A stretch of DNA of 32,000 bases from Bdellovibrionales bacterium. GTDB taxonomy: Bacteria > Bdellovibrionota > Bdellovibrionia > Bdellovibrionales > UBA1609. The stretch lies in the NCBI GenBank assembly GCA_965247685.1, contig OZ252021.1, positions 120,001 through 152,000 of the forward strand, given 5' to 3'. Each line of letters starts with the position of its first letter. The first letter of the stretch is position 1. The position numbers were made by a program, and so were the translations under genes. The notes under the pieces are model-generated. The model made no database searches, was not told the origin of the DNA, and worked only from the letters and a program-made list of their open reading frames with translations. This document shows positions 1 to 32,000 of the stretch, piece after piece.

Positions 1-143
1 TTATTTCTAATATTGATAAAAAGCTTTCTACATAGGTCTTTTGTGTAGGTTTGAGAAGGCAGTATAAACAAAACCACCATAGAAATGTAGAAGACTCTTT
101 TATATCTGTACTGAAAACTACTTTTTAATCCTTTAAATATCAT
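1..143 (-). CDS. 5' end (47 codons) of a further ankyrin-family paralog; the gene body lies beyond the left window edge
   Basis: Bases 1-143 are near-identical to 2906-3048, the 5' end of ORF 466..3048. The minus strand reads MIFKGLKSSFQYRYKRVFYISMVVLFILPSQTYTKDLCRKLFINIRN from the ATG at 141-143. Confidence 0.75.
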   Translation of the reverse strand, partial: MIFKGLKSSFQYRYKRVFYISMVVLFILPSQTYTKDLCRKLFINIRN

Positions 144-465
144 CCCATTAAATCCTCTAATGCATTATTAAATATAAAAGGTTTTTATAATTGTTAAATG
201 TCATTCCAATTAACTCCTGTTAGAGACGAGCTATATGAAAAAAAACTACTTTTATTTATGTAAAGATAAACTATCACGATGCACTGAAAATATCCATCAA
301 ACAAGAGTGAAGTGTGTAATTTTTACACTTACCTTAGAATACTCATCCCACTCGCCTAAGTTGGTTTACGGTACAGGCAACATTAAAAACGTACTGTTTA
401 GTTTAGTTTTCTTTTGTTGAATTTTTCATTACCATTAGATGAGCTATGGTTAAAGAATTTCAGTC
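144..465. repeat. Inter-paralog spacer repeat, copy 1 (upstream region of the edge-truncated paralog, downstream of ORF 466..3048)
   Basis: Near-identical to 3049..3359. Shorter copies occur at 5694..5872 and 10239..10306. Contains an A8 tract (238-245) and the 23S-like piece at 332-390. Confidence 0.85.
332..390 (-). other. 23S rRNA-derived fragment (59 nt) inside spacer repeat copy 1
   Basis: Manual alignment to 16425..16483 inside the genuine 23S gene gives 54/59 identical, same orientation. Four of the five differences are G->A on the + strand. Confidence 0.8.
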
Positions 466-3048
466 TCATTTCAAAAGCTGAATGAATTTCTCACGATATT
501 CACCATTAGTGTTCTTCTTTGCAAAATCAAGAGCCATATGACCATATTTATTTTTAGAATTTTTATTAGCTCCACTCTCTACCAATAACTCTACGATTTT
601 TAGATACCCATGCCTTGCTGCATACATGAGGGCTGTCTGACCATTTTTACTTTTGGCATTTTTATTAGCTCCACTCTCCACCAATAACTCCGCGATGTCT
701 AGATTTCCTTTCCCTGCTGCGTACATGAGTGCTGTATAACCATTTATATTTGTGGCATCTATATCAGCTCCCCGAGCCAGCAAAAAATCCACAAATTCTC
801 GATCCCCTTCCTCTGCTGCTTGAATGAGAGCTGTCTCACCCCATCTATTTTTGGCATCTATATCAGCTCCTCTAGCCAGCAAAAAATCCACAAATTCTCG
901 ATCCCCTTTCTTTGCTGCGTACATGAGGGCTGTCTCACTAAAAGAACTTCTAGCATTTATATCCAATAATATCTTAAATTTAGAATTTAAAACCTCCTCT
1001 ATCTGCTGTTCGTTTTCAGAAAAAAATACTTGAGAAATCTGCCTTATAAACTCTCTCTTATAAAATACTCTTACATCTTTCCAATTACTCATCTCTCCTA
1101 TAATAACTTGTTGCTCTTTTTTTGAAAATAATTCTAACTGAGTAGATAAAAAATCTAAATCTACATCGACTCTCTTTCCTAGCTCTAAATTGATTCTCTT
1201 TTTTAGCTCCCATTGAATTAAAGTAAATAAAGTCAACTTTCTGACTCTAGAATCAATATCTTGACCCTCTATTTTGTCCTTTAAATAACTTTTAACATAT
1301 TCTGAAGTGATATTGAGTCCTTCGATTTCTTTTAAGGATAACAAGTTATTTAAAAACTTTATCTGATCCTCTGTCTCATTGGATTTTCCTAACGAAAGTA
1401 CAGGTTCATATAAACCTCTAACACTTAATTCTTCAGACGCTGTTTGTGGAATATATATTTCACCCGGTCTAATCGTAATATTATCCAGTCCCCTGCCTTC
1501 TTCCTCTAGCACCAACATATCTAATCCCTGATCAGCTCTTGAATACTCATCTGAATACTCATTTTCAAATGGGTATTCATTAGGATGAGGTTGAAACTTT
1601 CTTAAACGAACTTTTAACTGAGGTAAAATCTTCTCCTTAAGATAGCCCCTTGTTATATCATCATTAGAGATGTCATTATGATCTCCTACATTTTTAGGGA
1701 GACCTAGTTTATATCCTAATTCCTTTAAACTCAGTCTTATACCTTCTAGTGTAGGAAGAAGTAAATGATTGGGAAAGTCTTGTATCTTATCAACAAAAGC
1801 TACCTGCTCCTTTTCTCCTCTTTCATTTTCAGCAGAACCCAAGACTACTGCAATATGCCCTGAAGATTTATAATTCTCACCTGTCAAAGTAAAATAAAGA
1901 TAATTAGGATCTAAAGCTTTCTCAAAATAATATTCCGTCGCGCAATCTCCACTCAAACAGGATCTAAATGGGGACTCTTGTATGGATAAGCTTCTCAATC
2001 GAAGAGTTTTCCTATAACCTTCCTTATAGGGCTGATTTTTTATATCATCTTCTATTCTTAGCAGTTGTGTAGAAATATCTTCATTAGGTTTAACATTTAA
2101 GGATTCTCTTAACTCAGAAAAATGCCCTTCAAATCCTAACTCAATCGCTATAACATTTCTTTCTGATAAAATTTTACGAACAGCATCTATTCTCTCTATT
2201 GGATTTTTACTTTTCAAAGAAGCCTCATAAAGAGGATTTCCAAAACCTGCTGTATCCACTAAATCCACCATAGCTTGTGATATGTATCGAACATCTCTTT
2301 TATCTGCCAATAACTGATCTCTTGCTTCATTTAAAATCTTATAGAATCCTATGATTTTTTCCCTATAAGGAATGGAAGAGTTTTCTATAAATTTCAAATT
2401 TTCTTCGCTGATGAATTTCTTAAAATAATCTTTAAAACCTTCCATTTGTTTTTGTTTCCACTCTTTTCGTTTTTGCCCTTTTAAATTGGAAGATGGTGGA
2501 GCTTCTTGAAAATCAAGTATTTTATGCCAAAATCCAATATTGGCTTCTATTTGAAATAAATTATTTCTTCGCCTCTTAGATGATTTTTTAAAGTTTTGGA
2601 TAAATTGAATCAAACTTTGAGATTGTTCATATTCTTTAATAGAAATTTCCAGAATCTGCTCTCGAAGAGATGGTTTAGAAAGTTCAGGATATTTTTCTAA
2701 AATTTGAAACAGAAGAGTGAAATATTTGTCTTTATTTATTTTTTCATTAAAATCTCCAAACCAATTTTTTAAATATAATTCCAATAAATCTGCTTGTTTC
2801 TCTCCAAGAAATAAACCTTGAGTCATCGCTTCTGCAAAGGCTCTTGGAGTCTTAGGTTTTGTCTTAGATTTTGTATCAGCTCTTACTGATTGTCCAGAAA
2901 AGACTTTATTTCTAATATTGATAAAAAGCTTTCTACATAGGTCTTTTGTGTAGGTTTGAGAAGGCAGTATAAGCAAAACCACCATAGAAATGTAGAAGAC
3001 TCTTTTATATCTGTACTGAAAACTACTTTTTAATCCTTTAAATATCAT
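466..3048 (-). CDS. Ankyrin-repeat protein (860 aa): hydrophobic N-terminal signal/anchor, ~650-aa uncharacterised body, 5 C-terminal ANK repeats
   Basis: Long ORF with ATG at 3046-3048 and GAGGA 9 nt upstream. The N-terminus RYKRVFYISMVVLLILPSQ is hydrophobic. The C-terminus holds five 33-aa units with the ANK consensus (G-TALMYAA--G----V-LL---GA--N). Confidence 0.9.
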   Translation of the reverse strand: MIFKGLKSSFQYRYKRVFYISMVVLLILPSQTYTKDLCRKLFINIRNKVFSGQSVRADTKSKTKPKTPRAFAEAMTQGLFLGEKQADLLELYLKNWFGDFNEKINKDKYFTLLFQILEKYPELSKPSLREQILEISIKEYEQSQSLIQFIQNFKKSSKRRRNNLFQIEANIGFWHKILDFQEAPPSSNLKGQKRKEWKQKQMEGFKDYFKKFISEENLKFIENSSIPYREKIIGFYKILNEARDQLLADKRDVRYISQAMVDLVDTAGFGNPLYEASLKSKNPIERIDAVRKILSERNVIAIELGFEGHFSELRESLNVKPNEDISTQLLRIEDDIKNQPYKEGYRKTLRLRSLSIQESPFRSCLSGDCATEYYFEKALDPNYLYFTLTGENYKSSGHIAVVLGSAENERGEKEQVAFVDKIQDFPNHLLLPTLEGIRLSLKELGYKLGLPKNVGDHNDISNDDITRGYLKEKILPQLKVRLRKFQPHPNEYPFENEYSDEYSRADQGLDMLVLEEEGRGLDNITIRPGEIYIPQTASEELSVRGLYEPVLSLGKSNETEDQIKFLNNLLSLKEIEGLNITSEYVKSYLKDKIEGQDIDSRVRKLTLFTLIQWELKKRINLELGKRVDVDLDFLSTQLELFSKKEQQVIIGEMSNWKDVRVFYKREFIRQISQVFFSENEQQIEEVLNSKFKILLDINARSSFSETALMYAAKKGDREFVDFLLARGADIDAKNRWGETALIQAAEEGDREFVDFLLARGADIDATNINGYTALMYAAGKGNLDIAELLVESGANKNAKSKNGQTALMYAARHGYLKIVELLVESGANKNSKNKYGHMALDFAKKNTNGEYREKFIQLLK
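514..963 (-). repeat. Five in-frame 99-nt (33-aa) ankyrin modules; adjacent pairs are highly similar at the DNA level
   Basis: 99-nt periodicity. ggcatctatatcagctcc... starts at 754 and again at 853. ttttattagctccactctc... starts at 561 and again at 660. Confidence 0.85.
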
Positions 3049-3359
3049 CCCATTAAATCCTCTAATGCATTATTAAATATAAAAGGTTTTTATAATTGTT
3101 AAATGTCATTCCAATTAACTCCTGTTAGAGACGAGCTATATGAAAAAAAACTACTTTCATTTATGTAAAGATAAACTATCACGATGCACTGAAAATATCC
3201 ATCAAACGAGAGTGAAGTGTATAATTTTTACACTCACCTTAGAATACTCATCCCACTCGCCCGAGAGGATTTACGGTACAGGCAACATTAAAAACGTACT
3301 GTTTAGTTTTATTTTGTTGAATTACCATTGGATGAGCCTATGGTTAAAGAATTTCAGTC
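3049..3359. repeat. Inter-paralog spacer repeat, copy 2
   Basis: Near-identical to 144..465, including the A8 tract (3143-3150) and the 23S-like piece. Confidence 0.85.
3237..3295 (-). other. 23S rRNA-derived fragment (59 nt) inside spacer repeat copy 2
   Basis: Manual alignment to 16425..16483 gives 51/59 identical. It is more diverged than copy 1 (ttgg -> agga in the middle). Confidence 0.75.
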
Positions 3360-5693
3360 TCATTTCAAGAGCTGAATGAGCTCCTCACGATGTTCACTAT
3401 TAGGGTTCTGCCTTGCAAAATCAAGAGCCGTCTTTCCATCTTTATTTCTGATTTTTTTATTAGCTCCACTCTTCACCAATAACTCCACGAGTTCTAGGTG
3501 CCCTTTCCTTGCTGCAGATATGAGAACCGTATCACGATCATAATACTTATCTGTGGCATCTATATTAGCTCCATTCTTCAACAACAACTCCATGAGTTCT
3601 AGATGCCCATGCCTTGCTGCATGCACAAGAGCCGTATAACCAAATTCATCTGTGGCATTTATATCTAATAATATCTTGAAGCTGGAATTTAAAGCCCTCT
3701 CTATTTGCTGTTCATTTTCAGAAAAAAATACTTGAGAAATCTGCCTTATAAACTCTCTCTTATAAGATACTCTTACATCTTTCCAATTACTCATTTCTCC
3801 TATAATAAATTGCTGATCTTCGAGTGAAAAGAATCCTAACTGAGTAGATAAAAACTCTAAATCTACACTAATGTCCTTTTCTCGATTCCATTGAATTAAA
3901 GTAAATAAAGCCAACTTTCTGATTTTAAAATCAATATCTTTATCCTTTATTTTGTCCCTTAAATAACTTTCAACATATTCTGAAGTGATATTGAATTCTT
4001 CGATTTCTTTTAAGGATAACAAGTTATTTAAAAACTTTATCTGATCTTCTGCCTTATTAGATTTTTCTAACGAAAGTACGGGTTCATATAAACCTCTAGC
4101 ACTTAATGCTTTAGATGCTGTTTGTGGAATATATATTTCACCCGGTCTAATCGTAATATTATCTAGTCTCCTGCCTTCTCCCTCTAACACCAATATATCT
4201 AATCCCTTATTAGCTCTTGAATGCCCACTGTAAAATGGGTATTCGTTAGGAAGAGGTTGAAACTTGCTTAAATGAACATTTAACCAAGGTAAAACCTTCT
4301 CCTCAAGATAGCCCCTTGTTATATCATCATTGGAGATACCATCATTCTCTCCTACATCTTTAGGAAGACCTAGTTTATATCCTAATTCCTCTAAACTCAA
4401 TCTTATACCTTCTAGTGTAGGAAGAAGTAAATGATTGGGAATGTTTTGTATTTTATCGACAAAAGCTACCTGCATCTTTTTTCCTCTTTCATTTTCAGCA
4501 GAACCCAAGACTACTGCAATATGCCCTGAAGACTTATGATCCTTACCTGTAAAAGTAAAATAAAGATAATTAGGATCTAAAGCTTTCTTAAAATAAAATA
4601 CCATCGCACAATCTCCACTCAAACAGGATCTAAATGAGGACTCTTGTATGGATAAGCTTCTCAATCGAAGAGTTTTTCTATAACCTTCCTTATAGGGCTG
4701 ATTTTTTATATCATTTTCTATTCTTAGCAGTTGTGTAGAAACATCTCCATTAGATTTAACATTTAAGGATTCTCTTAACTCAGCAAAATGCCCTTCAAAT
4801 CCTAACTCAATCGCTATAACATTTCTTTCTGATAAAATTTTACGAACAGCATCTATTTTCTCTATTGGATTTTTACTTTTCAAAGAAGCCTCATAAAGAG
4901 AATTTCCAAAACCTGCTGTATCCACTAAATCCACCATAGCTTGTGATATGTATCGAACATCTCTTTTATCTGCCAATAACTTATCTCTTGCTTGTTTTAA
5001 AATCTTATAGAATCCTATAACTTTTTCCCTATAAGGAGTGGAAGAGTTTTCTATAAATTTCAAATTTTCTTCATTGATGAATTTATTAAAATAATTTTTA
5101 AAATCTTCCATTTGTTTTTCTTTCCACTTTTTTCGTTCTTGTCCTTTTAAGTTGGAAGGTAATGAAGTTGTTGGAAAATCAAGTATTTTATACCAAAATC
5201 CAATATTGGCTTCTATTTGAAATAAATTATTTCTTCGCCTCTTAGATGATTTTTTAAAGTTTTGGATAAATTGAATCAAACTTTGAGATTGCTCATATTC
5301 TTTAATAGAAATTTCCAGAATCTGCTCTCGAAGAGATGGTTTAGAAAGTTCAGGATATTTTTCTAAAACTTGAAACAGAAGAATGAAATTTGTGTATTTA
5401 TCTATTTTTTCATTAAAATCTCCAAACCAATTTTTTAAATATAATTCCAATAAATCTGCTTTTTTCTCTCCAAGAAATAAACCTTGAGTCATCGCTTCTG
5501 CAAAGGCTGTTGGAATCTCAGGGTTTGTATCAGCTCTTACTGGTTGTCCAAAAAAGATTTTGTTCTTAAAAAGCTTTCTACATAGGTTTTTTGTGTAGGT
5601 TTGAGAAGGTAGTACAAGCAAAACCACCATAGAAATGTAGAAGACCCTTTTATATCTGTACTGAAAACTACTTTTTAATCCTTTAAATATCAT
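3360..5693 (-). CDS. Ankyrin-repeat protein paralog (777 aa), 3 C-terminal ANK repeats
   Basis: Long ORF with ATG at 5691-5693. The first ~690 aa are co-linear with ORF 466..3048, with long identical runs such as KEYEQSQSLIQFIQNFKKSSKRRRNNLFQIEANIGFW. The C-terminal ANK region differs in copy number and sequence. Confidence 0.9.
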   Translation of the reverse strand: MIFKGLKSSFQYRYKRVFYISMVVLLVLPSQTYTKNLCRKLFKNKIFFGQPVRADTNPEIPTAFAEAMTQGLFLGEKKADLLELYLKNWFGDFNEKIDKYTNFILLFQVLEKYPELSKPSLREQILEISIKEYEQSQSLIQFIQNFKKSSKRRRNNLFQIEANIGFWYKILDFPTTSLPSNLKGQERKKWKEKQMEDFKNYFNKFINEENLKFIENSSTPYREKVIGFYKILKQARDKLLADKRDVRYISQAMVDLVDTAGFGNSLYEASLKSKNPIEKIDAVRKILSERNVIAIELGFEGHFAELRESLNVKSNGDVSTQLLRIENDIKNQPYKEGYRKTLRLRSLSIQESSFRSCLSGDCAMVFYFKKALDPNYLYFTFTGKDHKSSGHIAVVLGSAENERGKKMQVAFVDKIQNIPNHLLLPTLEGIRLSLEELGYKLGLPKDVGENDGISNDDITRGYLEEKVLPWLNVHLSKFQPLPNEYPFYSGHSRANKGLDILVLEGEGRRLDNITIRPGEIYIPQTASKALSARGLYEPVLSLEKSNKAEDQIKFLNNLLSLKEIEEFNITSEYVESYLRDKIKDKDIDFKIRKLALFTLIQWNREKDISVDLEFLSTQLGFFSLEDQQFIIGEMSNWKDVRVSYKREFIRQISQVFFSENEQQIERALNSSFKILLDINATDEFGYTALVHAARHGHLELMELLLKNGANIDATDKYYDRDTVLISAARKGHLELVELLVKSGANKKIRNKDGKTALDFARQNPNSEHREELIQLLK

Positions 5694-5872
5694 CTCATTA
5701 AATCCTCTAATGCATTATTAAATATGAAAGGTTTTTATAATTGTTAAATGTCATTCCAATTAACTCCTGTTAGAGACAGCTATATGAAAAAAACTGTTTT
5801 CATTTATGTAAAGATAAACTATCACGATGCACTGAAAATATCCATCAAACAAGAGTGAAGTGTGTAATTTTT
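5694..5872. repeat. Inter-paralog spacer repeat, copy 3 (truncated; lacks the 23S-like piece)
   Basis: Matches 144-~325 and 3049-~3230 and has an A7 tract instead of A8. Homology stops at gtgtgtaattttt, just before where the 23S-like piece starts in the other copies. Confidence 0.8.
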
Positions 5873-5931
5873 TCAAATTTAACATACTTTGTTGACAAGT
5901 ATATTTACTTCAGTGTTTACTCCATGAAACT

Positions 5932-8900
5932 ATGTTATGTAAAAACCTACAGCAGATCTTAAAAGTAGGGATTTCTTTAAATTTTCAAAAACGTATATTT
6001 GAATATAAAAAAATTCTTTATTTAATAATTTTACTTTCAATTCACTCTGTTTCTGCTAGGCCTGATCCTGGGATGGATGGCTGTTTTCCTCCTTACTGTA
6101 TACAAAATCCTTCCATTATTCCTAAAGGAAAATCGAATGAAGAAATTCTCAACCCACCATTAAATGTTAAATATAAACCACAGGCATTCCAGATACGGGG
6201 ACAGGTACTCCAGATGGTTATTATGCAAGAGTTTCTGAAAGACCCAAATACATATTTGGCTTTCGCGTTTGCTGCAAGAGGAAAATATTCCCGTTTTGAA
6301 AACGTCCAAAAAAATTTTGGATTTAAAAAGATCTTGGATCTTGGACGAAATGTAAATGTAAAATTAAAATTCCCATGGAGCCAATGGGTCGAAGTTTCGA
6401 TAGATATTCCGCTTAAATCGCAAACGAATAGAATAGTTTTTACAAACGTTCAACAAGATTTAGAGAATTTCAAGCGTGTGACTCATGCAACAGCTCAAGT
6501 ATTGATGGAATGTAAAGACAACATGCAGAACTGCCCTATTTTTCGTAATTTATTTAAAGAAATAAATGATCCACATGAGCTTCAAGAGTTACAAGAGGGC
6601 TGGAGCAAAGCTATTGCTTTTGCAAATAAAAACGGCATCAATGTTTTTCAAAACAATACTATAGAAGACTTGCAATTTATGTACCCTTTAGAATCAAACT
6701 TGGTTCAAACGCTGAACAATTCTGAAGATATAAAGAAACAAACAGAAGCTTTTAAAGACTTTATAGTATTACAAGAAGAGGATCGAGTGGCTCACATTCA
6801 AGCAAATGACCCTTTCTACACTGGAAAAGATGCAACTACTTTACATTTGCAAAATAAATGGAACGAATATCAAACACAACTAGAGCAGATCAAACAACAG
6901 CAACTCATTCCTAATCAAACAACAGAAGAATTAGTCCATCTTTCCAACGAAGAGACACGAACTTCAAAGGCTTTAGAGAGAATAGATACAGCAAAAAAAC
7001 TATATAAGAATGAGCAACTTTCTAACGGAATTATAGCAGTTGCAGGAGCTACCAAAGCTGTTGGTCAAGTTTTGGGTGTACCTAAAGAAATAATCCAATT
7101 AGCTGACATTGTTATTATTAAGACGCAAATAATTAGTACAGTGAACAAGATGATTATTAGTGGTGCTGTAGATCCAACCGGCATTACAGCCATAGCTATA
7201 GGGTTGAGTGCCTTACTAAGAATTATATCTAATACTCCATCTCCAGAACAATTGATGAAGGAGGTATTTGATGACATTCAAAAAAAACTGGAGACTGTAT
7301 TAGTAAATCAAGAACAGATACTTGCCGAGTTAGAGTATATGAAAGATCTTATGCAGAAAAACCACCGTGAAATTATTGACAACCTTGGTGTTATTCAAAA
7401 GAGGTTACATCAAATTGAAACATCTATGCAGTTTAACTTTGAGGCTGTATTCAAAGAGTTTGACACCCAAACATTTAAAGAGATAATGGGAAGAGCTTAC
7501 GGTTTAAGAACAAATTTATCTAAACCGATTCATCAGCAGCAAGTATGCCTTGAAAAAGATGAAAATAATCAATGTGTGATGCTATATAACCCATCCTTTG
7601 AGGACATTAGGGAGAGTGGACGTCTCTTGGGAGAGATATATAAAAATTGGGAAAATATCTCCCAGATGGATATCGAAAAAGACTTTTCCAAGCTTTCAAA
7701 AGAAGACATCGAAAAGTACATAGAAAATCCCTCTATAGAGGCTAGACTGCCTTTTTTATCGTCAATGGTTCATTGGCTGAACAGTGCGGAAGATCGACTG
7801 AACACTTTATCTGTTGGCAGAAAAATACGTACTCAGATACCATCTGATTTGATTTTTGGAAAGAATATTCCTGAGCCTCCTAAAGAAATTGCTCTTCCTT
7901 CCTATCAAGATAAAATACTATCTGAATATATTGAGCTGGCTAGCTTACTCCCGCCAGAATCAGATGATCTTGGAGGTATGACTCATGATGATCATGTTGA
8001 TAAAATGTGCCAAAGACTTTCATCTATTGAATCTTTGTCAAAAACAATGAGGGAAAATTTGCAAAAAGCCTGGGCAACTTATTATTTTTATTCAATAACA
8101 ATATATAATAACGTAGTAAATTATTTCGATGATCTACCTAGAAAAGAACTAAAATTGAAAGCAAATAAAAGTAAAAAAGAGCTTCGAAATGAGAAGGATG
8201 CTCATGAGAGTAAAGAAGAGCTTCGAAATGAGAAAGATGCTCATGAGAAGGATGCTCTTGAAAAAATACCACTAAAATCATTCATATCTACTGCAAACAG
8301 GGTTTATTTTCATGAGCATCCTTCTCATCAGCATCCTAAGCCTCCTAATATATCAAGATATTTTTCCAATTTTTCAAGCATCTTAAATGATGTCCTAGAT
8401 GATATGCTTAATAATACAATGAGTGATAGGGATATGTATATACATGGATACATAAAGCAAGTTCCATACAGAGAGCGTAAGTGTATAAGACAGATTATGG
8501 TGCAAAAGAAGATTGAGGTGCCGCAGGATAAGATATTACTACCACCACCATGTAAGGATTTTACCCTAGGTGATCTGATTATGTCCAGAGGAAGTGGCCC
8601 TGACGGGGGTTACGGAGGTGGCCCTGGCCCTGAAGGGGGTTACGTAAGTAGCCCAAAGTGTCGGAAGACTATCACACTACAACACATTTTCGCACCACGA
8701 ACAAGGTGGAAAAGCCACTGTTATGAGTGGGAAAAGGTTGGAACAGGTCCTATAAAATATAGGATAGAAAATGATAGAGAATCTTTTAAAAAAGCCCAAA
8801 TAGAAGAATGGAGATGGGTTCCAACCTATATTTACACTCATATTATAAAGGAACTGGATAAAAAGGATTTAATTGCAGAATGGATGCGCGCCAAACTTGC

Positions 8901-9825
8901 TGTAGATACAATGGCTCACATTGGCTACGGTGAACAGCTTTCTTCGCATCCTAAATTATCTATGTTAAATAAATTAATCAAAACGCTTCCTGCCCGTAGA
9001 GAACCATCTTCAAAAGAGCCAGGTCATATATATCAATTTTTTAAAGATATAGAAGCTATACGCAAACACTCTGATTCTCCATTTTTAATTAATTATGCTC
9101 ATGCAACAGCAAGTAGGATAAATTTATATAGAGATGAATCCAATCAGGTATCTCCTTTAACCTTTATTAATCCTATTTTATTCACTGGATGTGAGACAGA
9201 AGATTTTAGGGTGAAATCTACTATATTTAACACTCACAGTATAATGAATTTATTAAATTCTTCATCACAAAAAATAGAGAAGAAATTTTCCCATTATATG
9301 AAAAAAGAAAAGTCTCCACAATTTACTTCCTCAGATGAGTTGATTGAATTTTTACAAACAATATTAGAAGAAGCTGTTGAAAATAAGAAGCCATTTGATG
9401 TATTCACATATATGAAGGAGCAGAATTTACACTTTCTTCTAGACTTAAATAAACAAAACAGTAATCAAAGGCGGATCAAACCTTTTTGTAGTCTATCTTT
9501 TGTAGAACTGTCATCACAAAAATCACAAAAATATATCTATCACTCTTTTATGAAAATTATTCATCCTGTTGTACAAATGTCTTTTAAAGAGTGGCAGAGG
9601 AACAGAACATTCGGGGTCGGCGATTGGGAACAACAAGTTATGGAACATTGGGCATTAAAAGAAGGAATTTCAGTGCCATCAATGTTTTATCTCCCTTTAC
9701 CCTCTGAAGATTTGTGGAAAAATCAACCAATAGGATTAGGGATTCCTGAATTGCGCCGTCAAGCTCTTTTTAAAGCAGGGTTTTACGAACACCTTAAACC
9801 TAAATATTGTTCATTAGTACAATAG
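5932..9825 (+). CDS. Large orphan protein (1297 aa), probably secreted or membrane-associated
   Basis: Uninterrupted 3.9-kb ORF. Signal-like segment KKILYLIILLSIHSVSA-RPD. Long hydrophobic stretch around GIIAVAGATKAVGQVLG...GAVDPTGITAIAIGLSALLRII. Heptad-like charged regions, a 13-aa tandem repeat and a Gly-rich GPDGGYGGGPGPEGGY patch. I recognise no catalytic motif. Confidence 0.8.
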   Translation: MLCKNLQQILKVGISLNFQKRIFEYKKILYLIILLSIHSVSARPDPGMDGCFPPYCIQNPSIIPKGKSNEEILNPPLNVKYKPQAFQIRGQVLQMVIMQEFLKDPNTYLAFAFAARGKYSRFENVQKNFGFKKILDLGRNVNVKLKFPWSQWVEVSIDIPLKSQTNRIVFTNVQQDLENFKRVTHATAQVLMECKDNMQNCPIFRNLFKEINDPHELQELQEGWSKAIAFANKNGINVFQNNTIEDLQFMYPLESNLVQTLNNSEDIKKQTEAFKDFIVLQEEDRVAHIQANDPFYTGKDATTLHLQNKWNEYQTQLEQIKQQQLIPNQTTEELVHLSNEETRTSKALERIDTAKKLYKNEQLSNGIIAVAGATKAVGQVLGVPKEIIQLADIVIIKTQIISTVNKMIISGAVDPTGITAIAIGLSALLRIISNTPSPEQLMKEVFDDIQKKLETVLVNQEQILAELEYMKDLMQKNHREIIDNLGVIQKRLHQIETSMQFNFEAVFKEFDTQTFKEIMGRAYGLRTNLSKPIHQQQVCLEKDENNQCVMLYNPSFEDIRESGRLLGEIYKNWENISQMDIEKDFSKLSKEDIEKYIENPSIEARLPFLSSMVHWLNSAEDRLNTLSVGRKIRTQIPSDLIFGKNIPEPPKEIALPSYQDKILSEYIELASLLPPESDDLGGMTHDDHVDKMCQRLSSIESLSKTMRENLQKAWATYYFYSITIYNNVVNYFDDLPRKELKLKANKSKKELRNEKDAHESKEELRNEKDAHEKDALEKIPLKSFISTANRVYFHEHPSHQHPKPPNISRYFSNFSSILNDVLDDMLNNTMSDRDMYIHGYIKQVPYRERKCIRQIMVQKKIEVPQDKILLPPPCKDFTLGDLIMSRGSGPDGGYGGGPGPEGGYVSSPKCRKTITLQHIFAPRTRWKSHCYEWEKVGTGPIKYRIENDRESFKKAQIEEWRWVPTYIYTHIIKELDKKDLIAEWMRAKLAVDTMAHIGYGEQLSSHPKLSMLNKLIKTLPARREPSSKEPGHIYQFFKDIEAIRKHSDSPFLINYAHATASRINLYRDESNQVSPLTFINPILFTGCETEDFRVKSTIFNTHSIMNLLNSSSQKIEKKFSHYMKKEKSPQFTSSDELIEFLQTILEEAVENKKPFDVFTYMKEQNLHFLLDLNKQNSNQRRIKPFCSLSFVELSSQKSQKYIYHSFMKIIHPVVQMSFKEWQRNRTFGVGDWEQQVMEHWALKEGISVPSMFYLPLPSEDLWKNQPIGLGIPELRRQALFKAGFYEHLKPKYCSLVQ
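8179..8262 (+). repeat. In-frame 39-nt tandem repeat (2 units plus a partial unit) inside the 1297-aa ORF
   Basis: gagcttcgaaatgaga[a/g]gatgctcatgag occurs at 8179 and 8218, then a partial aaggatgctcttgaa. It encodes ELRNEKDAHE(SKE)ELRNEKDAHEKDALE. Confidence 0.85.
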
Positions 9826-10087
9826 GAAGGATATCTGTAATAGATTTAATTTCAAGAATATCTGATAAATTGAAAATTCCAATTTTATAATAAATTAAAA
9901 TTTAAAAGTAAGTCATATAAACTGAAAACCCATATGGCTTACACAAAGAAATTATACTTATCTATTTGGTCATCAATAAACTTATTTTTAGATTTTTTTA
10001 AAAACTTATCCATCATCATCGTCTTTGCTATTCTGAGATACCACAGAACTATCATCTGAAACTTTCTCTTCTTCAAGGGTAGGCATT

Positions 10088-10238
10088 CACTTCTGCAAAG
10101 GCTGTTGGAGTCTTAGGTTTTACCTCAACCTTTACTATCTCTGAAGGAGGCTGACTTTTCAGATCTTTTCTTACTGGTTCTCTAGAAAAGACTTTATTTC
10201 TAATACTGAAAACTAATTTTTAATCCTTTAAATATCAT
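10088..10238 (-). pseudogene. Decayed 5' relic of an ankyrin-family paralog
   Basis: The minus strand from the ATG at 10236-10238 reads MIFKGLKISFQY then a stop. An internal deletion joins it to ...RNKVFS...KPKTPTAFAE, matching residues ~46-73 of the intact paralogs. Homology then ends. Confidence 0.75.
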
Positions 10239-10306
10239 CCCATTAAATCCTCTAATGCATTATTAAAGGTTTTTATAATTGTTAAAGACGAGCTATATGA
10301 AAAAAA
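10239..10306. repeat. Inter-paralog spacer repeat, copy 4 (short, with internal deletions)
   Basis: cccattaaatcctctaatgcattattaaa..ggtttttataattgttaaa..gacgagctatatgaaaaaaa matches copies 1-3 apart from two deletions. Confidence 0.7.
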
Positions 10307-10623
10307 GCGTTTTAAAAATAAAGTATTTTTCAACAGTTTTTTATTAATTTCTTAAAAAGAATTCATCTCTATTTTTTGAACATAATTATTATACTACTTC
10401 ATTTTTCATCAAGGTATTTCTTTTATTGTAAATTTCACACACTTTCAACAGTCAATAAAGCTTTTATGTAAAAAGTATAATTGACTCTAAGGATTTTCCG
10501 AATTAAGAATCAAGGAGGGGCTAGTGTGGTTGAAAGTTGAGCAGAGAACTTCAAATCTACGTACATTGACTCTATTTCAGTCACGGCAACAATAAGAAAA
10601 CTGTATTCTATAGTAGAAAGAAA

Positions 10624-11781
10624 ATGAGAAAATTCTTAAAAAAATATATTTACATAATCATTTTTATGAGCATCTCTTACGCTTTTTCAAACGAAGAATA
10701 TATTAGTTATCCAGAACTGACAAAATTTGTGCAAGATCTTAACATAAAAACTAAACCAGATTATGTAAAATTTTTTCTAGAAAATGGAAAGGAGTTAGGC
10801 CTTCCTCCTCTCAACCAAATTCCACGTATATATTCCGAAAACTGGAGAAGCTGGCATGAATTCTTTGGATTGTCAGAAAAAAAATATAACAAACATATTC
10901 AAGATCTTTCAAACAGTGATCAACCTTCAAAACAAAACTTTTCTACTATTGATGAAATAATAGAACAGACAACAGCTCAGCTTGATGAAGAAGGGACAAC
11001 TCAGCCAAAACTTCAGAAACCTTCGGAATCCATAAAAACACCAACTAAAGAAAATCCCAATTATCAAATCAAAAGAAGAAAAAATTTTCTCACTTATGAA
11101 GAACTTAAAAAGCTTATTCGATCTCAGGGAGATATTAGAACTGGAAAAACCTATCATGAATGGCGTAAACAAAATCAAGGAATAGCTCCGGCTAATCCAA
11201 GTAAATTCTACCTTCAATGGAAAGGGTGGAAAGAATTCTTAGGTGATCAATTCAGACATCTCTCTTATAAAAGATTAATGGAAGAAGTACGAAAACGAGA
11301 TATCCAAACTGCTATGCAATACAAATATAATTACAAAGATATTAAAGGAGCTCCTTCCAACCCTGAGCGATTTTATCCTGAATGGATAAGTTGGAGAGAT
11401 TTCCATGGTACTCAAATCTCACGTCCCACTTATAAAGAATTAAAAGAAGGAGTACAAAGACTAAACTTTCAATCGATGGAAGAGTATCAAGAAAGACGCA
11501 AAGAAATTCATCCAGGGGCTCCTTCCCGCCCTGATACAATTTATCCTGAATGGGAGGGTTCGAAAATTTTCTTTAATATTCAAATCTCACGTCCCACTTA
11601 TAAAGAATTAAAAGAAGGAGTACAAAGACTAAACTTTCAATCGGTGACAGAGTACAGAAGAAGACGCAAAGAAATTCATAAAGGAGCTCCTTACAACCCT
11701 AATCAGTTTTATCCTGACGAATGGGAAGGATGGAATATTTTTTTAAATAAATCAAAATGCGAGCAGGTATTTAATCAATAG
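10624..11781 (+). CDS. Secreted repeat protein (385 aa): Sec-type signal peptide plus 5 copies of a ~55-aa Trp/Pro-rich module
   Basis: N-terminus MRKFLKKYIYIIIFMSISYAFS-NEE. The module is repeated, e.g. ISRPTYKELKEGVQRLNFQS-EY--RRKEIH-GAP--P---YP-EWEGW-IF. Near-identical 168-nt DNA repeats start at 11413 and 11581. Confidence 0.85.
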   Translation: MRKFLKKYIYIIIFMSISYAFSNEEYISYPELTKFVQDLNIKTKPDYVKFFLENGKELGLPPLNQIPRIYSENWRSWHEFFGLSEKKYNKHIQDLSNSDQPSKQNFSTIDEIIEQTTAQLDEEGTTQPKLQKPSESIKTPTKENPNYQIKRRKNFLTYEELKKLIRSQGDIRTGKTYHEWRKQNQGIAPANPSKFYLQWKGWKEFLGDQFRHLSYKRLMEEVRKRDIQTAMQYKYNYKDIKGAPSNPERFYPEWISWRDFHGTQISRPTYKELKEGVQRLNFQSMEEYQERRKEIHPGAPSRPDTIYPEWEGSKIFFNIQISRPTYKELKEGVQRLNFQSVTEYRRRRKEIHKGAPYNPNQFYPDEWEGWNIFLNKSKCEQVFNQ

Positions 11782-11816
11782 AAAGAAAATCAGAAACCCT
11801 GTATTTTGTAATAAAA

Positions 11817-11955
11817 ATGAGAAATTTCTTAAAAAAATATATTTACATAATCATTTTTATAGGCATCCCCTACGCTTTTTCAGACGAAGAACCTATTGTT
11901 TTTAGTTATTTAGAACTGCAAAAATCAGTGCAAGATTTGAGCACAAAAACTAAAA
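11817..11955 (+). pseudogene. 5' stub of a third paralog of the secreted repeat-protein family
   Basis: MRNFLKKYIYIIIFIGIPYAFSDEE...LQKSVQDLSTKTK parallels the first ~45 codons of 10624.. and 12289... Homology ends at ~11955 and the next duplication unit begins at 11996. Confidence 0.7.
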
Positions 11956-11995
11956 CATCATCTTTTTTTCTTTTAACATTCTTTCGAATTGAACT

Positions 11996-13362
11996 AACAG
12001 TTTTTTATTAATTTCTTAAAAAGAATTCATCTCTATTTTTTGAACATAATTATTATACTGCTTCATTTTTCATCAAAGTATTTCTTTTATTGTAAATTAT
12101 CACACGCTTTCAACAGTCAATAAAGCTTTTATGTAAAAAGTATAATTGACTCTAAGGATTTTCCGAATTAAGAATCAAGGAGGGGCTAGTGTGGTTGAAA
12201 GTTGAGCAGAGAACTTCAAATCTACGTACATTGACTCTATTTCAGTCACGGCAACAATAAGAAAACTGTATTCTATAGTAGAAGGAAAATGAGAAAATTC
12301 TTAAAAAAATATATTTACATAATCATTTTTATGAGCATCTCTTACGCTTTTTCAGACGAAGAATATATTAGTTATCCAGAACTGACAAAACTTGTGCAAG
12401 GTCTTCACATGACAACTAAACCAGATTATGTAAAATTTTTTCGAGAAAATGGAAAGGAGTTAGACCTTCCTCCTTTCAACCAAATTCCACGTATATATTC
12501 CGAAAACTGGGGAAGCTGGTATGAATTCTTTGGATTGTCAGAAAAAGAATATAACAAACACATTCAAGATCTTTCAAACAGTGATCAACCTTCAAAACAA
12601 AACTTTTCTACTGTTGATGAAACAATAGAACAGATAACAGCTCAGCTTGATGAAGAAGGGATAGCTCAGCCAAAACCTCAGAAACCTTCGGAATCTATAA
12701 AAACACCAACTAAAGAACATCCTAATTATCGAACCCCAAAAAAAAAAGAAATAAAAATAAATAAGGGAATAAGAAATTTTCTCACTTATGAAGAAGCAAA
12801 AGCAAGAACACAAGAACTAGGTATTCCATCAGGGAGAGTTTACAAAAAGAGATATTCAGAAATTGACGGAGCACCTTCTAACCCTGATAGAACTTATCGT
12901 AAAGAATGGAAAGGTTGGAGAGATTTCCATGGTACTCAAATCTCACGTCCCACTTATAAAGAATTAAAAGAAGGAGTACAAAGACTAAACTTTCAATCGA
13001 GGGTAGAGTATCAAGAAAGACGCAAAGAAATTCATCCAGGGGCTCCTGCTCATCCTGAGACATTTTATCCTGATGAATGGGAAGGTTGGGGAATTTTCTT
13101 TAATATTCAAATCTCACGTCCCACTTATAAAGAATTAAAAGAAGGAGCACAAAGACTAAACTTTAAATCGATGAAAGAGTATCGAGAAGGACGCGAAAAA
13201 ATTCATCCAGGGGCTCCTGCCAACCCTGATCGATTTTACGCTGAATGGGAGGGTGCGGTAATTTTTTTAAATAAATCAAAATGCGAGCAGGTACTTAATC
13301 AATAGAAAGAAAATCAGAAACCCTGTATTTTGTAATAAAAATGAGAAATTTCTCAAAAAAAT
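11996..13362 (+). repeat. Tandem segmental duplication, unit 2
   Basis: See unit 1. It ends in a ~22-nt remnant of yet another paralog start (atgagaaatttctcaaaaaaa at 13341). Confidence 0.85.
12289..13305 (+). CDS. Secreted repeat protein paralog (338 aa): signal peptide plus 4 copies of the ~55-aa module
   Basis: N-terminus MRKFLKKYIYIIIFMSISYAFS-DEE, with GAAGGA before the ATG. Module DNA repeats start at 12937 and 13108 (171-nt period). Confidence 0.85.
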   Translation: MRKFLKKYIYIIIFMSISYAFSDEEYISYPELTKLVQGLHMTTKPDYVKFFRENGKELDLPPFNQIPRIYSENWGSWYEFFGLSEKEYNKHIQDLSNSDQPSKQNFSTVDETIEQITAQLDEEGIAQPKPQKPSESIKTPTKEHPNYRTPKKKEIKINKGIRNFLTYEEAKARTQELGIPSGRVYKKRYSEIDGAPSNPDRTYRKEWKGWRDFHGTQISRPTYKELKEGVQRLNFQSRVEYQERRKEIHPGAPAHPETFYPDEWEGWGIFFNIQISRPTYKELKEGAQRLNFKSMKEYREGREKIHPGAPANPDRFYAEWEGAVIFLNKSKCEQVLNQ

Positions 13363-13424
13363 AAGTAGTCACATCAAGCCTACAAGTAAAAGAGATTAAA
13401 AACTAATGCAAACTTCCATTATAA

Positions 13425-13808
13425 ATGTTAAATAAGCCTTATGAAAAAAAGATTCCTTTAAACCTTATCATCATAATTCCAAGCTTTTCACTTCTTTTAA
13501 TTAAGTCCTTAAAAACACCTATACTCATTCACTTTACTGTAGCCGGCAATATTATTATGTTTTCATCTGCTTATGTTTTTTTACATTTTGAAAAAAACCT
13601 AAACCCCAAAGTACAAAATTATGGAGATGCTCTCTGGTGGGCTCTTTGCACGATCTCAACTGTTGGTTATGGAAATATCTACCTTATCACTGGAGCAGGT
13701 CGATTGACTGGAGCTTTTCTTATTATTGTTGGAGTTATGTTTTTTCTGGGATTTACTGCTTCTATTGTATCTATTATTTTATCTTACATTTCTTCAGAGA
13801 AAGAGTAA
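13425..13808 (+). CDS. Small potassium channel (127 aa), pore-only architecture
   Basis: K+ selectivity filter TISTVGYGN preceded by the pore-helix-like YGDALWWAL. Flanking hydrophobic helices. No RCK/TrkA or voltage-sensor region. Confidence 0.8.
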   Translation: MLNKPYEKKIPLNLIIIIPSFSLLLIKSLKTPILIHFTVAGNIIMFSSAYVFLHFEKNLNPKVQNYGDALWWALCTISTVGYGNIYLITGAGRLTGAFLIIVGVMFFLGFTASIVSIILSYISSEKE

Positions 13809-14078
13809 TCCTCACAATAACCGCCTTTGAATTCATTACAGCTCATGTTTCACACAATTTCTGCCACACAGGAAATCTTCGTTTTTTTGTTCATTCCTTA
13901 TTTTCCTCCTTTAAATAAAGGATTCTATATCTAAAGAAAGAAGCATTTTCCTGTATCTCAAGAAATGTGAATTTAGATTTAATTGAAGACAAGATAAATT
14001 TTATATGTTATTGTTAATGCTTATTAGAAATAAATCCCTTAAGCCACCATAAGCTTTTTATTGAGTTGAGGTAAATAT

Positions 14079-14543
14079 ATGGATAAGAGTAAAAAAGAAA
14101 TGACGAACAGTCATTTTAATATGTGGAGATTGGTGGTCAATGCCGTTCATGCTGATCAGAGAATTGATAAAGCAGAACTGGAAATGATTAAAAAATATTT
14201 AACAGAACTTGATTTTAACGAAGAACAATTAACTATTTTGAAAAAAGAATTACATCAACCAGCCTCAATAGATGAAATATTACCCGCAATCACAGATCCA
14301 GCAGATCGTAGTCAAAGTGTGTATTTTATTCGTCTTCTATTTTGGAAAGATCAAATATTGACTTCTTCAGAAGAGGCTGTCTTGAAAAAAGTGCAGGATC
14401 ACTTTGCTCAATTTATAAATATGGATGAAATAAAAAAAGAAATGCTGGAATTAAAAAAAGAAGAAGAAAGTAAAAGTATTTTTGATTCTATGCCAGACAC
14501 ACCAGTTTTAAGACTTTTGAAAAAGATATCTAAATTGTTCTAA
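14079..14543 (+). CDS. TerB-like / DjlA-N-like small protein (154 aa)
   Basis: GAGG lies 8 nt before the ATG. The helical pattern VVNAVHADQRIDKAELEMIKKYL resembles the TerB-family xADGxxxxxE motif. Assignment is by motif resemblance only. Confidence 0.45.
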   Translation: MDKSKKEMTNSHFNMWRLVVNAVHADQRIDKAELEMIKKYLTELDFNEEQLTILKKELHQPASIDEILPAITDPADRSQSVYFIRLLFWKDQILTSSEEAVLKKVQDHFAQFINMDEIKKEMLELKKEEESKSIFDSMPDTPVLRLLKKISKLF

Positions 14544-14960
14544 AACTTACTTTCATTCTTTTCTTTGTTTTAGATGATTCTTCCACATATTCTTCTCGCT
14601 TGGAGGTTTCTAATCAAAATAGAATCCAAGAAACCTAAACTCTTATCCTAAAAATTATTATACTTATGTTAGATCATTGATTAACTTGAATAAAAGGTAG
14701 TATTTCCAAATAAATATATACCTCATCACAGAATTAATATCTTTTTATTGTATTTAAAACCTTCACACAGTTCTTAAAACGATTGAATTTAAGACTTCTC
14801 CTATCCATAATGAGATTAAAAATATTTCCTCATACTTACTGACACTAATTTTGATTCTTTTTTTTTAAAGAAGAGTGTCTCACCATAACAAGGAATATAT
14901 GATACGCACCTCATGAAAAAAAAATACTTCTTTTGAGTGAAAACGATTTGTTTTTGAAAT

Positions 14961-14988
14961 AAAAAAAGGCGGTGAAAAAATCACCGCC
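14961..14988 (-). terminator. Rho-independent terminator of the 23S-5S unit
   Basis: The minus strand reads GGCGGTGA-TTTTT-TCACCGCC followed by TTTTTTT, about 12 nt after the 5S 3' end. Confidence 0.85.
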
Positions 14989-15000
14989 TTCTTAATTAAA

Positions 15001-15114
<114 letters not shown>

Positions 15115-15164
15115 AAAGGCGTGTTTCTGTTAAAAGCAAAAATCAAAAAAGGTGGGTATGATTT

Positions 15165-18155
<2,991 letters not shown>

Positions 18156-18372
18156 AAATCATACCCGTAAAAAATTACATTTTTACTTACATTTTACTTA
18201 CATTTGATTAATTATATTTGATTAATTACATACTTTTTATTAATTACATATTTATTTGAGATTTACTTGTAGTCATTGATCCATATAGTAGATCAACAAC
18301 CAAGTAACAGAAAAACACCTATTCAATTATCAAAGAACTAGACCTATTTTTGCTCAAAATAGGGGATTCAAC

Positions 18373-18400
18373 ACTATATCTGAGACCTACTCCGAGTCAA
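18373..18400 (-). promoter_or_regulatory. Candidate sigma-70 promoter for the 23S-5S unit
   Basis: The minus strand reads TTGACT (18395-18400), a 16-nt spacer, then TATAGT (18373-18378). An A/T-rich UP-like tract aaaataaatattttactatc precedes it. It lies ~210 nt upstream of the mature 23S 5' end. Confidence 0.5.
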
Positions 18401-18495
18401 GATAGTAAAATATTTATTTTTTTCAAAGTTTCAGGCCCAGCACAATAGGAACAGGTTATTTATTAGAGCTGTTTTTAAAGAGTTTTGCTGGAAGC

Positions 18496-19731
18496 TTAAG
18501 ATGAAAGGTATTTCAAACCAGGCAATAAACCTCCGTTTATATAAGCTAAAGAAGCCCCGCCACCTGTAGAAATATAATCCAAATGATCTTGAAGTTGAAA
18601 ATGAAAAACAGCTCTCGCAGAGTCTCCTCCACCTGCCACTCGGAAAGCTTTAGAGCAACGACCCATACTCTCAATCATAGACTTCGTCCCTTCTGAATAA
18701 GCAGGGATTTCAAACACACCCATCGGACCATTCCAAAAAATAGTCTCTGCTTTTTTCAATATTCCATCAAATTGTTTTCGTGTCTTTGGTCCAATATCGA
18801 CAGCACTCCAAGATTCTTTCACAAAAGGACCGGGGGTGACTTCCGCTAAATCTATACGTTGAACTTTAGGAACAATCACATGATCTAAAGGTAGATGCAG
18901 CTCCTTATTTCTCAACCTCATTCTTTCCATCAACTCTTTGGCCAAAGTCACAGATTCATAATCCACTTTTGTTGAACCCAAAGAATATCCTTGTGCTTTT
19001 AAAAACACATAAGATATCGCTCCTCCAACAATCAAATGATCCACATGATCAATCATTTTTAAAATCATCTGAAACTTGTCTTTAACTTTTGCTCCACCTA
19101 AAACCAAAGCAAAAGGTCTATCCGGATTTTCTCGAACTTTACCTAACATCTCTAATTCAGATTGAACTAGATAACCGATTCCCTTTTTTTCCACTAAACG
19201 AGGCAGAGCCGATAAACTCATATGATCTCGGTGACAAACTCCAAAAGCATCATTGATGTAAATATCAATATGTTTCGCAAACTTTTGAGCTAATTCTACA
19301 TCATTTAAAGACTCTCCCTTATGAAAACGAAGATTTTCCAGCAACACCAATTGATTTTGTTTCAAAGAAGGGGAAATCACCTCAGACACATCACTCATTA
19401 ATTCCTCTTCAAAAAACACATCCACATCCAAAACTTCACTTAATACCTCACCTACAGGTGACAAAGATAAGGAGGGAACCACAACACCTTGAGGTCTGCC
19501 AAGATGACTCGCTAAAATCACTTTAGCTTTATTATCTAAGGCATATCGAATAGTTGGAAGAGCATTCATAATACGATGGTTATTCACCACTCGACCATCC
19601 CTGATAGGGACATTCAAATCAGCTCGAATGAAAACCTTCTGACCCTCTAAATCAAAATCTTTTATTGTCGCAAATGTTTCCACAGAGCCTTTCGCTCTTT
19701 TCTTGAATTCTTTTTTTTGATTCAATTCCAA
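18496..19731 (-). CDS. pgk: Phosphoglycerate kinase
   Basis: FIRADLNVP near the N-terminus, plus GGGDSA and STGGGASL near the C-terminus. The ORF-track start at 19729-19731 is TTG and abuts the gap stop codon. The true start is uncertain, as there is no in-frame ATG before the conserved core. Confidence 0.9.
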   Translation of the reverse strand: MELNQKKEFKKRAKGSVETFATIKDFDLEGQKVFIRADLNVPIRDGRVVNNHRIMNALPTIRYALDNKAKVILASHLGRPQGVVVPSLSLSPVGEVLSEVLDVDVFFEEELMSDVSEVISPSLKQNQLVLLENLRFHKGESLNDVELAQKFAKHIDIYINDAFGVCHRDHMSLSALPRLVEKKGIGYLVQSELEMLGKVRENPDRPFALVLGGAKVKDKFQMILKMIDHVDHLIVGGAISYVFLKAQGYSLGSTKVDYESVTLAKELMERMRLRNKELHLPLDHVIVPKVQRIDLAEVTPGPFVKESWSAVDIGPKTRKQFDGILKKAETIFWNGPMGVFEIPAYSEGTKSMIESMGRCSKAFRVAGGGDSARAVFHFQLQDHLDYISTGGGASLAYINGGLLPGLKYLSS

Positions 19732-20727
19732 TTATAATCCTTCCTTAAAAAGAAACCGCATCACATCTAAAAGTCTGTGACAGTAACCTGCTTCGTTATC
19801 ATACCATGCCCACACTTGTACAGAGTTCTTATTCACCTGTGTTAAAGGAGCATCTACGATCGTGCTTAAAGAGCTTCCGATAAAGTCACTACTCACTAAG
19901 GGCTTATGTTCGACACCTAGTATGCCTTTTAATTCTTTTTTTGAAAACTCCTCAAACATTTGATGAAGTGAAGAAACTTCAATCGTCTTTTGACATTGAA
20001 CAGTCAACTCCACAATACTCACATTAGAAACAGGTACACGAATTGATAACCCTTTGAGTTTTCCCTGAAGTTCTGGAAGAATTTTTCCTATAGATGAAGT
20101 CGCACCTGTCGTAGTAGGAATCATCGAAAGCCCTGCCGCACGCGCTCTTCTTAAATCTTTATGAGAAGAATCCAGTAATCTTTGATCTCCAGTATAAGCG
20201 TGAATAGTCGTCATATAACCAGATTCAATACTCAATCTTTGATGAATAGCCCAAGCCAAAGGAGCTAAACAATTGGTTGTACAAGAAGCATTGCTGATCA
20301 CATCATAAGATTTTTGATATTTTCGATGATTTACACCGTAAACCACTGTCCAATCCACATCATCCGCAGGTGCTGCAACAATAACTTTTTTAACTTCATC
20401 TTTTAAATGTTTTTCTAAATCTTTCTTTTTCTTAAATCGACCTGTGCAGTCTAAAACAATATCCACACCCTTCCATGAAATGTCTTCCAGATGAGGGAGA
20501 CGTGAATATCGAATATTTTGATTCCTCACTTTAAAAGTGTCCTCTGATAGAACTCGAATATCTTCCTGAAAAACTCCATGAACACTATCATATTGAGTAA
20601 GATGAGCGGCAGATTCTATAGACCCTGAAGAATTGATAGCCGTGACTGAAATATCAGAAGATTGAGAAGCCAGTCTTAAAAAACAACGTCCAATCCGACC
20701 AAAACCATTAATACCCACTCGCAACAT
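19732..20727 (-). CDS. gap: Glyceraldehyde-3-phosphate dehydrogenase
   Basis: INGFGRIGR NAD-binding site, SNASCTTNCLAP active site, WYDNE near the C-terminus. ATG start. Confidence 0.93.
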   Translation of the reverse strand: MLRVGINGFGRIGRCFLRLASQSSDISVTAINSSGSIESAAHLTQYDSVHGVFQEDIRVLSEDTFKVRNQNIRYSRLPHLEDISWKGVDIVLDCTGRFKKKKDLEKHLKDEVKKVIVAAPADDVDWTVVYGVNHRKYQKSYDVISNASCTTNCLAPLAWAIHQRLSIESGYMTTIHAYTGDQRLLDSSHKDLRRARAAGLSMIPTTTGATSSIGKILPELQGKLKGLSIRVPVSNVSIVELTVQCQKTIEVSSLHQMFEEFSKKELKGILGVEHKPLVSSDFIGSSLSTIVDAPLTQVNKNSVQVWAWYDNEAGYCHRLLDVMRFLFKEGL

Positions 20728-20868
20728 AAAATTCTCATACTATAAAACATCTATGAAAACAAACTTTACCTGATGTTTGATGTTAAGAAACTATAAAACG
20801 GTGCAAAATAAAAGAGAAAATAAAAATTTATTCTTTACGATTATTTTTTTTTGATTTATTAAATATAT

Positions 20869-21510
20869 ATGTCCTTTTTAGTTTTTGAAGGTTTAGACGG
20901 TTCAGGGAAAAGCACTTTAATAAAAGGCTTATCTGAGCGACTTGCACGACAAAATATCTCTGTCACACGAACACGAGAACCTGGAGGAACTCCTCTGGGT
21001 GAAAAAATACGCAATATTTTACTTGAAAATTCAAAACCCGAAGATACTCCTACTCCTTGGACTGAACTCTTACTTTATGAAGCTTGTCGGAGGCAAAATG
21101 TGGAACAGGTTATTCAACCTGCTCTTCAAAAAGGTGACTGGGTTTTATGTGATCGATACTGGGCGAGTACTTCCGCCTTTCAGGCTGGAGCCCGAGGTTT
21201 AGATGAACAAAAGGTTTCACAACTGAATCAATGGGCTGTGGGAGGACTTAATCCTGATCTATGGATCTATTTAGATCTTTCTCTTAAAGAAGCTCAGAAA
21301 CGATGGGAAGATAGAACTTCTTTTTCCCCTCTCGATCGATTTGAACTTGAAGATATGTCTTTTCATGAAAAAGCTTTGAACTTTTATAAAAAGATCACAA
21401 AAGATAGCACTTATGGTCCATGGCTGATACTTCAAGCCACTCAGCCTAAAGAAGAACTGCTGGATAATCTTGTTAGAGAGCTTGTTCAACGCGGATGGAT
21501 CAAAGAATGA
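20869..21510 (+). CDS. tmk: Thymidylate kinase
   Basis: FEGLDGSGKST P-loop, TREPGGT, and DRY...S..AFQ. Confidence 0.9.
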   Translation: MSFLVFEGLDGSGKSTLIKGLSERLARQNISVTRTREPGGTPLGEKIRNILLENSKPEDTPTPWTELLLYEACRRQNVEQVIQPALQKGDWVLCDRYWASTSAFQAGARGLDEQKVSQLNQWAVGGLNPDLWIYLDLSLKEAQKRWEDRTSFSPLDRFELEDMSFHEKALNFYKKITKDSTYGPWLILQATQPKEELLDNLVRELVQRGWIKE

Positions 21511-22460
21511 ATCGAATCGCCGTTTATGGTCATTCTTCCATCTTGAGCAATCTTCAAAAATCTATTGAACAACAAACTTTAGCTTCGGCGCTTCTGTTTT
21601 CCGGATTGAGCGGCATTGGAAAAAAACAAACTGCTTTGAATATTGTACAATTTGCCTTGTGTTCAAGTAAACCAGCCTGCGGGCAATGCACTTCTTGCAA
21701 ACAAGTTCAAGAACAAACACACCCCGCTCTGCTTTTCATAGAGCCTGATGGACTCAACATTAAAATGGAAGTTGTTCGAAAAATTCGAAACTTTATTTCA
21801 CTGCAAAGTTTCTCTCAAAACCGATGGATTATTATTGATCAAGCTCATCGTATGAATCACCATGTGCAAAATGCTCTTTTGAAATCTTTAGAAGAGCCTC
21901 CTTCAAATGTTCATTTTATTCTTGTCTGTGATCAGTGGATGCAGCTCCTTCCTACTATTCGATCACGTACACAATGTTTTCGTTTTCAAAGACTAGATAT
22001 AAGGTCTCTTCAAAAAATTTTTCCTGAAGAAAGCGAGCAAACATTAAGATCCAGCCGAGGACAAACTCATCGGGTCCATCAATGGAAAGATCAACAAGAA
22101 CTTTATGGAGAGGTTTTTCAATTTTGGCATCGCTTGTTTCATAACAAAAAGATCTCTCATTCTTTAAGTAAGGCTTTGAGAAAAAGACCCTCTGCTCTCC
22201 TTGTTGCTCGTACTTTTCAAGAAATACTGCGAGATGCAAGGCTTATTAAAGAAGGCTCTACAAATACGATTCACCCTCCAATGACAAGCATTCAATGGAA
22301 TAACCTTCCTTCGGAACTAATTCATGAGTGGTACACCCAAGCTCTCCAACTGGAAGAAGATATACTTTCTTATTTAGATTCTTTACTTTGTTTTGAAAAT
22401 TTCTGGCATCAAGCTCACAAAAATATTCAAGCTTTAAAAATAACTCAACCTGTAGGATAA
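21495..22460 (+). CDS. holB: DNA polymerase III delta-prime subunit
   Basis: GLSGIGKK, Cys cluster CGQCTSCKQ, LLKSLEEPP, TIRSRTQ. An alternative start ATG at 21507 overlaps the tmk TGA stop (ATGA). Confidence 0.85.
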   Translation: MDQRMNRIAVYGHSSILSNLQKSIEQQTLASALLFSGLSGIGKKQTALNIVQFALCSSKPACGQCTSCKQVQEQTHPALLFIEPDGLNIKMEVVRKIRNFISLQSFSQNRWIIIDQAHRMNHHVQNALLKSLEEPPSNVHFILVCDQWMQLLPTIRSRTQCFRFQRLDIRSLQKIFPEESEQTLRSSRGQTHRVHQWKDQQELYGEVFQFWHRLFHNKKISHSLSKALRKRPSALLVARTFQEILRDARLIKEGSTNTIHPPMTSIQWNNLPSELIHEWYTQALQLEEDILSYLDSLLCFENFWHQAHKNIQALKITQPVG

Positions 22461-22464
22461 TTTT

Positions 22465-23232
22465 ATGTGGATCGATGTTCACACTCATTTGCATATGCTA
22501 AAACAACCTTTGCCAGAAATTTTAGAGAGTGCTAAAAAATCTGGAGTACAAAAAATGATTAGCATTGGAACTCACCCCTCCGATTGGGATTCTGTACTTA
22601 GTGACTGTAAAAAATATTCAGTTTATGGAGCTTTAGGCTGTCATCCACATGAAGCCCTTCATTATAATGAAGATATTGAGCAGCAACTTAAAAAAAAATT
22701 ACAATCTTCCAAAAACATTATTGCGCTGGGTGAAATCGGTTTAGATTATTATTATGAACATTCTAAAAAAGATATTCAGCAGGAAGTTTTTAGAAGACAG
22801 CTCTTGCTTGCTCAAGAACTCTCACTGTCTATTGAGATTCACTCACGTTCTGCAGAAGAAGACACTATTGCCATTTTAAAAGAATTTCCACAAGTCAAAG
22901 GGCTACTTCATTGTTTTACAAGTTCTTGGAACATGGCTCAACAAGCTTTAGACATTGGTTACAATATTTCATTTAGTGGTATTTTGACTTTTAAAAATGC
23001 CAAAGATCTTCGTGAGACTTGTTCCAAAATTCCTCTCGATCGTATTCATGTAGAAACAGACGCTCCCTATCTCGCACCACAACCTCATAGAGGTAAAGAA
23101 AATCAACCCGCTTGGATGATTCACACCGCTCAAATGATTGCTGATCTTCATCATGTTTCTTTAGAAGAGCTCAAAGAGCAAACATGGAAAAACGCCTGCT
23201 CCTTATTTTCCATTTCAAACAACAGTACCTAG
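22465..23232 (+). CDS. tatD: TatD-family metal-dependent hydrolase
   Basis: WIDVHTHL, GEIGLDYYY, HCFTSS and ETDAPYL motifs. AGGA precedes the ATG. Confidence 0.88.
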   Translation: MWIDVHTHLHMLKQPLPEILESAKKSGVQKMISIGTHPSDWDSVLSDCKKYSVYGALGCHPHEALHYNEDIEQQLKKKLQSSKNIIALGEIGLDYYYEHSKKDIQQEVFRRQLLLAQELSLSIEIHSRSAEEDTIAILKEFPQVKGLLHCFTSSWNMAQQALDIGYNISFSGILTFKNAKDLRETCSKIPLDRIHVETDAPYLAPQPHRGKENQPAWMIHTAQMIADLHHVSLEELKEQTWKNACSLFSISNNST

Positions 23233-23237
23233 GTGAA

Positions 23238-24338
23238 TTACAACCATTTCTTCTTTTTAAAGAAATACAACATTCCTATAGCAACACTAATAATGAATCC
23301 CCATACAATAAAATAACTATATTGCCAGTCTAATTCAGGCATAAATTTAAAGTTCATTCCATAAATACCCACAATGAATGTTAAAGGAATAAATAAAGAA
23401 GCAAACAAAGTGAGGACTTTCATCACTTCATTCATTTTACTATTGATAGCATTCTGATAAAAATCCATTACAGAAGTGACTAAATCAATATAATAATCAC
23501 TTACCTCCACAATTTGCACAATATGATCATGCACATCTTGAAAGTAACGTAAGTTCTTCGATTCAACCCAAGGATAGCGACGATTAATCACTTTATTTAA
23601 AGATTCTTTTAATGGAAAAATAATTTTTTTTAGAAATAAAACTTCTCTTTTAAGTGAAATAATCTCTAAAGGGGTTACGTAATTCACATCTGTAGTCACA
23701 CGGCTTTCTAATTCTTCAAAAGAGCTCTCAATAACATCTAAAGCTTCATAATACTGATCTACAAGTAAATCTTGAAGCATACAAAATAAGTAATCTGCTT
23801 TCAAAGTTCTAATTTTCCATACAGAATTTTCAATGCGATGTTTTACAGGCTGAAAAACATCTTCTTTTGTATGTTGAAAGGAAATAACAAACCCATCTCC
23901 AAACAAAATACCGATCTGAGAAGTCTCTAGATCTAATTGTTGACTCTGAGTGTCCACAAAGACTCTCTTAATGATAGCAAAAAGCATATCATCCATTTCT
24001 TCGATTTTAGGTCGATGATCTAAGTTCAAAACATCTTCAAGCCACAAGCGATGAATGCCAAATTGATTTCCAATAGCTTCTAACACTTGATTGTCCCTTA
24101 AACCACGAAACTCAATCCATGTGACAAAATTTTTATCTTTAGCACTTTTGACACAATCTTCTAAAGTAGCAGATTGAGAAGATTCAAAAAAATCTTTGTT
24201 GTAATTAATAAGATTAATTTCAACGGTTTCTTTTTCCCCAGACTCATCAAAAAATACCAAAGAACCTGGATGCAAACCTATTACTTTCGTGCGTGTCTTA
24301 AGTAAACGAGACATAATTCGCTCCACCTCTTTTTTCAT
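23238..24338 (-). CDS. corA: CorA-family Mg2+/Co2+ transporter
   Basis: YGMNF signature between two C-terminal hydrophobic helices. Typical length. Confidence 0.88.
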   Translation of the reverse strand: MKKEVERIMSRLLKTRTKVIGLHPGSLVFFDESGEKETVEINLINYNKDFFESSQSATLEDCVKSAKDKNFVTWIEFRGLRDNQVLEAIGNQFGIHRLWLEDVLNLDHRPKIEEMDDMLFAIIKRVFVDTQSQQLDLETSQIGILFGDGFVISFQHTKEDVFQPVKHRIENSVWKIRTLKADYLFCMLQDLLVDQYYEALDVIESSFEELESRVTTDVNYVTPLEIISLKREVLFLKKIIFPLKESLNKVINRRYPWVESKNLRYFQDVHDHIVQIVEVSDYYIDLVTSVMDFYQNAINSKMNEVMKVLTLFASLFIPLTFIVGIYGMNFKFMPELDWQYSYFIVWGFIISVAIGMLYFFKKKKWL

Positions 24339-24418
24339 TATAAAAGTAAAGAGATTAAAAATTCCAGCTTCATTAAAATATTGGACTAAAGAATGAGTCT
24401 AGCCCTCATTAGAAGACT

Positions 24419-25813
24419 TTAATTTTTCGAGGGAGAGATCATTTTTTCTAATTGAATCCACTGATCAAATTCTTCGACAGTACAGACACCTAGTTGAACA
24501 GCTTCTTCTTTTAAGGTCGAACCATTTTTATGGGCGGCATACACAATTTTTGCAGCCTTCTCATAACCCACATGAGGGTTGAGTGCGGTAGCAAGCATCA
24601 GACATTTTTCGACATATTCATTTATTTTTTCTGCATTCACTTGAATTCCCTTAATACATCTTTCGGAAAAGCTGAAACAAGCAGAACCTAAAATATCGAT
24701 AGAGTGAAGTATATTTCTTATGATTAAAGGTTTAAAGGCATTGAGTTCAAACTGCCCGCTCATACCTCCAATTTGAACGGCAGAATCATTGCCTATAACT
24801 TGAGCACACACCATAGTTAAAGCTTCACATTGGGTAGGATTCACTTTACCAGGCATTATGGAACTACCTGGCTCATTGGTAGGTAAAATTAATTCAGAAA
24901 GACCACAACGAGGACCGCTTCCCATCCATCGAATATCATTGGCAATTTTCATTAAGCTCACAGCTAAAGTTTTAAGTACAGAGCTCATGTGAACGAGGCT
25001 ATCATGAGTAGCAATTTCATAAAATTTATTTTCTGCAGAAACAAATGGGCGACCTGTTTCTTTAACAATCTGTTGAACAACTTTTTCAGCAAAGGACTCT
25101 ACCGTATTCAAACCTGTTCCTACAGCAGTGCCTCCAATGGCAAGTTCATAAAGCTCTTCAAGCGACTTGTGAATTCTTTTTTCATTCTTCTCAATTTGAG
25201 TCACATATCCTGAAAACTCTTGACCAAAGCTTAAAGGGACTGCATCCATTAAATGAGTTCGCCCTACTTTGATGACTGACTGAAATTCTTTAGCCTTAAG
25301 TTGAAAGTGATTTTTGAGATCTTTTAAAGCAGGCAGAAGATGAATTAAAGTTTTTTCTACCGTAGCAATATGCATAGCTGTTGGAAAAACATCATTAGAA
25401 GATTGATTTTTATTCACATCATCATTAGGGTGAATAGAATTTTTTTCTCCTAGCTGACCTCCCAATTTTTGGAAAGCTCGATTGGCCAACACTTCATTCA
25501 TATTCATATTAGTTTGTGTACCGCTTCCTGTTTGCCAAATTTTTAAAGGAAAATGTTCATCCCACTTACCTTCCATCACCTCGATAGCCGCTTCGCCTAT
25601 GGCTTCTGACTTTTCCCATTCTAAAAGGTTTAAATTGGAGTTTGTATGAGCTGCACATTTTTTAATGACTGCTAGAGCCCAAATCATTTCACGAGTAAAA
25701 GTCTCTTGACCAATATTAAAATTCTCTAGAGATCTTTGAGACTGAGCACCCCACAAACGATCTTCTGGAACTTGAACTACACCTAAAGTATCTTTCTCTT
25801 CTCGAAATTTCAT
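24419..25813 (-). CDS. fumC: Class II fumarate hydratase
   Basis: [13 protein letters not shown] signature. The N-terminus [32 protein letters not shown] resembles E. coli FumC. I prefer the ATG at 25811-25813 over the TTG at 25819 given in the ORF track. Confidence 0.92.
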
Positions 25814-25893
25814 ATTCAATAAACCTTGGACTACTTTAAAAAGACTATCAACCTTTTATCACACTCCCACCTCAGAGTAAACTAAAAAGCAAG

Positions 25894-27465
25894 TTATGAA
25901 CTCACTTGAATTTCAATAAGAGAGTGAGATTTTTTTTTCAAAGACTCATTTAAACTGACCACCCTTTGATAATTCAAATTCCACATTCCTGCAAAGTGGG
26001 AAAAATCTAGCTGATGATTATTTAAAAAAGCTGGATTTTGAAATTTATTCTTAAAAATTTGTCCACCAAAATTATTGATGACAACAATATTGATAAAATA
26101 TTTTTCAAGTTGTTTTAAAATCCATGGTGAAGAAAAATCGTAAAGTGCACTTAAATCACCTAATATGCAATAGTTAGGAGCATCTGGAAGGCATTGGCCC
26201 AAAAAAGAAGACAAAATACCGTCAATGCCATTAGCTCCCCTGTTTCCTGCATAGCGAAATTTCTTATCCTCTCTGATTGCAAACATATCCCATTCCCGAA
26301 TAGGCAAGCTATTGCCTAAAAAAATTAAACTGGATGGAGGGATTTGTTGCGAGAGCCAATGAATCCATTTTCCCTCTTCTGTTGCCTTTTGAGTATTGGA
26401 AGAGTCTAAGTTAAGAAAAGATTCTTTACTAGAATGAAGTATTTCATTTTTTAAAACCCAATCACTATCTTTTTTCAAAAAAGTCAAAAGAGGTAAAGCC
26501 TTCGATCGTTTTTTTAAGCCAGAAAGAGAAGAAAGGCTGAAAGATATAACAGGTACATTCCAATCATTTAGATCACGCCAAAATTTTAAAACTGGAATAC
26601 CACCAATGCGAATCACACCATCAAAAAGATTTTGATCAAATGCTTTTTTAAAAATGGAATTTCCAGATTTTAATGCAAGTTTTTGTAATCTCGAATTTTC
26701 TCTCAACTGAGATAAGGGTTCCAGATAAACAGGACAATTTAAGGACAACAAAAAATCTTCGACTAAACCTCTAAGTTCATAAGGTAGACAAGATACAAGA
26801 ATAACCGGTTTTGATGAAGACTGAAAAAACAGCCAAAAAGCATCCTGCTCTAACAAAGTTGCAGCTTCATTGGCATTAAAATTCCTTAATGGAGTTTTTA
26901 AAGAGTTTTGAGAAGCAGACCAGTTTTTATTAATCCAAACAGGCACTTCATTTTTTAAAACCTGCTCATCCACTAAAGGCTCATCAAAATGTACATTCCA
27001 ATGAATAGAATTTTGAGCATTCCAATGAGATAAATCCAATGGATCTTGTAAATCTTGTACACTGAAACTTTTTTCTGAAGAAACATATCTTGAAAATATC
27101 TGATCTTGTTCAATAACTTGAGGAGCTCCTGTTCCTTGATATTCTTTGGGCCGATCGGCTGTGATTAAAACTAGAGAACTGGATGAGTAATAAGATTCCA
27201 CAACAGCAGGCAGAAGTTCACAAACTGCTGTACCGGATGTTGTAATCACAACAACAGGCGCCCCATCCCTCCGAGAACGGCCATGTGCAAAAAAAGCCAT
27301 CGATCTTTCATCATAAAAGTAAAAGACCGATAAATTGGAACGAGAAAGTATTTCTACAAAAGGAGCATTCCTTCCTCCAGGTGCAATACAAAAAGTTCGC
27401 ACTCCTTTATTATAAAAAGTGTTAAGAATATTAAAAGCGAGCTGAAGATTCATATTTATACCCAA
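25894..27465 (-). CDS. menD: SEPHCHC synthase (2-succinyl-5-enolpyruvyl-6-hydroxy-3-cyclohexene-1-carboxylate synthase)
   Basis: ThDP-enzyme layout: FCIAPGGRNAP near the N-terminus and GDLSALYD...VVINNFGGQIF near the C-terminus. It lies immediately downstream of menF. The track start is TTG. An alternative ATG sits at 27451-27453. Confidence 0.85.
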   Translation of the reverse strand: MGINMNLQLAFNILNTFYNKGVRTFCIAPGGRNAPFVEILSRSNLSVFYFYDERSMAFFAHGRSRRDGAPVVVITTSGTAVCELLPAVVESYYSSSSLVLITADRPKEYQGTGAPQVIEQDQIFSRYVSSEKSFSVQDLQDPLDLSHWNAQNSIHWNVHFDEPLVDEQVLKNEVPVWINKNWSASQNSLKTPLRNFNANEAATLLEQDAFWLFFQSSSKPVILVSCLPYELRGLVEDFLLSLNCPVYLEPLSQLRENSRLQKLALKSGNSIFKKAFDQNLFDGVIRIGGIPVLKFWRDLNDWNVPVISFSLSSLSGLKKRSKALPLLTFLKKDSDWVLKNEILHSSKESFLNLDSSNTQKATEEGKWIHWLSQQIPPSSLIFLGNSLPIREWDMFAIREDKKFRYAGNRGANGIDGILSSFLGQCLPDAPNYCILGDLSALYDFSSPWILKQLEKYFINIVVINNFGGQIFKNKFQNPAFLNNHQLDFSHFAGMWNLNYQRVVSLNESLKKKSHSLIEIQVSS

Positions 27466-27471
27466 GAGGAT

Positions 27472-28500
27472 TTACATCCACAAAAGACTTATGACAGACT
27501 GCTTTTTTAAACGCAACTCTTCCCACTCTTTATCGAGGACGGATAACTGAGTCAAGCCGCATCCAGAACCCAAAAATATAGATGAACCTTTCCACTGAAT
27601 ATTTCGGATAGCCACAAGACAAAAACTCTTTTCTTTCGAAAAACAAACAGCAAAAGGAGCTCCATGTCTTTGGCGATCCTCTCTGTTATGAGCTCGAAGC
27701 CACAACAAAGCCTCTGTTCTTGGATACCCCCCCAAAGCAGATGTAGGATGCATCTTTTGAATCAAATTTAAAAAACTTAAGTTTCCTGCTCCATCAATTT
27801 TAATATCTGTTCGAAAATGCTGAATATCTCCAAAATACTGTAAATATCTTTGAGAGATTTGATATAAAAACCCTTTCCATCTAGAAAGAATATCTTCGAC
27901 AACAAGTTGATGTTCTTGAATTTCTTTTTTATCAGAACAAAAACTTTTGTCATTTTTTTTTGAAGTTCCTGCTAAAGCCATAGTGTATAAGTTAGAGTTT
28001 TTTTGTTCAAATAAATACTCCGGAGTACAGCCTACCATTCCCTCTTTGGAATTCCAATATCCGTAGATAAACCCTTCTTTTTTTTGAAGCATATTTTTAA
28101 TCAAAAAGGCTCTTTTTGTAATCGTTAGAGGCATAGAATTTTTAAAAAAAACAACTGGAACGACTTTCTTTAAATCTCCTGACTTTGAAGATTTTTGAAA
28201 ATGATTAAACATCTCTTTAAAGTTATTGTAATTAGGCTCTTGCCAATGTGGACTGAAATGTTTTTCTTGATAAAAAGTAAAAAAACTTAAAAGTTCTTCC
28301 CTTTTCACAAAACTCCATTGATTAGGATGTATAAAAGTTTTATTTGCATTAAAAAACAAAGGAGCATAAACACAAGGTTTCGTGGGATGAACATGATCAT
28401 GATAACCTAAAGGTCCAGCAGCAACAAAAAAGCCCTCTGGAGTCTGTAGAATCACTCCCTCTTCTAAAAACTCTTTATTCAAAATGGTATTGTTGGACAT
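27472..28500 (-). CDS. menF: Isochorismate synthase (compact, 342 aa)
   Basis: Chorismate-utilising enzyme motifs MHPTSALGGYP, HGAPFAV and IRN. There is a 6-nt gap to menD. Confidence 0.8.
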   Translation of the reverse strand: MSNNTILNKEFLEEGVILQTPEGFFVAAGPLGYHDHVHPTKPCVYAPLFFNANKTFIHPNQWSFVKREELLSFFTFYQEKHFSPHWQEPNYNNFKEMFNHFQKSSKSGDLKKVVPVVFFKNSMPLTITKRAFLIKNMLQKKEGFIYGYWNSKEGMVGCTPEYLFEQKNSNLYTMALAGTSKKNDKSFCSDKKEIQEHQLVVEDILSRWKGFLYQISQRYLQYFGDIQHFRTDIKIDGAGNLSFLNLIQKMHPTSALGGYPRTEALLWLRAHNREDRQRHGAPFAVCFSKEKSFCLVAIRNIQWKGSSIFLGSGCGLTQLSVLDKEWEELRLKKQSVISLLWM

Positions 28501-28655
28501 AATAACTTCCTACAAAGTTCAAGTTCAAAATGGATTTATCAAATAAAAGACTTACTTCGCAACAAACTATTATCATATTTTGTTCAAATTTCTCTTGCAG
28601 AAAATAGAGTATCGTTATTAAATGGACAAAATTAAAACCCCCTAGTGAAGTATAT

Positions 28656-29426
28656 ATGAGAAATATTGTAATCAAAGATTTTGTTTTGGATGAAAACTCA
28701 TTTGCAGTAATGCCTGGCCCTTGCTCCATTGAAAGTCGGGAGCAATTTGAATCTATCATTAAATTTCTGCTCGCTGAAGGAGTATCAGTGATTCGAGGAG
28801 GAATTTTTAAACTCCGAACAAACCCTAAAGATTTCCAAGGTTTACAGGAAGAAGCTTTTCCATTAGTGAAAGAACTGAAGAAAAAAGAAAATTTCTTATT
28901 CGTCTCAGAGGTCACCTCCGCTCGTCAAATTGAACCTCTAATGGATTTTGTAGATATCTTTCAAGTAGGTACACGCAATATGTACAATTACGACTTACTG
29001 AAGGAACTAGCTCTTAAAAAATGCACTGTTTTGCTGAAAAGAAGTTTTTCAGCAACAATAAAGGAATGGACTCTTGCAGCTCAATATCTTTCTGAGAATC
29101 AAGTTATACTTTGTGAAAGAGGAATTCGTACTTTTGAGACAGCTTATCGAAATACTTTTGATATCAACGCCATCCCTTATCTCAAACAAAACTACGATTA
29201 TCCTGTGCTTGCAGATCCCTCTCACGGGACAGGCCACAGTTCTTTAGTCTCTGATATAGCCAAAGCAGCTTTTGTTGCAGGAGCTAATGGTTTACTTGTT
29301 GAAGTTCACAACGAACCTCAAAAGGCTTTATCCGATAGCCTTCAAGCTCTCAATTTCGATCAATTTTCTTTACTAATGCAAGATTTAAAAAAATTATCAA
29401 AAGTATTGAACAAAAAAATAATTTAA
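28656..29426 (+). CDS. aroF: 3-deoxy-7-phosphoheptulonate (DAHP) synthase, short type I-beta
   Basis: MPGPCSIES, RGGIFKLRTNPKDFQGL and DPSHGTG. The RGG-FK-RT-P--FQG block favours DAHP synthase over KDO8P synthase. Confidence 0.8.
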   Translation: MRNIVIKDFVLDENSFAVMPGPCSIESREQFESIIKFLLAEGVSVIRGGIFKLRTNPKDFQGLQEEAFPLVKELKKKENFLFVSEVTSARQIEPLMDFVDIFQVGTRNMYNYDLLKELALKKCTVLLKRSFSATIKEWTLAAQYLSENQVILCERGIRTFETAYRNTFDINAIPYLKQNYDYPVLADPSHGTGHSSLVSDIAKAAFVAGANGLLVEVHNEPQKALSDSLQALNFDQFSLLMQDLKKLSKVLNKKII

Positions 29427-29427
29427 G

Positions 29428-30135
29428 ATGACCACAGATCAAGAAAAAACTGTAAAAAAAATATTTTCTTCCATAGCAAAAAAATATGATTGGGCTAATA
29501 GTGTTTTTACTCTAGGACTAGATCAAAGATGGAGAAAAAAACTTGTTGATTTGAGTTCAATATCAAAAGACGCCCAAGTTCTAGACTGTGCTACAGGAAC
29601 AGGAGCTCTCGCCAAATCTTTTTTAGAACAGCTAGGACCTCATGGAAAAATTTTAGCCGTAGATTTTTGTGAAGAAATGCTCAAACAAGTTCCATTTCAA
29701 GATCCAAGATGTAGTTTTCGAAAAGAAAATGTTTTAAGCCTCTCTTTTGAAGATCAAACTTTTGATATAACGAGCATTGCCTACGGATTGAGGAATTTAT
29801 CTGACATGGAAAAAGGTATAAAAGAAATGGCTCGTGTCACTAAATCAGGCGGCTATCTTATGATTCTTGAAACAGGCCGACCTCAAAATCCTATACTAAG
29901 ACCTTTTGTAGATTTTTATTGTTGGTTTATTATGCCTATTTTAGGGTGGATGATTACTGGAAATTTTCAAGCTTACAAATATTTAAATAACTCATCTGCT
30001 GTTTTCCCTTCTGGAGAAGAAATGGTTCAAAAATTAAAAAGTACCGGTTGTTTTAAAAGTATTTCTTTCCATTCTCTAATAGGAGGAGTCAGTTTTATAT
30101 ATAAAGCTCAAGTCCATGACTCTCATACAAACTAA
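29428..30135 (+). CDS. ubiE: Demethylmenaquinone / ubiquinone C-methyltransferase
   Basis: YDWANSVFTLGLDQRWRK, SAM-binding site VLDCATGTG, AYGLRN, and a C-terminal GGVSFIYKA. Confidence 0.85.
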   Translation: MTTDQEKTVKKIFSSIAKKYDWANSVFTLGLDQRWRKKLVDLSSISKDAQVLDCATGTGALAKSFLEQLGPHGKILAVDFCEEMLKQVPFQDPRCSFRKENVLSLSFEDQTFDITSIAYGLRNLSDMEKGIKEMARVTKSGGYLMILETGRPQNPILRPFVDFYCWFIMPILGWMITGNFQAYKYLNNSSAVFPSGEEMVQKLKSTGCFKSISFHSLIGGVSFIYKAQVHDSHTN

Positions 30136-31136
30136 ACTCGATCGAGTCTTTGAGCTAAAATTTGATCTGCTAAAACAAGATATACCATAGCCTCTAAAAC
30201 AGGAAGTGCTCTTGGAATGACACAAGGATCATGTCTTCCTTCTTTAGCCACTTTCCCTAAAGAAGAAGGAGGTTTAAACGAAACATTGAGATCAATATTT
30301 TCTCCAGTGGAAATTCCTCCTCGAATTCCAGAATAATGAGAAGAACTTTTGTGAAAATCCTGACCAGATAAAGATTCATTCGCATTACCTAGAGAAATTT
30401 TATAAACAGTTCCAATACTCATTAAAGCTTGAGTTAAATCTGATTTTAATTTCTTAAAAATAGGCTGCCCGAGTCCTTTTGGCAGACCTTGAATTTGAAC
30501 GGCAGCTTTTCCGCCATAACTTTGACCCTCTTTTTTCGCTCTTATAAGCATATCTTTTATCTTCTCTGATTTTTCCTTATGAGGAAAATAAGCCGGATAA
30601 TTCTCTAAATGCTTATGTGTGAGTTTTTCTGTATCTATATCTCCTAATTGATGATTTCCTATTTGAGTCGCATATGAGAAAACTCTCAAATTCGGGTAAA
30701 GTTCTTTGACAAACATACAAGCAACAGCTCCACCCATAACTCGTGAAACAGTCTCTCTTGCTGAAGCTCTTCCTCCCCCTCGCACATCTGCATGCAAGAA
30801 TTTTTCTTTCCATAAGTCATCTGCATGACCTTTTCGAGGATTTTTTTTAATGGATTCATAATCTATACTTTTTTGATTTTGATTTTCCACAATCATTGCA
30901 ATAGGAGTCCCTAAAGTTATATTCTCAAATACACCACTAAGTACTTGAGGAGCATCACTTTCTTTTCGTGCTGTTTGCCATGGAAATCTTCCAGGTCTTC
31001 TTCGATTCAAATGTTCTTGCAGCAGATCTATAGAAAAAGGAACGCCTGACGGGCATCCATCCACAACAACTCCCATAGCTGCTCCGTGGCTTTCTCCAAA
31101 ACTTGTTATACGAAAATATTGGCCAAAAGTATTCAT
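30132..31136 (-). CDS. aroC: Chorismate synthase
   Basis: FRITSFGESHG, RRPGR, GGGRASARET, GRHDPCV. Its stop codon overlaps the ubiE stop (convergent genes). Confidence 0.9.
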   Translation of the reverse strand: MNTFGQYFRITSFGESHGAAMGVVVDGCPSGVPFSIDLLQEHLNRRRPGRFPWQTARKESDAPQVLSGVFENITLGTPIAMIVENQNQKSIDYESIKKNPRKGHADDLWKEKFLHADVRGGGRASARETVSRVMGGAVACMFVKELYPNLRVFSYATQIGNHQLGDIDTEKLTHKHLENYPAYFPHKEKSEKIKDMLIRAKKEGQSYGGKAAVQIQGLPKGLGQPIFKKLKSDLTQALMSIGTVYKISLGNANESLSGQDFHKSSSHYSGIRGGISTGENIDLNVSFKPPSSLGKVAKEGRHDPCVIPRALPVLEAMVYLVLADQILAQRLDRV

Positions 31137-31169
31137 GAAACTTCACTTACTTATAATAGATAATAGTTG

Positions 31170-32000
31170 TTAAGGACAATTGAAATATTTAAAAAGACTT
31201 CTTTGCCACTCTGCTTGGATTTTAAACCACATATGTCCCGAAATATATTCCGATTGAGTTCTTATTGCATATTCTCGGGCTGGAGAATCCTCTATATAAT
31301 TCAAATCAAGAATATAAGAAGGCTTCCAATCTGAGGGAGGATAAACGCAATGAGACATACGATTTCGACCTACAGCCCACACTAAAATATCAGGAGCTTC
31401 TTTGGATCCTTTTCTGATTTGACCGCTTCGGGCAGAGTAAAAAGAAAATTTGAAACTATTTTTTTGAAAATCAAAATCTTTATCAAGATATTTTAAAAGT
31501 TTTTCTTCTGTGAAAGTTTTTTCCAAAACATTCAGAACTCCTCCTCCTCCCCACACCGCTACGGATAAACTTTTCTTCTTGTGTTTGCTTATATTCTCGA
31601 TCCACATTCTTAAAAACAATGCTCCATAAACATCTGTATTAAAGCCTTTCCATTTTCCTTTGATCAAAATGATCGTATTCAAAGATTTCCAGTCTAAATC
31701 ACTCAGACAGAGTTTAAGATTTGAGAAACTATGAGTAGTGACTTGTGGATTTGTATCCCTCTCTTGAGAATTGAACTCTTTAAAGAGTTGATAAAAACTC
31801 TTTTTTAATGGAGATGTAATAGCTGCAAATTTCATACCCAAATTTTCTAAAATTTTTAAATTCAAAGAGTTCGCTTCTTTTTCCTTCATCAAAATTTTCA
31901 ATGTAAGAAGTTGCTTATCTTTAAAAAATAAAAATTGTTCAGAAGGAGTGATAGAGTGCTCAATAGGATTCCCTAACACACAAGCAAAACCTTTTGGTGA
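31170..32000 (-). CDS. aroE: Shikimate dehydrogenase, probably running off the right window edge
   Basis: GNPIEHSITP, TSPLKK, NTDVYG and WGGGGV motifs. The frame stays open to base 32000 (SPKGFACVLGNPIEHS). The ORF-track start at 31979 is GTG. Confidence 0.78.
   Translation of the reverse strand, partial: SPKGFACVLGNPIEHSITPSEQFLFFKDKQLLTLKILMKEKEANSLNLKILENLGMKFAAITSPLKKSFYQLFKEFNSQERDTNPQVTTHSFSNLKLCLSDLDWKSLNTIILIKGKWKGFNTDVYGALFLRMWIENISKHKKKSLSVAVWGGGGVLNVLEKTFTEEKLLKYLDKDFDFQKNSFKFSFYSARSGQIRKGSKEAPDILVWAVGRNRMSHCVYPPSDWKPSYILDLNYIEDSPAREYAIRTQSEYISGHMWFKIQAEWQRSLFKYFNCP

Follow-up and report, generated by a model that had tools for sequence, protein, structure and literature searches.

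Introduction

In the Legionella effectors AnkX/LegA8 and LegAS4, and in the Shigella OspC proteins, an ankyrin-repeat (ANK) solenoid recognises the substrate. Within the Bdellovibrionota, a phylum known for bacterial predation, Bd3460 of Bdellovibrio bacteriovorus is a small stand-alone inhibitor. It has been described as an ankyrin immunity protein (Lambert et al. 2015, as cited in PMC8289219). Wolbachia carry 23-60 ANK genes per genome (PMC3563639), and ANK enrichment correlates with eukaryote-associated lifestyles (PMC3932732).

Here we analyse a window of 32,000 nucleotides from a Bdellovibrionales bacterium (GCA_965247685.1 OZ252021.1:120001-152000), the start of which belongs to a tandem array comprising three or more genes that combine a large conserved body with a variable ANK tail. 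On balance we lean towards reading the locus as a tandem array of exported GNAT-like enzymes with retargetable ANK tails, kept alike by recombination. Our literature search turned up neither a description of this family nor one of small-genome Bdellovibrionota rich in ANK proteins.

Results

Copies C, A and B all lie on the minus strand, head-to-tail, with unit-to-unit distances of 2905 and 2645 nt, as anticipated by the first-pass annotation, which had seen three same-strand copies 2.6-2.9 kb apart, the first cut by the window edge. The repeat units stand far above chance: positions 1-300 of the window are 99% identical to 2906-3205, and 78% identical to 5551-5850 when ungapped, rising to 94-98% once aligned. 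At an offset of 2905, identity over positions 1-400 is 92-100%. The features of the array are the following.

1..143, minus strand: copy C, first 47 codons (MIFKGLKSSFQYRYKRVFYISMVVLFILPSQTYTKDLCRKLFINIRN), from translation and 99% nucleotide identity to 2906-3048; the remainder lies past the window edge
144..465, minus strand: spacer C/A, comprising the upstream block of C (about 170 nt, with a GAGGA ribosome-binding site) and the downstream region of A, from alignment of upstream regions
466..3048, minus strand: copy A (P0121), intact, 860 aa, five ANK repeats, from the ORF list; full-length AF2 model with pLDDT 90.1
2944..3048, minus strand: copy A residues 1-35, putative Sec-type signal peptide by a hydrophobicity heuristic, with a K/R-rich n-region and hydrophobic VFYISMVVLLIL, followed by the conserved Cys38
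2044..2850, minus strand: copy A residues 67-335, N-terminal, mostly helical body domain without a family match, from AF2 secondary structure
1429..2043, minus strand: copy A residues 336-540, conserved alpha/beta core with a GNAT-like strand/helix order, from alignments, AF2 and Foldseek
967..1428, minus strand: copy A residues 541-694, C-terminal helical body domain with a GEMSNW motif, from the AF2 model and family consensus
469..966, minus strand: copy A residues 695-860, five ankyrin repeats, from Pfam Ank/Ank_2, the 99-nt period and AF2 helix pairs
3049..3359, minus strand: spacer A/B, comprising the conserved block preceding A and the downstream region of B, from the identity plot and upstream alignment
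3360..5693, minus strand: copy B (P0122), intact, 777 aa, three ANK repeats at 3363-3668, from the ORF list, Pfam and an exact match
5694..5870, minus strand: conserved upstream region of copy B, from repeat families and upstream alignment
10088..10267, minus strand: 5' relic of a further copy including its upstream block (relic proper 150 nt, 10088-10238), from repeat families, sequence and blastx against the paralogs

Copy A has an exact protein match on a contig of 1,280,446 bp, and this 1.28-Mb genome carries at least two more paralogs, P0001 and P0002, with 4 and 6 ANK repeats. Since its N-terminus is unlike either of these, copy C is a further paralog, and the genome holds at least five intact paralogs and one relic. 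The fourth, decayed copy previously placed at about 10.1 kb does exist, reduced to its 5' end with some 30-60 nt of extra upstream homology. It retains codons 1-12, followed by a stop; the signal-peptide core is deleted, and a P0002-like linker (…DLKSQPPSEIVKVEVKPKTPTAFAE) then ends after 'TAFAE', with nothing downstream.

In the alignment, the roughly 170 nt preceding each start codon hardly differ between C, A and B. The earlier description of 5' ends, spacers and most of the body as near-identical was somewhat overstated: the A and B proteins are 76% identical (BLASTP), and in 100-nt windows their nucleotide identity is 84-99% along most of the body but drops to about 60-75% in four short patches. 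A scan of positions 1-6000 for consensus promoters or terminators found none and gave fewer matches than shuffled sequence. The upstream region of copy B is common to a divergently transcribed 1297-aa gene starting at 5932. The possibility that this neighbour is distantly related to the body was rejected (hhalign probability 0.2%). No co-occurrence of the neighbouring genes with the family was found in other genomes, and no secretion system is visible within the window.

ANK HMMs match both tails strongly. A scan places both copies above the gathering threshold for the ankyrin clan (CL0465: PF00023, PF12796), with Ank_2 at E=4.9e-39 (133 bits) in A and E=4.9e-23 (81.9 bits) in B against a cut-off of 27.3, and Ank at 122.6 bits in A. 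In the AF2 model of copy A, residues 707-859 form five stacked helix pairs that recur every 33 aa; the DNA of copy A has a 99-nt tandem period with four copies at about 80%, and two neighbouring repeats have the string GDREFVDFLLARGADID in common. Tail lengths of 170 aa (A) and 106 aa (B) fit both the AF2 helix pairs and the five and three repeats reported initially, and the difference between them amounts to whole 99-nt units. The tail also varies well beyond these two copies: paralogs in the same genome carry 3, 4, 5 and 6 ANK repeats on bodies that are 80-94% identical, the young arrays L024 and L001 in other genomes have bodies 90-96% and tails 55-70% identical, and across the family the tail consists of 0-17 ANK repeats, FGE-sulfatase-like domains, LRR_5 or nothing. 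The suggested combination of a constant body with an exchangeable module is thereby supported within this genome, in other arrays and across the family. Positions 1-14000 contain no separate small ANK ORF; the Bd3460 arrangement, a small stand-alone ANK protein beside an enzyme, is not what we find, the ANK part here being the C-terminal 106-170 aa of 777-860-aa proteins.

Models of known ANK effectors were compared as well. The Legionella T4SS families (NCBIfam T4SS_AnkX, AnkY, AnkH) reach at best 76 bits against a cut-off of 600, all within residues 686-849, i.e. the ANK part. For Shigella OspC (PF06128), the sole match joins P0067 residues 697-761 to model positions 219-286, again the ANK region, and the body gives none. 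Overall, T4SS_Ank* and OspC models score 17-76 bits against cut-offs of 450-1400, on the ANK part only.

The body, in contrast to the tail, was described as uncharacterised from the start, and it finds no match in Pfam, NCBIfam or PDB sequences, and none in PHROGs or PADLOC; it matches no housekeeping or other known domain. Profiles that include ANK columns are dominated by ankyrin and DARPin matches, and even the 'tail-less' alignment A3 kept cryptic ANK columns; a core-only profile gives nothing under E=0.47 against PDB sequences and nothing against Pfam. AF2 nevertheless predicts the body, some 630 aa in three domains, with confidence (pLDDT 92.4, pTM 0.88). An alignment of 117 sequences has 9 invariant columns and about 40 with conservation of at least 90%, concentrated at residues 350-423, and every invariant polar residue falls within the central alpha/beta domain. 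Invariant core residues in the family alignments are R352, E358, R362, C369, T387, S395 and G404; R350, C364, D368, D420, K421 and Q423 are near-invariant; and C38 is present in all 108 members that have an N-terminus. Substitutions between A and B avoid the family-conserved columns (Mann-Whitney p=1e-7), although copy B has lost two conserved residues relative to the family consensus (P360S and H488L). The predicted model and this conservation support the body as a folded, constrained unit.

In the predicted model, the core elements (E341-353, short helices 363-379, E383-389, E395-407, E413-423, H427-442, E447-451, H464-477 and E480-487) follow the order b1-a1-a2-b2-b3-b4-a3-b5-a4-b6, which is the GNAT topology. 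The best Foldseek matches of the core are all GNAT enzymes, with E of 0.016-0.7 against PDB and 0.03-0.7 against BFVD, none of them significant: GmvT, NatD, TacT, AtaT, SpeG, AAC(6'), aTAT1 and viral acetyl- and myristoyl-transferases. The best E is 0.016, with a target-normalised TM of 0.47, and rmsd values are 5-9 A. GNAT motif A, the pyrophosphate/CoA-binding loop Q/R-x-x-G-x-G/A after beta4, is absent from the family consensus, which there reads D-K-I-Q-N-V-P-x-x-x-I, with Q423 kept and both glycines missing. Neither A nor B is matched by an Acetyltransf_* HMM, and a search with 27 core sequences gave no such match even at E<=10. The body would be an exported enzyme, most likely a group transferase or acyltransferase whose fold is GNAT-like but divergent.

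Export is suggested by a hydrophobic h-region (KD>=2.0 in the first ~55 aa, a hydrophobicity heuristic and not a dedicated predictor) in 158 of 183 family members (86%), usually followed by AxA and GPCEE. In copy A, four K/R residues precede the hydrophobic stretch, and PSQTYT follows it. We considered the conserved Cys as a lipoprotein Cys and rejected this reading: in 'LAGPC' a Pro precedes the Cys, and given its varying position no lipobox is present. Since neither the periplasm nor the extracellular space supplies acyl-CoA, an enzyme that depends on CoA and carries a Sec signal would need an extra delivery step; this lack counts against an exported acyltransferase.

Named body relatives come without exception from Bdellovibrionota metagenome genomes (108/108) and are usually multicopy and often in tandem. 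In a representative search of 1.84 billion proteins, 150 or more clusters (50% identity) matched strongly over the full body, the best 150 all being true family members, and several hundred family clusters probably exist. Among 74 sequences scanned (73 related loci and this window), 15 hold 2-5 same-strand copies. The named relatives of the fumarase are Bdellovibrionales, the closest on contigs of 1.0-1.6 Mb. The organism is an uncultured small-genome Bdellovibrionota, a relative of Bdellovibrio, whose array proteins carry putative Sec signals instead of resembling T4SS substrates, and the host-associated taxa of the Legionella and Rickettsia type brought up by the first-pass annotation do not apply. 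As far as the sequences searched extend, the family appears lineage-specific and found only in uncultured Bdellovibrionota.

With the phylum known for bacterial predation, the proteins might be predation factors against bacterial prey, Sec-exported and delivered to the prey periplasm or cytoplasm as other Bdellovibrio hydrolases are, with the ANK tail binding a bacterial target or acting in cis in self-protection or regulation. We consider this unlikely, if by no means negligible. Family members do occur in MAGs labelled Bdellovibrio, Pseudobdellovibrio and Bacteriovoracaceae, and classical Sec signals suit the Bdellovibrio secretome better than T3SS/T4SS substrates. However, all 73 related loci come from MAGs, three highly conserved peptide patterns match no cultured predator genome, and the carrier chromosomes, at 1.0-2.3 Mb, are well below the ~3.8 Mb of cultured B. 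bacteriovorus. The only characterised Bdellovibrio ANK protein confers immunity by blocking a secreted endopeptidase (PMC8289219); since in this one studied case ANK inhibits an enzyme that the predator itself secretes, it also counts against eukaryote targeting. Yet an immunity role would leave the fused, conserved 630-aa body unexplained, and ANK-rich small genomes are statistically linked to eukaryotic hosts (PMC3932732). A eukaryotic host is weakly favoured over bacterial prey.

Divergence between the copies is uneven along the gene, in line with the initial impression. Where the ANK part can be aligned, the nucleotide sequences of A and B are 69-85% identical. By region, dS is 0.035, 0.127, 0.132 and 0.42, with 0.035 in the N-domain, 0.13 in the core and 0.42 in ANK; the body as a whole has 0.087 versus 0.42 for the tail (Fisher p about 1e-6). 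The nearest paralog switches along the protein: B is nearest to P0001 in alignment columns 40-100, A is nearest to B in columns 100-120, and from column 260 on A is nearly identical to P0001. Topology-informative sites, 42 in total, split 32, 7 and 3 over the three topologies and are clustered (runs test p=0.011). Bodies that are 80-94% identical within the genome are at most 45% identical to those of any other genome, while the fumarase relatives are 84-89% identical. Because dS differs between body and tail, the nearest paralog switches and identity drops between genomes, recombination or gene conversion between copies, as first proposed, together with tail diversification is supported; the nearly identical 170 nt upstream of the three copies point the same way.

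A simple recent tandem duplication without gene conversion, with the ANK tails merely evolving faster under relaxed or diversifying selection, would fit the low body dS, the spacers (94-99% identical) and a dN/dS near 1, as usual for young duplicates. Protein selection should not, however, lift tail dS five-fold (0.42 vs 0.087), and the nearest paralog changes along the gene, the tail of A being almost identical to that of P0001 and its N-terminus not. We regard this alternative as improbable.

The ratio dN/dS between A and B is 1.66 in the N-domain and about 0.94 over the body, which could reflect relaxed constraint. Together with the mosaic sequences, identical promoters and the truncated copy nearby, the ratio of about 1 and the replacement excess in the N-terminal domain could also be accommodated if the body were non-enzymatic (structural, adhesive or a scaffold) and the array a variable surface- or secreted-antigen family fed by silent or partial copies, the 5' relic among them; no catalytic motif of any known family is recognised. 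Against this, conserved charged and Cys residues (R352, E358, R362, C369, D420, K421, Q423) cluster in one alpha/beta domain of sequences otherwise only ~35-45% identical, and such clustering is typical of an active or ligand-binding site. Moreover, variability peaks in the ANK tail rather than in the body, and the relic has no body sequence with which to act as a donor. We hold this to be the least probable of the alternatives.

Discussion

Reading the locus as an array of exported, retargetable enzymes, we propose that the body is an exported enzyme with a Cys/Arg/Glu/Asp centre on a divergent GNAT-like fold, and that the ANK tail would dock it onto a particular target protein, a role that an FGE-sulfatase-like or LRR tail may play in other family members. 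Through different paralogs, a single chemistry would then reach different targets in the exploited cell; the array resembles a kit with which one activity can be directed to various targets. It may grow by unequal crossing-over, with non-allelic recombination or gene conversion keeping promoter, 5' end and body alike and the tails changing by gain or loss of whole 99-nt repeats plus faster divergence or swapping. That the ANK tail targets anything, and that any such target is eukaryotic, is inferred; the enzymatic activity, target and host of these proteins are likewise presumed.

Several observations weigh against this explanation as a whole: the body dN/dS of about 0.94, the weak Foldseek matches, the missing CoA loop, the loss of P360 and H488 in copy B, the heuristic nature of the signal-peptide call and the small number of informative sites (42) behind the recombination test.

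More speculatively, and in our estimate with rather low probability, the body could be a previously undescribed class of exported enzyme, a GNAT-derived fold without the CoA loop, with a three-Cys signature (C38, C364, C369) and an Arg/Glu/Asp centre, amplified into arrays with interchangeable ANK, FGE-like and LRR binders by uncultured 1-2-Mb Bdellovibrionota to modify eukaryotic host proteins. If true, the phylum would include lineages that have moved from preying on bacteria to parasitism of, or symbiosis with, eukaryotes.

Should the retargetable-enzyme reading be right, the genes represent a large effector-like family whose 630-aa body has no Pfam, NCBIfam or PDB counterpart, and a tractable candidate for the way in which unexplored lineages act on hosts or prey. 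The family would also be a natural experiment in modular retargeting, in which one body is combined with 3, 4, 5 or 6 ANK repeats within a single genome and with FGE-like or LRR domains in others, and a clear example of concerted body evolution alongside tail diversification. Working out the chemistry of a GNAT-like fold that has no CoA loop but an invariant pair of Cys residues could extend the superfamily by a new activity.

Like Legionella AnkX/LegA8 (FIC+ANK) and LegAS4 (SET+ANK) and the Shigella OspC ADP-riboxanases, the array proteins consist of a functional body followed by an ANK solenoid. They differ in that the body is unrelated by sequence to FIC, SET or ART domains, in carrying Sec signals rather than T3SS/T4SS signals and in belonging to the Bdellovibrionota. 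With the GNAT acyltransferases (GmvT/TacT/AtaT, NatD/Naa40, SpeG, N-myristoyltransferase), consistently the best structural neighbours in PDB and BFVD, the core shares its predicted order of elements, and its alpha3-G-beta5 pattern (MLEGIRLSLKExGYxLGLP) resembles the GNAT motif A/B helices. Unlike these enzymes, it has no Q/RxxGxG/A loop or HMM match, its match statistics are weak, and it appears to sit, in an exported protein, between two large helical domains, with an invariant Cys pair in the alpha1-alpha2 region.

ANK families of reduced-genome symbionts such as Wolbachia are likewise multicopy, found in small genomes and variable in repeat number between paralogs, but in the present proteins the ANK part is a small addition at the C-terminus of a large, conserved non-ANK body, and the genes form head-to-tail arrays with near-identical promoters. 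Bd3460 comes from the same phylum and is a case of ANK working together with an exported enzyme; in the array, by contrast, the presumed enzyme itself bears the ANK part, whose length changes from paralog to paralog and whose place is taken by other binding domains in other family members. Finally, the array displays the mosaic dS and conflicting nearest-paralog signal of a tandem family in concerted evolution.

Tandem ankyrin-repeat paralogs and their common body

The array proposed in the first-pass annotation is real: window positions 1-300 recur at 2906-3205 (99%) and at 5551-5850, with start-to-start spacings of 2905 and 2645 nt between the repeat units. All copies lie on the minus strand.

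Ankyrin-repeat (ANK) paralogs of the array
143 down to 3, minus, copy C, cut by the window edge (codons 1-47 only in the window)
466-3048, minus, copy A (P0121), 860 aa
3360-5693, minus, copy B (P0122), 777 aa

The ~170 nt upstream of the start codon are almost identical among C, A and B, and C matches A at 99% identity across the first 300 nt. A fourth occurrence, at 10183-10267 (87%), covers 85 nt around the start codon. The decayed fourth copy that had been placed at ~10.1 kb is present, but only as a 5' relic: a stop comes after codons 1-12, a deletion has removed the signal peptide's hydrophobic core, and beyond a linker segment like that of P0002, a paralog from the same genome, nothing is left. 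Near-identity of A and B likewise held only in part, since most of the body (the ~630-aa conserved part outside the repeats) is 84-99% identical at the nucleotide level, but four short patches are at ~60-75% (per 100-nt window); the proteins are 76% identical. Small ORFs of 61 and 79 aa lie antisense within the inter-copy spacers (235-420 and 3140-3379, plus strand). Their conservation from unit to unit simply reflects the repetition of the spacer, and we found no evidence that they are genes.

Pfam finds five ankyrin repeats at residues ~695-860 of A and three at ~676-777 of B, in agreement with the original reading, and nothing else in either protein; the ~690 residues before the repeats have no match in Pfam, NCBIfam, PDB sequences, PHROGs or PADLOC. 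The N-terminus of A is K/R-rich, continues with VFYISMVVLLIL and then PSQTYT, and looks like a Sec signal peptide by a heuristic call. A comparable hydrophobic segment is found in 158 of the 183 family members with an intact N-terminus, followed in most by AxA|GPCEE. The linker after the signal peptide (window 2826-2887; P0002 residues ~55-125) is a second variable region; in the window it contains a 12-nt offset repeat (KTKPKTP), and P0002 carries three copies of the body-opening segment P-x-AFAEAMTxGL.

A predicted GNAT-like core

AlphaFold2, run with a 117-sequence alignment, gave pLDDT 90 for the full-length protein and pLDDT 92.4 with pTM 0.88 for residues 61-691, and divided the body into three parts.

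Parts of the body in the AlphaFold2 model (residues of copy A)
67-335, helical N-domain
336-540, alpha/beta core
541-694, helical C-domain

All nine invariant columns of the family alignment and most of the near-invariant ones fall in the core (R350, R352, E358, R362, C364, D368, C369, T387, S395, G404, D420, K421 and Q423). Its modelled elements follow the order beta1, two short helices, beta2, beta3, beta4, alpha3, beta5, alpha4, beta6, a predicted arrangement that is the GNAT topology. The best Foldseek matches of the core, in PDB and BFVD alike, are GNAT enzymes, none of them significant (best E 0.016, TM 0.47); these neighbours include GmvT, NatD, TacT, AtaT, SpeG, AAC(6'), alpha-tubulin acetyltransferase and viral acetyl-/myristoyl-transferases. 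In place of the CoA pyrophosphate loop Q/RxxGxG/A the family has the consensus Q-N-V-P, and acetyltransferase HMMs do not match the core. On these three grounds we term the modelled core GNAT-like rather than a demonstrated member of GNAT.

Exactly three body cysteines, all at fixed columns, are present in 95 of the 117 members of the family alignment A1: C38, C364 and C369 (window about 2935, 1957 and 1942 in copy A). C38 lies 3-5 residues past the predicted signal-peptide cleavage site, and C364 and C369 make up a C-x4/5-C pair in the core. The three might form one disulfide and leave one Cys free for catalysis, or they might make up a redox or metal site.

Uneven divergence between copies

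At synonymous sites A and B differ least in the N-domain (dS 0.035), more in the core and C-domain (0.13) and most in the ANK tail (0.42; body versus tail, Fisher p ~1e-6), and sliding identity is uneven along the genes, with body dS well below that of the tail. The A/B nucleotide alignment has a 297-nt gap equal to three ANK units, the alignable ANK DNA being 69-85% identical. When A and B are aligned with the paralogs P0001 and P0002, the nearest relative shifts along the protein: B is closest to P0001 over columns 40-100, A and B pair over columns 100-120, and from column 260 onwards A and P0001 are nearly identical. Topology-informative sites are divided 32, 7 and 3 among the three topologies, those for the minority topologies clustering N-terminally (runs test p=0.011). 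Tail lengths among paralogs differ by whole 33-aa units, and a 17-aa string identical in two adjacent repeats of A points to recent unit duplication. Bodies share 80-94% identity inside the genome and no more than 45% with those of any other genome, in contrast to fumarase at 84-89%.

The dS heterogeneity, the switching of the nearest paralog and the identity contrast agree with one another in favour of gene conversion or recombination, as first suggested. Taken with the repeat units, these sequence patterns fit unequal crossing-over together with non-allelic recombination or conversion, which would act on promoter and body while the tail turns over faster. Over the body, A/B dN/dS is ~0.94; replacements shun family-conserved columns (p=1e-7; A and B differ at only 6 of the 123 highly conserved columns), and constraint is therefore relaxed or diversifying, not lost.

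Same-strand tandem arrays of 2-5 copies occur in 14 of 73 related loci (15 of 74 scanned sequences counting the window). A conserved body with a variable tail recurs in the young arrays L024 and L001 of other genomes, whose bodies are 90-96% and tails 55-70% identical.

Spread of the family

A, B, P0001 (820 aa, 4 ANK) and P0002 (932 aa, 6 ANK) are all on one 1,280,446-bp contig; since copy C differs from P0001 and P0002, the count for the genome comes to no fewer than five intact copies, with the relic in addition. A body-only search returned 108 relatives, all named ones being Bdellovibrionales or Bdellovibrionaceae. The 73 related loci, from a scan of one genome per GTDB species, are all in MAGs and nearly all from Bdellovibrionota (one contig is labelled Nitrosovibrio), often with several family loci per genome, on 1.0-2.8 Mb chromosomes. 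An all-against-all search of representatives gave full-length body matches in at least 150 clusters (50% identity). Tails across the family consist of 0-17 ANK repeats, FGE-sulfatase-like domains (PF03781) or LRR_5; the profile of the 'tail-less' set, taken as a whole, still has one or two cryptic ANK-like columns. The body family is undescribed: our literature search found no account of it, and source names are only 'ankyrin repeat domain-containing' or 'hypothetical'. The representative of copy B's own database cluster is a 36-aa fragment.

Proteins on other ~1.1-Mb contigs match the window's fumarase at 84-89% identity and proteins named Bdellovibrionales match it at 62-64%, which independently supports the taxonomic placement. 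The genomes with the closest fumarases (84-89%; contigs of 1,162,801, 1,105,625 and 593,977 bp) are absent among the 108 body relatives; either these sister genomes lack the family or its members are hidden by the clustered, word-indexed database.

Neighbouring genes

Other features of the window
5932-9825, plus, 1297-aa orphan ORF, divergent from copy B, with a signal-peptide-like N-terminus
10624-11781, 11817-12011 and 12289-13305, plus, second tandem paralog family: 385- and 338-aa signal-peptide proteins with a 64-aa fragment between
13425-13808, plus, potassium-channel-like protein (PF07885), 127 aa, two-transmembrane
15000-18155, minus, 23S and 5S rRNA pair, no 16S gene or tRNA adjoining

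PF14882 'integrase repeat' units occur in the 385- and 338-aa proteins, along with internal tandem repeats of 168-171 nt, and the regions upstream of their genes are 98% identical. With this second duplicated family beside the ANK array, the region is a hotspot of duplicated exported-protein genes. The 1297-aa ORF, which contains a 39-nt tandem repeat at 8170-8248, has no match in Pfam, NCBIfam, PHROG or PADLOC and no homolog in the 73 related loci; kinship with the family body was rejected (hhalign probability 0.2%). The PF07885 gene separates the duplicated secreted-protein genes from the rRNA operon, and pgk starts ~340 nt upstream of the 23S gene. The 23S-5S pair is an unlinked rRNA operon, an arrangement common in reduced, host-dependent genomes. 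The window also holds ordinary metabolism genes.

Proposed mechanism and comparison with known systems

We somewhat favour a mechanism in which the protein would be an exported enzyme whose fold is a divergent, GNAT-like one; its C-terminal binder would dock it onto a protein target, and paralogs would point the same chemistry at other targets. The analysis shows the architecture, the conservation pattern, the heuristic export signal, the modular tails and the mosaic evolution; that the protein is catalytic, which group it transfers, how it is delivered and what cell it acts on are inferred. The last question is two-sided: in small genomes, ANK enrichment goes along with a eukaryote-associated lifestyle (PMC3932732), whereas the only studied Bdellovibrio ANK protein is an immunity factor in bacterial predation (PMC8289219). 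We lean towards a eukaryote as the probable target cell, bacterial prey being the less probable one.

Outside the ANK part, comparison with AnkX, LegAS4, OspC and the Wolbachia ANK families yielded no sign of membership in any of them. Identity with a Legionella Ank effector was rejected as well, the NCBIfam models matching the ANK part only and far below cut-offs. The likeness is one of logic: AnkX, LegAS4 and OspC similarly combine an enzyme with ANK repeats, and the Wolbachia ANK multigene families (PMC3563639) follow a logic similar to that of the array described here.

Follow-up and report, generated by a model that had tools for sequence, protein, structure and literature searches.

Leaders of r-protein operons contain autoregulatory sites that mimic rRNA, the L1, S8, L20, and S15 sites being examples, and in such sites a local rRNA helix is the binding site of the protein, the element lies in the 5' leader of an r-protein operon, and it is conserved. 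Short stretches of rRNA-like sequence can also arise as orphan rRNA fragments or pseudogenes, or as templated filler at the junctions of rearrangements, the latter being documented mainly in eukaryotes. For bacteria, the classes of junction that form without homologous recombination, along with template switching, have been summarized (bioRxiv 10.64898/2026.05.22.727201). Our literature searches returned nothing specific on filler templated by a 23S rRNA gene (rrl) in bacteria, or on a bacterial precedent for such an rRNA fragment. Here, we describe a piece of 23S rRNA sequence lying between ankyrin genes of an uncultured Bdellovibrionales-like bacterium and compare it with each of these systems. 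This piece is probably a non-functional patch of rDNA, ~62-65 nt long and derived from the organism's own 23S gene, that became fixed where a non-homologous tandem duplication of an ankyrin effector-like gene had left its seam, and that was then co-amplified.

Two 23S-derived pieces in an ankyrin gene array

The window (the whole 32,000-nt stretch of DNA that was analyzed) contains ankyrin paralogs (ANK genes) in tandem and, 10-16 kb away on the same strand, the 23S gene from which the pieces derive. In what follows, U denotes the region upstream of each ANK gene, D the 3' flank past the stop codon, and R the rRNA-derived piece. The features are as follows:

1..143, minus strand: ANK0, the start of a third paralog, cut off by the left end of the window; its translation, MIFKGLKSSFQYRYKRVFYISMVV..., matches the N-terminus of ANK1 as well as that of ANK2
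144..331, minus strand: U region, copy A, upstream (5') of the next paralog; its homologues are copy B (3049-3236) and copy C (5694-5875)
332..393, minus strand: R-A, copy A of the rRNA-derived piece; 56/62 identity with rrl 16425-16486
394..465, minus strand: D region of unit A, from the ANK1 stop codon to R-A; shares 96.7% identity with its counterpart in unit B
466..3048, minus strand: ANK1, 860 aa (ORF list; Pfam Ank families)
3234..3298, minus strand: R-B, copy B of the rRNA-derived piece; 55/65 identity with rrl 16422-16486
3299-3359, minus strand: D region of unit B, the homologue of 394..465, from which it differs by a 13-column indel
3360..5693, minus strand: ANK2, 777 aa (ORF list; Pfam Ank families); protein 76% identical to ANK1
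5694..5875, minus strand: U region, copy C, preceding ANK2 in the window's first unit (from alignment); no R attached
15000..15114, minus strand: 5S rRNA gene (Rfam RF00001, 94.8 bits)
15164..18155, minus strand: full-length 23S rRNA gene, rrl (Rfam RF02541, 2807.9 bits, model 1-2925)
16422..16486, minus strand: donor segment inside the 23S gene (Rfam LSU model positions ~1629-1692)

The initial annotation had aligned positions 332-390 to 16425-16483 in the same orientation with 54 of 59 positions identical, and this ungapped count was reproduced exactly; blastn within the window extends the match to 332-393 against 16425-16486 (90.3%, E ~1e-19) and detects R-B as well (E ~1e-14). The target lies in a genuine 23S gene, as had been claimed, with a match to Rfam LSU_rRNA_bacteria of 2808 bits at 18155..15164 on the minus strand, and the observation that four of the five differences are G>A holds for copy A when read on the plus strand. 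The core 22-mer CCTTAGAATACTCATCCCACTC is present in three exact copies in the window, at 332, 3237, and 16425, versus none in 100 dinucleotide-preserving shuffles, which argues against chance similarity, the first of two ways in which it had been proposed that the homology could prove illusory. These results confirm that the piece between the ankyrin genes is real 23S homology and that it had been correctly located. R-A lies 73 nt past the ANK1 stop codon and directly adjoins the upstream region of the next paralog, and R-B occupies the spacer that separates the stop of ANK2 from the start of ANK1. The minus strand carries the 23S gene, both copies of R, and the ANK genes alike, so that past each ANK stop codon R reads in rRNA sense, in agreement with the annotated placement on the ANK-coding strand.

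When the 32-kb window was compared with itself, the two array spacers and rrl were the only places with R; its edges are sharp at both ends, and its homology to rrl extends over just 62-65 nt. An Rfam scan of window positions 1-6000 at a permissive E-value returned no LSU match, only chance-level matches, none of which lies over R. With 62-65 homologous nucleotides and no full-length or domain-sized LSU match, R was rejected as a functional 23S rRNA gene (RF02541).

The donor segment comprises the last ~60 nt of 23S domain III, up to the boundary between domains III and IV (Rfam alignment with structure line), and corresponds to approximately positions 1590-1650 of the E. coli 23S, give or take a few nt, in an alignment to the E. 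coli 23S gene. The rRNA operon itself is unlinked (window 15000-18155): the 23S and 5S genes have no 16S gene upstream, and pgk (phosphoglycerate kinase) is found there instead, at a distance of 340 nt. Three related Bdellovibrionales metagenome-assembled genomes (MAGs; L005, L007, and L011) likewise have no 16S within 1.7-3.8 kb upstream of the 23S. Unlinked rRNA operons have been associated with symbionts and genome reduction (PMC7761764).

Seam position, lineage origin, and surroundings of the piece

Read along the minus strand, the array proceeds from a unique flank through U (5875..5694), ANK2, D (3359..3299), R-B, U (3236..3049), ANK1, D (465..394), R-A, and U (331..144) to ANK0 (143..<1). 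The spacer at 3049-3359 is a 90%-identical repeat of that at 144-465 and has its own rRNA-like piece, and in both units D precedes R, so that R stands between the end of each unit and the start of the next. The three copies of U are 95-98% identical overall (A-B 97.9%, A-C 95.7%); their homology starts 0-2 nt from the 3' edge of R, and that of copy C ends there. No R was detected upstream of the first unit in the window, the flank at 5876-5990 aligning to rrl or to R no better than shuffles, of which 348 of 500 reached the observed score for rrl and 26 of 500 that for R. A degraded R before the first unit was rejected on the same grounds. R is absent from the outer flank of the array before the first unit, and the window ends before the flank after the last one. 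Since the homology of U starts at the 3' edge of R and the first unit is without R, R lies exactly on the repeat-unit seam. Duplication by homologous recombination between direct repeats, in an R-D-R arrangement, was considered and rejected, as no R-like sequence occurs upstream of U copy C.

Comparison with the rrl genes of 12 related Bdellovibrionales MAGs places the origin of R within this lineage. A variable stretch in the 5' third of R reads GTTTTCAATGTCGCC in this rrl and GTTTTTAATGTTGCC in the pieces, while the relatives differ (e.g., GTTGTCAAAGTCGCC); R reproduces the variable stretch of this rrl, which the rrl of the 12 relatives do not, and it is therefore derived from the lineage's own gene. 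Over 62 nt, R-A differs from rrl at 6 positions and R-B at 9; five of these differences are common to both copies, one is private to A, and four are private to B, the two copies thus differing from each other at five positions. At rRNA-sense positions 15, 19, and 40, all of them shared differences, all or nearly all of the relatives' rrl have the state of this rrl, implying that the changes arose in the R pieces. Because A and B share derived substitutions, R was inserted once and drifted somewhat before the whole U-ANK-D-R unit was duplicated. The changes private to copy B are clustered, ACCAACTCAGG having become ATCCTCTCGGG, at positions where real 23S genes are invariant or nearly so, and, in rRNA sense, they show no AT bias (C>T, A>C, A>T, and A>G). 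As in an rDNA-derived relic, the fragments resemble their own rrl down to its lineage-specific positions, carry derived changes, and show 0 compensatory pairs. The G+C content of the segment is 45% in rrl, 42% in R-A, and 45% in R-B, as against 30% in the spacer and 34% in non-rRNA DNA; being far above the spacer in G+C, the piece is still compositionally 'young'.

P0110, a protein identical to ANK1, is encoded on a 1,280,446-bp contig together with the paralogs P0001 and P0002. The N-terminal 650 aa of P0001 are 92% identical, and P0002 is at 75%; the N-termini of both differ from that of ANK0, so the genome contains at least five ANK paralogs. Among genome contigs scanned with the core 22-mer, 12 Bdellovibrionota/Bdellovibrionales MAGs gave one match each, in every case within the stretch that aligns to the window's 23S. 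The 23S genes of those 12 MAGs are 79-87% identical to that of the window; with identities of at most 87%, no close relative is present in the collection of genome contigs scanned, and a scan of genome contigs with the ANK N-terminal domain found no relative either. In three of three ANK loci of relatives (L013-L015), no rRNA-like DNA was found; one of these (L013) has four paralogs in tandem with spacers of 40-70 nt. Metagenome scans yielded 0 matches for a fragment-specific 26-mer and 0 for a 28-mer from U. R was also considered as a MITE or other mobile repeat and rejected, given that its copies occur only in the two array spacers and rrl, that metagenome matches number 0, and that the right arm of a putative inverted repeat is present in copy C without a left arm.

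The ANK proteins have an N-terminal domain of ~650 aa (1099-3048 and 3800-5693, minus strand) with no Pfam match, and their ankyrin repeats are C-terminal. More than 100 homologues of this domain, at 28-47% identity, were found in other MAGs, and the named sources are Bdellovibrionales or Bdellovibrionaceae. It contains a conserved SCLSGDCA motif and is usually fused to ankyrin repeats, in some proteins to an FGE-sulfatase domain (PF03781). Towards the 3' end of ANK1 (530-965) lie 99-nt (33-aa) ankyrin units that are 72-80% identical to one another (e.g., 638-938 versus 539-839), which suggests, from the sequence, a recent internal repeat expansion that would account for ANK1 being longer than ANK2.

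Other repeats and relics lie nearby. Divergent from ANK2 is a 1297-aa ORF on the plus strand (5932-9825) that has no Pfam match and includes an imperfect palindrome of ~100 nt (8236-8335, 74.5% self-complementary). Beyond this gene, at 10087-10306 (minus-strand sense), there is a truncated and internally deleted relic of an ANK 5' end together with the proximal ~100 nt of U; it is without R, and its homology stops at 10306. A second tandem duplication at 10332-13363 comprises ORFs 10624-11781 (385 aa) and 12289-13305 (338 aa), which are ~84% identical at the DNA level, have internal repeats of ~165 nt, and, from a reading of the sequence, an N-terminus that looks like a signal peptide; a Pfam INT_rpt (PF14882) match was obtained in the second ORF only. 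With the truncated ANK relic, the second tandem pair, and at least five ANK paralogs, the neighborhood is rearrangement-prone.

Folding, constraint, and alternative readings

R was mapped onto the 23S secondary structure, as had been recommended in the initial annotation. According to the Rfam structure line, R consists mostly of the 3' strands of long-range domain III helices, the 5' partners of which are situated hundreds of nucleotides upstream in the 23S; in R, these strands are without their partners, and the only local hairpins left are one of 2 bp and one of 4 bp. Folded alone, neither R-A (z +0.72) nor R-B (z +0.44) was more stable than its shuffles, and the same was true of the full spacer A (z +0.25). 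A longer segment, which starts at the stop codon, includes D and R, and takes in the first ~25 nt of U, gave z -1.23 for copy A and z -3.06 for copy B (3205-3364, minus strand), where one of 200 shuffles was as good and the predicted MFE was -39.4 kcal/mol. The value for copy B is a weak hint, from the folding model, that this segment could be a 3'-UTR hairpin that uses R.

Of the alternatives to a non-functional patch, the one that fares best starts from this hint, and we regard it as unlikely. It holds that R was co-opted into a 3'-UTR or intercistronic hairpin extending from the ANK stop to the first ~25 nt of U, which might stabilize the upstream mRNA or mark a processing site, the rRNA origin being incidental. 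Besides the fold of copy B, it can draw on the complementarity between GCUCAUC(C/U) in D and GGAUGAGU inside R, and on a predicted A/B consensus fold of the segment in which all 45 pairs are kept, eight of them differing between the copies on one side each and still pairing. Against this, the z scores of copy A and of the whole spacer are unremarkable, and an 8-bp complement between AT-rich stretches of 70 and 62 nt is, by our estimate, about what chance would provide. The proposed check for compensatory substitutions also came out negative, none of the 45 predicted pairs being compensatory, a comparison of two copies only that has almost no power. Between copies A and B, identity is 97.9% for U, 96.7% for D (plus the 13-column indel), 91.9% for R, and 91.9% for the coding sequences, with almost no power at n = 2 copies; within the spacer, R is the segment that differs most between the two. 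A scan for terminator-like and promoter-like consensus sites found none of either kind in the two spacers, and R was rejected as an intrinsic terminator for want of a terminator-like site in either spacer. The single terminator-like match in the scan lies on the plus strand inside ANK1.

Exaptation can also be stated more broadly, as R having been recruited with D as a long hairpin (an mRNA 3'-end, processing, or stability element) or as an rRNA-sense decoy tying expression of a host-directed family of ankyrin effectors to ribosome biogenesis. This would explain why R has been retained through repeated amplification; in this form too we judge exaptation improbable, slightly more so than the hairpin taken by itself.

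The decoy version was assessed separately; the initial annotation had offered a co-opted mimic of a ribosomal-protein or RNase recognition site as one of its two explanations. Here, R would act as a decoy or regulatory site for an r-protein, for an rRNA-modifying or -processing enzyme, or for the domain III 5' strands of nascent 23S, and would couple ANK expression to ribosome status. The transcribed strand of the ANK genes does carry R in rRNA sense, and the 26-nt core of R, GAGTGGGATGAGTATTCTAAGG, is unchanged together with its flank in both copies. However, the partner strands are missing for nearly all of the helices, R gives no fold signal above chance, and it has accumulated nine substitutions in 62 nt, among them changes at conserved single-stranded positions (GGUGAG -> GGCGAG). 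In addition, R is conserved less than the surrounding spacer, its changes show no compensation, its neighbors are ANK genes with no r-protein operon among them, and it is absent from the ANK arrays of the relatives. R was accordingly rejected as an r-protein autoregulatory mimic, in view of its mostly unpaired 3' strands and its ANK neighbors, and we consider any form of mimicry very improbable.

Slightly less credence still is due to a product of the plus strand across R, be it a small protein or an RNA antisense to the 23S. An ATG-started ORF does cross R in both copies (235-420, 61 aa; 3140-3379, 79 aa), and the N-terminal ~40 aa of the two are near-identical, but they are unequal in length, their C-termini are unrelated past the indel, and the changes private to B are non-synonymous (SPKLVYG versus SPERIYG). 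Copy C has no homologous ORF of 20 aa or more, a 1-nt deletion shifting the frame in our own reading of the sequence. The conservation of the ORFs does not exceed the 92-98% nucleotide identity of the spacer, and no promoter-like site was found on the plus strand there. The two ORFs are probably spurious. Least probable of all is an assembly chimera, the second failure that had been anticipated, in which the ANK repeat would have acquired rRNA reads by a wrong join when the MAG was assembled. Misassembly classically involves repeats and rRNA genes, and the assembly is that of an uncultured bacterium, but a chimera would be identical to rrl, yet R-A and R-B differ from it at 6/62 and 9/62 positions, with five shared derived changes and five differences between them, and each R is embedded in an otherwise colinear repeat unit.

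Formation route and comparison with known systems

The remaining explanation in the initial annotation, a relic of illegitimate recombination with the nearby rrl that was later co-amplified, is the one that agrees with the data on the rDNA patch: there are two diverged copies with shared changes, they derive from the organism's own rrl, their edges are sharp, they sit on the seam, and the first unit is without R. Two routes to this arrangement can be envisaged. In the first, template switching or end-joining at the first ANK duplication would have copied or captured ~62 nt from the co-oriented rrl as filler between D and U. In the second, a tandem duplication of ~13 kb, with breakpoints at rrl ~1670 on the left and at the end of D on the right, would have created the D|R seam, and a subsequent deletion of ~10 kb, from rrl ~1732 to the start of U, would have created the R|U seam and left just 62 nt. 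In either case, R would afterwards have drifted neutrally and been carried along whenever unequal crossing-over within the array amplified the unit anew. Both routes predict the sharp edges, the same-strand orientation, and a first unit not preceded by R; their predictions part at the sequence past the last unit, and they fit the present data equally well. Microhomology at the two switch points amounts to 0-3 nt, and a 13-nt similarity (11/13) near the R/U seam is no better than in shuffles, so that the mechanism of formation is inferred. Microhomology as the mediator of the switch from rrl to U was not supported, the local alignments being no better than shuffles.

The piece can be regarded as a molecular fossil that marks the repeat-unit seam, and this position implies that one non-homologous duplication founded the array and that the unit was then re-amplified. 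With five shared changes and one to four private ones, R also provides a small internal clock, and it documents short-range capture of rDNA during rearrangement in the small, AT-rich genome of an uncultured Bdellovibrionales-like bacterium. In practical terms, such scraps of rRNA can mislead rRNA-based read filtering, probe design, and annotation. R is in sum a neat evolutionary marker that is biologically ordinary, and it would raise a new biological question only if a functional reading were true.

Set beside the known systems, R shares with r-protein mimic sites an rRNA-like sequence in sense orientation in an untranslated region of an mRNA; unlike them, it contains no helix in full, is located 3' of an effector-like gene, and lacks conservation. 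The resemblance to non-homologous tandem-duplication junctions with templated filler is closer, in that R lies on the seam, its donor is ~10-16 kb away on the same strand, the junctions have 0-3 nt of microhomology, and no extended flanking repeat of the R-D-R type precedes the first unit, whereas, unlike in documented junction fillers, the event that formed R is old and can only be inferred. R is also like orphan rRNA fragments and pseudogenes, since it comes from its own rrl, is truncated at both ends, is decaying by substitution, and resides in a genome that is small (1.28 Mb) and AT-rich and whose rRNA operon is unlinked. It differs from the usual orphan fragments in being far shorter (62 nt), in having edges that are sharp rather than eroded, and in having been amplified within an array of protein genes.
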